NCBI GenBank assembly: GCA_963793865.1
Contig: CAWCBP010000001.1
Span: 640,001-704,000, forward strand
Origin: an uncultured delta proteobacterium
Lineage (GTDB): Bacteria; Desulfobacterota; WTBG01
Reading direction: 5' to 3'
DNA length: 64,000 nucleotides
Part shown: one piece after another, positions 1 through 64,000 of the stretch
Numbering within the stretch: position 1 is the first letter of the stretch
How the letters are laid out: each line of letters begins with the position of its first letter
Notes under the pieces: generated by a model
The model's input: only the letters and a program-made list of their open reading frames with translations
Told to the model about the DNA's origin: nothing
Databases searched by the model: none
Position numbers and translations under genes: made by a program

Positions 1-156
1 TGCTCCTTGATGGGGAATTGCCGGTATGATTCGGCTCACTGCAGTCAGCAACGGTGTTCCTGGTTGATTGAATGCATTTTTTTAAGCCGGCCGACGGTTA
101 AGAAAATGCTTGAAGGGTGAGTATATGAAAATACCTTTTCCCTGTCAATCTTAAGT

Positions 157-810
157 TTAGACCTGTGTGCCCCGCTTCGGCTTGTATATTCCCTGCATAG
201 TCGCACCGAGCATGTGCGCCTTGTAGGTGCGTTTATCCACGGGCGATAGACTCTTGACCATGGATGCGGTTACAAGCTTGTTTCGTTTAAGCCTGTCCAA
301 ACGCAGGGATATCCTTTCAACGGCATCGTCGCTGGTCATCCAGGAGATGCGGTCAAAGGAGCTGAGATTGAGCGGATTGGAATAAGCCCGCAATGACTTT
401 TTCCCAGTGAGATTAAAATATGCCTCAAAATAGGAGATGACCAGCTCGCGGGGATTCCGGTAAATCGCCTCTCGAAACCTGAGCCCGACGAAATTTGATT
501 TGGCGACTGCCCCTACGCAGCTGTTACGCCTGTGGAGTGCAATAACATGGTCGTCATCTTCTGAAGCAAGCATGTGGATGATAGCCGGGGTGTGACCAAT
601 GCGGCGCAGGGCAGCGGCCGCAAATAGGGCGCCGTCAAAACAGTTGGCCCGCCGGGTTCGCATCACCCCCAGCGGCGCCTGGTAGGTGGCATCGATTTTG
701 TAGGAGATGCTGTCCAGAAAGGCCTGGATGGCGGAAGGACTGTCAAGCCGATTGATGAGTTGTCTTTCATTCCTGCTCAGTGCCGCTTCAAATTGCTGCA
801 CAGCATTCAT
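157..810 (-). CDS. Conserved hypothetical protein, transglutaminase-like (Cys/His) core
   Basis: ORF 157..915, likely start MNAVQQ at 810 just after the upstream stop; motifs ANCFDGALFAAAAL and DDDHVIA. Confidence 0.6.
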   Translation of the reverse strand: MNAVQQFEAALSRNERQLINRLDSPSAIQAFLDSISYKIDATYQAPLGVMRTRRANCFDGALFAAAALRRIGHTPAIIHMLASEDDDHVIALHRRNSCVGAVAKSNFVGLRFREAIYRNPRELVISYFEAYFNLTGKKSLRAYSNPLNLSSFDRISWMTSDDAVERISLRLDRLKRNKLVTASMVKSLSPVDKRTYKAHMLGATMQGIYKPKRGTQV

Positions 811-820
811 TGTTTGTCCT

Positions 821-1440
821 TTATGAACCTTGGCTGCGCGCATGCTTTTGGCCCAGGGCGAATATTTTTTTAAGCGCATCTTTCTTTTTCCTGATATCGC
901 CGACATCTCTGACATCGGTTATGTGAATCTTCTGCACGATGTTCATCATGTAGGTTTGACCGAGGTTATGCTCAAACGCCTTGATGGCCAGCCGGGCGGT
1001 TGAGGGGTCTTTAAAGTCCTGCACCAGGCCAATGACCGCTTTTTTCCCTTTCAGGGGGGCATTGATAAACCGGAACGCATTCATGGTTCCCATCTCACCT
1101 GCAATTTCCACCTCCCAGAGGGGAAGGCAGCGTTCCAAAAAGCGGGCCATGATGGAAGTGTAGGAGGCACAGTAGTAGGGTGAGGCAAAAAGAATCAGAT
1201 CGGCTGATACCATTTCCTTCAAAATCATGTCCATGTCATCACGGAAGGTGGCACATCGGAACCCCGGCTTTAAAATGCACTTCCGGTAACATCCCCTGCA
1301 CTGGTTGATGGTATAATCGGCAAGAAAGAATTTTTTTACATGTGCGCCGGAACGATAGATGCGCCATCCAGAAAGGTATCGACCAGCGTATCGGTGTTAC
1401 CCTTTTTACGGGGGCTCCCCACAAATCCCAATGCTTTCAT
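821..1440 (-). CDS. Flavodoxin-fold iron-sulfur flavoprotein / NADPH-dependent FMN reductase family (one apparent frameshift near 1355)
   Basis: AAGGAGG RBS, then MKALGFVGSPRKKGNTDTLVDTFLDGA; after a frame change HVKKFFLADYTINQCRGCYRKC...CATFRDDM runs into ORF 821..1234 (ADLILFASPYY). Confidence 0.8.
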
Positions 1441-1552
1441 CACATCGCCTCCTTACGTTCTCGTGGATAATAAATAACAGTGATGGACTTATATCATATC
1501 CCGAGCCCCGCGTAAACCGGGGAATTAGAACGGAAGGATTTATGATGGTTAT

Positions 1553-1594
1553 AAACGATAAGGGAAGCGGCGGTTACCGCTTCCCTTATCGTTT
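1553..1594 (-). terminator. Intrinsic terminator-like hairpin after the cohesin/dockerin-like gene
   Basis: AAACGATAAGGGAAGCGG-CGGTTA-CCGCTTCCCTTATCGTTT, perfect 18-bp stem. Confidence 0.7.
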
Positions 1595-1673
1595 GTTTCA
1601 ATCTCAGACCTCCTGCAGTCATGAGGTGCGAGAAGGTCTGAATGTCAATGCAAAAACGTGGTGCTTCAGTTGA

Positions 1674-4387
1674 TTACTGTTCCACGCAGCCGCGGCAGGG
1701 GTTCTGAAATAAGCCTCTGCCAAAGTCCGACTTTAAGCCTGAAGCATCGGAGCCGTCACAATCACCGTCGGCATCAAAATCACCGTTGCAGGGATTGTCG
1801 ACCGTGCAGGGGTGATAAAGGGCGGTTCTGCCGAAGGTGTTCTTGAATTGCTTTGAATCTGTTCCGTCTACGTCACGGTCACAGTCGAAATCGCCCTTGC
1901 ATTCGAAATATCCACAGGTGCCGTTATACTTGCTTCCGAAGATGGTTAGGAACCCGTTGACATCAGTGGCGTCGATATCGCCGTCATCATCGAAGTCTCC
2001 CGAGACATTTTCCGAATCATCGGCCGTACCTCTCCATCCAAAGTTGATCTTGAGTTTGTTGGCGTCCTTGCCATCCACGTCGCCATCACAATCAAAGTCG
2101 CCTTTACACGCTCCCTGCACCCGTATGCAGTCTTTGCCGGAAATTTTTGTTCCGTTCTTGAGATTGCCGGTAAGGGTAAGTCGAATTGTTCCTGCCACAC
2201 TATTGAGATTCAGCATCTCAACCAGCTCTTGTGTTTTAAACTTGAGGGTCAGATCCATATAACCATCACACTTGCGTTCATGACAGTCGCAGAGTTCACC
2301 AGTAAAAGGGGTCCCGACATCTTCATAACTCCATCGAATAGGTGCCACTTCACCAGCAACACCCTTCTCTGCTAAGCCTGATTGAGGCTGGATCTATAGA
2401 ATTGACGTCAAAGGTCATGCATTCCTAGCACTGCAACGGGAAGCACACCACGGCTCTTCACATTCAGTGGATTCGGGCAGGAACCAGGTTTGATGTCAAC
2501 GTTCACCTGAGTTTCAGATGGGCAGACACCGCAGTCTGCCGGGCAGGTTTCGCAGGTTTCCGTGCCGTTGCAGGTGCCGTCGCCGCATACAGGGGGGCAA
2601 GCGCCGCAGTCTACCGGGCAGGTTTCACAGGTTTCCGTGCCGTTGCAGGTGCCATCGCCGCATACAGGGGGGCAAGCGCCGCAGTCTGCCGGGCAGGTTA
2701 CGCATGTCTCTGAGGCATCACAGGTACCATTACCGCATGAAGGCGGGCAAGCGCCGCAGTCTGCCGGGCAGGTTTCACAGGTTTCCGTGCCGTTACAGGT
2801 GCCATCGCCGCATGCAGGGGGGCAGGCACCGCAGTCTGCCGGGCAGGTATCACAGGTTTCCGTGCCGTTGCAGGTAGCGTCACCGCATGCAGGCGGGCAA
2901 GCGCCGCAGTCTGCCGGGCAGGTTACGCATGTCTCTGAGGTATCACAGGTACCTCACCGCATGAAGGCGGGCAGACACCGCAGTCTGCCGGGCAGGTTAC
3001 ACAGGTTTCCGTGCCGTTACAGGTACCATCGCCGCATGCAGGCGGGCAAGCGCCGCAGTCTGCCGGGCAGGTTACGCATGTCTCTGAGGTATCACAGGTA
3101 CCGTCACCGCATGAAGGCGGGCAGACACCGCAGTCTGCCGGGCAAGTTTCACAGGTTTCCGTGCCGTTGCAGGTAGCGTCACCGCATGCAGGCGGGCAAG
3201 CGCCGCAGTCTGCCGGGCAGGTTACGCATGTCTCTGAGGTATCACAGGTACCGTCACCGCATGAAGGCGGGCAGACACCGCAGTCTGCCGGGCAGGTTTC
3301 ACAGGTTTCCGTACCGTTGCAGGTGCCATCGCCGCATGCAGGCGGACAGACACCGCAGTCTGCCGGGCAGGTCTACGCAGGTCTCTGTGCCATTACAGGT
3401 ACCTCACCGCATGCAGGACGGGCAGACACCGCAGTCTGCCGGGCAGGTTACGCAGGTTTCCGTGCCGTTGCAGGTAGCGATCACCGCATGCAGGAGGGCA
3501 GACACCGCAGTCTGCCGGGCAGGTTACGCAGGTTTCCGTGCCGTTGCAGGTAGCGTCACCGCATGCAGGAGGGCAGACACCACAGTCCTGGGGGCAGGTT
3601 ATACAGGTCTCAGTGCCATTGCAAGTGCCATCGGGACATGCAGGAGGACAGATCACCGCAGTCCGCCGGGCAAGTTTCACAGGTTTCCGTACCGTTGCAG
3701 GTGCCATCGCCGCATGCAGGCGGACAGACACCGCAGTCTGCCGGGCAGGTTATTGCAGGTCTCAGCGCCATTGCAAAAATGCCACATCGATTGGGCATAC
3801 AGGTAACGATGCCCTGGGTAACGCTGAGAACATTGGTGCCCATCGTAGCCATCGTACACGACACCGCTCGTACATCCCACGGTTGTGTCAAAATCAGTTA
3901 TTCCTTTAACAGAAATGTTACCGGTACCATTTGCCACGCACTGAAAGGTTACCTGCGCTATAATAATATCACCACCGGCATCAGGTACCGGGCAGGTACC
4001 TAACTGTACCACGGCCAGCACATAGGAACCGGGTCCATAAGCATCAGGTATCTTAAGGGTGGCAGTTCCATCCCACGGTCCGCCGGCAATGTCAACGCCG
4101 TCATAAGCGTTAACGCTCACGAGGCTGACCTGGGCCGGATTATAAAACATCTCAATTCCGCTGGAGATAATCGGCTCAGGGATCTCGGCTGCCCAGATGT
4201 CAATGGAAAACGTGTCTCCCGGGTTAAGCGTTTCCGGATTAACCGTATCACAGGTCTTGAGACCGGTTAACCTGCCGCCGGGATTACCTGCCTCCAAAGA
4301 ATCCTGGCAGTAGCTCTGGGCAAAAACTGAGCCTGCCATAAGACCTATGACAAAAAGCACCATTAAACAAGTTGAAATCTTTTTCAT
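1674..4387 (-). CDS. Large secreted protein: signal peptide, cohesin-like domain, 17 Cys-rich repeats, DIKPGSCPNP domain, two dockerin-like modules (multiple apparent frameshifts)
   Basis: Start MKKISTCLMVLFVIGLMAGSVFA after GGAGG; continuous coding character through ORF 3677..4420, the repeat array, VNVDIKPGSCPNPLNVKSRGVLPVAVLG (2420-2510) and ORF 1674..2348 with four GDFDxDGDVDGxD-type loops. Confidence 0.75.
2517..3790 (-). repeat. Coding tandem repeat, 17 x ~75 bp, unit CGDGTCNGTETCETCPADCGACPPA
   Basis: 17 occurrences of the CC(G/A)CAGTC core at ~75-bp spacing; minus-strand translation gives a 6-Cys 25-aa unit. Confidence 0.9.
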
Positions 4388-4849
4388 AATCACCCTCCTC
4401 CGGACAAAAAGTAAGTTCATGAAATGGTAAATGACAATCTGGTGTCTGATGTGAGTTGATTAAATTATCACCCCCTTTCAGCGAAAAATCATTCAATAAT
4501 CGATTATGAATCTTAAAGAACCCTTTATAGTGGTGCCAGTCAGAAGGATTAAATGGAATCCCAATTTATATATTATATATATATCTTAAATTGTTACTTG
4601 ATGTCAAGATAATTTGCTTGCGCAGTTTATACATTAGAAACGTTTTTTAATGATAAAGATTTTTAAACATAATAAAAGATTATTATTTGATTGTCAAAAA
4701 ACTATTTAACTATTTAATATACATAATATTATTTTTTTGAGGGAAATTACGCCGACCGCTAATTAGTAAAAAAATATATCAATTAAAGTGAATAATATCA
4801 ATTATATATGTTGTTAATGAAGCTTGTTATCCGGGGTAAATGATAAATC

Positions 4850-5674
4850 TTATTGATCATCGCGGATTTGGGTGAAAGTATGGGGAGTGCATTTAGAAGC
4901 GTATCGGCCGCGGGTTCCGACAATAGTCGAAATGGCGCCGGTCGGGCAGACATTGAAACACCCCCAGCAGCCGTCACAGGAATCGCTGAATGTGGGGTAG
5001 GGGGCCAGCGCAATAGCCCCTGCAGCGCAGCGTTCTGCGCACTGCCCGCACATGGTGCATCGCTTTGTATTGATGCTCTTTTTACCCATCATCATGCGCA
5101 ACCTGGCCGGGCTGTTAAGCAGGGAGAGATAATAAAAGGGATTGATCCGCGAGCGGGAAAAGGGAGCCGGCCGGGAAAGCACCCCTGCTTTATGTCTGCC
5201 TGCAAGCTCTGCCAGCGTGCCGGCGAATCTGCTGATGGAAGGGAGCATCGTGTCGTTCGGCAATCCGCGGTTGATACTGAGACCGGCGGCCCTGGCAATG
5301 GGCCAGCTCATCTCCCCCCTGAAATGCTGATCTGCCAGCACCACGAACCCGCGGACAGATAAGTAGCCGTCAAGCATCCATGGGGTATTGGCAAGGACTC
5401 CTGCGCAGGTGGTAAACAGGAATGCAGGTTTTTGCGCCTGCGGTGGAAGTGATTGGATGAACCTGGTCATGGCAAATGACGGCCTGAACCCCATCACCGG
5501 GCAGCCGAAACCGATCAGGTCATAGGAAGCAAGATCATCGGTGCGCGGCCTGGAAGCAATGCTTCTGACCTCTGTCTCGATGCCGTAACCGGGCAGTGAG
5601 GCAGCAAGTTTTCCTGCTACCCACTGCGTATTTCCGGATGCGGAGTGGTAGAAAATCAAAACATGGCCGGTCAT
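4850..5674 (-). CDS. EFR1-family flavodoxin-ferredoxin fusion
   Basis: N-terminal YHSASGNT flavodoxin loop; C-terminal CTMCGQCAERC and CDGCWGCFNVCP 4Fe-4S motifs. Confidence 0.85.
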   Translation of the reverse strand: MTGHVLIFYHSASGNTQWVAGKLAASLPGYGIETEVRSIASRPRTDDLASYDLIGFGCPVMGFRPSFAMTRFIQSLPPQAQKPAFLFTTCAGVLANTPWMLDGYLSVRGFVVLADQHFRGEMSWPIARAAGLSINRGLPNDTMLPSISRFAGTLAELAGRHKAGVLSRPAPFSRSRINPFYYLSLLNSPARLRMMMGKKSINTKRCTMCGQCAERCAAGAIALAPYPTFSDSCDGCWGCFNVCPTGAISTIVGTRGRYASKCTPHTFTQIRDDQ

Positions 5675-5717
5675 CGAAAATGTGTCCGCGGTCGTTCTGT
5701 GATGGCGATTGTCATGT

Positions 5718-6287
5718 TCAGAGCAATCTGTAGGGATAGGCCCTTTTGGTCCATTCGCTTGCAGGGTAGCGTGACTGCAGCTGTTCGTATGCCTCTTTCA
5801 GCGGCTTTGGATTATGGGTGCTTTTATACCCCGCAACGCCTTTCAGGAAAAGCGCTTCCGGTGCAGCATCACTCCCGGGATATGTGTCCAACAGCTCCTG
5901 TATGACGGCAAGGGCTTCGGCATACCTTTGCTGTTCGAATCCGGACTTGGCCATGCCCAGCAGCAGGGATGGAATCAATTCCTCCGGGGAAAGAAATCCA
6001 ACCGTGCGGTGATGCTCTTTCCCTTCCTGATCGAGCACAATCAGCGTGGGTGTCCAGCTTATCTTGAAATCAGCGGAGTGAGGTTTCGCATCAGATGGTA
6101 TGCGGAGCGGAATCAGGTTGTTGATGATGAAGTTTGCTACCTTGTTCTCAGGATACGTAACTGCATCCATTTGCTGACAGCCGATTCACCCCGGGTTGAA
6201 AAAGTCGAGCAGGATCTGCCTGCCCTGTGTCCGCGCCGCAGCGAGGGCTTTCTCCATGTCCGTTTCCCAGCTAATTGCGCTTGCCAT
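5718..6287 (-). CDS. Selenocysteine-containing thioredoxin-like protein with C-terminal TPR (UxxC; Sec codon 6186..6188)
   Basis: AGGAGG RBS, ATG at 6287, MASAISWETDMEKALAAARTQGRQILLDFFNPG-TGA-IGCQQMDAVTY in frame with ORF 5718..6170; WTPT cis-Pro motif; hairpin after the TGA. Confidence 0.85.
6151..6168 (-). promoter_or_regulatory. Putative bacterial SECIS hairpin
   Basis: GGATGC-AGTTAC-GTATCC starting 17 nt after the in-frame TGA. Confidence 0.6.
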
Positions 6288-6347
6288 GGCCGTACCTCCT
6301 TACAAGGGATTAATCATTCGTGCTTTTCATGATGGAAAAGCGTGGAT

Positions 6348-6791
6348 TTATTTTTGGCTGAAGGCCTCGAGATTTTTTTGAAGCTCCTCTTTGTGCTTCA
6401 TTTCTGCGTCAAATATTTTCTTGAACACCTCCTCATTCCCTGTCTTGTAAAAATATACCAGCAAGCGGGCATAAAAATCGACCGTTTCTTCTTCCAGCTC
6501 TATGGCAATCTTGAATATGTCTTCAACAGACAGGCCTGCCTTTATGGCCGCATCAATCGTATATCTTGAAGGGACGAAGGAACCCTTGGGCGGTGTGGTA
6601 AGGTCGGTTGCAAATGCAGCCAGTATCTTTTTGTGGCCTTTTTCTTCAATGGAAAGCCGTTTCAGCAGGGCCTTGTGGTCAGCCTGGTGAACCACTGCTG
6701 CTGCCTTCTCATAAAACGCGGTAGCATCATCTTCCCGCTTTACAGCCTCTTTGAGCGCATCGCGGTAATCATCAAGCGGTTTCAGTTCCAT
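6348..6791 (-). CDS. Ferritin-like / rubrerythrin diiron domain protein
   Basis: Paired E..FY..EExxH motifs (EEKGH, AEMKH). Confidence 0.8.
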   Translation of the reverse strand: MELKPLDDYRDALKEAVKREDDATAFYEKAAAVVHQADHKALLKRLSIEEKGHKKILAAFATDLTTPPKGSFVPSRYTIDAAIKAGLSVEDIFKIAIELEEETVDFYARLLVYFYKTGNEEVFKKIFDAEMKHKEELQKNLEAFSQK

Positions 6792-6891
6792 GGCATTCCT
6801 CCTTTCTGGTAAAGGTTAGCGGGTGTGCAGTTTCCCTGGGTCTGACGTAGTGCCGAGCGCAGCACCTGCCGTGCGCTGCTCCCGGATACGT

Positions 6892-7536
6892 TCAATTGAG
6901 ATATAGATTGTTGCTTACAATATACTGCCGCACTGCTTCAGGAACCATCCCCTCGATGGAGCGATGTGCCCTAACCCGCGAGCGGATATCGGTTGATGAA
7001 ATGGAAAGATACGGCTCTTCCAGTATGGTTATGTGGGGTAAAAAATCATCAGGAATGCGTTTCTTTATTTTCTCGACATCGCATCCGGGCCGGATAGCGG
7101 CAACGAAACGGCAGATGCCCGGATAGGTACGGGATTGATCCCAGTTAATGATGGCGAGGAGCGCGTCGAGGCCGGTTATAAAAAACAGTTCGCCGGCAGT
7201 GCCCATTGCCTGTTTATAGTATCTGATGGTATCGCCGGCATAGGTTGGGCAGCCTCGCTCCGCCTCGATGCAGGAGGGCTCAAACCGCGGCATATCTTTC
7301 ACTGCCAGCTCAACCATGGCATGCCGGTGCTGCACCGGAGTTAGCTGCTCCGGTGATTTGTGCGGGGGGCAATGAGCCGTCACAAAAATGACTTTGTGCA
7401 ATTTCATCGCCGTCCGTGCAGCCTCAGCCACCTTGAGATGGCCGATGTGAATGGGATCAAATGATCCTCCCATGATGCCGATGCGCTGAGGAAGGGTTGG
7501 CTCTGAATTCCGACGGGGTAAAGGTTTTGCATCCAT
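6892..7536 (-). CDS. nadD: Nicotinate-nucleotide adenylyltransferase
   Basis: GGSFDPIHIGH, PPHK, ISSTDIR motifs; start uncertain (7536 or 7557). Confidence 0.92.
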   Translation of the reverse strand: MDAKPLPRRNSEPTLPQRIGIMGGSFDPIHIGHLKVAEAARTAMKLHKVIFVTAHCPPHKSPEQLTPVQHRHAMVELAVKDMPRFEPSCIEAERGCPTYAGDTIRYYKQAMGTAGELFFITGLDALLAIINWDQSRTYPGICRFVAAIRPGCDVEKIKKRIPDDFLPHITILEEPYLSISSTDIRSRVRAHRSIEGMVPEAVRQYIVSNNLYLN

Positions 7537-7697
7537 GATCATGTAGCAGTGCATCATTACTATATATGCTACAATAATAACAGATTATTTCAAGCGGGGG
7601 AGGGTGATTTTTTTGGGCATGGACAGGATGCGGCACGCGGGGGCGGATACCTGCCCCCGTTCCCGTGCCTCTCATCTGATACGGTGACGACGGCTTT

Positions 7698-8378
7698 TTA
7701 TAACTGTTTGAACTGATCCTTGCCCGCACCGCAGACCGGGCAGGTCCAGCCGGCGGGGAGATTTTTAAAATCCGTTCCCGGGGCTATGCCGCCATCGGGA
7801 TCGCCCTGCGCCGGATCATAGACATATCCGCAAATGGTGCACTGATGGCGCGGCAGGGCGGTTGCCGCGGTTTCTTCTTTGCGGTAGGTCGGCGCGGTCT
7901 TGGGGGTAGTGCCGCGCTTGACCTGGTGGTAGTACGCATAGGTCATGGGCTCGCCTTCCTTGAGGACCTCTGAACCGACCACTTCTCCCACAAAAATGGT
8001 GTGGGTGCCGACTTCCATGCTGTGGGTTACCCGTGCCTCCATGACCGCCAGGGAATGGTCCAGGATAAGCGGGGCGCCGGTGATGCCTGTCTTGTAGTTT
8101 ACCCCGTCAAATTTATTGGCCTCTCTTCCTGACTTGAAGCCGAACTGACCGATGAAATTGAGGGGGGTGTCCTGGGCGAGGATGGATACGCCGAATGCCT
8201 TGCTGTCCTTGATGAACTCATTGGTGAGGTTTTTCACGTTGATGCCGATGGCAAGAGCGGGCGGCTCCGCGGTAACCTGAATGAGGGCATTGGCTATCTG
8301 GCCGTTAATGCTGCTCCCCTTGTTCGATGTGATTGCGTACAGACCATAGCTTACCTTAAACAGGGCCTTTGGATCCAT
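7698..8378 (-). CDS. Flavin reductase-rubredoxin fusion (high-molecular-weight rubredoxin, Hrb-like)
   Basis: Flavin reductase domain (SYGLY...[10 protein letters not shown]) plus [10 protein letters not shown]...WTCPVCG rubredoxin. Confidence 0.9.
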
Positions 8379-8496
8379 AATGATTCCTCCTTGTGCGGTA
8401 AAGGTGATGAGGATTTCTTCAATAACAGTGCTGCAGCGGCGGTACGGTCACCTCCTTTCCACGTGCTGCGGAGAATGTGCTGCTGCCCGGCAACAT

Positions 8497-10026
8497 CTAT
8501 GACGGTGCCGTGATTGCCGACAAATTGAGGCCTGCAACGGCGATATGCGGCGCGTAGAACACCTCGTCGGCAGCCCAGAGAACGATGCCGGTCTGTTGAT
8601 GCTCGATGGAGGTGATCCGGTTCAAAACCGAGTGCAGGGTGTCGTTGATGCGGACGCTGTTGGGCTCGAGCGGCTCCGCCAGCTTTCCATCCCGGATCAT
8701 ATAGGAATCCCCCACAATGGTGGAGGTGAAATCGCCCGCCTTGATTCCATTGATGGGATAGGTGTACCAGATTCTTCCCACGTAAATGCCGTTTTTAACC
8801 GTGCGCAGCAGATCCTCAAGCGAGGCGGCCGGAGAGCCTTCGATAACCAGGTTGGTCGGCGAAATGGAAGGCAGGGCGGCATGATATCTCCCCCCTCCCT
8901 GCCCGAACCGGAACCCGTTTCGCGGGACAAGGGCGCGGCGCCAGTCATGGGGGTCAACCCCCAATTTGTCCCGGGCCTTGCTGTCGCGGAGCATCCGTTT
9001 GGTTTCATAATCGTTGGATAAGAGCCCCATCAGGCGGCCGCCGGCAATGAGCTCGGTCCTTCCCGTGGGGAGGCCTTCACAGGTTATGCCCTTGCTGGCG
9101 GTGAGTTGCGGGTCATTCCCGACGTCGCTCACGGAGAGCAGTTCGGATGCCACCGGCGTACCGAGTTTGCCCTGGTAAGCGGAATTGCCGATGTAAAATG
9201 TGTCAAGCCTCAATGAAGGAAGCAGGATGTTACTCATGATGTCAGCTACCGCCTGAGGCGCCAGGACAACCGGGTAGCTGCCGCTTGCCACCCGTGTACC
9301 GGTTCTCGCGGAGCGGAGCGCGTTACGTACGGCCATGCCCCCGGCGCTGCCGTCAAAGCCCTGCAGACGAGTTGCCGCCGACCACCCCGATCCCTTGCTG
9401 TTCATCTTTTCTATCATGGCGGTGAGCGAGGAGAAGAGTATGGTGGTAGTGTCATCTTCGATGGTGCGCAGGCAGGTGGAGGCAAGGGCAATCTGCTCCT
9501 GAAGGACGGTCACATCACCGCCGAGTATCAGCCCCAGCGAACGGGGAGACTCCGATCTGAGCAGGGGGGAGCGCTCCAACTCCTCCAGGGCGCAGGTGAT
9601 GGCTTTCCAGCCGATATCCACCAGATCAGCATCAGAGAGGGAGAGCAGCGCGTGGTCGTGATAATCCTTAAGCCTGCCTTCCGGAGGCGGTGCTGCCGGG
9701 AGACCATGAAAATCAGGATCGTAAACGGCACCCTCCCGGGCCTTGAGATATGCGGATTCAACCTCTTCCAGCGTCAGCGAACCGGTTTCCTGGCCAAAGC
9801 CGAGCTTTACGCCGGACCCGTTTTTAAATGCGATGCGCAAGCCCACCCCCCGCGACTGAACGGATTTCGGTTCTTCCAGACCGTTGCAGGGAATGTGAGA
9901 GGTGTAGTTGATTCTGCAGGTTAAAATGCTGTTCACCGCGGCAAAGATTTCCGCCTCAGCGACGTCCGCTTTCGAGCGCAGGTGCGCAAGACCCAGGGCG
10001 GCGAACTCCTTTAAATCACGTGCCAC
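8497..10026 (-). CDS. TldD/PmbA family protein, PmbA/TldE-like subunit
   Basis: SGSYPVVLAP, EGLPT, PTNLVI, GDFT motifs; no HExxxH; adjacent to TldD. Confidence 0.8.
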   Translation of the reverse strand: MARDLKEFAALGLAHLRSKADVAEAEIFAAVNSILTCRINYTSHIPCNGLEEPKSVQSRGVGLRIAFKNGSGVKLGFGQETGSLTLEEVESAYLKAREGAVYDPDFHGLPAAPPPEGRLKDYHDHALLSLSDADLVDIGWKAITCALEELERSPLLRSESPRSLGLILGGDVTVLQEQIALASTCLRTIEDDTTTILFSSLTAMIEKMNSKGSGWSAATRLQGFDGSAGGMAVRNALRSARTGTRVASGSYPVVLAPQAVADIMSNILLPSLRLDTFYIGNSAYQGKLGTPVASELLSVSDVGNDPQLTASKGITCEGLPTGRTELIAGGRLMGLLSNDYETKRMLRDSKARDKLGVDPHDWRRALVPRNGFRFGQGGGRYHAALPSISPTNLVIEGSPAASLEDLLRTVKNGIYVGRIWYTYPINGIKAGDFTSTIVGDSYMIRDGKLAEPLEPNSVRINDTLHSVLNRITSIEHQQTGIVLWAADEVFYAPHIAVAGLNLSAITAPS

Positions 10027-10080
10027 GTTGTTATCCCTCGTTCTGTTACCGGATGAGGCATGCCCGGCGGTCGGGTATCG

Positions 10081-11652
10081 CTAGCTTGACGTCCCGGTCA
10101 GGCGCGCCCTGCTTCGTAAGCTCGGACCGCCGTTTCCCAGCTTTTTTGACTGCATGGGCTGGCCCTTACCGCAGTTGGATATGGGGAAGATGCGGAAGTC
10201 ATTTCCCACGGCGTCTATCTGCATGAGAAAATCGCGGCTGTCGGCAGTAATGCCGCCGTCACGGAAAAGCCGGCCGGGAGCGCCGTTTTTGATTTCATAA
10301 ACCTTCCGGGCGGTGATGCGAAAATTTTCCCGCGACTCCGCAATGGAAGGTATCCGGTGCCCCACCAGGTAATAGCCGTTATCGATTTCGCCCAGGATAT
10401 CCTTGATATCCCGGGTTCCCCCCTCGATGACCGTGGTTGACATCCTGATCAGGGGGACAACGGAGGCATCAATGCTCTTGTAGGAACCGTTGGGCTCATC
10501 CTTGAAAAGGGCCGCTGTCTGCCTGCTGTTCATGAAACCCCGGTAGACACCCCCCTGGATGTGATATACCTTTTTCCCCCTGGTCCCTTCGTTATCATAG
10601 CGATAGTGCCCGAAACCCGGAAGAGACGGGTCGGAATAGGCTGAAAGCAGGGGTGATGCCACCTGCCTGCCCACCTGATGATGATCGAAATCATTAAAAA
10701 GCCAGGAGCGGCCGGCATAGGCTGTTTCCATCTTAAGCGCCCGGTCCAGCTCATTGGGATGGCCGATAATTTCGTGGGCCAGCAGCGCGTTAAAGTGGGG
10801 ATCGGTAACCACGGTGACCGGCTTGCCCGTGTCGGGAAGCGGCGGGGCGTCGGCAAGTTCCAGGGTGTCATGTGCCAGCGCCAGTGAGAAGGAGCGAAGA
10901 TCCTTGCTGAAGATGAGGGGACCCCGGCAGCCGTTCTCAATTACCTCCCAGCCCCGCTGGTGGCCGATGTCATCGTAGTGCTCCTGGATGCCCTCCCTGC
11001 CGGAGGCCACAACATAGGCGATGCCATGGGTTATGGCAAAGGTCTGGTCTATGGCCGCGCCCTCGCTTGAGGTAAAAAATTCCCGCTCGAGCATGGTCGA
11101 GGCCCCGACCTGGTTATAGAGGATGCGGCTGTCCATGGCCGCAAGCTCTTTTGATATGTCCCTGAGGTGGGAGGAAATTTTTTTGGGCGAGATGCTGCAG
11201 GGATCAATTTCATATTCCGCCGGCACGGACTCCCGCACTATTTCAACCGGTGCCAGATCCATGTCCCAGAGGCTCTCTCCCAGCTGACCGAAGCGCTGTT
11301 TGGCCCGGGCTTTATGGCGCGCATTAAAAAGGGCCCGGTCATACGCATGGGCCAGCCCTTCATCAAGGATGGCCGTCAAGCGCGCCGGCGCGTCCTTACC
11401 CAGGGTAAGGCCGAAATATCCGGCTGAGGCAATCTCCTCTCCCGCCAGCACCCGCGCGCCGAATGAAAAGCTGTAGTCGGTCCCGCTGTATTTTTCCTCG
11501 CCGTTCTCGCAGAATGCCCCCCGCCCCTCCGACATGCTGATGCGAAGGTCGGCATAGCGGATGAACGGCCGCAGCCTGACAAAACTTCTCAGCCGGGCCT
11601 CGGTCAGCTCCTTGATGCCGTCAAGCACCCCGATGGTAAACTGGTCGGTCAT
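10081..11652 (-). CDS. tldD: TldD family metalloprotease
   Basis: HEIIGHPNELD metal motif, YDNEG, PLIRM, CGKGQP. Confidence 0.85.
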   Translation of the reverse strand: MTDQFTIGVLDGIKELTEARLRSFVRLRPFIRYADLRISMSEGRGAFCENGEEKYSGTDYSFSFGARVLAGEEIASAGYFGLTLGKDAPARLTAILDEGLAHAYDRALFNARHKARAKQRFGQLGESLWDMDLAPVEIVRESVPAEYEIDPCSISPKKISSHLRDISKELAAMDSRILYNQVGASTMLEREFFTSSEGAAIDQTFAITHGIAYVVASGREGIQEHYDDIGHQRGWEVIENGCRGPLIFSKDLRSFSLALAHDTLELADAPPLPDTGKPVTVVTDPHFNALLAHEIIGHPNELDRALKMETAYAGRSWLFNDFDHHQVGRQVASPLLSAYSDPSLPGFGHYRYDNEGTRGKKVYHIQGGVYRGFMNSRQTAALFKDEPNGSYKSIDASVVPLIRMSTTVIEGGTRDIKDILGEIDNGYYLVGHRIPSIAESRENFRITARKVYEIKNGAPGRLFRDGGITADSRDFLMQIDAVGNDFRIFPISNCGKGQPMQSKKLGNGGPSLRSRARLTGTSS

Positions 11653-11664
11653 GGCGGTTTCTAT

Positions 11665-11752
11665 CAGGTTGTTGAAAAAGCAGTTTTCCTCAGGCTGTTA
11701 AAAGCCCCTCCCCTTTGAGCCACGAATCAGATGGGTGTTTTTCAACAGCCTG
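11665..11752. mobile_element. MITE-like element, family A
   Basis: Terminal inverted repeats CAGGTTGTTGAAAAA / TTTTTCAACAGCCTG; abuts the trxA TAG stop. Confidence 0.65.
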
Positions 11753-12070
<318 letters not shown>

Positions 12071-12089
12071 ACAAAAACCTCCTTGTTAT

Positions 12090-13277
12090 TTATATTTGTG
12101 CGGCTTTCACCCGGGATGCCATCTTCCTGCCCAGTTCCTTGCACTGTTCCAGCTCTTCCCGGTCGGGCAAAAACTGGAACTGGAGGGCGGGTTCGGCCAG
12201 CTCGATGCCGGTTGCCTGCAGCTCCTCGGTGATGGCCTTGGTTGCGCCGCCGCCCCATCCGAAAGAGCCGAATACCGTCCCGATCTTGCCCTGAGGCCTC
12301 AACCCCTTCATATAACAGAGGAAGTCGGCGACTGTCGGGTACATGCCGTTATTGAGCGTGGGAGAACCGATGATGAGCCCCTTGGCATCGAGCACCTCTT
12401 TCATGATGGCCGACCTGCCGGTGCTGCTGATATTCATGAGCTTTACGGTGATGCCTTCCTCCCGCACTCCTTCCAGGATTGCCTTTGCCATCTTCTCAGT
12501 GCTGCCCCACATGGTGTCGTAAATAACCAGCACCTTGGGCCGTGCTTCATGCCGTGCCCAGGAGTAGTAGCAGTTTACAATTTTTTGAATCTCCTTTCTC
12601 CAGATGACGCCGTGGCATGGCGCGATCATGTCCAGCTGCAGGCCTTTGGCCGCGTCAAGCGCCTTGAGCACCGGCCCGCCCACGTGCAGGACGATATTGG
12701 CAAAGTAGGTGGCGGCTTCGGGGTAGATCACCTCCCAGCCGATCTCATCGTCGAACCGCTTCGAGGTGGCCAGGTGCTGGCCGAAGGCATCATTGGAAAA
12801 GAGAATTTTGTCGGAGGGAGAGTAGGTTACCATTGAATCGGGCCAGTGCACCATGGGTATCTCCAGGAAGCTCAGCTGCCGATTGCCCAGGTTCAGGGTG
12901 TCGCCGGTTTTCACTGTCTGGAAGGGCCAGTCCTTCTTGTAGTAGCGGGTTAACCCCTTTTTACCCCGCTCGCTGGTGACAACGGTTATCTGCGGGGCCA
13001 GGTCCATAACCCGGGGGAGGGAACCGGAATGGTCCATTTCCACGTGGTTGGAGATGTGATAATCTATTTTGCTGAAGGGAATGATCTCTTCAACCCGCCC
13101 CACCATCTCTTCGAAAAACGGCGCCTTGACCGTATCAATCAGGGCCACCTTGTCGTCCACAATCAGGTAGGCGTTGTAGGTTGTTCCCTCCGGCGTGTCA
13201 TAGCCATGGAAAAGCCTGATGTTCCAGTCTATGGCGCCGACCCAGTAAATCCCCTTTTTCAGTTCAACTTTTCCCAT
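12090..13277 (-). CDS. fprA: Flavodiiron protein (FprA, O2/NO reductase)
   Basis: HVEMDH, VHWPD, SNDAFG, HG diiron ligands; C-terminal flavodoxin YDTMWGST. Confidence 0.93.
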   Translation of the reverse strand: MGKVELKKGIYWVGAIDWNIRLFHGYDTPEGTTYNAYLIVDDKVALIDTVKAPFFEEMVGRVEEIIPFSKIDYHISNHVEMDHSGSLPRVMDLAPQITVVTSERGKKGLTRYYKKDWPFQTVKTGDTLNLGNRQLSFLEIPMVHWPDSMVTYSPSDKILFSNDAFGQHLATSKRFDDEIGWEVIYPEAATYFANIVLHVGGPVLKALDAAKGLQLDMIAPCHGVIWRKEIQKIVNCYYSWARHEARPKVLVIYDTMWGSTEKMAKAILEGVREEGITVKLMNISSTGRSAIMKEVLDAKGLIIGSPTLNNGMYPTVADFLCYMKGLRPQGKIGTVFGSFGWGGGATKAITEELQATGIELAEPALQFQFLPDREELEQCKELGRKMASRVKAAQI

Positions 13278-13325
13278 ATCGCTTGCTCCTTTCTCACCGT
13301 ACTGCAGATGAGCATGTCATATATG

Positions 13326-13910
13326 TTAAACAATTCCCTCTGACGCGGCAAGTGACCTTCCCAGGTCATAAGCCTCCTGCAGCGCGTCCGGATGTTTCAG
13401 AATTTCTCCCTTGCCGTCGATGCTCCGGTGGAGAAGGGCATGGGAGAGTTCCGCGTTTATGGTATCAAAGAAATACTTGACGGTCAGCAGGGTGCCGTCA
13501 AAGAGCTTTGCCCCTTTTGTCGCCCCCGCTGATATGAATATGCCTTTTTTCTTGATCTCCGATGCGCCGACCGGCAGCTTTAAAACATATTTGCGCGCCC
13601 AGAGGGCCTGCGAGCGGTCAATGAGCGCCTTGGTCTGTGCGTTGACGCCGTAAAAAAATATGGGCGCGGCCAGCACGATGCAGTCATGCGTTACCAGGTG
13701 GCTGTACATCATGCGCATATCGTCCTGGAGGAAGCATTCACCGGACTGAGAGCAGCTGTGGTCGGCAACGCAGGGAAGAATCTGCAGATCGCAGAGAAAG
13801 ATCTCCGTGGCAGCGCCTCCCTGCGCGTGCAAACCTTTTACCAGTGCTCGTAATAACAGGGTGGTGTTTCCTTCCTTGCGGGGACTTCCGTACATGGCAA
13901 GCACCTTCAT
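13326..13910 (-). CDS. Flavodoxin-fold iron-sulfur flavoprotein-like protein
   Basis: MKVLAMYGSPRKEGNT, PCVADHSC...ECFLQDDM, KALIDR; start set at 13910. Confidence 0.85.
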   Translation of the reverse strand: MKVLAMYGSPRKEGNTTLLLRALVKGLHAQGGAATEIFLCDLQILPCVADHSCSQSGECFLQDDMRMMYSHLVTHDCIVLAAPIFFYGVNAQTKALIDRSQALWARKYVLKLPVGASEIKKKGIFISAGATKGAKLFDGTLLTVKYFFDTINAELSHALLHRSIDGKGEILKHPDALQEAYDLGRSLAASEGIV

Positions 13911-13929
13911 GGAAGTGACTCCCTCATGG

Positions 13930-14040
13930 CTAGGCCAGTTCCTTGAATTTTGCCTTGCCCGCGCCGCAGACAGGGCACTTTTCAGGCGGGTTGTCCCCTG
14001 CGTGAACATAGCCGCAAACCGTGCATCTCCATTTCTTCAT
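13930..14040 (-). CDS. Small rubredoxin-like protein, 36 aa (not in ORF track)
   Basis: [46 protein letters not shown]. Confidence 0.85.
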
Positions 14041-14136
14041 TGCCTTACTCCTTTCTGGTGGTGATGGGTGGATGATAGGGTTTCATGATGTATGGCCCGC
14101 CGCTGCAGTAAACTCTGTAAGGGGCCCGGACAGCGG

Positions 14137-15270
14137 TCATCCCTTTGCCCCCAGGTCTGTGTGCAACTGCAGATACTGCAAGATGTCATTTCGCCTCAAT
14201 ATGCCCATTACCCTGTTTGCCTCAACTACCGGGACCTGATGGATGCTTTTTGCCGTAAGCTTCTCGAGCGCCACGCCGGCATCATCGGAAGGTGATACGT
14301 TTTCAAGCAGGTCTTTGGGAACCATGATCTCACGCACGGATGTGAACGGCCACTTCTCGCGGGGAACCTTCTTAACGTCGTGAAGGCACACGATACCCCT
14401 GAGCAGGCCGTCACGGATCACCAGAAATCCCCGGTCCCGATGACGCAGCATGTAATCATCGACCAGCTGCTGCACGCTCATTTCCTCGGAGACGGTTGCA
14501 AAATCGGTTATCATCAGATTTTTGACCCTGACCTCGCTGAGCGCGTCCTTGATCATGAGGTGCCGGTAGCTGCTGAGGGCGGCATTATAGAGAAACCAGC
14601 CGATAAAAATGGTCCAGACCCCGTTCAGAGTGAGCCCGGAGAAAATGAGACTGATGCCCCAGAAAATGAGCAGCACCGCCACCACCTTGCCGCTGAAGGA
14701 TGCCACCCGGGTTGCCAGCCGGAAATTTTTTGTCAGGCCCCAGATGATGGCGCGCAGGATGCGGCCTCCGTCAAGGGGAAAGCCCGGTATTAAATTGAAG
14801 CAGGCAAGGGCAAGGTTGATTAATCCCAGATAGCGGAAAAGAGATGCCAGGGACGGGCTGCCGTCCCTGCAGATCCACCAGGCGGCCCCCGCGACGAGGC
14901 TGAGCGCAATGCTGGTGAGGGGACCCACAAAGGCAATCAGGAATTCTTTCAGCGGCCTGTCCGGCTCTCCGCCGATCTGGGCCAACCCCCCGAAGATGAA
15001 AAGGGTTATGCTGTGCACCTCCTCGCCCTGCTGCCGCGCCACCAGCGAATGACCAAGTTCATGTGCGAGTACCGATGCAAAAAACAGCAGGCTGGCAATA
15101 AATCCCAGGGCCCAGTTGACAAAAACAGGGTTCTGGGGATGCTGTGCGGGGAAATAGTGCCCGGCCAATGTCCAGGTTACCAGGGCAAATATGATCAGCC
15201 AGCTGCTGTCGATGTATACCTCAATGCCCAGGATTTTTCCCGGACACCAGGCATTGCGGATTTTTTTCAT
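14137..15270 (-). CDS. Site-2 protease (M50) with CBS pair
   Basis: HELGH, NLIPGFPLDGG, two CBS domains. Confidence 0.92.
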   Translation of the reverse strand: MKKIRNAWCPGKILGIEVYIDSSWLIIFALVTWTLAGHYFPAQHPQNPVFVNWALGFIASLLFFASVLAHELGHSLVARQQGEEVHSITLFIFGGLAQIGGEPDRPLKEFLIAFVGPLTSIALSLVAGAAWWICRDGSPSLASLFRYLGLINLALACFNLIPGFPLDGGRILRAIIWGLTKNFRLATRVASFSGKVVAVLLIFWGISLIFSGLTLNGVWTIFIGWFLYNAALSSYRHLMIKDALSEVRVKNLMITDFATVSEEMSVQQLVDDYMLRHRDRGFLVIRDGLLRGIVCLHDVKKVPREKWPFTSVREIMVPKDLLENVSPSDDAGVALEKLTAKSIHQVPVVEANRVMGILRRNDILQYLQLHTDLGAKG

Positions 15271-15280
15271 AGAGAACGTT

Positions 15281-15646
15281 TTACTGCCGTGATGAGGAGG
15301 TTGTGTTCATCATCTGAGAGGAGGCCCCGGTACAACAGGCGGAGAGGGCGGGATTACGAAATACTTGCTCAGATAATCGTAGAGCGTGTCCGCCTCCGCC
15401 TGCAGAGATGTCGGCGCCGGGTTTACTTCTCATGCGGTCCACGGTCGGTTTTACCATGTCTATTGTCAGGTGCGCTTCCTTTACCCGTTCCGGAGAATGG
15501 CACTTCTGGCATTTGATTTCAAACAGTTTTTGACGAGGATCTGATGCAGGTGCCGCATCGGTGGTTTGGGCAGCAGCCGCCGAAAGAAACGGGACAAGCG
15601 CCAACGCGAAAAAAAGGGAAACGAGTGTTGCGGATAGCGATTTCAT
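15281..15646 (-). CDS. Small periplasmic monoheme cytochrome c (probable frameshift near 15400)
   Basis: Signal peptide, CQKCH, distal Met (DRMRSK); alternative frame continues AEADTLYDYLSKYF and stops near 15312. Confidence 0.7.
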   Translation of the reverse strand: MKSLSATLVSLFFALALVPFLSAAAAQTTDAAPASDPRQKLFEIKCQKCHSPERVKEAHLTIDMVKPTVDRMRSKPGADISAGGGGHALRLSEQVFRNPALSACCTGASSQMMNTTSSSRQ

Positions 15647-15684
15647 GATTTCTCCTTCTGTGATTCAATACTTCGTGTGTTCGC

Positions 15685-15741
15685 AGCCCCTCCCCCTTGA
15701 GCCTTTGAACAGCGTTGGAAAATTACTTTTTCAACAACCTG
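15685..15741. mobile_element. Partial MITE-like element, family A
   Basis: Shares AGCCCCTCCCCnTTGAGCC with the 11665 copy and ends TTTTTCAACAACCTG. Confidence 0.55.
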
Positions 15742-15754
15742 CTAAACCGGATGC

Positions 15755-15991
15755 TCATTTGAGGTTGAGTGCGGCTTCAATCTTTTCCTGATCAAATCCG
15801 ATTATGACCCGGCCGTCAATGACAATGACCGGCACACTCCTTTGACTGGTCAGGGCTATCATTTCATCTCGCGCTGCCTTGTCCTGTCCCACGTCGTACT
15901 GCGTGAACGGAACATTTTTTTGCGAAAGAAACTCCTTCGCGTGATGGCAGTGGGGTCAGGTTGGTAGCGAGTACATTTTTATGTCTGCCAT
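15755..15991 (-). CDS. Selenocysteine-containing glutaredoxin/NrdH-like protein, 78 aa (UPHC; Sec codon 15956..15958; not in ORF track)
   Basis: AAGGAGG RBS; MADIKMYSLPT-TGA-PHCHHAKEFLSQKNVPFTQYDVGQDKAARDEMIALTSQRSVPVIVIDGRVIIGFDQEKIEAALNLK. Confidence 0.9.
15922..15940 (-). promoter_or_regulatory. Putative bacterial SECIS hairpin
   Basis: GCGAAGG-AGTTT-CTTTCGC starting 15 nt after the in-frame TGA. Confidence 0.65.
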
Positions 15992-16018
15992 GACGGTGTG
16001 CGCCTCCTTCCTGAAGGG

Positions 16019-16165
16019 TTAAACGGCTACCGCAGAAAATCTGCCGTGTTCCTTAACCAGTTTAAGCGAAGCCTGACAAACAGGACAGACCACGATATCT
16101 CCTTCTTTGGCATCTTGCTTCAGCTCAAAATCCGCGTTGCATAACGGACAGGTTACCATGTGCAT
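16019..16165 (-). CDS. Small zinc-ribbon protein, LysW-like fold, 48 aa (not in ORF track)
   Basis: AAAGGAG RBS; MHMVTCPLCNADFELKQDAKEGDIVVCPVCQASLKLVKEHGRFSAVAV. Confidence 0.8.
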   Translation of the reverse strand: MHMVTCPLCNADFELKQDAKEGDIVVCPVCQASLKLVKEHGRFSAVAV

Positions 16166-16206
16166 TATTCCTGCTCCTTTCACCTCGAGAGAGGTCACAC
16201 GTATGG

Positions 16207-16371
16207 TTAGGATCCCTTGATGCGGGGATCAATCTTACCCGGACCGCCGCAGTCAGGCGTATAGCAGGTAGTGTCAATAAATGCGCACTTTTCCTGGCAT
16301 GCGGGACATTGCTCAGGCGGGATATCGGTTTCGAGTGTGTAGCCGCACTTGGAACACTTGAACCAGGTCAT
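16207..16371 (-). CDS. Small rubredoxin-like protein with extra Cys tail, 54 aa (not in ORF track)
   Basis: AAAGGAGG RBS; MTWFKCSKCGYTLETDIPPEQCPACQEKCAFIDTTCYTPDCGGPGKIDPRIKGS. Confidence 0.85.
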   Translation of the reverse strand: MTWFKCSKCGYTLETDIPPEQCPACQEKCAFIDTTCYTPDCGGPGKIDPRIKGS

Positions 16372-16456
16372 TTCATACCTCCTTTGCTCGTTTCTTGCCG
16401 GCCTTTCAGAATGAAATTCGTTGAGGGTTTGCAGCTCCTTACAGCATAGTGATCAG

Positions 16457-16606
16457 AAGTTCAAATCCAAAATTCGAATATCGAAGCACGAAACAATGTC
16501 ATAAGTCCAAATATCAAATGCTCAAACCCCTGTCTATAAAGTCTTTGTTTGCATTTTGCATCTTTTTGTATTTTGGTAATTTGGATTTGTTTCGAATTTC
16601 GGATTT
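16457..16606. repeat. Imperfect palindromic element built from 7-nt units
   Basis: AAATCCAAAATTCGAATATCGAAGCACGAAACAA ... TTGTTTCGAATTTCGGATTT inverted arms. Confidence 0.6.
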
Positions 16607-16614
16607 CTCCCCGG

Positions 16615-17514
16615 CTAGAGGTATCTTTTTTGCGTCAGTTCAGGCGCCTTGTTGATGAGGATGGTGTACGGCGGAATGGATTCGGTCAGCCACACGCTCC
16701 CGCCGATGATGGAATATTCGCCGACGACTGTTTTGCCGCCCAGGATGGTCGCGCCCGAGTATATGATAACGTTGTCCTTCAGGGTGGGGTGGCGCTTGGT
16801 GCCCCGGCCTATGTTACCCGAGGCGTCTTTCTGAATGCTGAGCGCGCCCAGGGTCACCCCCTGGTAGAGCCGTACGTTGTTTCCGATTTCCGTGGTTTCC
16901 CCGATGACCACGCCGGTTCCATGGTCAATGAAAAAATTGCTGCCGATGGAAGCGCCGGGATGGATGTCGATTCCTGTCTTGTTATGGGCGTATTCAGACA
17001 TGATCCGCGGGATGAGCGGTACCTGGAGCAGGTGCAGTTCATGGGCCACCCGGTGCACGGCGATGGCCTCGACGCCGGGATAGCTGAGAATGATTTCATC
17101 CAGGTTTTTTGCCGCCGGGTCTCCTTCATAGGCGGCCTGGACATCGCCGCGCAGCTGCTGCCGTATATGGGGTATCTTGCGAAGTATGTCGAAGGTGATT
17201 TCGATGGCCTTGTCGGTGAGTGTTCCGTCGTCGCCGTTTCCCCCGCGCGATGACTTTAAGCTTTTAAGAACTTCCCGCGACAGGTGGTGATAAATAAAGG
17301 CGATCTTTTCCCAGATGTAGTAGGTGAGGTTGGACTTTGACAGCTCCTGCTTTTCATAATAGCCGGGGAAAAGCACCGCCAGGAAATACGTGGTAATTTC
17401 AACCACCCGGTCACGGGAGGGCAGGTTCGGGCCTTCGATGTGGTTGATGCCGTCTTCCGCGTCGTAGGTGCTGACGATGCTTTCAATAATCCGGGGCAGT
17501 TTCGTTTCAGTCAT
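16615..17514 (-). CDS. cysE: Serine O-acetyltransferase
   Basis: GDPAA, IDIHPGA, IDHGTGVVIGET, YQGVTLG, KRHPT. Confidence 0.93.
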   Translation of the reverse strand: MTETKLPRIIESIVSTYDAEDGINHIEGPNLPSRDRVVEITTYFLAVLFPGYYEKQELSKSNLTYYIWEKIAFIYHHLSREVLKSLKSSRGGNGDDGTLTDKAIEITFDILRKIPHIRQQLRGDVQAAYEGDPAAKNLDEIILSYPGVEAIAVHRVAHELHLLQVPLIPRIMSEYAHNKTGIDIHPGASIGSNFFIDHGTGVVIGETTEIGNNVRLYQGVTLGALSIQKDASGNIGRGTKRHPTLKDNVIIYSGATILGGKTVVGEYSIIGGSVWLTESIPPYTILINKAPELTQKRYL

Positions 17515-17580
17515 TGTCGGTAATGCCTCTTCGGATGCGATCGGGTAATGCCCTGCCGGCGGGGTGATTCCCGGACTTCA

Positions 17581-18738
17581 TCATGATCTGCCGAAAGGGG
17601 AAATCTCCCGCAACCGCTTTATAATGGGAGGCAGGGTTGCAATGGTGAAGTCAATGTCCTCGTCCGTGTTATAAATGCTCAGGCTCAGCCTGAGCGAGCC
17701 GTGCACGTAGGTAAAAGGAACCCCCATGGCCCGAAGGACGTGGGAGGGCTCAAGCGAACCCGAGGTGCAGGCGGAACCCGACGAAGCGGCAATGCCCTGC
17801 GCACTTAACAGAAGAAGGATTGATTCGCCTTCCACGTATTCGAAGCTTATGTTGGTGGTGTTGGGCAGGCGATGGGTTGCATCTCCGTTGACCTGGACAT
17901 CCGGACAGCGCTTGATCAGCTCGGCCTCCAAACGGTCCCGCAGGGCCCTGACCCGCGTATTCTCATCATCCAGGTGCAGGCGGACAAGCTCCGCGGCCTT
18001 TCCCAGCCCTATGATGTACGGAACGTTTTCCGTTCCCGCCCGCCGTCCCCGCTCCTGATGCCCGCCCATGATAAAGGGGGTGAGCTTGGTGCCCTTCCTG
18101 ATGTAGAGGGCGCCGATGCCTTTCGGAGCGTGGAGCTTGTGACCGGAAAGCGAGAGCAGGTCAATGCTGCTCTTCTTCATGTCAAGGGGGATTTTCCCCA
18201 CGGCCTGAACCGCATCGGTGTGGAAGACGGATCCCCGGCTTTTCACAATCTGCCCGATTTCTTCGATGGGGAAGATGACGCCGGTTTCGTTGTTGGCGTA
18301 CATGAAGCTGGCAATGGCGGTGGTATCGGTGATTGCCTGTTCAACATCGCTGATGTCGAGATTTCCCTTCCGGTCAACCGGCACCTCGGTGGCATCGCAG
18401 CCGTTTTTGCTTAAGTGCCGCACCAGGTTGAGCACCGCGGGATGCTCAACCCGGCTGGTGACCATGTGCCTTTTGTCGGGATATGATCCCAGTGTGCCCC
18501 TGATGGCGGTGCTGTCGCTTTCGGTGCCGCAGCTGGTGAAGATGATTTCACTCGGATCGCAGTTCAGCAGCTGAGCGACCTTCTCGCGGGCCTCCACCAC
18601 TTTTTTTTCAACCTGGCCTCCAAAATAGTGCATGCTGGAGGGGTTTCCGTAATAATCGGAAAAGTAGGGAAGCATTTCCTCAACAACTTCCGGGGCAACC
18701 CGGGTCGTGGCGTTGTTATCCAGGTAAATGGTTTTCAT
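17581..18738 (-). CDS. nifS: Cysteine desulfurase NifS
   Basis: YLDNNATT, SGHKLH PLP lysine, SSGSACTS; follows nifU. Confidence 0.95.
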   Translation of the reverse strand: MKTIYLDNNATTRVAPEVVEEMLPYFSDYYGNPSSMHYFGGQVEKKVVEAREKVAQLLNCDPSEIIFTSCGTESDSTAIRGTLGSYPDKRHMVTSRVEHPAVLNLVRHLSKNGCDATEVPVDRKGNLDISDVEQAITDTTAIASFMYANNETGVIFPIEEIGQIVKSRGSVFHTDAVQAVGKIPLDMKKSSIDLLSLSGHKLHAPKGIGALYIRKGTKLTPFIMGGHQERGRRAGTENVPYIIGLGKAAELVRLHLDDENTRVRALRDRLEAELIKRCPDVQVNGDATHRLPNTTNISFEYVEGESILLLLSAQGIAASSGSACTSGSLEPSHVLRAMGVPFTYVHGSLRLSLSIYNTDEDIDFTIATLPPIIKRLREISPFGRS

Positions 18739-19580
18739 GTTTCCACCACCACTTCGATGTCATCTGCGACAAACTCGCGCAGTTTGGCCTGCACCAGGCC
18801 TTTGAGGGTGAACCCGGAGCTGGGGCAGGCGGTGCATGCGCCCCGCAGCGTTACCATAACCTTTGAACCCTCTATGTCGATGAGGTCAATGTCGCCGCCG
18901 TCGGTTCTCAGCGCGGGGCGGATTTCCCGCTCAATGGTTTCTTCGATCAGCTTCATGCGCTGTATGTTGCTCAAGGCACGCTTGTGCGGCTTCTGCTGTT
19001 GCGCCGGCACCTGCTTGGCCTGACCATGAACGGAAGCAATGATTGATTCAATTTTGGGATGGCAGGACTCGCAGCCGCCGCCCGCCTTTGTGTAATGGGT
19101 AACATCGGCAACGGTGGTAAGGTTGTTCTCACGGATCACCCGCTCGATGTCCCGGTCGGTGATGCCGAAGCATTTGCAAACCACCTCGCCCTCAAGCTGT
19201 TTTTTAATGTCAATGCCCCTGGAATAGGCAATGGCGGCTTCCAGCGCCTCACGCCCCATCACCGAGCAGTGCATCTTTTCTTCAGGCATGCCGCCCAGGT
19301 AATCGGCAATATCGCGATTGGTAATCTGCAGGGCCTCCTCGGGTGTTTTGCCGATTACCATCTCGGTCAGGGCGGATGCTGATGCGATGGCGCTGGCGCA
19401 GCCGAAGGTTTGAAACTTGGCCTCCTTAATTCTTTTGTTCTCGTCGAGCTTGAACATGAATTTCAGCGCGTCACCGCAGGCAAGGGAGCCCATCTCGCCG
19501 ATGCCGTCGGGATTTTCAATCTCTCCCACATTACGGGGGTTGGTAAAGTATTCCTTTAGTTTTTCCGTGTAGTTCCACAT
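18735..19580 (-). CDS. nifU: Fe-S cluster assembly scaffold NifU (three-domain)
   Basis: ACGD/FGC/MHC IscU domain, CKC...GGGCESC Fer2_BFD domain, DGGD...GACTAC NifU-C domain. Confidence 0.95.
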   Translation of the reverse strand: MWNYTEKLKEYFTNPRNVGEIENPDGIGEMGSLACGDALKFMFKLDENKRIKEAKFQTFGCASAIASASALTEMVIGKTPEEALQITNRDIADYLGGMPEEKMHCSVMGREALEAAIAYSRGIDIKKQLEGEVVCKCFGITDRDIERVIRENNLTTVADVTHYTKAGGGCESCHPKIESIIASVHGQAKQVPAQQQKPHKRALSNIQRMKLIEETIEREIRPALRTDGGDIDLIDIEGSKVMVTLRGACTACPSSGFTLKGLVQAKLREFVADDIEVVVET

Positions 19581-19688
19581 GGCTGTGTTCCTCGGTGATA
19601 GGAAAAAGGATACAAACTGCCTCTACAGTGTTGCGTCACACGTGCCCCGGTGAGCGGCACCCGGTATGATCCGGCCCATGCGCCCGGT

Positions 19689-20087
19689 TCAGGAAAGCAG
19701 CGCTTTCTGAGGTATCCGCAAGCAATCCGGACAGGTGCCTTTGAACTCCATCTGATGGCCGGATATTTTATAGCCCTTGGCGGCTTCAACCTGAGGTATG
19801 AGGTCCGGGCTGAGCGCACAGGTAACGTCTTCAAGCTTTCCGCATTCCAGGCATACTATGTGGTGGTGAAATTCCGTGTTCCCGTCGTATCGGGCGGTGT
19901 TTTTTCCGAACTTGAGCTCCCGGATTTTCCCCGTCTCTTTGAGAATGTTTAAATTGCGGTAGACGGTTCCAAGGCTTATGTTGGGACACTTCTCCTTTAC
20001 CCTGTCAAAAATCCATGCCGCTGTCGGATGACAGGTGGTTTCTTGCAATGTTTCTATGATGTGAGACCGCTGACGTGTTGAGCGCAT
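19689..20087 (-). CDS. perR: Fur-family transcriptional repressor, PerR-like
   Basis: HPTA, SLGTVYRNL, HHHIVCLECG, CPDC; heads oxidative-stress genes; the PerR rather than Fur call is inferred. Confidence 0.75.
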   Translation of the reverse strand: MRSTRQRSHIIETLQETTCHPTAAWIFDRVKEKCPNISLGTVYRNLNILKETGKIRELKFGKNTARYDGNTEFHHHIVCLECGKLEDVTCALSPDLIPQVEAAKGYKISGHQMEFKGTCPDCLRIPQKALLS

Positions 20088-20162
20088 TTTTAATACTATG
20101 TTAGATATTGTCGTTTTGTCAATCTGATTCAGGGTGATCGCAAGGATACCTTAAAAATGTCA

Positions 20163-20181
20163 AACAATAATGATTATTGTT
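20163..20181. promoter_or_regulatory. PerR/Fur-type operator (perfect 9-1-9 palindrome)
   Basis: AACAATAAT-G-ATTATTGTT upstream of the regulator. Confidence 0.75.
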
Positions 20182-20192
20182 CCTGCTGTCAA
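20164..20192 (-). promoter_or_regulatory. Sigma70-type promoter overlapping the operator
   Basis: TTGACA (20192-20187), 17 nt, TATTGT (20169-20164). Confidence 0.55.
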
Positions 20193-20276
20193 GTGATTAT
20201 TACTAATGACGCACCGACCGTATTGTTTTAAAACAAAAAAATGTTTATCGTTGGGACTCAATTTTGTTTAATTTTC

Positions 20277-20306
20277 TTGACACGATTTTACCTTGCAGGA
20301 TATTAT
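20277..20306 (+). promoter_or_regulatory. Sigma70-type promoter for the porin gene
   Basis: TTGACA, 18 nt, TATTAT. Confidence 0.45.
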
Positions 20307-20366
20307 GCGGCAATTTTCCGGGTCAGCCAGTAGCTAATTACATGAAATTGATGATGAGGAGGGTAT

Positions 20367-21701
20367 ATGAAGAAGCAGATTCTTTTATTGGTCGGTGCAA
20401 TGCTGTTTATACTGTGTGCGAATGTATACGCGGCTGATACAGAGGTCGAAAGCCTCAAGCAGGAGCTCAATTCGCTCAAGAACCAGGTTGATGAGTTGAA
20501 GGCAATTCTTAAACAGCAGCAGCAGATGATAGAGGAGGAGGCAAAGCGGCCGGAAAAAGCGGCGGCGGCAAAAGAGGAAAAAAAGGAATCGCCGATCATC
20601 AGCAGCTTCAAGTTCAAGCCCTACGGCTATATCAAGCTGGATGCCGCCTATGATGACAGCAGGACCAACTACGGAAACTTTGTTTTATACGTTCCCAATG
20701 AATCTCAGCATAAAAATGACAACGAATATAACATGACTGCCAAGCAGACCCGATTGGGCCTCGATATCATGGCGCCGGAGATCTACGACTGGCAGGCATG
20801 GGGCAGGATTGAATTTGACTTCTACGGAGATGGCGCCACTCACGAGAATAAGGCCGGTGTGCTGCTCCGCCACGCCTTTTTAGAATTGAAGAGAGGCAAC
20901 TTCAGCCTTCTGGCGGGCCAGACATCAGACCTGATTGCACCGCTCAATATCGATACGCTCAATTATACGGTCGGGTGGTCGGTAGGCAATATCGGATACC
21001 GGCGGCCTCAATTGCGCGGTACCTACACCTATCCCCTGACCAAGACCACCAAGATTATTTCCGCCCTTGCGCTCGCCAGATCAACGGGAACGGTGAATGA
21101 GGACCTGGACCTGGATCTGAAAAATGATGGTGAGGATGCCGGCTTTCCCACCGTTCAGGGAAGGCTTGCCCTGGCCACGAAACTGTTAACCTCCAATCCC
21201 ACGGTCTTCGGCATCTCCGGGCATTATGGAGAGGAGGAGATTGACTGGCAGGTGAAACCGGCGACGACAAGAAACCGGCAGGACCGGGTCAAGTCCTGGT
21301 CGATAGTCGCTGATGGTGACCTTCCGTTGACCCCAAAGCTTTCCGTGAAAGGGGAGTTCTTTACCGGCTACAACCTCGATGATTACTTCGGCGGCATTCT
21401 CCAGGGTGTTAATCCCACCACCCGGGATGTGATCAAATCAATGGGGGGCTGGATGCAGCTCTCGTACAAACACAATGACAAATGGAACTACCGGCTCGGA
21501 TTCGGCATAGATGATCCGGAGGAAAAGGATCTCTCAAAGAGCATGAGAAGCCGGAACAGCTTTTATTTCGGCAATATTGTGTACAGCCTGATTCCCCCGG
21601 TTGATATCGGGCTTGAATACAGTTACTGGGAGACCGATCATGCGGGTCTCAGCGCCGGCACCGATAACCGCATACAGACTTCTATTATCTACAAGTGGTA
21701 G
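20367..21701 (+). CDS. Outer-membrane porin, DcaP-like, with N-terminal coiled coil
   Basis: Signal peptide, coiled coil, YGYIKLD, QTRLG, IEFDF, LRHAF, LLAGQT, C-terminal YKW. Confidence 0.75.
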   Translation: MKKQILLLVGAMLFILCANVYAADTEVESLKQELNSLKNQVDELKAILKQQQQMIEEEAKRPEKAAAAKEEKKESPIISSFKFKPYGYIKLDAAYDDSRTNYGNFVLYVPNESQHKNDNEYNMTAKQTRLGLDIMAPEIYDWQAWGRIEFDFYGDGATHENKAGVLLRHAFLELKRGNFSLLAGQTSDLIAPLNIDTLNYTVGWSVGNIGYRRPQLRGTYTYPLTKTTKIISALALARSTGTVNEDLDLDLKNDGEDAGFPTVQGRLALATKLLTSNPTVFGISGHYGEEEIDWQVKPATTRNRQDRVKSWSIVADGDLPLTPKLSVKGEFFTGYNLDDYFGGILQGVNPTTRDVIKSMGGWMQLSYKHNDKWNYRLGFGIDDPEEKDLSKSMRSRNSFYFGNIVYSLIPPVDIGLEYSYWETDHAGLSAGTDNRIQTSIIYKW

Positions 21702-21800
21702 CAGGCGTGAAGCGGAGGGGTAAGAAAGGCACCACCTAGCAGTTCTCGTCTGCCATGATGTGTGATTGCGTGCATGGCCGTCAGGGAAAGGGGTTCGTCC

Positions 21801-22268
21801 ATGAAGCAGCTCAGCATGGAAGAGGTCATTGATCGGGCAATTCAAAGGGAAGAAGATTCATATGCGCTGTATGAAAAGCTGACCGGTGTCATTCAGGATG
21901 CCGCCTCTCGCGACACACTGCATTTTATGGCGGGGGAGGAGCTGAAACACAAAGCGGCGCTGCAGCGCTATAAGAGCGGGGAAATGGGGAAAGCGGTGCT
22001 TTCCATGACAACCGTTGCCGATGCGCGGGTGGTGGAGGCGCTGGGAGCACCGGACATGTCCGGACCGCTGCAGCATAAGGACATTTTTCTGTTTGCCGCC
22101 GGCCGGGAAAAGGCGTCCCATGAATTCTACCAGCGTCTGGCGGAGGTGCAGCCCCCCGGCGATCTGCAAACAATGCTCTACTCGTTTGCCGGGGAAGAGC
22201 TGCGCCACAAGGAAAAGGTGGAATACCTTTACTGCAATGCTGCATTTCCCCAGACTGACGGCGGATGA
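21801..22268 (+). CDS. Ferritin-like / rubrerythrin diiron domain protein
   Basis: AIQREEDS..Y, EELKH, REKAS.EFY, EELRH. Confidence 0.85.
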   Translation: MKQLSMEEVIDRAIQREEDSYALYEKLTGVIQDAASRDTLHFMAGEELKHKAALQRYKSGEMGKAVLSMTTVADARVVEALGAPDMSGPLQHKDIFLFAAGREKASHEFYQRLAEVQPPGDLQTMLYSFAGEELRHKEKVEYLYCNAAFPQTDGG

Positions 22269-22389
22269 TGATCGGGGATTGACTGGTTGACGATCAGGGA
22301 CAGGAAAAGCTGCCCGTCGGGACAATCCCGCAGCGTGCAGGAGCAGAAGGGCTCGGCCGGTTGCACTGCACAGTGCCCCGCAAGGCAGA

Positions 22390-22572
22390 TCAATCCGCCA
22401 GGATGGCCAGCACGCCGTGCAGGGTGGCGGTTACCGCAAGCAGTATACCCGTCTTTTTGTGGGTCGCGAATGATATTCCCGCCCATCGCAACCCTCCCGC
22501 AAGCTGCATGAACACCAGCAGACCGTTTACGATTCCCAGGATAAAAATAAGAGAGATGCCGCCTATAGCCAT
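22390..22572 (-). CDS. Small two-TM membrane protein with two His
   Basis: AGGAGG RBS; MAIGGISLIFILG...THKKTGILLAVTATLHGVLAILAD. Confidence 0.6.
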   Translation of the reverse strand: MAIGGISLIFILGIVNGLLVFMQLAGGLRWAGISFATHKKTGILLAVTATLHGVLAILAD

Positions 22573-22588
22573 GCGAGTATTCCTCCTG

Positions 22589-22996
22589 TCACTCGGCGGC
22601 AGGGGCAAGCGCTACGTTTGCAGTGGCGGGCCCCTTGCTGCCGTGCATGTTGCAGTGGCCTTCAGCCTTTAATTCCAGAGCTTCATTCACCACAAACTTA
22701 ATTTCCCTGGTAAAGACATTGCTCTCGGGCTTATGCATCCGGGTGTAATCCCATCGCGCTATTTCTGTGCCGTTAACCATGATACGCAGCCAGTCCGTGT
22801 AGTGGAGAAAGTTGTTGGCGCTGTGGGTGGCGGTTACGCGGATGGTTATTTCAGATCCCGGAGCTGCGCTTGCGGGGGCGTTGATCGATACCGAAGTTTT
22901 ATCTGCCAGGGCGGCCGGGGGTGTGAACAAAAGCACGCAGACAATAAAAGTACAGCAACCGGTGATTCTGAACAGGGGTTTTAATGCATCAAGCAT
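22589..22996 (-). CDS. Exported desulfoferrodoxin/superoxide-reductase-like (SORL) protein
   Basis: Signal peptide; H..NNFLHYTDW and HCNMHG metal-site motifs. Confidence 0.75.
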   Translation of the reverse strand: MLDALKPLFRITGCCTFIVCVLLFTPPAALADKTSVSINAPASAAPGSEITIRVTATHSANNFLHYTDWLRIMVNGTEIARWDYTRMHKPESNVFTREIKFVVNEALELKAEGHCNMHGSKGPATANVALAPAAE

Positions 22997-23096
22997 GGTT
23001 TTAGCTCCTTTCTGCCGGCATACGGTTGACGGTCCTGAAATCGCTTCCTCGTGCGCCATTGTAACCGTCAGCATCCTCTGAGTCAAGGTTTTCTCA

Positions 23097-25225
23097 TCAT
23101 CGCTGATCATGCGCAGTGGTTACCGCCTGGAGTAAACAGAGCATTTCTCCGGCATCGGTTGTCGGTGATGAACAGGCAAAGTTGCTGCACACATAGGCCG
23201 CCGGCTTCCCCTTGATGGGAGCCATATGTTCGGTAAACGGGGCGATCCCGGCAAGTGAACGGCCCTCATCATCCTCCGTCCGGAGCAGGACAACCTTGTT
23301 GGGCAGGAACGGTTCTCTCAGTTTTTTTAAAAATTGCCGGGTTTCCGCCTGCCGGAGGCTGCCGGCAATGACCACCTCACATGATGGGCCAAGGGCAAAA
23401 TCAAATGCCGTCAGGAAATGGGTGGCCGCGGACGGGTGCTGCAGCACCACAGAAGCAAAAGCCCTCCCCATCCGGGCCGCTTTTTTCTCGAAATCAGCGT
23501 TGGCGGTCATACGTGCAAGGCGCAGCAGGTTGTGCAGGGCCACGGAATTTCCCGAAGGCAGCGCGCCGTCATAGAGCTCTTTCTGCCGCAGCAGCAATGC
23601 TTCACCGTCATCCGCAGAGAAGAAAAAACCTCCTTCGCCGGTTTCGTCCCAGAAATGTTCCAGCAGATCGCGGTTGAGCATGATGGCCGCCTGCAGATAG
23701 CGTGCCTCAAAGGTGGCCTCGTACAGATCAATCAATCCGCAGATAAAAAAGGCGTAGTCATCCAGGTTTGCCGGCACTGCGGCTTCCGCCGCCCGGTAGC
23801 GGTGCAGCAATCGACCGTTCGGCAGGCGCAGGGAGCCCAGAATGAAATCAGCCGCCTGTTGCGCCGGGCGGGCATAGGCGGGATCATCCAGCGCCTGCGA
23901 CGCCCGGGCAAGGGCGGCAATCATGAGTCCGTTCCAGTCGGTAAGAATCTTGTCATCTTTGAAGGGATGGGCCCGCATCTCCCGTGCCGGGAAGAGGCGC
24001 CTGCGTGCCGCTTCAATCATGGCACGGAGTTGTTCCTCCGGCATGCTGAGCTCGGCTGCGGCGCTTGAAAGCGTTGTGGTGAGGTGCAAAATGTTGGCGG
24101 CCGCTTGCCTGCCCGGTTGACTCATCCCTGAAATTCCCCCCCGTGGAAGCGTTAAAAATCTTCAGGAACAGTCGTGCATCGTCTGCCGGCAGCAGGCTTT
24201 CTACTTCCTCCCGGCGCCAGATGTAGAACTTTCCCTCTTCCCCTTCGCTGTCGGCGTCCTCCGCGGAATAGAACCCTCCCTGATCAGAGGTCATATCTCT
24301 CAAAACGTAGGCGATGATCTCACGCGCGGTTTGCTCAAACTCTTTGTTGCCGGTTGCCTGGAATGCCTCGGTATAGGCCATGGTGAGCAATGCCTGGTCG
24401 TAGAGCATTTTTTCGAAGTGGGGCACAAGCCATCGCTCATCGGTTGAATAGCGGTGGAATCCAAAGCCGATGTGGTCGTAAATGCCGCCCTGACGCATGG
24501 CAGTGAGGGTTTTGTGTGCCATGTCCAAGCGCGAGGGGTTCTCCGCTGCGCTTCCAATAGCGAAGCAGGAAGAGCAGATTATGGGGGGTGGGGAATTTAG
24601 GCGCGGTGCCGAACCCGCCGTAGCGCTCATCAAATCGGCCCGACAGCTGCTCATAGGCACCCGAAAGAGCTGACGGCGCAAGCGCTCCCGGAGGCTCATT
24701 CATGGCCTGCCTTTGTACAACGGAAACGATGTGATCGGCCGAAGACAGAACCTCGCCGCTTCTTTTTGTCCAGGCCTCCTCAACGGCGGGTATCAGCGAG
24801 GTCATGCCGGCTCTCCCGAATCGGCTCTCTTTGGGAATATAGGTGCCGGCAAAAAAGGGTTTTTTGTCCGGCGTCATGATAATGGTCAGCGGCCATCCTC
24901 CCGATCCGGTCATCATCTGGCAGACGGTCATGTAGAGCTTGTCAATATCAGGACGTTCTTCGCGGTCAACCTTGATGGAAATGAAGGCGTTGTTCATCAG
25001 CCCGGCTACCAGAGGATCCTCGAAGCATTCACGCTCCATGACGTGGCACCAGTGGCAGGTGGAATAACCGATGGAAAGAAAGATGGGCTTGTTTTCTGTG
25101 CGAGCCCGCTCAAATGCCTCTTCCCCCCATGGGTACCAGTCTACCGGATTATGGGCGTGCTGCAGGAGGTAGGGGCTTTTTTCGCTGAGCAGGCGGTTGC
25201 CTGCGCCGGAAGCATTCTGTATCAT
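23097..25225 (-). CDS. YyaL-like thioredoxin-domain protein (DUF255 plus alpha/alpha barrel), split by two apparent frameshifts
   Basis: [43 protein letters not shown] across three overlapping ORFs. Confidence 0.9.
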
Positions 25226-25314
25226 TGTACCGTGTGGCGGAGGTGAAGAGGGAGCGGGTGCTTATTTCATGCCGAACAGATCCGTGCCATCACGCAGGAT
25301 GACACACATAAGCG

Positions 25315-26052
25315 TCAGGGCAAAGACCCGGCCCCGGAGGGGCCGGGAACCTTTATCTCGTAGGATTGCGCCTCCATGTCCCTTTTCGGTGAACCCGGAG
25401 GCCCCGATAGCCCCTGGTATCGAACCAGGTAATGAGGGGGTGCAACGCTGTACCATGCATTCATCTTGGGAAGGAAGGTGCCCCAGAAGCCATCCAGGCC
25501 GAATTCAATCTTGTAGCAATCGATGATTTTTCCATGAGCGGTAACCGGTTCCTTTTTGCCCTTGCTTGCGCTGAAACCGAAGGTCCGCTGGCGTCCTTCT
25601 CCATAAAACCCGATTTTGACGCTCTCGAGTTCATCGAAGAGAAAGCCGCGAAAGATGTAGGTAAGGGCGGAAAAGTCCGCGAGAATGACTTCGTCCTTCC
25701 CGGGCAGCGGCTCTTCGTTCTTCACCTGCAGCCGCGAATCGAGCGTTGCGCGCGGGAATTTTCTCACGGTGTGTATGGCCTGAATGCGCATGGTTTCCTT
25801 GTCAAGGATCAGGACCCTGTCCAGCTCGGGGGAAAGGGAGGTGATTTCGTAGCGTTCCCGCCCCGCTTCAGAACGTGTAATCCTGACCGTTTCAACAACG
25901 GTCGTCGGCGCATCGTCGACCCGCGTGATGTAGGTGATGGTTTCACCATCGGGTATGCCGGGATCCTTGAAGGGGCTTGCCGGACAGGGGGTGCTGAAGC
26001 AGCATGCCATCAGAGCCGCAATGCCGGTCCTAACCCAGATTGATTGATGCAT
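25315..26052 (-). CDS. Hypothetical exported beta-rich protein (DUF3108-like)
   Basis: Signal peptide; GETITY and KEPVTAHGKIIDCYKIE...WYS pattern. Confidence 0.55.
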   Translation of the reverse strand: MHQSIWVRTGIAALMACCFSTPCPASPFKDPGIPDGETITYITRVDDAPTTVVETVRITRSEAGRERYEITSLSPELDRVLILDKETMRIQAIHTVRKFPRATLDSRLQVKNEEPLPGKDEVILADFSALTYIFRGFLFDELESVKIGFYGEGRQRTFGFSASKGKKEPVTAHGKIIDCYKIEFGLDGFWGTFLPKMNAWYSVAPPHYLVRYQGLSGPPGSPKRDMEAQSYEIKVPGPSGAGSLP

Positions 26053-26121
26053 GCGGTTCTCCCGTGCAGTCAGGGGTTGGAGTTTCATCGAACGGATGCC
26101 GCCGGGCAGCGTCAGGGGCCT

Positions 26122-26823
26122 TCAGCGGAAGGTGCGCTTCATCGCTTTCCGGCTGAGCCACCCGCCCGCAATAAGCAGCGCAAGTGCGGTGAGTGCGCAG
26201 GCGATGATCTGCCCGGGAACAGGATTACCCAACGTGCTCTTGATCTGAGTGCCGGCAAGAGTCATGACAATCAGGGCGGGGGAAATGCCGGTAACCGTTG
26301 CCGCGGTATAGGTCCGGAAATTGATTGGTGATGCGCCCGAGATGAGGTTAACCAGGAAAAAGGGGGCGACCGGCAGCAGGCGCAGCATGGCAACGGTTAC
26401 AAATCCGTGGCGGGCAAGCCGGCCGCTTATCTGCCGCACGCGGTTTCCTGCATAATGGTGTATGGTGTCGTGGCCGAGAAGGTGCCCGAGGGCGTAAAGC
26501 ACCGAGGCGTTTGCCATCAGGCCGCAGAGCGAATAGAGCAAACCCGGCAGCGGGCCGAAAAGCATGGCCGTGGCGGGGATAAGAATAATCACCGGAAAGG
26601 CAAACAATCCTGACAGGGTATAAAACGCGATCACATAAAGCGGTGCCAGGGGATCGCTTCTCAGCTGCGCTGAAACGCCGTAAAGATTTTCCCCGGCCAG
26701 CCAGCCGTCAAGCGGCAGGAAGCGCCAGGCGAGTGCGAGCACGCAGAGCAGCGCGATGAAGATGCCTGCGATGAGAGCCGAATGCCGCGAAGGTTGTCGT
26801 TGTTCTTGCGATGCGTGCTGCAT
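26122..26823 (-). CDS. TVP38/TMEM64 (DedA/VTT) membrane protein
   Basis: LFGPLPG, LRLLPVAPFFLVN, ATVTGISP; start uncertain (26823 or 26898). Confidence 0.88.
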   Translation of the reverse strand: MQHASQEQRQPSRHSALIAGIFIALLCVLALAWRFLPLDGWLAGENLYGVSAQLRSDPLAPLYVIAFYTLSGLFAFPVIILIPATAMLFGPLPGLLYSLCGLMANASVLYALGHLLGHDTIHHYAGNRVRQISGRLARHGFVTVAMLRLLPVAPFFLVNLISGASPINFRTYTAATVTGISPALIVMTLAGTQIKSTLGNPVPGQIIACALTALALLIAGGWLSRKAMKRTFR

Positions 26824-27062
26824 TAGGACCTGTAAAGAGGTGGATGTAGATGGCTCAAGCAGAAAAGCACTCGGGATATGCGCTGCAACGGTGATCATGA
26901 AAAACTGCTGAACAGTTTACAGGATATCGCTTTTCATTTCAAATTAATAATGATTGCTTTTCTAAAACAGCCGGACCTGCACGGCTGATCATCAATTGCG
27001 GCATTCAGTTTTAGCTTGCCAGAGCGTGTGCGGCATGCAACAATATCGAGGCGATAAAGAAG

Positions 27063-27722
27063 ATGCGAGCAGGTTTCATTTCGTGGCGGAGGAATGATCC
27101 AATAAATGATGACCTATTGTTTGCAATGCTGTCGTACCTCTACGGTTCAATCCCCTTTGGTTATATAGCCACATCCATACTGACAGGTGAAAAGCTCACC
27201 CAAAAGGGGACCGGCAATGTAGGCGTGACCAATGCCTTTAAAGTCGGGGGAACGGCTGCAGGGATTATCACCGTTGCGGGTGAGATTTCCAAGGCCGTTG
27301 TTCCCATAACCACCGCGCGGTGGCTGTTTCCGGATAACCTTTTTACCGTCTTGCTGCTTGTTTTCAGCTCTCTGGCCGGGACCTGCTTCTCGGTCTTCCT
27401 TAAAGGCAAAGGCGGCAAGGGCAGTACGACTGCACTCTGGAGCGTGCTGCTTCTTTCCCCATGGTCGTGCCTGCTGCTGGTGGTTACCGCCGTGATTCTT
27501 TCCCTGCTTGCCCGCATCACCATTCAGGTGAAAAAACTGCAGCTCCTGTTTATACCCTGCATCATCCACCTGGTTGAGCGTGATGTTCTTTTTACCTGCT
27601 TCGGCCTGCTGACCAGCCTCCTGTTCGCCTACAATATCTATTATCGCAAGGATGATTTCGCCTATTACAATGTCTTTCAGCAGAAGCCGGACCTCAAGGA
27701 TAACGGTTCAATCGACCAATAA
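27063..27722 (+). CDS. PlsY-like glycerol-3-phosphate acyltransferase family protein (divergent)
   Basis: YLYGSIPFG, GTGNVGVTNA, KGGKG motifs. Confidence 0.78.
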   Translation: MRAGFISWRRNDPINDDLLFAMLSYLYGSIPFGYIATSILTGEKLTQKGTGNVGVTNAFKVGGTAAGIITVAGEISKAVVPITTARWLFPDNLFTVLLLVFSSLAGTCFSVFLKGKGGKGSTTALWSVLLLSPWSCLLLVVTAVILSLLARITIQVKKLQLLFIPCIIHLVERDVLFTCFGLLTSLLFAYNIYYRKDDFAYYNVFQQKPDLKDNGSIDQ

Positions 27723-27803
27723 AGCGAAAGGCAAATCCCGGTTTCAAACAAAGGATGTATTCTTATAATGCTGTGCGGATTTAACCACAGGAGGTGAATA
27801 ACC

Positions 27804-28256
27804 GTGAGCCACGCTCTATTGTTCTCCTTGATCATGCTGCTCATCTTGTCTGAGTCTCCTTCAGCGGAAGATACTCTTGCCGCAACCAATCAAACGGGAA
27901 CCATTACCGTGAGGCTAACAGGATTTGAGAATGACAAGGAAGAGGTTAAACTCTGCGTCTGCAGATCTGAAGGGGAGTATACGGGCAAGGTGAAGGAATA
28001 CCGCACTGCCTCTGCGGCAATCTCAAACAAACAGGCTGTCAGGGTATTTGAAGAGATGCCCTACGGCTCTTACAGCATCAAGGCCTTTCATGATCAAAAC
28101 GGAAACAACAGGCTGGATACTAATTTTATGGGTAAGCCGACTGAACGCTATGGATTCTCCAACCATGCCGATGGACGTTTCGGACCGCCCCCTTTCTCCC
28201 AAACGGTCATTACGCTCAATTCGCCGGTGACAGAAATAGAGATACACTTACAATAG
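27804..28256 (+). CDS. DUF2141 family exported protein
   Basis: GSYSIKAFHDQNGNNRLDTNFMGKPTERYGFSN. Confidence 0.88.
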   Translation: MSHALLFSLIMLLILSESPSAEDTLAATNQTGTITVRLTGFENDKEEVKLCVCRSEGEYTGKVKEYRTASAAISNKQAVRVFEEMPYGSYSIKAFHDQNGNNRLDTNFMGKPTERYGFSNHADGRFGPPPFSQTVITLNSPVTEIEIHLQ

Positions 28257-28410
28257 AAATCCTCGTGCCATGCCCGATGCAGGTGAAAGCGATGCGGTTG
28301 GTCATGAGGAGGCCGCCGAAACAAACAGACATCTCCGCGACGTATGATGCAAGTGCCGTCCCATTCCGGAATTCGGGAACCGCCATGTGTCGGCTTGTGC
28401 GCGCCATGAC

Positions 28411-28440
28411 AAAAAGACCCCGTCCTCGCGGACGGGGTCT
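28411..28440 (-). terminator. Intrinsic terminator
   Basis: AGACCCCGTCC-GCGA-GGACGGGGTCT-TTTT on the minus strand. Confidence 0.7.
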
Positions 28441-28475
28441 CGGATAAAGGAACATATGTAAACGCGGTCTCTTTT

Positions 28476-28928
28476 TTACTCCTCGGCGGTAATGCTGCCG
28501 GTTGCGATCTGTTCGCTTGCCTTGTCCTGCACGGTGATAAGGCGCTTCACTTCGTATTTGTATGTGCCATGATAGATAAAGCAGAGGCTGGCAGTGCCGC
28601 CCTGGGGTATTGCAGCCGTCTCGTAATTGCCCCATAAATCAGCGTAGAAATTTACCGGCGCTTTGCACGCGATGCCCAGTTTGTCCAGAAACTTGATGGT
28701 GACCGGGCCTGATTCGTTGTTCAGGAAGACGATGGTGGTGCCGATCTTCACCTTCAGGTTAAGGGGAGTGATGCTGTCGGGCTCATGCTTCAGGATAATG
28801 GTGCTGATGGGCTCGGCCGCCGGCTTTTCTTCCGCGCAGGTAATCCCGGGATATGCGAGAAGAACCATTGCTGCCAGCAGACATGCCGTAAACAGGGTGC
28901 ATAACGTTCGTTGGGTACGGGTCAACAT
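28476..28928 (-). CDS. Exported cupredoxin-fold-like protein
   Basis: Signal peptide; P.NLKVKIGTTIVF.N and GTYKYEV patterns; no canonical type-1 Cu ligand loop. Confidence 0.6.
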   Translation of the reverse strand: MLTRTQRTLCTLFTACLLAAMVLLAYPGITCAEEKPAAEPISTIILKHEPDSITPLNLKVKIGTTIVFLNNESGPVTIKFLDKLGIACKAPVNFYADLWGNYETAAIPQGGTASLCFIYHGTYKYEVKRLITVQDKASEQIATGSITAEE

Positions 28929-29171
28929 GCTGTCTCCTTTCTTGTGGGGGATTGTGCCTTAAGGCAAAGTTACATTGTGGATTGCGAATTTGATTTCTTG
29001 TTCTGCACACTACATCATGCCGCCTTATACCGCACGTTTGTACAATTACTGAGCATGCTTGTCAATAGAAATTTTGACTTGCTTTAGATGATCCGGCATG
29101 TAAAAATGCGGCCATGAGGGAAGGGTTCATTCGAACAGCGGTTGCGGGTGCCCATGCAGGAGGAGGTGCCG

Positions 29172-30008
29172 GTGAAAATAAATGTGGCCAAAACCGGGGG
29201 GTTTTGCTTCGGCGTGCGCAGGGCGCTCACCATTGCCCAGAAAACGGCGGAGTCGGGCGCGTGCGTCGAAATGCTCGGTGATATTGTTCACAATGAGGAT
29301 GTGGTGAAAAAGCTGAACGACGCGGGCATACGCACCATAAAGAGGCTGGGCAGGGGTGAAAATAAAATTCTTTTGATTCGGGCTCACGGTGCTTCGCAGG
29401 AGGTTTTTGAGCGGGCGTTGGAGCGCGGCTATAGAATTGTGGATGCAACCTGCCCCAAGGTGCGGAAGATCTATAAGCTGGCGGAGATTTCAAAGCATGA
29501 GGGCTGCCAGGTCATCATTATCGGCGACAAGAAACATGATGAGGTCCGCGGAATCGTGGGGCAGCTCAAGGGCAAGGCAATTGTCATCGATAGCCCTGAA
29601 AAGATCCCGCTGGAGTCGATCAAGCGGATCAGCAAGGCCTGTGTGGTGGTTCAATCCACACAGAACCTGGAAACAACCCTGCAGATCCTTGCACGGCTGA
29701 GAAAACACATCAGCTGCCTCACCTTTTACAATACCATCTGCAAACCAACCCGGGTGAAACAGGAGGAAATAAAAACCCTGCCGGTTGAGAATGACGTCAT
29801 GATCATCATCGGATCAAGAACCAGCGCCAATACCAGGCGGCTGTTCGAAATTGCAAAATCCCTCAACAAACGCACCCACTGGATACAATCAAAAGAAGAG
29901 CTGAAGACGCGGTGGTTCAAAGGCGCCGGGAGCGTCGGGATCATGGCGGGGGCATCAACCCCTGATGAGACCACCAGGGGGGTTATCGGCTGCATACAGT
30001 CATTCTGA
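29172..30008 (+). CDS. ispH: 4-hydroxy-3-methylbut-2-enyl diphosphate reductase
   Basis: GFCFGVRRA, IVHN, AHG, DATCP, TIC, SANT, GASTP; GTG start after AGGAGG. Confidence 0.96.
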   Translation: MKINVAKTGGFCFGVRRALTIAQKTAESGACVEMLGDIVHNEDVVKKLNDAGIRTIKRLGRGENKILLIRAHGASQEVFERALERGYRIVDATCPKVRKIYKLAEISKHEGCQVIIIGDKKHDEVRGIVGQLKGKAIVIDSPEKIPLESIKRISKACVVVQSTQNLETTLQILARLRKHISCLTFYNTICKPTRVKQEEIKTLPVENDVMIIIGSRTSANTRRLFEIAKSLNKRTHWIQSKEELKTRWFKGAGSVGIMAGASTPDETTRGVIGCIQSF

Positions 30009-30010
30009 AA

Positions 30011-30889
30011 TCAGCGCTTTTCTTCCACCAGCTCCGCCACCACGGACAGCCCGATGGGGATGCCCTCCTTTTCAGGGGTAAAGGAGAGAACAACCTCCTG
30101 AAACTTGGTGTCGAAGCGTTCCTGCACATCCTCGGTGCGAAAATCCCGGCGGCCCATGTACGGTGCCCGGTACAGAACCTCTCCGCTGCCCAGGTATCCG
30201 TTGGTTTCCGAGTGGTAAATCTTGTAGCGAGATCCCGGGACAATCCGATCCATCCAGAATGATTCGATGAAGAACCGGACCCACAGGTCGTGGGATCCAA
30301 CAATAATGCGGGTAATGTCACCCGAAGAGAGGGTTTCACCCAGGCGCACGTCAAATTTGTATACCTTGCCGTCAATGGGCGAGGTCATTTCCAGCTCCTT
30401 GAGCCGGGCGGTGGCCAGCTCAACCTCCTGCAGCGCGACCCGCAAATTGCTTACCTCCAGCTCTTTTTTAAGTCGCGACTGGGTATAGCCGAATTCAGAA
30501 TCAACCTTCTGGGCATAGAGTGTCTTTTTCCTGCTCATGTCATCGCTGGTAATGTCAATCGTCTTTTCGGCGGAGGTGACTTTGGCCTGTGCCAGTGCGA
30601 GTTCCGCTCGCTCCACATCATTATCGAGCAGGCAGAGCACCTGCCCCGTGCGCACCACGTCACCTTCCTTGACGAAAATCTGCACAACATCCTTGGTGAC
30701 GGGGGGGCTTACAAAAACCTCCCGGCCGGCCGGTTCAACCACCCCGTACACACGGGCGGGTGATTCACTCAAAACGGGCGGCTCAGCCGCTTTGGGAGTC
30801 GCGGAGGCAATCATCAGGCTGTACAGGATAAAGACCAGGCCCAGCCCGACTACGATAATGGTGATGCCGTAGGTAAGCAGTTTTCTCAT
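30011..30889 (-). CDS. Periplasmic adaptor (HlyD/MFP) of ABC exporter
   Basis: N-terminal TM, VKEGDVVRTGQVL lipoyl half, coiled coil, SPIDG. Confidence 0.88.
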   Translation of the reverse strand: MRKLLTYGITIIVVGLGLVFILYSLMIASATPKAAEPPVLSESPARVYGVVEPAGREVFVSPPVTKDVVQIFVKEGDVVRTGQVLCLLDNDVERAELALAQAKVTSAEKTIDITSDDMSRKKTLYAQKVDSEFGYTQSRLKKELEVSNLRVALQEVELATARLKELEMTSPIDGKVYKFDVRLGETLSSGDITRIIVGSHDLWVRFFIESFWMDRIVPGSRYKIYHSETNGYLGSGEVLYRAPYMGRRDFRTEDVQERFDTKFQEVVLSFTPEKEGIPIGLSVVAELVEEKR

Positions 30890-31602
30890 ATGCCGTTTCC
30901 TTCCTTGCTGTCCGATTTGGAATCATATCCGATGTTTCCGTCTTCTATCTTGATCAGGCGGTCCGCGTAAGGGAACACCCGGGGGTCGTGGGTTACCAGC
31001 ACCACGCCGCGCGCGCTGTCCTGAGAAATGCGCTTGAGGGTATCGAGCACAACGGTGCTGCTCTCGGTGTCAAGCGCCGATGTGGGCTCGTCGCACAGGA
31101 GCAAAAGGGGTTCATTGATGAGCGAGCGGGCTATGGCAACGCGCTGCTTTTGGCCGGAGGAAAGCTGCTTAGATCTTCCCCGGGCATAGTCGCGGAGACC
31201 GAAGTTGGAAAGCAGGGTCAGCGCTTTCTCCCTGGTTGCGGACGAGGCTGATTTTCCCTGAATGGAGTGGCCGATGAGGACATTGTCCATAACCGAGAGG
31301 GCGGGGATGAGCTCGGCGAGCTGAAAGACAAAACCATAGTATTTCATGCGCATGGTTGCGCGCGCGTTTTCCGAGCTTAAGGACACCTCGCGGTCTCCTA
31401 TAAATATTTGTCCCTCGGAAGGCTTGAGCAGCAGGCCCATGATGGAGAGAAGGGTTGTTTTCCCGCTGCCCGAGGGGCCGGCGAGGATGGTGAGCTCCCC
31501 GGGGTAGATGCTGAGGTCCATTTTTTTCAGGACCCGCCTGATCTCCCTTCCGTCGGAAAAATCCCGCGCTATACCGTTAAGCTGAATAAGCGGTTGTAAC
31601 AT
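30886..31602 (-). CDS. ABC exporter ATP-binding subunit (LolD/DevA-like)
   Basis: GPSGSGKT, LSSGQKQR, LLCDEPT, VTHD. Confidence 0.93.
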   Translation of the reverse strand: MLQPLIQLNGIARDFSDGREIRRVLKKMDLSIYPGELTILAGPSGSGKTTLLSIMGLLLKPSEGQIFIGDREVSLSSENARATMRMKYYGFVFQLAELIPALSVMDNVLIGHSIQGKSASSATREKALTLLSNFGLRDYARGRSKQLSSGQKQRVAIARSLINEPLLLLCDEPTSALDTESSTVVLDTLKRISQDSARGVVLVTHDPRVFPYADRLIKIEDGNIGYDSKSDSKEGNGI

Positions 31603-31646
31603 GCGTTGTTGGTGCTCCTGTTCCGTTGTGACGGTGAACGCGGCTG

Positions 31647-32768
31647 CTATCGAAATACCGATGCCGGGTCAACGCTGGTTGCTTTGCGCATGGCGAATAA
31701 TGAGGCCACCAGGCAGAGCAAAAGGGTGCCCAGGGCATGGTAGCAGGCTACGTATTGCGGCATGTAGCTCGGCAGCCGTGAGCCGTGTGTGGAATACAGG
31801 AAAAAGGCGAGGAGCAGAAATCCGATGAAGATGCCCCCGATGCCGATCATGAGCGACTGGTAAAGAACAATAAGAAAGATGTCAATTTTACGTGCGCCCA
31901 GCGCGCGCAGAACCGCAAACTCCTTCTGGCGGTGCAGGACGCTGGTGTACATGGTGAGCATGATGATGACCATTCCCACCAGTGCGCCGATCAGGGTGGA
32001 AAACCCGAAGCTGCCCCCGATTCCCGTGTTGCGTATGTAATAGGTGCGGGTCGCCTGCGATAAGGCGGCGCTGGAGAGCACCTCCGCCCGCGGCAGCATG
32101 GAGCGTATGGCTTCAATCACGGAGCCGGCATCGGCAGCGGGCTTGAGCTTGATCAGGATGGCGCTGCAGCGGCCGGGGGCCAAATTGACAATCTCCTTTG
32201 CCTTGACCATATTGGTGAATACCAGCGTCCCGGAAAACCCCCGGATGCTTCTGGTGATGGCGCTGACGCGCACGCGGGTATCGGATATTTCAAAAAACTG
32301 GTCGATTTCCGGATCTCCCAGAATATTCAGGTCCAGGCTGTCCACGGTGACACCGTCGGCATCAAAGAGGGCAAAGGGTGATTGCCGAGCGTACCGCCAG
32401 GGACCAAGCGCGTGGCGGGGGCTCCTGACCCCGACCACCTGCACCACCTGGAACTGCCCGTCCGACCGCTTGAACCTGCCGCTGGCGAAGACGACGGGCT
32501 CCACCCATTCAATCTCCTCTAAACCGCTGATGCGGTCCACATAGCGCACGGGAAGGGTGCCGGTGGCATTGACATTACTGGTGTTCTTGCTGCACACCCA
32601 GATGTCGGCGCCGCTGTGATCCACCAGGACCGACATGTAGTTGAACAGCCCGAAGAGAACGGAGAGCTGCTGGCCGACGAGAAACACGATGGCCACCACG
32701 CCGAGCACTGCGCCGGCGGTGGTGGAGCGGTCGTGAAGCAGCATTTTGAGTGCAGCCAGACTACGCAT
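31647..32768 (-). CDS. ABC exporter permease (FtsX/MacB/DevC-like)
   Basis: One TM, periplasmic domain (SGADIWV), three TMs, EFAVLRALGA, DPASVFR. Confidence 0.88.
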   Translation of the reverse strand: MRSLAALKMLLHDRSTTAGAVLGVVAIVFLVGQQLSVLFGLFNYMSVLVDHSGADIWVCSKNTSNVNATGTLPVRYVDRISGLEEIEWVEPVVFASGRFKRSDGQFQVVQVVGVRSPRHALGPWRYARQSPFALFDADGVTVDSLDLNILGDPEIDQFFEISDTRVRVSAITRSIRGFSGTLVFTNMVKAKEIVNLAPGRCSAILIKLKPAADAGSVIEAIRSMLPRAEVLSSAALSQATRTYYIRNTGIGGSFGFSTLIGALVGMVIIMLTMYTSVLHRQKEFAVLRALGARKIDIFLIVLYQSLMIGIGGIFIGFLLLAFFLYSTHGSRLPSYMPQYVACYHALGTLLLCLVASLFAMRKATSVDPASVFR

Positions 32769-33863
32769 GGGATCCCAACAAATGAAGTGAACGTGTGTGT
32801 GCCTCTTCAAAGGTCCGGACGACGGCATCGGAAAAGGGGAGCAGGGCCTCGCCTGCCAGCACCGCCGCCGGTCCCCCGACCACAAGCTTGCAGCCCGGTG
32901 CCAGACGCCGGATCTTTTGCAGGAGCGACTTTGCAGCGGGAAGATGGGCGGTTAAAATGACCGAGACAAGAATGACGTCGGGTTTGGATTGCTGAATTGC
33001 TTCCAGAATGTCCTCCTCGGGGGCGATGTGACCCATGCTTACCACCTCCCATCCCTTTATTTCAAGGTAGTTTTCCAGGATTTCAGCGCCCATTTCGTGC
33101 TCTTCTCCGGGAACGCAGGTTATCAGGGCCTTGTAGGGAAGGGGGGCGACACGGGAAGCGCGTCCGCCAGCCGCATCATGATGTAACGGCAGATGTCCGT
33201 TGCCACGTGGACGTCAACCACGTTAATGCTGTTTTTCTGCCAGAGCCTTCCCAGTGCGGTAAGCGAAGCGGTCAGCACGTCTCCGTACAAACGCTCAATG
33301 GTCATGCCTTCCTTCAGCAGGGAAAGTATGTAGTCGGTTGCTTCCTTCCTCCGCTTGGCCAGGAGATGATCCATAAACGGCTGGATCAGCGGCGGCAGGG
33401 TCACCTTTTCAATGGAACATGTCTTGTACAGTGAGGTAAGGTGCTGATGCAGCACCTGCAGCGGTCTGGTCAACTCGTGCGCCTCGGGGGGCTTTATGAC
33501 GCTGTGAATTGCCATGTCCCATGACCTGAGCAGGTGATCAAGGTAGTCAATCTCGAACCCCCGGCTGCAGAAAACCGAGATGTACCAGCAGAATTCCTCC
33601 TGCAGCTGATCGTAGAGGTGAAATTCGTAGGAGGCGCGCAGAAGGTCGCCGAATTGCCGGTGCACTTCCTCGGCCAGCCGCTGCTGCTCCCGTGGAAAGT
33701 TCTGGCCCAGGTATTTGATTTCAAGTTCGTACTTTTCCCGCACCAGGTCAAGTATCTTGGGAAAGGAGTGATTGAGCAGCTCCAGCGCCGACGAGGACAT
33801 GGGCGGAAGAGTTACGTGTGCCACAGCGTCAGTTGTTTCTTTGTTTGGTATGGTGTCGTTCAT
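32761..33863 (-). CDS. Cobalamin-binding domain protein without HTH (one apparent frameshift near 33135)
   Basis: B12 cap GRLWQKNSINVVDVH; after the frame change ALITCVPGEEHEMGAEIL...SV...VVGG. Confidence 0.8.
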
Positions 33864-33882
33864 CCGCATCTTTCGGCAGTGT

Positions 33883-34758
33883 TTATAGGGCGCGCAGGTG
33901 CTCAGGGGTAAGTGCTCCCCTGTCATGCCGGTCAAGAACCCTGTCCAGCAATTGCACGCATGCCTTTTTGTCCCTGGGAAGCCGGGCCTTGACCGGGAAA
34001 TAATTGGAGGCATGGTTGGAGAAAAAAAGGCAACGGTTTAAATCCGATTCGGCAATCATGGTTTTCAGTTCCAGCAGCAATTCAAAGGGGGAGGGCAGGG
34101 CAAATGAGCCTTCCTGTGCAGCATCATAAAGCGGGGCCCCGGGTATGAGCATCAGCGTCAGGGCGCCGACATAGTCCGGCTGAATGCGGGTCAGGATCTT
34201 CGCTGTTTCACGGGCATGGATCAGGCTGCGCTCCCTGCCGCCAACTCCCAGGAGCACGGTAGCCGATAGTTTTATGCCCGCTTCTTTAACCCGGACTGCC
34301 GCCTCCACCGTGCGGTCAGCGGTCGCGCCCTTGTGAACCGCTGCAAGGGTTGCATCATCCCCCGATTCTATGCCGAGGTAGATGATGCCCAGCTTGAGCT
34401 CTTTCAGTTCCTTCAGCTCCGCGACGCTCTTTCTCAGGATGCTTTTAGTGTTTGCGTAGATTCCGATTCTTTGCAGGGTGGGAAAGCGCTGATGGAGAGA
34501 GTGCATTATTTCCAGCAGTTTTGGCTGGGGAATGATCAGCGCGTCTCCGTCAGCAAGGAAAACCCTCCTCACTTCTGCTGAAAACAGGCTTGCTTCTTCA
34601 ATATCCCGGCTGATTTCCTCAATGCCCCTGATGCGGAATCTCCTCCCTTTGTAGGCAGGACAAAAGGTGCAGCGGTTGTGCGAGCAGCCGACGGTCACCT
34701 GCAGAATAAAGCTGTTGGCCTCACTGGGTGGACGGATGACCGGCCCCTCATAATTCAT
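33883..34758 (-). CDS. Radical SAM protein
   Basis: YEGPVIRPPSE, CSHNRCTFC, SNHASNY. Confidence 0.92.
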   Translation of the reverse strand: MNYEGPVIRPPSEANSFILQVTVGCSHNRCTFCPAYKGRRFRIRGIEEISRDIEEASLFSAEVRRVFLADGDALIIPQPKLLEIMHSLHQRFPTLQRIGIYANTKSILRKSVAELKELKELKLGIIYLGIESGDDATLAAVHKGATADRTVEAAVRVKEAGIKLSATVLLGVGGRERSLIHARETAKILTRIQPDYVGALTLMLIPGAPLYDAAQEGSFALPSPFELLLELKTMIAESDLNRCLFFSNHASNYFPVKARLPRDKKACVQLLDRVLDRHDRGALTPEHLRAL

Positions 34759-36077
34759 GGCGCGCTCAGCTCCCTTTGAATGGCAGGGACGATCTCAGAA
34801 CGGGGGACGCCTTTTTGTTCGCCTCTGCTCATGTCGCGAAGCACGACAGTGTGCTGGCGTATTTCATCCGGCCCCAGGATGGCAACCAGGGGAATTTTCC
34901 TGCCGGCGGCATAGGCGAGCTGTTTTTTCATTTTGTCCTGCTTCAAATACATTTCCGCCTTTATGCCGGCAGAGCGCAGCAGCGACAGGAGGCTCAGCGA
35001 TTCATGCTCCGTTTCCGGGCTGAATATGGCAACCAGCACCTCACTGGCACTTCCGCCTGATGCCGACAGGTTAAGCTCCTCCATCACCGTGATAACGCGT
35101 TCCAGCCCGAAGGAAGAGCCGGTGGCGGGAAGCGGTGCGGTGTTGAACATGCCTATCAGGTTGTCATAGCGTCCGCCGCCGGAAATGCTGCCGATGCGCG
35201 GCTCGTCCACCGTGGTTTCGAAAATGGGTCCGGTATAATAATCAAGCCCCCGCGCGAGGGAAAGGTCAAAGCAATAATTCCCCTTGTCAATGTTAAGGGA
35301 TGCGAGGCAGGAAAACATATCCTCCAGTTCCTTAATGCCCCGGGCAAGGGAAGGGGAATTGGGAAATCTTTCTTTTAAATAATCAAAATCAATTTTAATG
35401 CCGTTAGTATTGTCGTATAGTTCAAGTATCGCATTAACTGTTGTTTGAGCCAAACCCTTTTCGAGCATTTCCTCCTTGACGCCCTCAATACCCTTTTGCT
35501 CCAGCTTGTCAATGATTCTCAGCACGGCTGGTACGGTGTCTTCAGCAATACCCAGTCCCTGGGCGATGCCGTTTAATATTTTACGGCTGTTGATGTGAAT
35601 GGTGAACCCCGTGAAGGTAAGCGCCTTCAGTATGTGATAGATGACGGCAATGATCTCCGCGTCGGCAAGAACGCTGTCGCTTCCCACAATGTCTGCGTCG
35701 CACTGCCAGAACTCTCGGAAGCGGCCTCTCTGAGGCTTGTCGGCGCGCCACACGGGGGAAATCTGGTAGCATTTGAACGGCTTGGGGAGTTCCGGATACA
35801 TGGCCACGACACGGGAGAGGGGTATGGTAAGATCGTACCTCAGGGCGACCTGGCGTCCGCCCCTGTCGGTGAATTTGTATATAAGCTTCTCACCCTCTTC
35901 CCCGTATTTACCCTCCAGCAGGGAGGCGTATTCAATGGCGGGAGTCTCAAGCGGTTCAAAGCCGAACAGCTCAAAGGTCTGCTGAATGGTCTTGATGACC
36001 TTTTGCCGCAGCATCTTCTGCGGCGGAAGAAAATCCCTGAATCCCTTAAGTATCTGGGGTTTTATTGATGGTGCCAT
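34755..36077 (-). CDS. hisS: Histidine--tRNA ligase
   Basis: KGFRDFLP, LRYDLT, GRFREFWQCD, RGLDYYTG, GGGRYD. Confidence 0.97.
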   Translation of the reverse strand: MAPSIKPQILKGFRDFLPPQKMLRQKVIKTIQQTFELFGFEPLETPAIEYASLLEGKYGEEGEKLIYKFTDRGGRQVALRYDLTIPLSRVVAMYPELPKPFKCYQISPVWRADKPQRGRFREFWQCDADIVGSDSVLADAEIIAVIYHILKALTFTGFTIHINSRKILNGIAQGLGIAEDTVPAVLRIIDKLEQKGIEGVKEEMLEKGLAQTTVNAILELYDNTNGIKIDFDYLKERFPNSPSLARGIKELEDMFSCLASLNIDKGNYCFDLSLARGLDYYTGPIFETTVDEPRIGSISGGGRYDNLIGMFNTAPLPATGSSFGLERVITVMEELNLSASGGSASEVLVAIFSPETEHESLSLLSLLRSAGIKAEMYLKQDKMKKQLAYAAGRKIPLVAILGPDEIRQHTVVLRDMSRGEQKGVPRSEIVPAIQRELSAP

Positions 36078-36356
36078 TGCCGGATGATGAGCGCAGCTCA
36101 ATGCGCTGCTGAATGTGAAATGAGTATCATGAGTGCAAAATACCTTACATGAACTTCCCTTCAGCGTCAACAGGTTATTAGCCGCCTCAATTTTTTTATC
36201 AGCTAATAATTTGACAACCTTCCGGCGGAAGTTTACAATTCAACAATAAGCAGGTCACGCTGCCGATGCGGTTGCGGGTATACGGCCTTCATGGGCATAC
36301 CGCGTCCGGGCGCGGCCGAATCCGGGACGGGGTTAGGATAGTCAGGATAAGGGCAG

Positions 36357-37094
36357 ATGGCGAGGCACTTTTTCCTCGATAGAGACAGCATAAGCCGGGA
36401 CAGGGCTTTCATAGCCGGCGATGAGGCGAGGCATATTGCCTCGGTGCTGCGGCTGCGTGCAGGTGATGCGATTCGCTTGATAGACCAGGAGGGGTGGGAA
36501 TACAGTGCGGTTATCAGTGCCAGCAGCCCTCAGCGTGTCGAGGTTGCGTTGATTGAAAAACGCCCTCCGCCGGAGGTACCTGCCTGCAGGATAATATTGG
36601 GACAGGCCCTTCCCAAATTCCAGAAGATGGACTATATAGTGCAAAAGGCAACCGAGCTGGGCGTCAGCAGCATCATCCCCTTTGTATCAAGCCGCAGCAT
36701 CGGGGGCGCAGGCGCTGACCGGCTTCGCCTCAAGCGCCTCCGCTGGCAGAAGATTGCGCGGGAGGCCACAAAACAGTGCGGGAGAAGGCTGGTGCCGGCG
36801 GTTGAAAAAGTTACCGTATTTCGTGATGTTGTCCAGGCGAAGCGCGAGAATTATCTTAAGATAATCCTCTGGGAAGACGAAAAGAAAACCGGATTGAGAG
36901 AGGTGCTCATCGGAAGCAATCACTCTAAAAATGCGGTGGTACTGGTAGGCCCCGAGGGAGGTTTTACACCCCGGGAAATCGAACTGGCCGAAGGCTGCGG
37001 CTTTCAGCCGGCCGGCCTGGGACCGCATATCATGCGCACCGAGACGGCATCGCTCTATGTGCTCTCCGTTTTACAGTATGAGTGGGAGGGATGA
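36357..37094 (+). CDS. rsmE: 16S rRNA m3U1498 methyltransferase
   Basis: HIASVLRL, QKATELGV, VGPEGG, LGPHIMRTETA. Confidence 0.95.
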   Translation: MARHFFLDRDSISRDRAFIAGDEARHIASVLRLRAGDAIRLIDQEGWEYSAVISASSPQRVEVALIEKRPPPEVPACRIILGQALPKFQKMDYIVQKATELGVSSIIPFVSSRSIGGAGADRLRLKRLRWQKIAREATKQCGRRLVPAVEKVTVFRDVVQAKRENYLKIILWEDEKKTGLREVLIGSNHSKNAVVLVGPEGGFTPREIELAEGCGFQPAGLGPHIMRTETASLYVLSVLQYEWEG

Positions 37095-37196
37095 ACCCAC
37101 AATACTGTCTGTCTGCAGGTTGACAAGAGGAGCCCGCGTGAATGTGCGGGCATGCCGGCACAGTGCCGGGAACAGCGGTTCTGAAGGAGCTGCGCC

Positions 37197-38249
37197 ATGA
37201 AGTGCCCGCGATGTAATTACGTGAGTTTCGACAGCATGCCGCGATGCAAGAAGTGCGGACATCAGTTTAAACCGTCAGCCTCTCAGCAGGATTCGGTGAG
37301 TATCTCCTCGCTTGTTTCAGACATCCCTGCGGGAGAAGGCGAAACCCGCGAGATCGATGCGGATGCCGATCTCAAAAAGGCAGTCTCATCCATCCGGAAA
37401 ACACTTGCTGAAATAGATGAGAAAACCGGTGACCGGCCTCAGGATCAACCGCTTGAGGGTGATACCGGTGATTTGAAGTTCCGGATTGACGGCAGCTGCA
37501 TGGATGGCTCCGGCCAATTCTCCGACGTCAGTGAAATCAACTGGGAAGACAGTGTCTCGCTGAGCGGTGATAACGTGATTCTGCCGTTTCACGACGATGG
37601 TCCCGGGGCGACGGAAGCGGACGCGGATGATACTCCTGTTGCCGGGGGGGAACGTATGCAGGGAACGCTCAGGAAGATTAGCGAGGAGCTCAAGGAGATT
37701 GAAAAAGGGCCTCAAGAGGCGGAAGCGGGATTGAAAGGGATCGAAGAAGAGCCGATCCTTTTTGATCCCCCTGCCGGTATGGCTGTGCCGGAAGAGGATA
37801 CGGTCACTGCGCCGGTCAGCGCAGGCGGTTTTTGGATACGGACCCTGGCGTACCTGATTGACTCGGTTATTCTGGAAGTTTTGTCATTGATTCTGATAGT
37901 GGTGGGCATGCTGGCAATGAGCATGAGTCCATCGGGTTTGGCAGCGTTCGATGAAGACCGCATCATGGGGGTATTGGGTCCATACTACCTCTTCAGCACC
38001 ATTATCACCATCCTGTATTTTACCTATTTTCACGGCAGCATCGGCCAGACCCCGGGTAAAATGCTCTGCGGTCTCAAGGTGGTGAGGGTTGACGGGGAAC
38101 CCCTGGGCTTTGCACGGGCGCTGCTGCGATGGGCGGGGTATCTACCCTCCAGCCTGGTTTTTGGTCTCGGCTTTCTCTGGATTGCCTGGGACAGGAACAA
38201 ACAGGCCTGGCATGATAAAATCGCGGGCACCCGGGTCATACGCCTCTAG
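37197..38249 (+). CDS. RDD family protein with N-terminal zinc ribbon and acidic linker
   Basis: MKCPRC...CKKC; GFWIR.LAYLID, GQTPGK, HDKIAGT. Confidence 0.88.
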   Translation: MKCPRCNYVSFDSMPRCKKCGHQFKPSASQQDSVSISSLVSDIPAGEGETREIDADADLKKAVSSIRKTLAEIDEKTGDRPQDQPLEGDTGDLKFRIDGSCMDGSGQFSDVSEINWEDSVSLSGDNVILPFHDDGPGATEADADDTPVAGGERMQGTLRKISEELKEIEKGPQEAEAGLKGIEEEPILFDPPAGMAVPEEDTVTAPVSAGGFWIRTLAYLIDSVILEVLSLILIVVGMLAMSMSPSGLAAFDEDRIMGVLGPYYLFSTIITILYFTYFHGSIGQTPGKMLCGLKVVRVDGEPLGFARALLRWAGYLPSSLVFGLGFLWIAWDRNKQAWHDKIAGTRVIRL

Positions 38250-38296
38250 GAAGTGAATTAGTATCAAAGTCTGATTCTGCAACGGCAAACTGAGGC

Positions 38297-38992
38297 GTGA
38301 CCGGTATGGGGCCATGGGAAAAAGAGATGCATGGAATCTATGTGCGGAAAATGACGGCGCTGCTGGTGCTCACGCTTGCGCTGGCCCTTACCTGCGCCTG
38401 CAACTCATCCAGGGCGGAGAGGCACTACCGGCGCGGGGTCAGGAGCATGCTCAAGGGCAAATCCGCCAAGGCGGTGGAGGAATTCTCGAAGGCCATCCGC
38501 TACAACCCGAATTACGGCCAGGCATTTTTCCAGCTTGCCTCGGTGTACGAATCGGAAGGGCTGCTTGAAAAAGCCTGCGGCATGTATCAGGAGCTGATGC
38601 GCATCGATCCCGCGATGCAGACAGAGGCGGAATGCAGGCTGGCGAAAGTGTACAGCCGCCTGGGAAAATGGCAGGAGGCCGTGGCCTGCTTCAACCGGGT
38701 TATCGATGCAAACCCCGCACATGCCGACGCGCACTACGGCCTTGCCACCATTTACAGACAATGCAACGAAAACGAGATGGCGCTGCGTGCCTACCAAAAG
38801 GCGGTTGAATGCAACGCGCAGCATTTTGAAGCCCACTATGCGCTTGCGGTCATGTATTATATCGACGGCAAATTCAGCCACGCGCGCACTCACGCCGCGC
38901 TCGCGACCGAGCGCTTTCCTTCCGCCTTCAAGTTGCTGGCCCTGATAGAAGAAGAACTGGCGCGATCCACCGGGGCGCATGCAGCATCCTGA
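38297..38992 (+). CDS. TPR-repeat protein, possible lipoprotein
   Basis: Several TPR motifs; hydrophobic stretch ending LTCACN; start uncertain. Confidence 0.82.
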   Translation: MTGMGPWEKEMHGIYVRKMTALLVLTLALALTCACNSSRAERHYRRGVRSMLKGKSAKAVEEFSKAIRYNPNYGQAFFQLASVYESEGLLEKACGMYQELMRIDPAMQTEAECRLAKVYSRLGKWQEAVACFNRVIDANPAHADAHYGLATIYRQCNENEMALRAYQKAVECNAQHFEAHYALAVMYYIDGKFSHARTHAALATERFPSAFKLLALIEEELARSTGAHAAS

Positions 38993-39051
38993 TGGTATCG
39001 TTCGACAAGAGGGCTTCCGGCCCGTAACCGCAGGAAGGTTGACTGACCGTT

Positions 39052-39813
39052 ATGAATAAAAGGCAGCTGTTCATTATCTGGTGTGGGTTGCTTGTTGCCG
39101 TCAGCATGATCTGGTTTCCGGGCAGGTGGTTTGGATACATTGTAAACGGCTACCCGGTGATCAAGCCTGAGAGCATGGAGTTTTTGGTGAAGATTCTCAT
39201 GCCGCTGCTGGGCTTTACCATTCTGCTTGTGTACGGCATGCGTGATAAACGGATGCCCGCTTCGGGCTTCGCCGGGGTGCGGACGTATCGTCCCCGTCGC
39301 TCCTCTTTTTTTTACGCGTTGCTGATCCTGTCGGGGGGGATCTTCTTCGGGTTCATGGGCAGTTATTACATGATTTCCAGGGCGGACCGACCTGTCCCCG
39401 ATCCGGTTAGGCAGGAAATGAAGGCTGGTGAGACTGATGACCAGTTCAGAAATTTCTGTCGCCGGGAGGGGTACCGTCAGGAGGTGGAAGCGCTGACAAA
39501 ATGGCTGAGGGACGAGCGGGCAAACAGTATTGCCATACTCTATAATGGGGATGACGCATACAGCCATGATGTTTACACCTATTTATTACAAAGTCTTTCA
39601 CAGGAAAAGATCACCGTTGCCTTCAGCGATATGTTCAAGGACGGCGACAGGTCTTTTTTAAAGGAAATGAAGGCCCTCGAGTCGGCGAAGCCGGAGGCCA
39701 TCATTTTTCTGGGAAGTTATGACGAGCGGGTAGCCTTTCTGGAGACCATTGCACAGCAGCCTCAGGCGGAATTCTGGCAAAAGAGGCTCAATAAGATAAA
39801 ATGGATTGAGTAG
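39052..39813 (+). CDS. Hypothetical membrane protein with C-terminal periplasmic-binding-protein-like half domain
   Basis: Three TMs, then IAILYNGDDAYS...KPEAIIFLG. Confidence 0.55.
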   Translation: MNKRQLFIIWCGLLVAVSMIWFPGRWFGYIVNGYPVIKPESMEFLVKILMPLLGFTILLVYGMRDKRMPASGFAGVRTYRPRRSSFFYALLILSGGIFFGFMGSYYMISRADRPVPDPVRQEMKAGETDDQFRNFCRREGYRQEVEALTKWLRDERANSIAILYNGDDAYSHDVYTYLLQSLSQEKITVAFSDMFKDGDRSFLKEMKALESAKPEAIIFLGSYDERVAFLETIAQQPQAEFWQKRLNKIKWIE

Positions 39814-39930
39814 CGACTCATTGATGCCTATCTTTTCTATTCCCGGCATTGGTTCAGGAATGCCGGGATTTTTTTATATACGGTATTTGTATGCGACGGA
39901 GCGCGTCCCTGCTTGTAATGCTTATACAAA

Positions 39931-39960
39931 TGTAGGGGCGACCGGCCGGTCGCCCCTACA
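39931..39960. repeat. GTAG-type REP, perfect 30-bp palindrome
   Basis: TGTAGGGGCGACCGGCCGGTCGCCCCTACA between convergent genes. Confidence 0.75.
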
Positions 39961-39990
39961 TAGACCTTATTTACTTGTTAAAACGGGCAA

Positions 39991-40839
39991 TTAGAATGAT
40001 GCAAAGCGGTAGTAGAAAGCAGACGCAACCGCCCACAGCAAAATGAGCACGGTTGCCGCAACGCACCCGTTGGCAAGAGTCCTGTGTAAAGGAGTTTCCC
40101 TTTTTCTCTCTTCATACCCGAGGAAAAAAGCCAGGGCAATCCCGCCGGCCAGGCCGCCGCCGTGGGCCCAATTGTTGATACCGGGAACAATAAAGCCGAA
40201 CACAAACAGTCCGATGACCCAGCCTCCCATGCTTTTTAAAATCATCTGGCCGTACGTGCCGCCCCGGCTTTTGGCGTAATAGAGGATGGCTCCGATCAGC
40301 GCGAAGAGATTTGCCGATGCCCCGATGGTAAAGTGAACCCCCGCCAGGTATGAAACATAGAACCCGACAATCCCGCCCAGGGTGTAGATAATCAGCATGC
40401 GGTTCAAACCGTATTCCTGCAGCACGAACGGCGCCATCTGGTTCAGGACCATCATGTTGAAAAAAATATGCAGGATACTGCCGTGCAGGTAGCCCGCTGA
40501 CAGGAGGGACCACCAGTGTTTATATTGATCAATGGGAATGGTACCCGTTGCGCCTAGGCGGAAAAGCGCATTGCTGGAAGGTGACAAAAAAGAAAAGGGG
40601 TTCATGGCAAGGCCTATGCTTCCGAGGCTTAAAAGGGCAGAGAGCGCGAAAAGAAATATGTTAACAGTGATGAGCGACCTGGTTATGTGATCAGGTGTAA
40701 GAAAGTTGGTGAAGGCTTGAGTTTTTCGCCACCAGGAAGCGGGGTGCGAAATGCCGCAGTACGGGCAAACCGGTTCACTGATGCTGATAAGCCTCCTGCA
40801 CCGGGGACAGAGTATGGATTTTCTTTCAGATGAGGCCAT
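39991..40839 (-). CDS. Rhomboid intramembrane serine protease with N-terminal zinc ribbon
   Basis: CPRC..CPYC, HIFFNM, IGAS, AHGGG. Confidence 0.92.
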   Translation of the reverse strand: MASSERKSILCPRCRRLISISEPVCPYCGISHPASWWRKTQAFTNFLTPDHITRSLITVNIFLFALSALLSLGSIGLAMNPFSFLSPSSNALFRLGATGTIPIDQYKHWWSLLSAGYLHGSILHIFFNMMVLNQMAPFVLQEYGLNRMLIIYTLGGIVGFYVSYLAGVHFTIGASANLFALIGAILYYAKSRGGTYGQMILKSMGGWVIGLFVFGFIVPGINNWAHGGGLAGGIALAFFLGYEERKRETPLHRTLANGCVAATVLILLWAVASAFYYRFASF

Positions 40840-40866
40840 GGATGGAGTACAGGGTTTTATAAAAGA

Positions 40867-40911
40867 GAGATTGCTTCGTCGTCCCCTTCAAACGGGACTC
40901 CTCGCAACGAC
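40867..40911. repeat. REP-like element, family B (GAGATTGCTTCG...CTCGCAACGAC)
   Basis: Related copies at 56695-56786 and 63291-63314. Confidence 0.55.
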
Positions 40912-40934
40912 ACCTTTATTTCTGGGACACAAGT

Positions 40935-42134
40935 TTAATAGCGGAACATGCCGTCTTCGTATATGACAATTTTTTTCCCGGATGTGAGATGCGCGGTCAC
41001 GGTTTTTTTCTCGGTATTGACCAGATCCCAGTGGAGCGCGGAGTCATTAAACCCCAGCCGCTGCTTCTTCGCCCGTGTCAATGAAGCCGGATCGCCGTCA
41101 TAGGTGTCTGAATATGAGGAGCCCACCGCCAGGTGGCAGTTTCCGTAGCGACCGCCGTAATTCTCATCAAACAGGGTATTGGCCATAAATCGATCAATCC
41201 TGGAAAAGCGCTTGTCGGTGAGAGAGAATTCGCCCACCCTGCCGGCGCCGCTGTCCATGGCGAGCTGCTTTCGGGCAAATGCTTCACCTTCTTTTGCCCG
41301 AAGGGTTACTACGGAGCCCTTTTTAAATTCCAGCTGCACGCCCGAAATATAATTGCCGCTGCGAAATGAAGGCAGGTTCGCATAATAGCAGCCTTCCGTC
41401 CCCCGCCAATCCGGAGAAAAAAAGAGCTCGAAGCTGGGGATGTTGTGTCCGGAGATGCCGATCCACTTGCGCCGATCACCCGGCGTTATGACAAGATCGA
41501 TTGATGCGGATTGAATCACATAGCGCTTTACTTTGAGGCTGTTCAGCCACCGTTTAAGAGAGCGGGCGTCGTTGTAAATGGCCTCCCATTCGCGGGCAGG
41601 GTCAGCCTTGTTGAGATAACAGGCGCGTATAATCTGCCGGGTGTAGTCTGCCATCGAAAGGCGTGCCTGCCGGGCAAGTTCCGCCGTTGGAAGCGTGCAG
41701 AGAGTCCAGCCAAAATCACCCCGTTCATCACGCTTATTCAGGATATCGCGCAGGGGCTTATAGGCGAGGGCGGCTTTTGCGATCTTTCGGGGATCGGTGT
41801 TGCGCAGGTGGGTAAGCGATGCCGGCGCGCTCAGGAATATGGATCCGTTCAGCCTGCTTAAAAGCTCCCTGCTTCCGGGAGGCTGGAAGACAAGCTGCTT
41901 GTCGTTTGCAATGCCGTAGAAATTCACGTCCATGGCAGGAGTGCCGCTAAGGCGCAGCATGGGGTTCATTCCCATGCTGAGAATTTTTGCTTGCAGTATT
42001 TCGGCAAGCCTGAGTGCGCCCAGGTCAAAGCGCACCAGTACAATGTCACCTTTCCTGTACGGCTGCGTCCGCGCCTTTCTAAGTCCCCAGAGCAGAACAT
42101 CCGCATAGCGATCCAACTGTTTTTCATTCAGCAT
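40935..42134 (-). CDS. Aminopeptidase, M29 (AmpS/PepS-like)
   Basis: NIPSFE, GEFSL, LFDEN, HLAVG, NDSALHWD. Confidence 0.9.
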   Translation of the reverse strand: MLNEKQLDRYADVLLWGLRKARTQPYRKGDIVLVRFDLGALRLAEILQAKILSMGMNPMLRLSGTPAMDVNFYGIANDKQLVFQPPGSRELLSRLNGSIFLSAPASLTHLRNTDPRKIAKAALAYKPLRDILNKRDERGDFGWTLCTLPTAELARQARLSMADYTRQIIRACYLNKADPAREWEAIYNDARSLKRWLNSLKVKRYVIQSASIDLVITPGDRRKWIGISGHNIPSFELFFSPDWRGTEGCYYANLPSFRSGNYISGVQLEFKKGSVVTLRAKEGEAFARKQLAMDSGAGRVGEFSLTDKRFSRIDRFMANTLFDENYGGRYGNCHLAVGSSYSDTYDGDPASLTRAKKQRLGFNDSALHWDLVNTEKKTVTAHLTSGKKIVIYEDGMFRY

Positions 42135-42471
42135 GAAAGCATATCCTCCCTACGATTTGAGAAGCGGTGCGAGGAGCAAGAATACTGATTGGGAAATTAA
42201 GCTGTCATACTAGGTTATTTTACCTGAGGAGTCAAATTAGAAAAGCCTGTCCCTTTAAGCAGAATCTCTTGTCGGAGACATGTTTGCAAAATATCTCCCG
42301 AAGCAGCAGGGTAAAGAAATATATGTATGGAGCACATTTTCTCTTGACATACGATTGTTCACGTCTAAAATGCACAGTATATTGATGCTTGATAGAAAAT
42401 AAATCTATATATTGGTATAGCGTTCGTGTTGCTTCATGCATTGGTTTTCATGCGCGCAGGGGGACAATAAT

Positions 42472-42660
42472 ATGCAGACTACCCCGGACGTCAGGGAATC
42501 TGACGAGATTAACCAGCATCTGGCCTTTATAGAGCACGTGGTGTCACTGTGGATCAAGCTGACACCGGATGACAATATAATGGGAAAGGTGTTTTTGGAC
42601 GTCAGGGACAAGCTGGAGAGAATAAAATATCTCAATAACAACCTCTGTGACAAAGGATAA
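42472..42660 (+). CDS. Small hypothetical protein
   Basis: AGGGGG RBS, 62 aa, immediately upstream of the PilZ gene; TTGACA-16-TAAAAT at 42344-42371. Confidence 0.45.
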   Translation: MQTTPDVRESDEINQHLAFIEHVVSLWIKLTPDDNIMGKVFLDVRDKLERIKYLNNNLCDKG

Positions 42661-42662
42661 AC

Positions 42663-43031
42663 ATGGCAGTCCTGCAGGGCAATCAAGTGGAATGTGATGA
42701 CGATGTGCGGGCGGTGCCCGGAGATAAAAGAAGGCACGTCAGGTTTGCCACGCGGCTCAAGGCCCTTTACTATCTGACTGACAAGCTGGAAGGCCTGGAA
42801 AAATGCGAGATAGTGAATGTCGGTTACGGGGGGGTGTGCTTGCAATTTGATAAGGCAGCGGCTTTTAAAGAATCGTGTGTAATAAACTTGGGGGTTGTCG
42901 TCAAGTGGCAATTGGTTCCCATAAGCCTGAAGGGCAGAGTAACCTGGTTGAGTGAAAAATTGAAGCGACCCATTGGCGGCGTTGAGCTTGATACGCCGCT
43001 TGATAACATGACCTTGCTCAAATTGTTGTAA
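42663..43031 (+). CDS. PilZ domain protein
   Basis: DKRRHVRF (RxxxR), NVGYGG, GRVTW. Confidence 0.8.
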   Translation: MAVLQGNQVECDDDVRAVPGDKRRHVRFATRLKALYYLTDKLEGLEKCEIVNVGYGGVCLQFDKAAAFKESCVINLGVVVKWQLVPISLKGRVTWLSEKLKRPIGGVELDTPLDNMTLLKLL

Positions 43032-43032
43032 C

Positions 43033-43057
43033 AGCCGGCGAATGAGCCGGCTTTTTT
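43033..43057 (+). terminator. Intrinsic terminator
   Basis: AGCCGGC-GAATGA-GCCGGCT followed by a T-run. Confidence 0.7.
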
Positions 43058-43077
43058 ATTCAGCTGCGGACGTTCAG

Positions 43078-43402
43078 ATGACCATCAGGCGGGAGATTAT
43101 GCGGCTGTTATATCAGGGTGAGTGGACTGCCGGGGAAATTTCCCGGGCAGTGCGCATTTCGCAGAAGGAGGTTTATCCCCATTTAGAGCATATCATGCAA
43201 TCCCTCAGAGGCGACTTCAGCATAGTGCCTGCTGCAGTGCCTGTCATGCGGGTTCATCTTCAGCAAAAGAAAAGCGGTTCGATCTCCCAGCCGCTGCCCG
43301 CTGTGCAAGAGCGAACATATTAAGGACCCGGCCTATTATTGCCGTTCGCAACGTTCTGGCAACACCAGGAAAATGAACCGGGAACGCGAAGAGCCTTATT
43401 AA
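43078..43402 (+). CDS. HTH plus zinc-ribbon transcriptional regulator (COG3357-like; one apparent frameshift near 43235)
   Basis: MTIRREIM...HLEHI, then in a shifted frame CLSCGFIF...PSRCPLCKSEHI. Confidence 0.75.
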
Positions 43403-43459
43403 CAGTGCTCTGTATGAGTATCACCTCATGGGGTGCTTGAATTCATCCCCATTCCCCTG

Positions 43460-43909
43460 TCAGGCTGCCAGTAGTGTATTCAGCATCCAGAAGATGATCC
43501 CGCCCCGAATGCTCCAGATGACCGTTCGAATCCAATTGCTGTAAACCAGCCTGTTTTGAATCCTGGTTTCGTATCCGCGGGAAAGCTTAAAGTGGCTGGG
43601 AACCTGCAGGGTGGCGGTGGAGAGCCAGGTAATGCCGATCAGCACCAGATTTGTCCAGGTTTGGACGGGCAGGATGCCCGCCGGAGGCCGCCATACCAGC
43701 AGACCCGCCGTCACCAGTTCGATTCCCTGAAGAGGGATAACCACCAGTACCGTGAGGAAAAGGTTGGCGGTCTGATAGTCAGTGAAGCTTTCCTTTCCCA
43801 CCCTGCTGAAGAGAGGGTAATGAACAATCTGGGCAAACCAGATTATGCCGAACATGGCCCAGGTAGAGGCCACGTAGATAAAAAAAACATATTTCATCAG
43901 CTCGTCCAT
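43460..43909 (-). CDS. Conserved four-TM membrane protein
   Basis: GIIWFAQIVHYPLF, QVPSH, NWIRT. Confidence 0.7.
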   Translation of the reverse strand: MDELMKYVFFIYVASTWAMFGIIWFAQIVHYPLFSRVGKESFTDYQTANLFLTVLVVIPLQGIELVTAGLLVWRPPAGILPVQTWTNLVLIGITWLSTATLQVPSHFKLSRGYETRIQNRLVYSNWIRTVIWSIRGGIIFWMLNTLLAA

Positions 43910-44118
43910 GGCATTTCCCCCTTTACGCCGTTGATTGCGACATGATTCCCCATGCTCAAAGGGGCCGTGCCGCGCAGGAATAGAGATTGATAATTTATGA
44001 GAAGTATAGTAGATGACCAGTGCCGAGTCAATAATCAAATCCTGTCGGGTAATCCTCTCTTTAATGCATCGGTTTTGATCAATCTTATTGCTCGCAGTTG
44101 GGCAGGGAAATATAAGTC

Positions 44119-45017
44119 ATGAAACTTGGCTATCCGTGTATCAATCTCAGCCTGCCCTGCAGAAGTTCAAGAACATTCCGTCTGGCGTCGTGGTCAGAGG
44201 AGCGGTTTATTGAAACCGTCAAAAACAACCTTGCCTGCCTTTTGCGAATTCTGGAATTCAATGCCGGGCATGGCCTGCTCTTGTTCAGAATCACCTCTGA
44301 CCTCATTCCCTTTGCGTCCCATTCCATTTGTGCCGTTCCCTGGCAGCGGTATTTTAAAAAGGAATTTTCAGCCATCGGCAGCTTTGTTAAACAGAAGGGG
44401 ATGCGGCTGTCAATGCACCCGGATCAGTTCACGCTTATCAACTCCCTTGATGAGGAAATTTTCAAAAGAAGCGTGCGGGAGCTTATGTATCATGCTGACG
44501 TGCTGGATTTGCTGAGTGCAAGCAGGTCGCACAAGATTCAAATTCATGTCGGGGGAGTATATGGTGATAAAGAAAAAAGCATGGCGCGATTCATCAGCAG
44601 GTATAGAAGCCTTCCTGTGAAAGTCAGAAGACGGCTGGTTATTGAAAACGATGACAGACTGTACAGCATTGCCGACTGCCTCAAGATTCACGGCCGGGTG
44701 GGTGTTCCGGTTGTTCTTGACACCTTGCATCACCGGATAATCAATGAAGGCGAGTCAATAAGAGCCGCGTTTATGAAAATCTGTCCGACCTGGAAGAAGG
44801 CGGATGGGTTACCCATGGTCGATTACAGCAGCCAGGACAAAAAAAACGCCCGGGATCTCATGCTGAAACAATTGATCCCGGGGAGTTTAGAAGTTTTCTT
44901 AAAGCCATGCACGGCCTTGATTTAGACATGATGTTTGAAATCAAGGACAAGGAAAAGAGCGCCTTAAAGGCTGCGGCCATTCTCAAAAACTACTGCCCGC
45001 AAAAATCTCCACGGTAA
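44119..45017 (+). CDS. uvsE: UV DNA damage endonuclease (frameshift in A8 run at 44839-44846)
   Basis: MKLGYPCIN, HPDQF, IHVGG, LVIENDD; C-terminal MFEIKDKE in a shifted frame. Confidence 0.9.
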
Positions 45018-45066
45018 AAGCAAACACTGCCCGCTATATGCCTTTAGCGCAGGTGCTGAGCTCCAC

Positions 45067-45525
45067 TTATTTCTTCTTCGGCCGTTCATACTTGAACATA
45101 CACACGCAATTTCCATCAGCCTGGGCGCAGAGTATGGACCCCTTCATGTTCATATCTGCAAAGCCTTTGTTGGTCGCGGCCACATCCATTTCACAGATGA
45201 CATGGCAGGGTTTTTCAAAACCGAAATCCTTGTGCATATTAAACTTCAGTGCCGGGCATACCCGCTGAATTTCCAGCACGGCATCCATGTCATTATTGGA
45301 GATGTCAATAACCTGCATATCCATCCCGATCTGTTTGTAGGGAGCGACGGCCTCGGAAAAGGCCTCGGCCAGCGTGTTGGTCCGCTCGATAAAAGCGCCC
45401 ATATTTTTTCTCTGGCGCTCGGGATAGCCCTCAAATAACGTATCCCAGGCCTTTTTATCACCCGACTCGTCAAGAACTTTTCTGTACGTCTCAAATTTCT
45501 TTCTGAACATGTCCAAGGGGTTCAT
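45067..45525 (-). CDS. Cys-rich hypothetical protein (ATC-hydrolase/V4R-like fold)
   Basis: AAGGAGG RBS; CP...PCHVICEMD...GNCVCMF. Confidence 0.55.
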   Translation of the reverse strand: MNPLDMFRKKFETYRKVLDESGDKKAWDTLFEGYPERQRKNMGAFIERTNTLAEAFSEAVAPYKQIGMDMQVIDISNNDMDAVLEIQRVCPALKFNMHKDFGFEKPCHVICEMDVAATNKGFADMNMKGSILCAQADGNCVCMFKYERPKKK

Positions 45526-45623
45526 CGTTTTCCTCCTTATGCCATATAATCCAAGGTTAAACAAACCGTGCTTTTACTCTTACAGGTCTATAATTCACTG
45601 GTGAACTTATTGCAACACATTTT

Positions 45624-46358
45624 TTAATTTTGTGTATCTGTATTCCCTCCCTTTTTAATTTCAAGCAGATCTATTTCAAATATAAGCACCTTGTTGGGCG
45701 GAATACGCGTACCGAGACCTCCCCTTCCGTAAGCAAGGTGCGGGGGTACGAAAATCTGCCACTTCGAGCCTTTTGTCATCATCTGCAGTGCCTCGGTCCA
45801 GCCCTTGATGACACCATCGGTCTGAACAGTCATCGGCTCGCCTTTTGTATAAGAGCTGTCGAATTCCGTGCCATCCGTAAACGTACCCCGGTAGTTGACC
45901 GTGACCATGTCTTCCGGCTTGGGAGTGATTCCCTTTCCCTCCTTCAGAACCTTGTACTGGAGGCCGCTCTCAATTGTCTTGACGCCATCTTTTTTTCGAT
46001 TTTCCTCGAGAAACTTCTCCGACTCCTCGGCGTTCTTGACCATCAGTTCCTGAATTTTCCTCATCTCAACTTCACGGGCACTCTTCTTTCGATCCACGAT
46101 CAGTTTTTTCATCTCTTCTTCGCTTATGCGGGGTTCTTTCCCATCGATTGAATCGCGCAATCCCAGAATGAGCTTATCGAAATCAACTTCAACACCGTCG
46201 CTCTTCATGCTGAGGCCTACCTGGTAACCAATGCTGTAGCTTTCCTTCTCATTTTGCGTGCCCAATGCAGGCGCGGAATTTTCAGCAAAAAGTTCAGAAG
46301 CTGCCAAAAGCAAAGAACATGAAAATATAAACAATCTGCTACCTATCAGTCCTGACAT
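45624..46358 (-). CDS. FKBP-type peptidyl-prolyl isomerase (FkpA/Mip-like)
   Basis: SYSIG dimerisation domain, SGLQY, FDSS, VIKGWTEAL, LAYG. Confidence 0.93.
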   Translation of the reverse strand: MSGLIGSRLFIFSCSLLLAASELFAENSAPALGTQNEKESYSIGYQVGLSMKSDGVEVDFDKLILGLRDSIDGKEPRISEEEMKKLIVDRKKSAREVEMRKIQELMVKNAEESEKFLEENRKKDGVKTIESGLQYKVLKEGKGITPKPEDMVTVNYRGTFTDGTEFDSSYTKGEPMTVQTDGVIKGWTEALQMMTKGSKWQIFVPPHLAYGRGGLGTRIPPNKVLIFEIDLLEIKKGGNTDTQN

Positions 46359-46427
46359 TTTTAATGCCTCCTTTTCCCTGCCATATGCTAATTTTACCAC
46401 GCAGATGTCGCGTCTACAAGAGGTCAA

Positions 46428-46778
46428 CTACTTGCTTCCGCTATCCTGATTTTGAGGATATGCCTTGCCTTCAATCTTCTCGATTTCCACATTGTCCCCT
46501 GAAACAATCCTGACATCTATGGAGACAATTTTTTCACTTTCGGCATACGGATCCAGAACAGCCGAAACCGGATTGAGGATGGTGAATATCGTCGAAGATG
46601 GTGTCTTGCCTCTTATAACGTAGCCATAATCCAATTTCCCAATTTCCCCTGTGATGTTCAATTGCCTCACGATACGCTTCTGGCCGGGCTGCTCCTTCGG
46701 CTCCTGAACCGCAGGAGAACCACAAGCCAATACAACTGCACTCATAACCAGTATAAGCAGCTGTCTCTTTCTCATCAT
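46428..46778 (-). CDS. Hypothetical lipoprotein
   Basis: Basic N-terminus, hydrophobic core, VLAC lipobox. Confidence 0.65.
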   Translation of the reverse strand: MMRKRQLLILVMSAVVLACGSPAVQEPKEQPGQKRIVRQLNITGEIGKLDYGYVIRGKTPSSTIFTILNPVSAVLDPYAESEKIVSIDVRIVSGDNVEIEKIEGKAYPQNQDSGSK

Positions 46779-46835
46779 ACTAACCTCCTTTTTTGCTTCA
46801 ATGAGTTTACGTGTGGAATGTGCCGGTCCGTTTCT

Positions 46836-49800
46836 TCATGTGACAGATTTTGCAGCAGATCTTTTGACCTCGAAATGCCATTTCCATATCTCATAAATTG
46901 CAGGATACACCAGCAATTCCAAGGCAAAAGAAGTGAAGATTCCGCCGATCATGGGTGCGGCAATCCGTTTCATGACGTCAGCCCCGGTACCTGTGGACCA
47001 CATGATGGGAAAGAATCCGATAAATGTGGTAGCAACGGTCATCAGCTTGGGCCGGAGGCGCATGACTGCGCCCTCAAGGATTGCGCTCCGTAAATCCGGG
47101 AGATTGCGAAGGCGCCCCTCACTTTTTGCCTTTTCATAGGCAAGGTCAAGATAGAGAAGCATAAAGACACCGGTTTCCGCGTCGACTCCGAGCAGTGCCA
47201 GGAGTCCGACCCAGACGGCAACGCTCATATTGTAACCAAGCAGGTAGAGCAGCCAGACAGCGCCAACCGCCGAGAAGGGCACGGCCAGAAATACAATCAT
47301 TGTCTTGGTTATGGACCGGGTATTCATGTAAAGAAGCAGGATGATAAGGAATAGGGTCAAAGGAACAATTACAAGCAAACGATCTTTCACCCGCTGCATG
47401 GCCTCATACTGACCTGTCCAGGTTAAAGCATAGCCGACCGGCAGCTTAAGGGCATCCTTCATTATTTACTTTTGCCTCCGCGACATAGCTTCCCGGATCC
47501 CGTTCCGCAAGGTCAATATAGACATATCCGGTGAGAAGTCCGTCTTCATTCCGGATCATGGAGGGCTCACTCACAAACTCGATGTCGGCAAGCTGGTTCA
47601 GGGCAATTTGCCGCCGGCCATCCAGGGCAGGCACAAGTAGTCGCCCCAGCGCTCCGAGGTCGGATCTGAAGTCGGCCTTATAACGAACGTTAACAGGATA
47701 TCGCTCCCTGCCCTTCCACCGTGGTGGTGATGTTTTCACCCCCGATCGCGTTCAGCACCACTGCCTGCGCACCTTCGATGCTCAGCCCGTGCCGGGCAAG
47801 CTCACCTCTTTTCCACTTGATGTCAATGAAGTAACCGCTGCTGGTGCGCTCGGCGAAAACGCTTCGCGTTCCCTTAATGGGGAGGAGGTGCTCCTCAACC
47901 CGGGCGCCGATTTGTTCGATAACCTTAAGATCATCACCGGATATCTTGATTCCCACAGGTGTCCTGATCCCGGTGGTGAGCATATCAATCCGGGCCTTGA
48001 TGGGCATGGTCCATGCGTTGGACAGTCCCGGTATTCTCAGGGCATCATTGAGCCGGCTCACCAGCTCCTCACGTGAAATGCGGTCCGGGGTGATGTGCCG
48101 CAATATATCCTTGAGCCATTCCGGCGCCCAGGAGGAATACCAGGTATCAATACTCCGCCACTGAGACTCCGGTTTGAGCATGATCACCGTCTCGAGCATG
48201 GACAATGGTGCGGGATCGGTGGAGGTTTCCGCCCGTCCCGCCTTGCCGAGCACCCGTTCAACCTCTGGGAACTCCTTGATAATCCTGTTGGTCACCTGGA
48301 GCAATCTTTGCGCTTCGGTTATGGATATTCCCGGCATGGTGGTGGGCATGAAGAAGAGCGCACCCTCATCGAGGGGGGGCATGAATTCTGATCCGAGCCG
48401 GTTAAATACAGGGACTGTGACCAGGACAATTACGAAGGCTGAGCCGATGACGAGCCACTTGTACTGCAGCGACCAGGTTGCAATGGGCCGATACATCCTT
48501 ATCAGAAGTCTGCTTATGGGGTGTTTGTCCTCGGACCTGATGGTGCCCACGAAGAGGCCGTTAATGGTCTTGCTCAGCCAATAGGGCCGGAAGCCGAAGT
48601 TTTTCACATGGGTCAGCAGAAGCCTGAGCGCGGGATCGAGGGTGATGGCGAGAAAAGCGGCGATGACCATGGCAAGTGTTTTTGTGTAAGCCAGGGGTTT
48701 GAAAAGGCGGCCTTCTTCGGCCTCAAGCGTCAGCACCGGCAAAAACGATACGGCGATGACCAGCAGGGAGAAGAAGCTCGGGCCCGCGACCTGTTTGATG
48801 CCATCGACAATCACCGCGCGATAGTCACCCTGCTCTCCATTTTTCTGCCACTCTTCAAGCCGCTTGTGGGTCTGCTCGACGACCACGATTGCCGCGTCCA
48901 CCATCTCTCCCATGGCGATGGCGATGCCGCCCAGAGACATGATGTTGGCGGTAACACCCATTGCCCTGAAAAGGATGAAGGAGATGAGAATGGATATGGG
49001 AAGCGTGATGATGGGAATCAGGGAACTGGGGGGATGCCAGAGGAAGAGGAAAATGATGAATGAAACGGTGATGAGAATCTCGATCAGGGTTGACTGCAGC
49101 GTGTCAATGGCCCTCCTGATGAGGTCGGACCGGTCATAAACGGGAACAACCTTGACACCCTCCGGAAGCCCCGGTTCGAGCTCCTTCAGCCGTGCCTTCA
49201 CCCGGTCAATTACCGTCAGGGCGTTCTGGCCCTGCCTCATGACCACAATTCCCGAAACCACATCGCCGGTCCCGTCCAGGTCAGCCACCCCTCTGCGGTA
49301 ATCAGGGCCGATGGTCACCTCGCCGATGTCCCTGATGCGGACAGGTGTCGCATCCTCGGTTGCGGTGAGAACAATATCCCCGAAATCATCAATGGTCCTG
49401 GCATACCCTCTGCCCCGTACCATGTATTCGGTACCGCCGAACTCGATCAGCCTGCCGCCCGCCTCCACATTACCCGATCTTACCGCATCAACAACCTGAT
49501 TGATGGAAATGTTATATGCCTGAAGGCGGTTCGGATCAACATTGACCTGGTATTGCTGAATGAAGCCGCCCACCGTAGCCACCTCGGCGACCCCCGGCAG
49601 CGCCTTGAGATAGTACCGGAGATACCAGTCCTGCAGGGACCTCAATTCGGCAAGATTGCGGGTGCCTGAATCATCCACCAGGGCGTACTGGAAGACCCAG
49701 CCCAATCCCGTTGCATCCGGTCCGAGTTCGGTCTGAACACCCTGGGGAAGCCGGGGTATCACGCTGGACAGATATTCCAGCGTGCGTGACCGCGCCCAAT

Positions 49801-50107
49801 AGATGTCGGTATCATCCTGAAAAATGACATAGACAAAGGAGTAGCCGAAGTCGGAAAATCCCCGCACCGCCTTAACACCGGGAGCTCCGAGCATGGCGGT
49901 GACAATGGGATAGGTGACCTGGTCCTCGATAATATCAGGACTGCGGTCCCAGCGGGAGTAAATGATTACCTGGGTTTCGCTGAGGTCGGGAATGGCGTCG
50001 AGGGGGACACGCTGCATCGACCACCATCCCCAGATGCAGGCGACGGTGACAAGAAGAAATACGATAGGCTTATTTTTGACAGAAAAGTCGATGACGCGAT
50101 CGATCAT
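46836..50107 (-). CDS. cusA: CusA-family heavy-metal RND efflux permease (two apparent frameshifts near 47705 and 47455)
   Basis: LDAIPDLSETQV, GSEFMPPLDEG, LRPKLMT across three consecutive ORFs. Confidence 0.92.
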
Positions 50108-50141
50108 TACTTTGCGCGTGGTGGTGGCAACCGGTCAGGGT

Positions 50142-51978
50142 TTAATCGCTTTCCATAGTGTCGCTTGGTGCAGCGTCATGTGCGACGGGTTCAGTCGGGG
50201 CATCTTCAAGGTCATCCCGGTCTTTCTCAGAGGAACCATCACTGCCGGGGGCTGGTGTGTTCCCCGGCTGCCCGGAAGGTGTGCTTTTATCATGCTGCTG
50301 TCCGAGATATTTTGCTCCCGGAAATTTCCCCCATGCGCCCCAGTTGCCCGCTTCTGAAGCTTCATTCTTTGTTTTGCCGCCACCCCAATCAATGACTCCG
50401 CGAGTGTCTGCTGATGTGGGGGATGGTTTGTCCGTCTCCTTCACCTGCTTCCGTCTTGCCATGCTTGATGTCCTGGCCTGTCTGAACAGGTTTCATAAGA
50501 TCAAGCCAGCCGTTTTCCATATCCGGCATATCGGCATGAGCTGATGTCTGTTTTCCCGTTATATATTTTCCCGGTTGTTCTTTGAAAAGCTTTACGCACA
50601 GGTCCGAGCAGAAATAGTACGTCATGCCTTCGTGTTGAGCGATCCTGCCCGAGAGTTCTGCCTGTGCCATGTCAGCGTTCATGCCGCAGACAGGATCCTT
50701 GGCCGTCTTGTCTTCGGTGCCTGACGCCGCGGTTTTCATCCGGCTCTCGGAATCAATGAGAAAGTTACCCGAGACCACCACCTTGTCCCCGGGCATAAGG
50801 CCGCCGGTAATCTGAATCTGCCTGCCAAGCTTCCAGCCCGTTTCGACCTCGCGGGGCTCGAAAATGCCATCGCCGGTTTCAACATAGACAATGGTCCTGG
50901 TGCCCGAATCAATGACGGCGTCAGCCGTCACATGGATTGATTCAGGCATGGTGACAGGGATCTCCACATCCACAAACATGTCAGGCCTTAAGTCATAGTT
51001 TGGGTTGCCTATATCAAGTCGCATCTTCAGCGTCTTGGTCGCGGGATCAAAGAGCGGCAGCACTTGGCTTACCTGCGCGTCGAAGGTCTTACCCATCTGT
51101 GTATTCAGTACCTTTACCATCATGCCGGGTTTCAGGTAGCGGGCCTCGTTCTCGTACACATCCGCATACACCCAGACTTTTCCGATGTCGGCAATGCTGA
51201 AGAACTCGTCTCCTGCTTTCAGCCACTGTTTGAGGGTGAGCTTCCTGCTCAGGACAACGCCACTGGCAGGGGATCTTACTTGAAGGTAAGGCTGGGCCTT
51301 CCTGGTATTGGCCAGTTCCTCAATCTGGGCGTCGCTGATCCCGAGGTTCTGGAGGGCCTGCACGGCAGCGCGGATCTGATTGTCCGCCATGTCGGTCTGC
51401 TGATGGCGAAGCTCTCCGCCGAGCTGCTGCTTTATGCGGTCTATATTGTCAAGGGCAACCAAATAGGTTACCTGGGCATTGTAGTACGCAGGGGCAAGCG
51501 CCACGGCCAGAATCCTATTTTTTTTAACGATGCTTCCGGTCGTAACGTCAGAAAGCTCCCGTATCCAGCTGTCTGTTGAGGCATTGACGCGATAGATCCT
51601 GGTTTCATCGAGGGCAACCTTGCCGTAGAGGCGGAGGGTATAGGTCATGGGTCTGATCTCAACAGGGGCGACCTTCACCCCGATAAGCTGCTGCCGGGCC
51701 GGCTTGATCTGCACTGAACCGGGGGAAAACACGGGAAGGGCAGCGTTATCCTGCCCCTCGCCGACTTCAGCATAAACCGGCTCCAGGGGCATCCCGCATG
51801 GCGCCACTCCCGGTGCCTCGGATCGAAAGCCGGGATTCATAGGGTCTACATAATAGAGGATTGTGCGCTCAGATTGAGTGCTTGCGGAGGGTGGCTGTGC
51901 TTTTCCGTACCATCTTCCGGCTGCGAAGAAAAGAACAGCAATGGTCAGCATAATAATCGGTACGATGACTTTTTTCAC
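50142..51978 (-). CDS. cusB: CusB-family RND adaptor with YHS domain and C-terminal extension (apparent frameshift near 50455)
   Basis: YYVDPMNP...CGMPL, FLIDSES, KDPVCGM...YYFCS; ORF 50142..50462 is the likely continuation. Confidence 0.85.
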
Positions 51979-52159
51979 ATCAGGCTCACATCTTTATGCT
52001 GTTGTCAAAGATTCATCTGAAATGAGACACATTCAAAAACTTCCAGGTACCTGAAGTGGACCAACTAAACATAACATATATTTGCATTGCCTTAAATTGT
52101 TTTTTTCATCTTCACCACAACTCTCCATCAGGTTCCTTTCGCATGAAGCGTTTTAATAC

Positions 52160-52190
52160 ACAAAGAGGGGACCCGAGGTCCCCTCTTTGT
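52160..52190 (-). terminator. Terminator-like hairpin after the multicopper oxidase
   Basis: ACAAAGAGGGGACC-CGA-GGTCCCCTCTTTGT. Confidence 0.7.
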
Positions 52191-52214
52191 TAACAGGAAT
52201 GAACCGATAACCTT

Positions 52215-54251
52215 CTACTGGACTAGCTGCCGTGCAGCCCCAACGGTGTAGTTCCGCATCATTTCGTTGTCTTCATGGTCGACTATATGGCAATGCCATA
52301 CATACCCAACGCCATTGATGAGTTCGGTGGGATCAAACGGATAAAGGTTTGTACCTGCCGAAACGCCTCCAACCGGCACATCCTGAGGTGCCCATCTGAC
52401 CGCTATCCTTGTTACCTCACCAGGATACATGATGGCGGTGTCCTTCCAGCCCTTTTCATACGGGAGCGGCAACCTGCGTTTTTTCAACTGCAGGTAAGGT
52501 CCTATTGCGGGATTGCCACCGATGGCACCGTCAGCATTTTTGATGTTGTACTGGTTCGGCGGCCCGCCGCCGGGAAGCACACCATTGGCCGCGAGCTGAG
52601 CATCATACAAATTGATCCACCGTGAAGCCTGCAGCGGTGTGCGGTCCAGGATCTGGAAAGTCACAAGATGAGTGTGCATGGGGTGAGCGTCAGCAGTGAT
52701 GTTGATGACTTCCCATATCTCGGTATCTCCCACTGCCGGAATCTCTGTTTCACGGCAGAGAGGAGTGGGGCAGCCGGGAGTAATGCCTGCGAGATTATAC
52801 TTAGAGTTGTTCACTACCAGTTCGAGCGGACCACCGGCACCAATCACTTCGTTAAGGGTAAGCTGGCGTTTGATGCCATTTACTGCATCAAAACCATTGA
52901 GGATCGGCTCGAGGGGTGTTGGCCGTATTGCGGTTCCCGCTGCGATAGCTGTGTCGGGTATGACCCCATTGAGAGGCAGGTTTACCCTGAACTGCATGAT
53001 CGTGTCGGTTCCACCCAGCGTAGGTCTTGCTCCGCCTGGAAACGGTGTGCGCGCTATGTTTGACATAACCACTGTGGTTCCCTGTGGCAGACCCCTGAAG
53101 TCCACAATTACCTCGTAACGTTCGCCGGGCCCGATTATCAGATTGGGTGTTAAAACAGCATTCTGAAGATAACCGCCGTCAGTTGCGATAACAAGGAATT
53201 TTAATCCCTTGCTCATCGAGAGGTCATAAAAGCGGGCGTTTGAGCCGTCCACAAATCTGAAACGGTACTGCCGGGGTTCTACATTCAGATAGGGCCAGGT
53301 CTTGCCGTTAACGACGATTGAGTCTCCGATGAACTCCGGGATCCAGAAAGGATGAATCGTCGGGTTCGGCTGGGGGTTGGAGGCCAGATTATAGAAAATC
53401 TGGCAGTTTGTATCAAAACTTCTGTCCTGGAGAATGAGGGGGATATCGTACTCAGGAAACTTCGGCAAGGAGGCAAGTGGGGGTTTGCCGGATCAATTAT
53501 TGGGTACAAACCGGCCAGCCCCGCATAAACGTTCAGCCTGGTCAGGCCCAATGCATGGTCATGAAACCATATTGTTGCTTCCTGCTGCCCGTTGGGATAC
53601 GTGTACGTATTACCCGGAAAGCCTCTGCCAGTGATTCCAGTCGCTGTTTCCCAGGCATCGGGACCACCGTCAAACGCAGGCGGTACCTCGCCCCCGTGGA
53701 TGTGTGTTGCGGTGGGCATCGCGCCGGTATAACCACCCAGCAGGCCGCATAACGGATTAGTGTAGTTTCCGGCAGGATCAGGTGCGCAGTTTATATTCTC
53801 AGGATTTGCCCAGTCAATCGTCATATCAATGGGAAGGAGCGGCTGCACATTTGATATCAGGGGCAACTCATTAAAATATGACGGGAATGCCGGGACACCA
53901 CGTTCCGCCACCACGACCGGCCCAAGATAACTGGGACGCACAACACTACCGGCAGGGAGATCGGCATCGGTCAGGTAACCCCACACCCAGCTCGCGGTAC
54001 CGGCTGGGCAGACACCGGCAGGCATGACCTGGGGGAGAATCTGTGACTGAAATTCGCTGATGTGAATGTTATAAGCGGGTGTGCCTGCGGATGTTGCATC
54101 AATGACTGATATAGCGCCTGCAACCGGCAGCGGTTCGACAAACTTCGGTATTGTCGCTCCCGGCAAGCAGCAACTGCTGAGCGCCGGCAATGCCGACCAT
54201 GACAAAGATAAAGGTCAAACCCAACATTGTAAATCTAAGTCCTGTTTTCAT
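52215..54251 (-). CDS. Multicopper oxidase, CotA/bilirubin oxidase-like (apparent frameshifts near 54170 and 53480)
   Basis: AAGGAGGAG RBS; HIHG, WFHDH, HPMHTH and HCHIVDHEDNEMM copper motifs. Confidence 0.9.
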
Positions 54252-54928
54252 TTCTCCTCCTTTCGTTTTCTAAAAATCACTATTCCTTTTGTGAAGCTGT
54301 TTAAGTATCTTTCGTAATCCTGTTAAAATTCTCTTACCTGCTGCAAAAACCAGAAAAATGCTTCCTTACATCTATACATTTTCTTGTCTTAGCTGACCGC
54401 TCATTTTTTCAGTTGTGCACCACCCCCCCATAGGAATTACATTAAAGTTATTTGAGACATCAAAAAATTGTTAAAATGTAAAGAAAGAGCATTTACTTTT
54501 TATTATATTGTTATTTTAAGTTATATCTTGTGTCTATGGGTAAAAAGATGTATTTTTAGCGAAAAAATAGAGTATATTTTTAGAAGGCGAACGATATCTA
54601 TTGTTTGATCATCATATTTGGTTGCTTTATATGTCTTAAATTCCAAATTGCGACATTTTCAAATTGTCATTAAAAATTGTTACTTAAACAGTAATGTATT
54701 TTTTCTATCATATGATACTAAAATTGTCAAGAATAAATAATGACAATATATTATTATAGATAAGATTTTACTATAAATTAGGCGGTTTTATCATTTGGCG
54801 AGGTATAATTATATTTGCCTTCGCTCTTTACCGCTTAACCCTTCTATGATATAAGCAAGTGCTCAGAATAGAGCTGATGTTCAGTTGGTAATATGAGTGA
54901 ATAACTACCAAGGACTTATGAGGCACGC

Positions 54929-55234
54929 ATGGAAAAGGTAAAAAAGCTGGTGGACAGGCAGATGGATATAAAATTGAAACAGGAGATTGATACCTCTCTC
55001 AAAAGGATCAGGGCATTAGAGAATGCGCTTAAATTTCACCGGGAGAAATTGAAAGAGCTGTGTGAAGGACGGAAGGAAGAGTTGGCGGAAGAACTGGGCA
55101 TTATCAAGGGAAAGACCGGGGAGACCATTTCTGTGCTGTTCGTGCTCGAAAAAACCAACGAGCTGATAGAGGATACCATTGTTCTGTGGGGCGAGGGTGT
55201 GCGAAAAAGCTTTCTGGATTACATGGGAAAATAG
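54929..55234 (+). CDS. Hypothetical coiled-coil protein
   Basis: GAGG RBS, 101 aa, charged and helical. Confidence 0.55.
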   Translation: MEKVKKLVDRQMDIKLKQEIDTSLKRIRALENALKFHREKLKELCEGRKEELAEELGIIKGKTGETISVLFVLEKTNELIEDTIVLWGEGVRKSFLDYMGK

Positions 55235-55353
55235 AGGTTTATCAGGTGCGGAAATGAGCCTGACATCGAACGGTAAGAATAATTCGTAATATTAAGCTTG
55301 ACAAAGTTATGAGCATGATACTAGAAACAGCGATAAATAAATAGATGATAGAA

Positions 55354-55456
55354 GCAAATCTCCGAACCGCTTTTTCTAAAACCAAACGGTCATGAAGAGC
55401 GGTCGAAGGGTAGCATTCGAAAGAGTGTTGCCTCCCGTGCTCGGAAAGGAGATGTA
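55354..55456 (+). promoter_or_regulatory. Moco-type (molybdenum/tungsten cofactor) riboswitch upstream of tupA
   Basis: P1 ATCTCC/GGAGAT, P2 ACCGCTTTT/AAGAGCGGT with CTAA, P4 GGGTAGCATTC-GAAA-GAGTGTTGCCT, then CCCGT...GGAAAGGAG. Confidence 0.88.
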
Positions 55457-55467
55457 TGTGGAGTTTC

Positions 55468-55506
55468 AAAAGCCAGCATATCCCGATCCGGATGCTGGCT
55501 TTTTTT
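55468..55506 (+). terminator. Riboswitch expression-platform terminator
   Basis: AGCCAGCAT...ATGCTGGCT followed by a T-run, between aptamer and tupA. Confidence 0.8.
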
Positions 55507-55569
55507 ATGGCGCGCCAGATCATTCTCAATGTGCGTCAACATAAAATGCATCCGCTATAACAAGGGAGG

Positions 55570-56403
55570 TTGATGGTGAGTAAATCGCGAAGAGCAAAAT
55601 TTTTCATAGCAGCACTTGTTTGCACGATTCTAATCTTTACCGGCAACAGCTTTGCTGAAGAACGACTGAAGATGGCAACCACCACCAGCACTGAAAATTC
55701 CGGATTGCTTGAGATTGTTGTGCCGCCTTTTGAACAGATGTTTAACCTTAAAGTGGATATTATTGCGGTGGGAACGGGCAAGGCCATGAAACTGGGTGAG
55801 ACCGGTGATGTGGACGTGATTTTCGTTCATGATCCCGTTGATGAGGAACGTTTTATTGTTCAGGGCTATGGAGTCAACCGGCGGGCAGTTACACATAATG
55901 ATTTCGTTCTGGTTGGGCCTGCGGGTGATCCCGCGGGATGCAGGGGTATGAAGAATATTACCGAAGTATTCTCCAATATCGCGAAATCAAACGCCTTGTT
56001 TGTTTCCCGCGGGGATGACTCCGGCACGCACAGGAAGGAAAAGGAGATCTGGGCAAAGGCGGGTGTTGTGCCTCAGGGCAAGTGGTACATGGAAGCAGGG
56101 CAGGGGATGGGGGCAGTATTGCAAATGGCGCATGACAAGATGGCCTATACCTTGGCTGACAGGGGAACCTATGTCGCTTACAAACCGAAGATAGATTCAA
56201 TTATAATCTCGGAGGGAGATCCCCTGCTCTATAACCCCTATGGGGTTATTGCCGTGAATCCCGCGCGCCATCCGCAGGTGAACTATATCAAGGCAATGGC
56301 TTTTATAGGATGGCTGACTTCACCGGAGTGCCAGAAATTAATCGGCAACTTTAAAAAAGAAGGAGAAGTGCTTTTTTATCCCGATGCAATCCCGGTACAA
56401 TAA
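55570..56403 (+). CDS. tupA: Tungstate ABC transporter substrate-binding protein
   Basis: ATTTSTENSGLL, VGTGKA, SRGDDSGTH, DRGT, NPY. Confidence 0.92.
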   Translation: MMVSKSRRAKFFIAALVCTILIFTGNSFAEERLKMATTTSTENSGLLEIVVPPFEQMFNLKVDIIAVGTGKAMKLGETGDVDVIFVHDPVDEERFIVQGYGVNRRAVTHNDFVLVGPAGDPAGCRGMKNITEVFSNIAKSNALFVSRGDDSGTHRKEKEIWAKAGVVPQGKWYMEAGQGMGAVLQMAHDKMAYTLADRGTYVAYKPKIDSIIISEGDPLLYNPYGVIAVNPARHPQVNYIKAMAFIGWLTSPECQKLIGNFKKEGEVLFYPDAIPVQ

Positions 56404-56421
56404 AAACAAAGTTGTTAACCG

Positions 56422-56472
56422 GTAGGAGCGGCTTTAAGCCGCGAATGCATCGCGCATGAATGCGTGCCTGCC
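56422..56472. repeat. Degenerate GTAG-type REP doublet
   Basis: GTAGGAGCGGCTTTAAGCCGCGA...TCGCGCATGAATGCGTGCCTGCC. Confidence 0.5.
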
Positions 56473-56520
56473 GATATGTCAAACGTTTTTAGCCGGGTTT
56501 TATTAAGACAAGTAAATATA

Positions 56521-56618
56521 TCATCTGCAAGTTACCACTCCTAAAGATCATAATCCATGGAGGGTAACCGACAGGGTAGACCCCGAAAGGGTTCTATCTC
56601 CCGTGTTTGGAAAGATGA
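56521..56618 (+). promoter_or_regulatory. Second Moco-type riboswitch upstream of the porin gene
   Basis: P1 TCATCT/AGATGA, P2 GTTACC.CTCC/GGAGGGTAAC with CTAA, P4 GGGTAGA-CCCC-GAAA-GGGT-TCTATCT, then CCCGTGTTTGGAAA. Confidence 0.82.
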
Positions 56619-56628
56619 GCTGCCATAG

Positions 56629-56663
56629 GGCCAGTTCCATGTCAACACGGGACTGGCCTTTTT
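56629..56663 (+). terminator. Riboswitch expression-platform terminator
   Basis: GGCCAGTTCC-N10-GGGACTGGCC-TTTTT. Confidence 0.78.
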
Positions 56664-56694
56664 GCTGATCAGGAAGGCAATTCTGTTCAAGAGT

Positions 56695-56786
56695 GAGATT
56701 GGCGCGCCATGCTCGCAATGGCAATATTGAGCGAGTCTATAACTAGACACGTCGTTGCGAGGAGCGTAAGCGACAAAGCAATCTCA
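56695..56786. repeat. Pair of REP-like family B elements in the porin leader
   Basis: GAGATTG...CTCGCAATGGC and GTCGTTGCGAGGAGCGTAAGCGACAAAGCAATCTC. Confidence 0.55.
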
Positions 56787-56851
56787 TGCTTCAAAAATAA
56801 TTAATTCAAAAAGCTTTCCTCCTTGGTTGCACCGTCATAGGCAGGACTATT

Positions 56852-58237
56852 ATGATAAGAACAGCAATTGGTTATTTGTATCTTGATTTCAATACTCTTC
56901 TTATCAATGGCAATGCTGACGCTGAAAACCTTGCCAATGATAAATTATTGGAAATACTAGAGCAGAAGGGTTTCTTAACGGAAGAAGAGGTAAAAGAAGT
57001 CAAGGGAATACTTACCAAGGAAGAGGAAAAGGAAGTTAAAGTTGTCTATGAGGAAGGGGTTCATATCAGAACCAACGACAAAAGTTTTGATACCAGGATC
57101 GGGGGAGTTATTCAAACTGATCTGATCGCATTCAGCTCACATTATCCCGAGGACAACGATTTTGATATCAGAAGGGCGCGCCTGTTTATAGAAGGAAGGA
57201 TGTTCGACTATTTCGGTTATAAATTTGAAGGGGAATTTGAAGGTGCAAGCAATGACCGGCTGGTGGATGCCCTGATAAATTTCGATTACTTTCCTTACCT
57301 GCAGCTCCAGGTGGGTCAGTTTAAAGAACCGTTCAGTCTTGAGAACCTCATTTCAGACAAATATCTTCCCTTCAATGAGCGGTCAATGGCCTATTATCTA
57401 ACACCCGCGCGGGATGTGGGTATTATGATACACGGGAATTTATTCGGTGACATGATCAACTACGGGGTAGGTGTATTTAACGGTGACGGCCGTGATGCCA
57501 CCAGAAGGAGCCAGAAGGATGATAAAGAGTATGCCGGACGCTTCGTACTGAAGCCATTTCATAAACTGGACATTCCGTTGATAAGCAACCTCCAGATCGG
57601 GGGATCCTTTGCTTATGCGAGGCTGGACACATCGGACCTGAATGTGGACATTGATACGCCGGGCCGAACAACTTTTTTTGAGGTGAATTCGCGGGCCAAG
57701 TTTCGTGTTATTCAGGATGTTGACGACAGGAGGCGGTTTGGATTTGAAATGGCTTACACCTGCGGTCCGCTTGCTCTTATGGGGGAGTATATCAGAAACG
57801 ATTACCATGGAGTGCTGCCTACCGATGAGGATGCGTTTGATTTCAGCATGAAGGGATGGTACGCGGGCATGCTGTTGATGCTCACCGGAGAAAGGCCGGT
57901 GATCTCAAAAGGGGTGCTGGAGAAAATCAGGCCCAGGAACAACTTTGATATTAAGGGCCGGAAATGGGGCGCCTGGGGAATAGGCTTCCGCTATGAACAG
58001 TTCGAAGCGGACCAGGTGGTCTATGATGAGCTTGTTTTCGAAGGGCAAAGCGTAAGACGTGCAAATTCATTTACGGCGGCTTTGAACTGGTATCTCAACA
58101 GCATGGTACGGTTTTCTCTCAACTACAGCCGCACCACGTTCGCGCAGCCCCTCTTTCTGGGAACCAGCCCCGAGGGGTACTCGTACTACCGTGACACGGA
58201 GAATGTCTGGGTCACCAGGTTTCAACTGGAGTTCTAG
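56852..58237 (+). CDS. OprO/OprP-family anion-selective porin
   Basis: IRRARL, GQFKEPFSLE, RDVG, GVFNG, ALNWYLN, C-terminal FQLEF. Confidence 0.88.
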   Translation: MIRTAIGYLYLDFNTLLINGNADAENLANDKLLEILEQKGFLTEEEVKEVKGILTKEEEKEVKVVYEEGVHIRTNDKSFDTRIGGVIQTDLIAFSSHYPEDNDFDIRRARLFIEGRMFDYFGYKFEGEFEGASNDRLVDALINFDYFPYLQLQVGQFKEPFSLENLISDKYLPFNERSMAYYLTPARDVGIMIHGNLFGDMINYGVGVFNGDGRDATRRSQKDDKEYAGRFVLKPFHKLDIPLISNLQIGGSFAYARLDTSDLNVDIDTPGRTTFFEVNSRAKFRVIQDVDDRRRFGFEMAYTCGPLALMGEYIRNDYHGVLPTDEDAFDFSMKGWYAGMLLMLTGERPVISKGVLEKIRPRNNFDIKGRKWGAWGIGFRYEQFEADQVVYDELVFEGQSVRRANSFTAALNWYLNSMVRFSLNYSRTTFAQPLFLGTSPEGYSYYRDTENVWVTRFQLEF

Positions 58238-58384
58238 CAGGCTGGTGAAAAACAACCATCTGCTGCGTTACGCTCATCCTTCGTCATTGCAGCGTACAGG
58301 AAAGTACGCCTCATTCCTCAGGATTTTGCGTGCCTTGCATCTGGCTGTTTTTGACCAGCCTGGGGAAAATACTTTTTCAACAAC
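58238..58384. mobile_element. MITE-like element, family A (longest copy)
   Basis: CAGGCTGGTGAAAAA ... TTTTTGACCAGCCTG-GGGAAAATAC-TTTTTCAACAAC, starting right after the porin TAG. Confidence 0.65.
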
Positions 58385-58411
58385 TTTTTATAGTAACCCA
58401 CGAGGATACTT

Positions 58412-60200
58412 ATGAAAAAGAAGATGCTGGTTGTTGCTCTTGTGATGCTGACAGGTATGGTGAGCCTCGTTCAGGCTGCCTATCACCATGAAGGGGAAGC
58501 GGACTCGCCGAAATTTGTTTCTGTTTATCCGGCTGCAGAAGGAACCAAGCTGGACAGTTGCGCCCTTTGCCATACCGGAGGCGAGTATGAGAAAAGTCCC
58601 GGCCAGTGGGTTGAGGTGGGAAGCTGCCAGTGGTGTCATCTGACCTATGGATATGACGGCAGCGGCGACATTAAGGAAACCATGAACCCGTATGGTGCTG
58701 ATTACAATTCCGCTGGAAGAAGTTCGGGAGCATTTGCTTCCATAGACGGAAGAGATTCTGATGGGGATGGCTATAGCAACAGGCAGGAGATAAATGCTTT
58801 GAGCTACCCGGGGGATGCCACAGATGATCCCACTAAAATTCCCGCCCCGTCAGTGACCTATACCCTGAGTGAACTGGAAGCATTGCGGAACCACAGTCAG
58901 TTTTTACTCATGAACACAAGCCGCTCTGGGGACTGGTATGGTGAGTATGAGGGGGTACCCATGCTTGATTTGCTGCGGGATGCGGGAATGGTTGAAGAAA
59001 CAACAAGTGCAATAACTGTTTTTGCCCCCGATGGATACTCCTACACCTACGTACTGAAGCCGGGGGGTGAGTACTATTATATAGATGGCACCTATCCCCA
59101 GGCTCAGTATTACTATGATGTCCAGGCAGATAAAGCAAACGGGGGGTGGTGTGATTATTCTGCACCGTCCACTACGGGGCGTAACAATGGTGACCCCGTA
59201 ACGGTTGAAGGCGGTTTGAAATTTATACTAGCCTACAAGAGAGATGGGGCATATCTGGAGCCGGGCTATCTTGATGAAGAAAATAGAATCCCGCTTGACC
59301 GGGAAGGCCCTTTCAGGTCAGTGCCGCCGCAAATGGTTCCCTGTCCGCCTGATCAGTCGTCAACAGCTGAAAACCAGGATGTTGTCTGGCCTTTTGACGA
59401 AAGCCTCGATCACAATGCAGGCTTCTCGGCACGCACTGCAGTCGCCATCAGGATAGAGCCTCTGCCCGAGGGCACCTCGGACTTTAACTGGTACGAAGGG
59501 GGATGGGACTATGTTGATGACAAGTCCATCATTATCTATGGCAACCTTGCCAGCGGCGGAATCCAAGGGGAAGTGATAGATCAGGATACAAGCCCTGCCG
59601 ATAGAAAACGCGTCTATCTCGACCATAAAGGAGGATATTCTGCTACAACCGACAGCGCGGGAAGCTTTGCCATCAATGGGATGAAAGTAGGCACCTACAC
59701 GTCAGGGCGTCTGCTGCCGGTTACCAATCGCAAAGCCAATCTGTAACCGTTGCCAAGGATGCTGAGCAAACGGTCAACTTCAGTCTGCCCCAGGCTGAAG
59801 ACACCTGTCCGATCGAAATGATGCTCCCGGCCGATCTCCAGAAGCTTTCCCTGTTAAGGAATTACCGGGACAAGGTTCTCATGAGAAGCGCTGAGGGAAG
59901 AGCTTATGTCAAAAGGTATTATGAGCATGCCTCAGAGATAGTCACGATGCTTCTGTTGAATCGGGATATAAGAAGCATGGCATTTAAGGCAGTGAATGCT
60001 CTTGCCCCAGTCTCTGGAAAATATCGTGGCGGGCAAGGCCGTCCAGCCTGAGCAGGTCACAACACAGGAGCATTGAATCATTAATAGAAAAAATGAAAAA
60101 GGTGAGCAGTCAATCTCTTCGGAATACGCTTTGCCTGTTTGAACAGGACATCAGCAAAAGGGATGTGAGCAGGAAGATCTTCGCCGCATCGCACGAATAA
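58412..60200 (+). CDS. Secreted diheme cytochrome c fused to a molybdopterin-oxidoreductase-like domain, a carboxypeptidase-regulatory-like beta domain and a CFI-box-CTERM-like tail (apparent frameshifts near 59700 and 60020-60050)
   Basis: Signal peptide, CALCH, CQWCH; YEGVPMLDLL, APDGY, LAYKRDG, EGPFR; shifted frame VRASAAGYQSQ...CPIEM...LRNYRDKVL...YVKRYY. Confidence 0.75.
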
Positions 60201-60226
60201 ACAAGTCAGGTACGGAGGAAATAAAC

Positions 60227-60613
60227 GTGAATCCATACAAAAAAATAAGTGTATTTTTGTTGCTTACCATAACAGGGCTTTTTGCGATGGCGCCTCAAGC
60301 TGAGGCAAATAATTTTGCAGGGATGAAATACACTATCTATATGTATAACACTGAAGAGACATCAGCCACGATGTCCTTTGAAGCAAACCTGTCCATGTTC
60401 ATAGATGCCTATGACGGGTTCGGGATCTATCTTCCCGTGGGGCAGTCTTTTACCGCGGCATACTGGGCGCCAAATTACAAGAATACCAATGACCTCTTTT
60501 TACTGGTAACAGGGGTAGTCGCTTCGGATTTTATCAGCGGCTGGGCTTTGACGTTTTACAATTACCGGCTGACCGGCATGTTTTTATACTCCGGCTATGT
60601 GACTACTCCATAG
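60227..60613 (+). CDS. Hypothetical exported protein
   Basis: GGAGG RBS, GTG start, signal peptide ending AEA. Confidence 0.6.
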   Translation: MNPYKKISVFLLLTITGLFAMAPQAEANNFAGMKYTIYMYNTEETSATMSFEANLSMFIDAYDGFGIYLPVGQSFTAAYWAPNYKNTNDLFLLVTGVVASDFISGWALTFYNYRLTGMFLYSGYVTTP

Positions 60614-60776
60614 AGCTGTGAAGCGTTGGGTGTATCATTATGTAATGTCTTTGATTCAAAAAATGTGGACTTCAGTAAATTAAAAGAGAAAGGAGGTGAA
60701 CAGCAGTAATAGTACAGAAGGAGTCCACGGAGAGGTTTTGAGCTAATTGTTGACAATTGGTATCAGTACTTTGTTT

Positions 60777-60863
60777 CCCCCTCACCTCAATCCTCTCCCC
60801 CTAGGGGAGAGGAGGTTAAAAAAGTTCCCTCTACCCTCGGGGGAGAGGGTTAGGGTGAGGGGC
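60777..60863. repeat. CCCTCTCCC/GGGAGAGGG cruciform REP-like element
   Basis: CCCCTCACC..CCTCTCCCC-T-AGGGGAGAGG ... CCCTCTACCC..GGGGAGAGGG..GGGTGAGGGG. Confidence 0.65.
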
Positions 60864-60892
60864 AGACTAAATCTATTGCGTGTTAAAGGAGG

Positions 60893-62960
60893 ATGAGAAT
60901 GAAAAAGCTACTATCAATAATGCTCGTGCTCGTGGCGTCGGTTTATGCAATCAATTTTGCAATGGCTGCCACAACTACGTATACCTGTAAGCCGATGGCA
61001 GATACCAGGATTGATGCAATAGCCCCGACGACGAATTTCGGGACAGGTACAACCCTTTTAATGGTAGGGCTTGATGGGCCGGTGAGATCTCTCATCAGGT
61101 TCAACATACCGCCCTTTGTTTCGGCGAGTCAGATACAGAGCGCCTATCTGCACGTCTATGGGCGCAGCTCTGGGACAGCATCAATTGACATAAACATTCA
61201 CCCCATAACCCCGCCGGATCTGTGGTTTGAGAAAAACCTTTCCAAACCTGACACAACTCAGATTGTCTGGGGCGCAACCTGGAATGATTACGGTGGAACT
61301 GCGAGCGGCCTTGCTTGGGTGGCACCGGGGGCAGATTACAATGCGGCCGCGTACGCTTCCGGAACTATTGTGGCCGGGCCGAATAGTATTGATATGACAG
61401 CCCTGCTCACCGGTAACCTGGATACCATACGAAAGTACGGTGTTTTGCTCAAATTGCAGGACGAATCATTGGATGTTTTTAAGAGCATGTACTCCCGAGA
61501 TAACGCGACTGATCAGCCCTATCTTGAGCTGAATGTTGATCTCGGTTTGGCTGATACTACGTATATGTGCCCCACCATTGCTGATGTGTACATGGATGAA
61601 TCGCTCGTGGACGGCGATCATAATCTCAATTTCAACTGGAAAACCAGGGTATTGCTTTCCAGGCACGCGACCTATGGAAGAGCACGCGGGCTTTGGAAAT
61701 TTGAGATTCCCGCCGGAATCCAGGCTGAGGATATCACGTGTGCGCAAATTCTTCTTTCCGGGTGCGAACATGCCTTCAGGACGAGGCAATTTAATGTTGA
61801 TTTATATGCGCTCGAAGTGCCTTTAAAGGAGGAGAAGGCAACCTGGGATGAGTCGGATACCGGTGTGGCATGGACAACCCCGGGTGGCGATTATGATGCA
61901 ACGGTAGTCTCATCGGGGATGATTTATCAGACCCTGCTTGGTAATCCCGCATATAACTGGAGGGCGGAGATTGACGTGACCGACCTCCTGGCGGGGAACT
62001 TGGTGAAGAGCGAGGGATAACGGGATATTGATGAAACTGCAGGAAGAGACAGGGACAAATACAAATCAAAATATAGCATCCAGGGAGTCTTACGATGACA
62101 GTGATGTTGCCGCCTACCTGCTGATTGATGTGGCGGATACCGATTCGGATACTGTGTGTAATACCTCCGATAACTGTCCGCTCTTAGCCAACGCCGGGCA
62201 GGAAGACGGCGATGCTGATGCGGCGGGTGATGTCTGCGATAATTGCCCGCTGATTGCCAATGCAGGTCAGGAAGATGGAGATACTGATGTGATAGGTGAT
62301 GCGTGTGATAACTGTCCGCTCGTAGCCAACGCCGGTCAGGAAGATGGAGATGCTGATTTGGTAGGTGATGCCTGTGATAATTGCCCGCTGATTGCCAATC
62401 CCGGTCAGGAAGATGGAGATGCGGATCTGGTGGGCGATGTTTGTGATAATTGTCCGCTGATTGCGAATCCCGATCAGGCAAATAGCGATACGGATGTCCT
62501 GGGGGATGCCTGCGACAACTGTCCTGTAGTAGCTAATGCCGGTCAGGAGGATGCGGACGGTGATGGCGTGGGGGATGCTTGTAACGATGCTGATGACGCA
62601 GATAGTGACGAATGGGGTGATAGCGTAGACAACTGTCCCATCAATTACAATCCCGGACAGGAAGACAACCTTCCGCCCGGGGGTAATGGAACCGGTGATG
62701 CCTGTGAATGTGAGGCAGACTTTGAATGTGATGGAGATGTCGATGGTTCAGATGCGTCAACATTCAAACTCTATTTCGGCAGAGGGCAGTTTTTTGCCCC
62801 CTGTAATGACTTGAATCCCTGCCGGGGCGATTTTGAATGCGACGGAGATGTGGACGGGACTGATGCGAACAGGGTTAAGGTTGATTTTGGCAGGAGTTCG
62901 TTCAGTGATGCGTGTCCGACGACGCCTGTTTGTGCGCAGCCGGATTGGTGCAACTATTAG
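60893..62960 (+). CDS. Secreted protein: two DNRLRE-like domains, TSP3 repeats, C-terminal dockerin-like module (one apparent frameshift near 62010)
   Basis: ADTRID..PTTNFG, RSLIRF, ATWN, SRD..PYL repeated twice; seven DNCP repeats; two DFECDGDVDG loops. Confidence 0.8.
62168..62705 (+). repeat. Thrombospondin type-3-like coding repeats (7 copies, ~69 bp)
   Basis: DNCPLxANxGQEDGDxDxxGDxC units. Confidence 0.88.
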
Positions 62961-63351
62961 CACTGGGGCACCACAGTTAAAGTCTGGTTTTAAAGGGTAG
63001 CTATCAAATCCTTTATAAACTGTAATGTGTTACCGTGGTGACTATATCATTAACATTTTTCAGGAGATTCTTGGATAAAGTATTGTAGACGTTTTAATAG
63101 TTCAGTGCCTTGTATGCCATGTGGTTCTTCAGTTCCCCTTGCCACATGGCTACAAGGCATCATGAACTATCGCTATTTTGCCCGTGCAGGATTGCCGGAA
63201 TTCAATCGCAATGCGCAAGGGAGAATTTTTTACTATTTATTGTCATAATTTTTTATAATCAATTGAGAATTTACAGTTGTGCCATCGCGAGGCAATAGGC
63301 GACGAAGTAATCGCAGAGTGCAAGAGAAGTATTTCAAAAAGGAGGCAAAAA

Positions 63352-64000
63352 ATGCAAAGGATCCTATTCGTAATCATCATGTTTGTGGTGACGTTCTTCG
63401 TTTTCAACTACGCAATAGTTGCCGCAACAACTTACAACTGTACACCGATGGCGGATACCCGGCTTGATTCGGCTACCCCGGACACAAATTATGGGACGGC
63501 TACGACGCTTAAGATGGTAGGCGTCGGAGCGGGCGGACCGGTAAGATCCATCATCCGGTTAAATATACCGCCATTTGTTTCGGCAAGTCAGATACAGAGC
63601 GCCTATTTAAATCTTTATGGAGGCAGTACCGGATCACCCTCGATTGACATTAATATTCACCCGGTAACCCCTCCGGATTTATGGTTTGAGAAGGACCTTT
63701 CCAAGCCGGATACCACTCAGATTGTCTGGGGAGCAACCTGGAATAATCACGGTGGGACAGCAAGTATGCTGCCGTGGGTAGCACCGGGTGGAGATTATAA
63801 TGCAAGCGCTTATACCTCGGCAACTATTGTGGCCGGCTGGAATAGCATTGATATCACCACTCTGCTTTCCAACAATCTGGAAACCATACGGAAATACGGG
63901 GTTCTGCTCAAAATGCAGGATGAAGCACTGAATGCCTTCAAAAATGTAAATTCACGGGATAATACATCTGATCAGCCCTATCTTCAGCTGAATGTTGATC
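63352..64000 (+). CDS. DNRLRE-like secreted protein, paralog of the upstream gene (runs off the window end; not in ORF track)
   Basis: AAGGAGG RBS; MQRILFVIIMF...ATTYNCTPMADTRLDSATPDTNYG...NIPPFVSASQIQSAYL, near-identical to the first domain of 60893. Confidence 0.88.
   Translation, partial: MQRILFVIIMFVVTFFVFNYAIVAATTYNCTPMADTRLDSATPDTNYGTATTLKMVGVGAGGPVRSIIRLNIPPFVSASQIQSAYLNLYGGSTGSPSIDINIHPVTPPDLWFEKDLSKPDTTQIVWGATWNNHGGTASMLPWVAPGGDYNASAYTSATIVAGWNSIDITTLLSNNLETIRKYGVLLKMQDEALNAFKNVNSRDNTSDQPYLQLNVD

Follow-up and report, generated by a model that had tools for sequence, protein, structure and literature searches.

A single gene in the 64,000-nucleotide stretch of DNA analysed here (the window, G000:C1:640001-704000, from a 3.85-Mb, 14-contig assembly of a genome that is 98.6% complete) probably encodes a secreted, disulfide-stabilised and monovalent adaptor, or spacer, scaffoldin that would operate within a non-cellulosomal cohesin-dockerin system for surface display. 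The predicted folds of its parts, its one-gene architecture, the many further tag-bearing proteins of the genome and the candidate anchors are evident from sequence or from modelling, and it is on these four lines of evidence that the proposal is built.

The scaffold gene lies on the minus strand, where its translation extends from position 4387 to a stop at 1674 and passes in order through a signal-peptide-like start, a head domain, a Cys-rich array, a domain containing the motif DIKPGSCPNP and four Asp loops (Table 1). The start, MKKISTCLMVLFVIGLMAGSVFA (4387-4319), is preceded by GGAGG. That it is a signal peptide, as the first-pass annotation had it, was judged by eye, and the same start is shared by the intact homologues P0005, P0006 and P0007. 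The beta-rich head comes next and contains the motifs first cited for it. The DIKPGSCPNP domain and the four loops, arranged as two pairs, are also found on the minus strand at the positions first given for them. A search with Rfam revealed no riboswitch upstream of the scaffold gene, and a consensus terminator scan called 0 terminators; the inverted repeat behind the gene appears terminator-like when read from the sequence. The Gram-negative host that had been proposed agrees with the presence of lpxB in the genome. The label 'sulfate reducer' was considered and is not adopted, because dsrA gave no match above the cut-off in this 98.6% complete genome.

Table 1. Features of the scaffold gene and of the sequence behind it, in window coordinates.
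Feature	Position	Strand	Description
Signal-peptide-like N-terminus	4319..4387	-	23 residues, ends VFA; assigned by eye
Cohesin-fold head	3814..4318	-	about 168 residues; from paralogue model and structure searches
Cys-rich stalk	2520..3790	-	17 repeats of 25 residues (75 bp), 6 Cys each
DIKPG domain	2112..2515	-	Ig-like beta-sandwich, unnamed; extra bases near 2414 and 2363
Dockerin-like module A, divergent	1908..2111	-	two Asp loops; positions 10/11, 17/18 and 22 are GK, KI, W and AT, LT, S
Dockerin-like module B (genome-wide Cys-rich tag)	1674..1907	-	same positions GT, KN, R and GS, KS, R; then stop
Inverted repeat, perfect, 18-bp	1553..1594		behind gene; terminator-like, read from sequence

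As assembled, the gene changes frame 11 times through single-base indels, counted from the translations and from the alignment of repeat units. One is situated near 3850, two near 3790-3750, six inside four repeat units, and one each near 2414 and 2363, with eight of the 11 falling within the stalk or just ahead of it; the net effect is +5 bases, and the segments joined as one gene give about 902 residues. The resulting density of about 4 breaks per kb (11 in 2.7 kb) is well above the 0.15 per kb of ordinary genes, a background that is a lower bound because compensating indels escape detection, and such a density could be read as the mark of a real family whose copy in this strain is a decaying pseudogene. 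We regard that reading as highly improbable. The reading path is free of stops, all 96 of the 96 Cys codons across the 16 full repeat units are intact, and four of the five breaks outside these units occur in single-base runs. Nor are ordinary genes of this assembly spared: a background set was drawn from 400 kb of a genome of the same genus (G002), and of its 241 long ORFs 200 had a clear orthologue here, 28 of which were frameshifted (37 shifts in 246 kb), one gene five times. The two extra bases of the DIKPG region are missing from the contig of one relative (run X4), which has 65 letters over both breaks vs 67 in the window, and the extra bases are likewise lacking in the C8 and C9 paralogues, which show a gap against the window in the head region (both) and in the DIKPG region (C9). 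Four runs entered this read comparison, over window positions 1500-2515; all of the matching sequences were contigs of relatives, and none crossed the whole stretch. No sequencing run matched half of the words of window positions 1-2515, and in a search of runs with the window sequence the RNA runs had shares below 0.1. The 11 indels are probably assembly errors, because four intact homologues keep head and tail in frame and because 28 of 200 ordinary genes are shifted as well.

Those four homologues (P0005, P0152, P0153 and P0154) carry the head, a stalk, the DIKPG domain and two dockerin-like modules in one frame, and the earlier suggestion that the segments belong to one gene is borne out by their common order; P0150, P0151, P0155 and P0156 are partial. 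The four intact homologues unite cohesin and dockerin in one secreted, non-catalytic chain, which is the arrangement by which an adaptor scaffoldin is recognised, and no catalytic Pfam domain was found in P0005 or P0152. P0005 (681 aa) is 84% identical over the first 179 residues and 73% over the last 243. Stalks differ from one homologue to the next, some Thr-rich and some built from other Cys repeats, with head and tail retained, as would be expected if the stalk is a spacer. Among 150 stored head-bearing homologues, many of them fragments, 138 have one head and 12 have two, never more; 19 end in a CFI-box and four in an IPTL sequence, 27 carry one paired tag and five carry three or four tag repeats. 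A search for related loci with a single head protein returned 2 loci, both in one genome.

A cohesin fold for the head is supported by modelling, with the proviso that a shared fold by itself shows no function. The extra base near 3850 shifts the final strand of the head into another frame, and because that strand sits behind the break an intact paralogue encoded in this genome (L008:1465-1968; 89% identical) was folded in its place from a 72-row alignment, yielding a model with a pLDDT of 96. In a Foldseek search with this model cohesins came out on top (best 6kgf, E 7.6e-8), and in a VIA search the best match was 2vo8 (Z 14.5, rmsd 2.2, 127 aligned), with rows 1-17 of the best 50 all cohesin-containing entries (Z 14.5-10.9); the cohesin-like N-terminal domain of the first-pass annotation is thus upheld for the paralogue. 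The profile of the head family also matched cohesins in six of its six hits in the PDB, weakly (E 0.0097-0.34), and the top Atlas clusters for the head were cohesins at 0.92-0.94. By sequence, this family lies at the margin of standard annotation. A Pfam scan of the window's head piece gave no match, the paralogue reached 19.9 bits against PF00963 Cohesin, under the cut-off of 24.1, only eight of 72 family members matched Pfam Cohesin at E<=0.01, and identity to solved cohesins is 10-18%. With the genome's ORFs reversed as a control the head profile found 0 matches, vs 21 ORF pieces in the real set.

Below the cohesins in the VIA search come antigen I/II, adhesin and pilin Ig-like folds, which follow closely from Z 10.8 down (10.8-10.1), and their proximity lends itself to a different reading of the protein, namely a stalked adhesin that takes part in no assembly, with the head a stand-alone adhesin or lectin-like domain and the tag a module for calcium binding, export or sorting. 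This appears unlikely to us, in the first place since cohesins outrank every pilin fold in the sequence search as well as in both structure searches; the behaviour of the tag, which bears on the same question, is taken up below.

The stalk, about 425 residues long, had been described as 17 Cys-rich repeats, a count that holds if it is taken as 16 full units of 25 residues and one divergent first unit; TRF delimits a tandem array at 2520-3775 with a period of 75 and 16.7 copies. The units of exactly 75 bp (n=12) are 72-100% identical to one another, and over all pairs of these 12 synonymous codon differences outnumber non-synonymous ones by 362 to 249. The pattern of the unit has no second locus in the genome and is absent from 268 stored proteins, and Pfam and NCBIfam leave the stalk unnamed apart from one weak DUF4215 match at E 0.024.

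For the DIKPG domain and the tails that follow it, the structural evidence derives from a model of the homologue P0150 (434 residues), in which the DIKPG part has a pLDDT of 79-98 by block. Generic Ig-like matches alone were listed for this domain by structure search, with Z up to 7.0. It is unnamed by Pfam and NCBIfam, and its Atlas matches are below 0.9 and without names. The possibility that it is a second cohesin was entertained and rejected, as no cohesin occurred among the matches listed for this multi-domain query model and the best of them had the Z of 7.0 just given. Hundreds of unrelated proteins that lack dockerins likewise terminate in a DIKPG domain, and in most DIKPG homologues no dockerin follows it. 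In the X-dockerin dyad of type II systems, an Ig-like X module packs on the dockerin that comes after it. Of Ig-like fold itself, the DIKPG domain lies immediately N-terminal to tail A; the structure matches listed for it include no X module.

The dockerin-like character of the tails proposed at first pass is supported by the loop pattern and by profile comparison. All four GDFDxDxDxDxxD loops, which form two pairs, have Asp at positions 1, 3, 5, 9 and 12, and in the P0150 model helices follow the loops at residues 303-312, 337-347, 372-381 and 409-418. Pfam PF00404 (Dockerin_1) scores tails A and B together at 23.7 bits (cut-off 22.9) and the intact homologue P0005 at 28 bits; taken singly, tail B reaches 18 bits, under the cut-off of 22.9, and tail A has no match. 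Tail A of the model aligns with 2vn5_B (Z 6.4, rmsd 3.5, 56 aligned) and with 4dh2_D (Z 5.3), both over a stretch modelled at low confidence (pLDDT 49-66). Tail B, with two helices, was modelled at pLDDT 83-95 and has no rows of its own in the structure listing, which is filled by the Ig-like domain; dockerins were not among the matches listed by Foldseek for the 434-residue model. When the profile of the genome-wide tag was compared with the PDB, six of the seven weak matches were dockerin-bearing chains (best 2y3n_B, E 0.021). A complex prediction with the head paralogue, tail B and two calcium ions scored 0.08, the mark being 0.32, in a run whose controls were not folded, and it counts neither for nor against binding.

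Tails A and B are not equivalent on their sequences. Clostridial dockerins are described as using positions 10, 11, 17, 18 and 22 for recognition (PMC3413522), and it is at these positions that tail A departs from the genome-wide tag, to which tail B conforms with 47-58% identity to the 58 paired tags. The two repeats of tail A score 43 and 11 bits vs a tag-repeat mean of 60 (sd 7) and are without the near-invariant R22. Tail A is nevertheless kept in 8 homologues.

A profile of the tag repeat has 135 matches in the genome, spread over 74 ORFs, vs 0 when the ORFs are reversed. Fifty-eight of the 74 have a paired tag, 14 a single repeat and two some other arrangement, one of these two being the window's gene, which is the only ORF with more than two tag repeats. 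The paired tags are C-terminal in 48 of the 58 and strongly conserved (G10 in 116/116 repeats, K17 in 112/116, R22 in 115/116), and 39 of the 74 tag ORFs passed a crude signal-peptide filter vs 380 of 1956 long ORFs. Pfam was applied to 93 of the 95 ORF pieces that bear a tag or a head, the other two being the window's, which were scanned separately. Among the 93 are peptidases of families M1 (2), M14 (1) and S8 (2), 3 rhodaneses, 9 Lcl_C proteins, a metallophosphoesterase, a glucose/sorbosone dehydrogenase, an alpha/beta hydrolase, a multiheme cytochrome, beta-helix, BNR and PQQ propeller proteins, and CBM96, laminin-G and TSP3 proteins. The same 93 pieces, many of which are fragments or have no Pfam match, yielded no glycoside hydrolase family at E<=1e-5; GH9 has 0 matches in the genome, and the one weak GH5 match (C8:690811) is not a tag ORF. 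The first-pass view that the assembly would be non-cellulosomal, drawn from the lack of a visible carbohydrate-active enzyme domain, is consistent with this inventory.

Several properties of the tag are those expected of a sorting domain, as the stalked-adhesin reading would have it: it is very uniform, mainly C-terminal and attached to unrelated passengers, the 34 CFI-box matches of this same genome serve in that way, and half a tag stands alone in 14 ORFs. Against this, ten of the 58 paired tags are N-terminal or internal and the tag is therefore unlike an obligate C-terminal sorting signal, and half dockerins that bind cohesins are on record in Ruminococcus flavefaciens (PMC5301203, PMC12270676). 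The adaptor scaffoldin is the preferred reading.

Two cohesin-like families could supply sockets for such tags. The head family is present at 17 loci, with a single head at each. The other family, C3, gives 19 matches in 16 ORFs with at most two domains per ORF; the sole PDB match of its profile is a Clostridium acetobutylicum cohesin, matched over its full length (E 0.013), a lead that does not amount to a test of fold, and a profile comparison of the two families found no similarity (probability 0.3%). A second dockerin-like tail, D2, occurs in 9 ORFs, and some proteins of the genome combine a single dockerin-like tail with two cohesin-like domains. No primary scaffoldin with many tandem cohesins was found among the detected head and C3 families. 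The candidate anchors include C4:110553, in which a head cohesin is joined to a CFI-box-CTERM, the homologues P0075 and P0037 with IPTL-CTERM tails, C8:360801, a C3 protein with a hydrophobic and basic C-terminal tail, and C1:1021893, in which two C3 domains precede an IPTL-type tail and which adjoins the one exosortase-family match of the genome (C1:1023397). A standard Pfam search of the genome reports 0 cohesins and 1 dockerin, vs 17 head loci, 19 C3 domains and 74 tag ORFs with custom profiles.

Of 10 other genomes of the family, 5 gave a match to the head and 6 a match to the tag; for the others of the class the figures were 1 of 30 and 0 of 31, respectively. In 300 further genomes of the phylum the tag profile matched 7, with far lower scores. 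A joint system is favoured by three members of the same family (G001, G002 and G008), which have 14-16 tag matches and 5 head matches each and are kin, not independent cases. Against it stand two genomes (G005, G007) with 2 tag matches each and no head match, and two (G003, G031) with head matches and no tag match.

How the chains might be assembled follows in part from the number of binding modules. A molecule with one cohesin and two dockerins is an AB2 unit, which forms branched trees that retain a single free cohesin and do not gel alone. A cargo-recruiting mesh made from the scaffold protein alone is unlikely, since any polymer of units with one socket and two plugs is left with a single free socket. 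The branched extracellular mesh of the first-pass annotation, in which the protein would bind itself head to tail and recruit dockerin-tagged cargo, has consequently found little support and is in our estimation improbable. It needs self-binding by both tails, and these differ, tail A having the low repeat scores and lacking the R22 noted above; about 60 other proteins with the same tag would cap the chains; and none of the 150 homologues has more than 2 head cohesins. The solved double dockerin of Clostridium thermocellum, dDoc_0689, is a pertinent case, as one of its modules binds and the other is functionally ambiguous, as told in a review (PMC12484212). In favour of the mesh, one cohesin and two dockerins are kept together in the four intact homologues, no other of the 74 tag ORFs exceeds two repeats, and self-recognition has a reported precedent in the ScaH dockerin of R. 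flavefaciens, which binds its own cohesin (PMC5301203). The proteins with two cohesins and one dockerin make a mixed network possible in principle, and it is only with such partners that a network is conceivable. A bolder version is an extracellular protein matrix of disulfide-locked cohesins and dockerins in which the window protein is a branch point that, with two-cohesin partners, cross-links cells and enzymes, a prospect to which we give little credence; we are equally hesitant to read into the genome a pairing code for that matrix, unseen by Pfam and comprising at least two cohesin families and three dockerin types.

The adaptor scaffoldin reading can be put as a plausible sequence of events. 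The protein would first be exported, after which dockerin B, its C-terminal calcium-loop tag, may plug in a calcium-dependent manner into a cohesin that a sorting or membrane tail at its C-terminus holds on the cell. The stalk, rich in Cys and stiffened by disulfides, would then keep the single head cohesin off the surface, and the head could catch one dockerin-tagged cargo, for which a peptidase, a rhodanese, an Lcl_C protein, a propeller protein or a lectin-like protein are candidates, or else another adaptor. Dockerin A, presumably packed behind the DIKPG domain, might be bound by a second class of cohesin or have a structural role. The outcome would be short, cargo-capped surface chains instead of a free mesh.

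If the modules bind as we infer, about a hundred ORFs of an uncultured Thermodesulfobacteriota lineage make up a cellulosome-like kit for non-cellulolytic cargo. Standard domain searches miss nearly all of this kit, and surveys based on them would therefore count too few systems of this kind. The components are small and can be tested at once; they bear on the question, raised for ANME and their partners, of which dockerins pair with which cohesins outside cellulosomes, and they are a possible source of orthogonal, disulfide-stabilised pairs for designer scaffolds. Within literature coverage that was incomplete, no paper was found that describes Cys-rich cohesins and dockerins as a system for this lineage, and the lineage is not mentioned in PMC11557425 under the terms searched.

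Non-cellulosomal cohesin-dockerin systems are already in print for other Gram-negative lineages. The planctosome model includes an adaptor that joins a dockerin to a cohesin, with an M14 peptidase as cargo (PMC6461901), and Desulfobacterota partners of ANME are described as carrying cohesin and dockerin proteins (PMC10553843, PMC9012536, PMC8542988). The systems proposed for Gram-negative bacteria and archaea, namely the planctosome and those of Ca. Stygibacter (Cloacimonadota), of syntrophic sulfate reducers and of ANME, resemble the present system in their cohesin and dockerin modules and in a cargo of peptidases or adhesins. The surveys of sulfate-reducing bacteria and ANME used standard domain annotation, whereas custom profiles were employed here. 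Two dockerins in one chain, as in the window protein, are also found in the C. thermocellum double dockerin and in ScaK of Acetivibrio cellulolyticus, which combines SLH, two cohesins and two dockerins (PMC3413522, PMC4217186); ScaK has the additional cohesins, whereas the window protein is without SLH or protease and has a single cohesin and dockerins that come after an unnamed Ig-like domain. Further close parallels are the monovalent cellulosome adaptors ScaH, ScaF and ScaC of R. flavefaciens, which are likewise non-catalytic and pair one cohesin with a dockerin. ScaH is outlined as an adaptor with one cohesin, one dockerin and a spacer of variable length (PMC12484212), and its partners are said to include the surface anchor ScaE besides its own cohesin (PMC5301203). 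In contrast to these three, the window protein comes from a Gram-negative host and is disulfide-rich, has its long stalk and two dockerins, meets no cellulases among the cargo seen here and is as distant from solved cohesins as the identities given above indicate. The window protein would work like an adaptor scaffoldin and is not a member of a cellulosome.

The C-terminal ends of five proteins of G000, the source genome, are formed by C3, the second cohesin-like domain family, directly followed by the second dockerin-like tail, D2, and four of the five also start at the N terminus with a cohesin of the head type. Another protein has an IPTL-type tail at its C terminus along with two C3 domains, and directly behind its gene lies the sole exosortase-family match of the genome, a pair that is a candidate for a surface anchor with its own processing enzyme. 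Across the whole genome CFI-box-CTERM tails gave 34 matches, 24 of them above the cut-off, and a separate unnamed C-terminal module of cohesin homologues gave 10.

The DIKPG domain of the main gene (homologues P0161-P0268) is an Ig-like C-terminal module without a name that is found on hundreds of unrelated proteins; a search with the tail region containing it returned 512 matches, and among the 120 for which details were listed are some carriers named from Methanophagales, Desulfobacterales and Acidobacteriota. The protein P0157 (1417 residues) consists mostly of many tandem Cys-rich dockerin-like modules, preceded by a beta-propeller.

Features of G000 and of the window
Feature	Location	Strand
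C3-D2 ending	C8:72264-76215	
C3-D2 ending	C1:1176594-1178534	
C3-D2 ending	C8:309208-311004	
C3-D2 ending	C4:100905-103373	
C3-D2 ending	C1:579975-581894	
Two C3, IPTL-type tail; exosortase-family match behind	C1:1021893-1023828	
DIKPG domain	window 2112-2515	
Tagged, 9 CxxCH	C14:77481-80159	
Tagged, 4 CxxCH	C12:80093-81007	
Tagged, 4 CxxCH	C8:355172-358339	
Mo/W riboswitch match	window 55348-55467	+
Mo/W riboswitch match	window 56513-56633	+
CBM96 piece, TSP3 repeats, dockerin tag	window 60893-62960	+
TSP3 array, 69-bp period	window 62169-62553	
Single-repeat tag	C2:56760-61012	
Single-repeat tag	C12:121379-124570	
Single-repeat tag	C1:724895-727876	
Single-repeat tag	C4:262471-267010	

With these CxxCH motifs on tagged proteins, multiheme cytochromes could be among the cargo that the cohesin-dockerin system displays. 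Within the window, the CBM96 piece, the TSP3 repeats and the dockerin tag, which is as in the last module of the main gene, are probably a single frameshifted gene, and two further tagged genes follow, at the end of the window and beyond it. Behind the two molybdenum/tungsten riboswitch matches lie genes for a periplasmic binding protein and porin O/P.

A lone tag repeat, mostly positioned just behind the signal peptide, is present in 14 ORFs of the genome, frequently in Lcl_C proteins. These half tags might pair with one another, and they resemble naturally truncated dockerins.

Follow-up and report, generated by a model that had tools for sequence, protein, structure and literature searches.

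A predicted riboswitch-controlled tungsten uptake operon with a GEGP diheme protein as candidate metal scavenger in an uncultured delta proteobacterium

What joins a tungstate-binding protein, an anion porin, an exported diheme protein and a small exported protein behind riboswitches of the Moco/Tuco class? The question is raised by a locus in a 64-kb stretch of DNA (the window) from an uncultured delta proteobacterium. A first-pass annotation of the letters alone had described a riboswitch and a terminator ahead of tupA and again ahead of the porin gene, and had placed all genes of the unit in the same orientation. Both observations are confirmed, with tupA, porin, diheme and small-protein genes all on the + strand (Table 1). 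The locus is very probably a riboswitch-controlled operon for the uptake of tungsten and, secondarily, molybdenum. The diheme protein, here called GEGP after the motif that names its family (NF041762), probably serves W/Mo acquisition as well.

Table 1. Features of the locus, with positions in the window.
Feature	Position	Strand	Evidence and remarks
Moco/Tuco riboswitch aptamer 1, P3-less	55348..55467	+	RF01055 76.5 bits; P3 deleted in alignment
Intrinsic terminator 1, hairpin + 7 U	55471..55506	+	Hairpin about -16 kcal/mol; 3' arm predicted to pair alternatively with P4
tupA-like gene, periplasmic tungstate-binding protein	55573..56403	+	NF041772 247 bits; best PDB match 3lr1, a tungstate-binding protein (E 1.4e-84)
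Inserted dispersed repeat (REP-like) following tupA	56405..56500	.	56 matches in the genome, each over at least 60% of its length
Moco/Tuco riboswitch aptamer 2, P3-less; probably internal attenuator	56513..56633	+	RF01055 60.9 bits
Intrinsic terminator 2	56629..56663	+	Hairpin -20 kcal/mol; 3' arm predicted to pair alternatively with P5 (antiterminator)
OprO/OprP-family anion porin	56852..58237	+	PF07396 123 bits; OprO 4rjw E 1.3e-21
MITE-like repeat with terminal inverted repeats, porin/diheme spacer	58237..58365	.	41 matches in the genome, each over at least 60% of its length
GEGP diheme protein gene, full extent	58412..60200	+	NF041762; 595-aa relative P0001 at 92%
N-terminal diheme domain	58478..58843	+	Two CxxCH, near-invariant His4, DxDxD motif; model pLDDT 94
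Sulfite-oxidase/PruR-fold domain without Mo-ligating Cys	58841..59464	+	Structure and hhalign matches
Small exported beta-rich protein, lineage-specific	60227..60613	+	26 nt past full diheme gene

Both RNAs, the only two Rfam matches in the window, score well over the RF01055 gathering score of 36 bits. P3 is absent in all 26 of the Rfam-confirmed copies listed (117-126 nt, P2 through to P4), a form associated with tungsten metabolism in the accessible part of PMC2408646. The third RF01055 RNA of the host genome sits upstream of an AOR gene. Both terminators, each a stem plus U-tract, were found by folding, and a simple consensus terminator scan listed neither. In RNA 2, the alternative duplex (-18.4, shuffle p 0.03) is accompanied by pairing in 63 of 72 cells across eight aligned homologues; that of RNA 1 (-15.6) is weak taken alone because its shuffle p is 0.08. 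A platform of mutually exclusive terminator and antiterminator is predicted for both RNAs, clearly for RNA 2 and more weakly for RNA 1, and the riboswitches would be of the OFF type. A promoter scan gave nothing convincing adjoining either RNA. In the related locus L009, aptamer 2 begins about 27 nt past the tupA stop; in L010 a single RNA heads tupA, porin, GEGP and small gene, while three tandem RNAs precede the porin in L011 and two in L017. The two riboswitch units are probably a single transcript with serial OFF switches. RNA control is no proof of an uptake role, because RF01055 RNAs also precede metal-consuming enzymes and, according to the accessible text of PMC11725836, iron transporters.

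The TTTS motif of TupA proteins is present in the predicted TupA as ATTTST. The NF041772 cut-off of 400 bits, beneath which this protein falls, is attained in none of 101 genomes of the phylum, and the tupB-like (NF041773, 232 bits) and tupC-like genes likewise lie under their NCBIfam equivalog cut-offs. The absence of tupB and tupC reported at first holds inside the window, but both are found 17.5 kb after tupA on the same contig and strand (C1:713853-715603), so that tupA is not an orphan. A putative TupABC importer is encoded on one contig and strand, unlike known systems in that tupA is separated from tupBC and joined to a porin and a surface cytochrome; another genome of the genus (G003) has the same split. 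The P3-less RNAs, TupA and the 26 AOR-family (AFOR) genes of the host make the system lean to tungsten.

The porin carries the marks of OprO/OprP, namely the PF07396 match, conserved basic residues (12 positions with at least 90% K/R in 54 sequences) and a C-terminal Phe. Its hydrophobic signal core falls in another frame on three-frame translation, probably through compensating indels. Of its two paralogues in this genome, one neighbours a PstS system and the other an SsuA-type system, in keeping with OprO/OprP porins paired with ABC importers, whereas this one, a putative tungstate porin, is associated with Tup and with an RNA of the Tuco type. A predicted complex of porin, GEGP and two hemes scored 0.00 in two runs, which is evidence neither way.

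Two dispersed repeats lie within the unit. In contigs of all four sequencing runs, 9 nt stand in place of the REP-like repeat. The porin-diheme spacer was considered as a regulatory element and rejected, being a dispersed repeat; L009 and L010 have a different repeat there and L011 has none. The small protein has no match in Pfam or NCBIfam and no informative name among its 41 homologues, and its Atlas matches score at most 0.79. No longer or fused form appeared among 8000 scored candidates, which is weak evidence. Its gene directly follows GEGP in 11 of the best 80 of 262 close loci.

Membership of the diheme protein in NF041762 is clear, as the assembled ORF (58412-59746) reaches 454.7 bits against a cut-off of 300. 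The gene itself does not end at 59746 but runs on to about 60200. A 444-aa product was rejected in view of five single-base indels relative to two relatives (near 59593, 59625, 59701, 60010 and 60040) and of the length of P0001; the full product probably has about 595 aa, and the indels are probably read errors. Contigs from the four runs overlap the region only in parts, the three upstream indels lying outside their reach. The full gene encodes a signal peptide, the diheme domain, a Cys-less SUOX-fold domain, a beta-sandwich and a CFI-box-CTERM-like tail, the part 3' of 59746 matching carboxypeptidase-regulatory-like and CFI-box-CTERM domains. Tails of homologues include SLH and CWB2 cell-surface anchors.

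All 43 diverse and 99 of 100 close GEGP sequences carry two CxxCH motifs. A fold search with the diheme domain alone gave a best Z of 2.1 and no Foldseek match at E 0.001, by which fold novelty is not established, and a profile sequence search of the PDB with GEGP gave no significant match. The molybdopterin-type fold originally proposed for the second domain is borne out by structure comparison with PruR (7kp2, VIA Z 11.4, rmsd 2.4, 123 aligned) and SorA (2blf, Z 11.2), and by hhalign (96.7%), which aligns the SO-family Cys to Thr147/Asn146. Position 147 is T, A or S, with Ala in 14 of the 43 diverse proteins, and 146 is N or D; a Cys anywhere in residues 140-158 is missing from all 43 of them and present in 3 of the 100 close ones. 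Conservation predicts a pocket of N/D146, K/R149, D152, R280, D292, N313 and R/K319. MsrP and SorA are exported with a twin-arginine signal, and c-heme attachment needs export in the unfolded state. A regex for Tat-like motifs matched none of 116 close or 28 distant N-termini, so that loading of a cofactor in the cytoplasm is unlikely.

The protein therefore does not qualify as a sulfite-oxidase-family molybdoenzyme: the family (SorAB, SoxCD, MsrP/YedY) shares the core fold (Z 8.3-11.2) and a nearby heme c, but GEGP has no Mo-ligating Cys and no Tat-like signal and falls below the PF00174 threshold. Nor is it a PruR. PruR is an exported, Cys-less SUOX fold of about 170 aa with a PW motif at the Cys position, an Asn/Tyr/Trp sandwich for the pterin and DcpA as partner (PMC11194511); GEGP resembles it in fold (Z 11.3-11.4) and in lacking the ligand, but has N-T-S-R at the hairpin, a 360-aa core with large insertions, a diheme domain, surface tails and no dcpA-type partner cluster.

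Evidence on function also comes from other genomes, examined as a close set (best 80 of 262 loci) and a distant set (best 80 of 284, 33-43% identity); loci are related to each other and their counts not independent. Over the 160 loci together, GEGP has a porin as neighbour in 87, a TonB receptor in 12 and Mo/W uptake or regulator genes in 64. The close set comprises 60 loci with a porin (20 without), 21 with tupA, four with wtpA-like genes, 12 with an HTH17-PBP regulator, five with a kinase-fold storage-like gene and 14 with RF01055, any Mo/W marker occurring in 34. The distant set has a different O/P porin (27) or a TonB receptor (12), never together, with tupA/B in 16, HTH17-PBP in 12, a ModE-type HTH in four and the RNA in two; any marker is present in 30, and in 22 of 37 loci of at least 6 kb. 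Among the 58 distant loci whose downstream sequence is available, 24 have neither porin nor TonB receptor. After collapse at 70% identity, 20 of 41 close and 18 of 41 distant clusters retain a marker, against a rough chance rate of 1-2%; 46 close and 50 distant loci of each 80 have none in the sequence covered, many loci being short. Across the tree the partner changes between two porin types and a TonB receptor while the Mo/W link stays, in distant lineages through three regulators (riboswitch, HTH17-PBP, ModE-type HTH). Upstream of 45 porins that lack the RNA and of 14 GEGP genes, a crude search for palindromes and by Gibbs sampling revealed no regulator site. In an even phylum sample of 101 genomes, all six with GEGP have TupA, within 2.4 kb in five; TupA occurs in 60, so Tup works without GEGP.

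On balance, these data favour an OFF-switched uptake operon with GEGP as an envelope-tethered accessory W/Mo scavenger. Under a shortage of W/Mo or of the pterin cofactor, the RNAs, free of ligand, would pair with the terminator 3' arms and permit read-through into one transcript covering tupA, porin, GEGP and small-protein genes; ligand binding would free the terminators and turn expression off at sufficiency, the porin and diheme genes lying behind two switches in series. The oxyanion would pass the porin, bind TupA and be imported by TupBC encoded 17 kb downstream, feeding the many AOR-family enzymes. GEGP, optional and Sec-exported, would bind W/Mo species outside the cytoplasm in its Cys-less pocket, and its two c-hemes might alter their redox state, giving free tungstate to porin and TupA; cargo and redox step are put forward purely as a hypothesis. 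In outline, this agrees with the first-pass proposal of outer-envelope W/Mo acquisition under OFF switches, with which the RNAs and their pairing, the presence of tupA and of a porin, and the gene neighbourhoods across lineages are consistent; it departs in its lean to tungsten and its probable single transcript.

Three other roles for GEGP were weighed. It is unlikely, though the best of these, that GEGP salvages cofactor by binding molybdopterin or Mo/W-pterin released by neighbours, its hemes keeping it reduced, and passes it inward. The top structural matches are pterin-binding PruR proteins, likewise Cys-less SUOX folds; the basic residues that SO motifs have on the phosphate and pterin sides seem retained as R280 and R/K319; and one clade combines TonB receptors, FecCD-type ABC systems and DUF364, a chelate-uptake signature. 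However, the chief partners are small-anion porins and TupA/WtpA, that is, oxyanion carriers, and the Z scores of PruR and SorA are tied, so the fold gives PruR no preference. If GEGP does serve acquisition, mobilising the oxyanion is somewhat favoured over salvaging the intact cofactor. An atypical surface redox enzyme, with Mo/W on a non-Cys ligand or with heme only, merely co-regulated with tungsten uptake, is a little less likely still. A diheme and SUOX pairing is reminiscent of SorAB/SoxCD, N/D146 and T/S147 occupy the Cys position, two of 17 aligned SO-family members carry Ser there, and RF01055 also heads enzyme genes; against this stand the frequent Ala at 147, the export argument and an OFF switch that would turn expression on when metal is scarce. 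An extracytoplasmic sensor or electron relay without a direct part in uptake, like PruR-DcpA or a porin-cytochrome conduit, is improbable: PruR itself is a sensor, no feature is as constant as the neighbouring porin (gap at most 100 nt in 48 of 58 measurable loci) and histidine kinases occur in 14 of the 80 close loci, but their position is not fixed, no DcpA-like partner cluster was found among neighbours, and the partner alternates whereas the Mo/W link persists.

The combination had been thought undescribed, and a literature search, largely of non-subscription journals, found no paper on the role of the GEGP diheme protein; nor, in the texts covered, a link of tungstate, TupA, porin and cytochrome in a Desulfo- context. 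Parts of the arrangement are on record, however. The part of the 2008 supplement of Regulski et al. (PMC2408646) covered here lists P3-less RNAs with terminators ahead of TupABC, of Porin_O_P in two Geobacter, of an SO-family domain at two S. wolfei loci, of COG2014-FecCD and of COG2414; no diheme gene or tup-porin-cytochrome unit was found in that material, and the whole supplement has the word 'cytochrome' once, for formate dehydrogenase. The diheme protein also belongs to a named family, whose label carries no function; its accession lies near the TupA/B/C models NF041772-4, so a curator may have noticed the Tup context.

Known bacterial tungsten uptake begins at the periplasmic binding protein, and passage of tungsten over the outer envelope in anaerobes of sulfidic sediments is, to our knowledge, little studied. 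The locus offers a candidate tungstate porin with an accessory surface cytochrome. Tentatively, GEGP diheme proteins could form a cross-phylum class of surface metal-scavenging cytochromes that capture W/Mo with a ligand-less enzyme fold; the cargo would then be sulfided, polymeric, chelated or still pterin-bound W/Mo, and the diheme domain, possibly a new fold, would release the metal to an anion porin, to a TonB receptor or, in monoderms, to neither. If true, Tup/Wtp/Mod transport would be preceded by a step not yet described, possibly the first bacterial route salvaging environmental Mo/W-pterin. The orphan family NF041762 gains a testable function, with cultured carriers available in Desulfatibacillum alkenivorans and Desulfosarcina cetonica. 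Adjoining outer-membrane gates and W/Mo transporters in many unrelated bacteria, GEGP may help to scavenge scarce tungsten and molybdenum in a role so far unrecognised.

The two Moco RNA motifs recognized in the first-pass annotation were upheld by Rfam, where both exceed the gathering threshold and are the only matches across the window. Both lack P3. In the consulted sections of Regulski et al. (PMC2408646), 19 organisms have RNAs of the P3-less type and 17 of these carry tungsten-cofactor genes; the evidence presented there is genetic and does not by itself fix the exact ligand. A GC-rich hairpin with a U-tract directly follows each RNA; neither is among the terminators listed by a simple scan of the window. 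P5 is an alternative pairing partner for the 3' arm of terminator 2 (63 of 72 cells over eight homologues; shuffle p 0.03), as is P4, more weakly, for that of terminator 1 (shuffle p 0.08). On account of these pairings, both RNAs are predicted to be OFF switches. A third RF01055 RNA of the host genome precedes an AOR gene and has no terminator.

Features of the predicted riboswitch-controlled operon (window coordinates)
Feature	Position	Evidence
RF01055 RNA 1	55348-55467	76.5 bits, gathering 36 (Rfam)
TupA-like gene	55573-56403	NF041772 247 bits, under cut-off 400; closest structure tungstate-binding 3lr1
Dispersed-repeat spacers	56405-56500, 56740-56800, 58237-58365	
RF01055 RNA 2	56513-56633	60.9 bits, gathering 36 (Rfam)
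OprO/P-family porin	56852-58237	
GEGP motif-containing diheme protein gene	starts 58412	NF041762 454.7 bits

The NF041772 cut-off is reached in none of 101 genomes of the phylum. The reported lack of tupB and tupC holds for the window; beyond it, however, tupB-/tupC-like genes lie 17.5 kb downstream of tupA, behind a kinase-fold gene, a layout common to the congeneric genome G003. It is plausible that the porin, TupA and TupBC form a path for tungstate, which would be off once metal or cofactor is ample. The second RNA starts about 27-40 nt past tupA in locus L009 and in the related genome G005, and is missing from L010; tandem RNAs stand ahead of the porin in L011 (three) and L017 (two). The simplest reading of these layouts would be one transcript with serial attenuators, though an internal promoter could also act. 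The spacers and 60770-60870 hold REP/MITE-like repeats (four families, 11-56 copies each), whose presence varies between close relatives. Secreted DNRLRE/CBM96 and TSP3-repeat proteins stand in series between tupA and tupBC (window 60893-64000; L008:1-7500, the host's downstream stretch). The minus strand at 46836-54205, divergent from the operon, carries efflux genes of the CusA/CusB type together with a multicopper oxidase, frameshift-split like others in the assembly.

Close relatives of the GEGP protein measure 589-616 aa and carry carboxypeptidase-regulatory-like and CFI-box-CTERM domains. Compared with two relatives, the window's gene has five single-base indels; two of them, insertions near 60010 and 60040, are missing from independent contigs (two of four runs). 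Splits of this kind also affect 5 of the host's 26 AFOR-family genes and several other genes of the window, so that an error in the assembly is a more probable cause than pseudogenization, albeit not proven.

AlphaFold models the 360-aa core with confidence (pLDDT 90.9), and residues 122-329 match a sulfite-oxidase (SO) fold, with Z scores of 11.4/11.3 for PruR, 11.2 for SorA, 10.7 for SoxC and down to 8.3 within the family, against at most 2.8 for unrelated folds. SO-fold families also lead the Foldseek ranking, although none of them attains E 0.001. When 17 sequences of the SO family are aligned by profile (96.7%), their Mo-ligating Cys falls on Thr147/Asn146, and 43 diverse GEGP sequences have no conserved Cys there; both CxxCH motifs, H4, N/D146, D152, R280, P284, D292, N313 and R/K319 are invariant or nearly so. 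The Cys is likewise absent from PruR, which binds non-Moco pterins according to the consulted parts of PMC11194511 and PMC13259868. PF00174 proteins with Ser replacing this Cys (L185:1486-1977, L192:1486-1977) are another Cys-less SO-family group. None of 144 GEGP N-termini shows a Tat-like motif. The tails are of several kinds: CFI-box-CTERM, choice-of-anchor U, dockerin, CWB2 and, in a protein from Syntrophomonas, SLH; other members have no tail but a lipoprotein-like signal. These ends point to envelope tethering. About 30 CFI-box-CTERM-like tails occur genome-wide in the host. The small exported protein encoded after the GEGP gene has a paralogue elsewhere on the contig (G000:C1:560600-561155), amid multiheme genes, where it makes up, across a frameshift, the C-terminus of a secreted cytochrome c; it may be an outer-membrane anchoring module.

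Export in an unfolded state, the lost metal ligand, the retained basic pocket and predicted production under metal scarcity lead us to favour, with some reserve, a scavenger that would bind W/Mo species outside the cell and use its hemes for tungstate release, both cargo and redox step being hypothetical. Salvage of intact cofactor is unlikely. An atypical, co-regulated enzyme is somewhat less likely still, as unfolded export would not allow cofactor loading in the cytoplasm. A sensor or electron relay is the least probable.

Two sets of GEGP neighbourhoods were compared, a close one (the best 80 of 262 loci confirmed) and a distant one (the best 80 of 284). In the close set, a porin occurs in 60 loci (59 upstream and co-oriented), tupA in 21, a wtpA-like gene in 4, an HTH17-PBP gene in 12, a kinase-fold gene in 5 and any Mo/W marker in 34; RF01055 was confirmed in 14 (20 of the 80 scanned with Rfam, the others by regex). 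The distant set has an O/P porin of a different type, downstream, in 27 of 80 and a TonB receptor in 12, some with DUF364 and FecCD-type genes, besides tupA/B (16), HTH17-PBP (12), ModE-type HTH (4) and RNA (2), with any marker in 30. The sets are separate clades (FastTree, 161 rows) and partner types group by clade, which argues for few associations inherited repeatedly rather than 160 independent cases. Two counts speak against the acquisition role: within the DNA compared, 96 of the 160 loci bear no Mo/W marker, and the GEGP protein is missing from 54 of 60 TupA-bearing genomes of the phylum. The protein is accessory; it scores above cut-off in 21 of 41 related genomes.

At 24 of the 160 loci (e.g., L038:7544-8572, L102:10339-11331), regulators that combine HTH_17 with PBP_like domains adjoin GEGP and tup genes, co-occurring with the RNA in just one; they are a candidate W/Mo-sensing transcription factor family, for which no binding site was found. 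Loci L126 (with two divergent GEGP paralogues), L134, L149 and L154 combine GEGP with TonB-dependent receptor, DUF364 and FecCD-type ABC genes, which suggests uptake of chelated or pterin-bound metal. In a Coriobacteriia genome (L049:7636-9380), the RNA directly precedes the GEGP gene and the porin is absent, as expected in a cell without outer membrane.

The host is uncultured and related to bacteria that carry the label delta proteobacterium or Thermodesulfobacteriota; it is tungsten-heavy to an unusual degree in its AFOR repertoire (3.8 Mb genome). In-frame TGA codons in 4 of 10 molybdopterin-oxidoreductase matches are probably selenocysteine, and a separate modABC-like locus and cytochrome c assembly genes are present. 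Ahead of tupBC (L008:7779-9686; G000:C1:711778-713685) lie a 240-aa protein without match in Pfam or NCBIfam and the amino-acid-kinase-fold gene, which we take to resemble a Mo storage protein; they recur near 4 and 5-6 of 80 GEGP loci, respectively, and are a possible tungsten storage module.

No description of the combination had been known at the first-pass annotation. In the part consulted, the 2008 supplement (PMC2408646) already places such RNAs ahead of TupABC, Porin_O_P, an SO-family domain and COG2014-FecCD; in the openly accessible literature searched, neither the GEGP family nor its link to tungsten uptake was found to be the subject of a paper. As far as the sections consulted go, Tuco RNAs precede tup, WOR1 and iron transporters in E. 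limosum (PMC11725836), and a link of DUF364 to metal transport has already been drawn from context (PMC2954201). The regulon is already known in kind, and its one uncharacterised component, the GEGP protein, deserves bench work.
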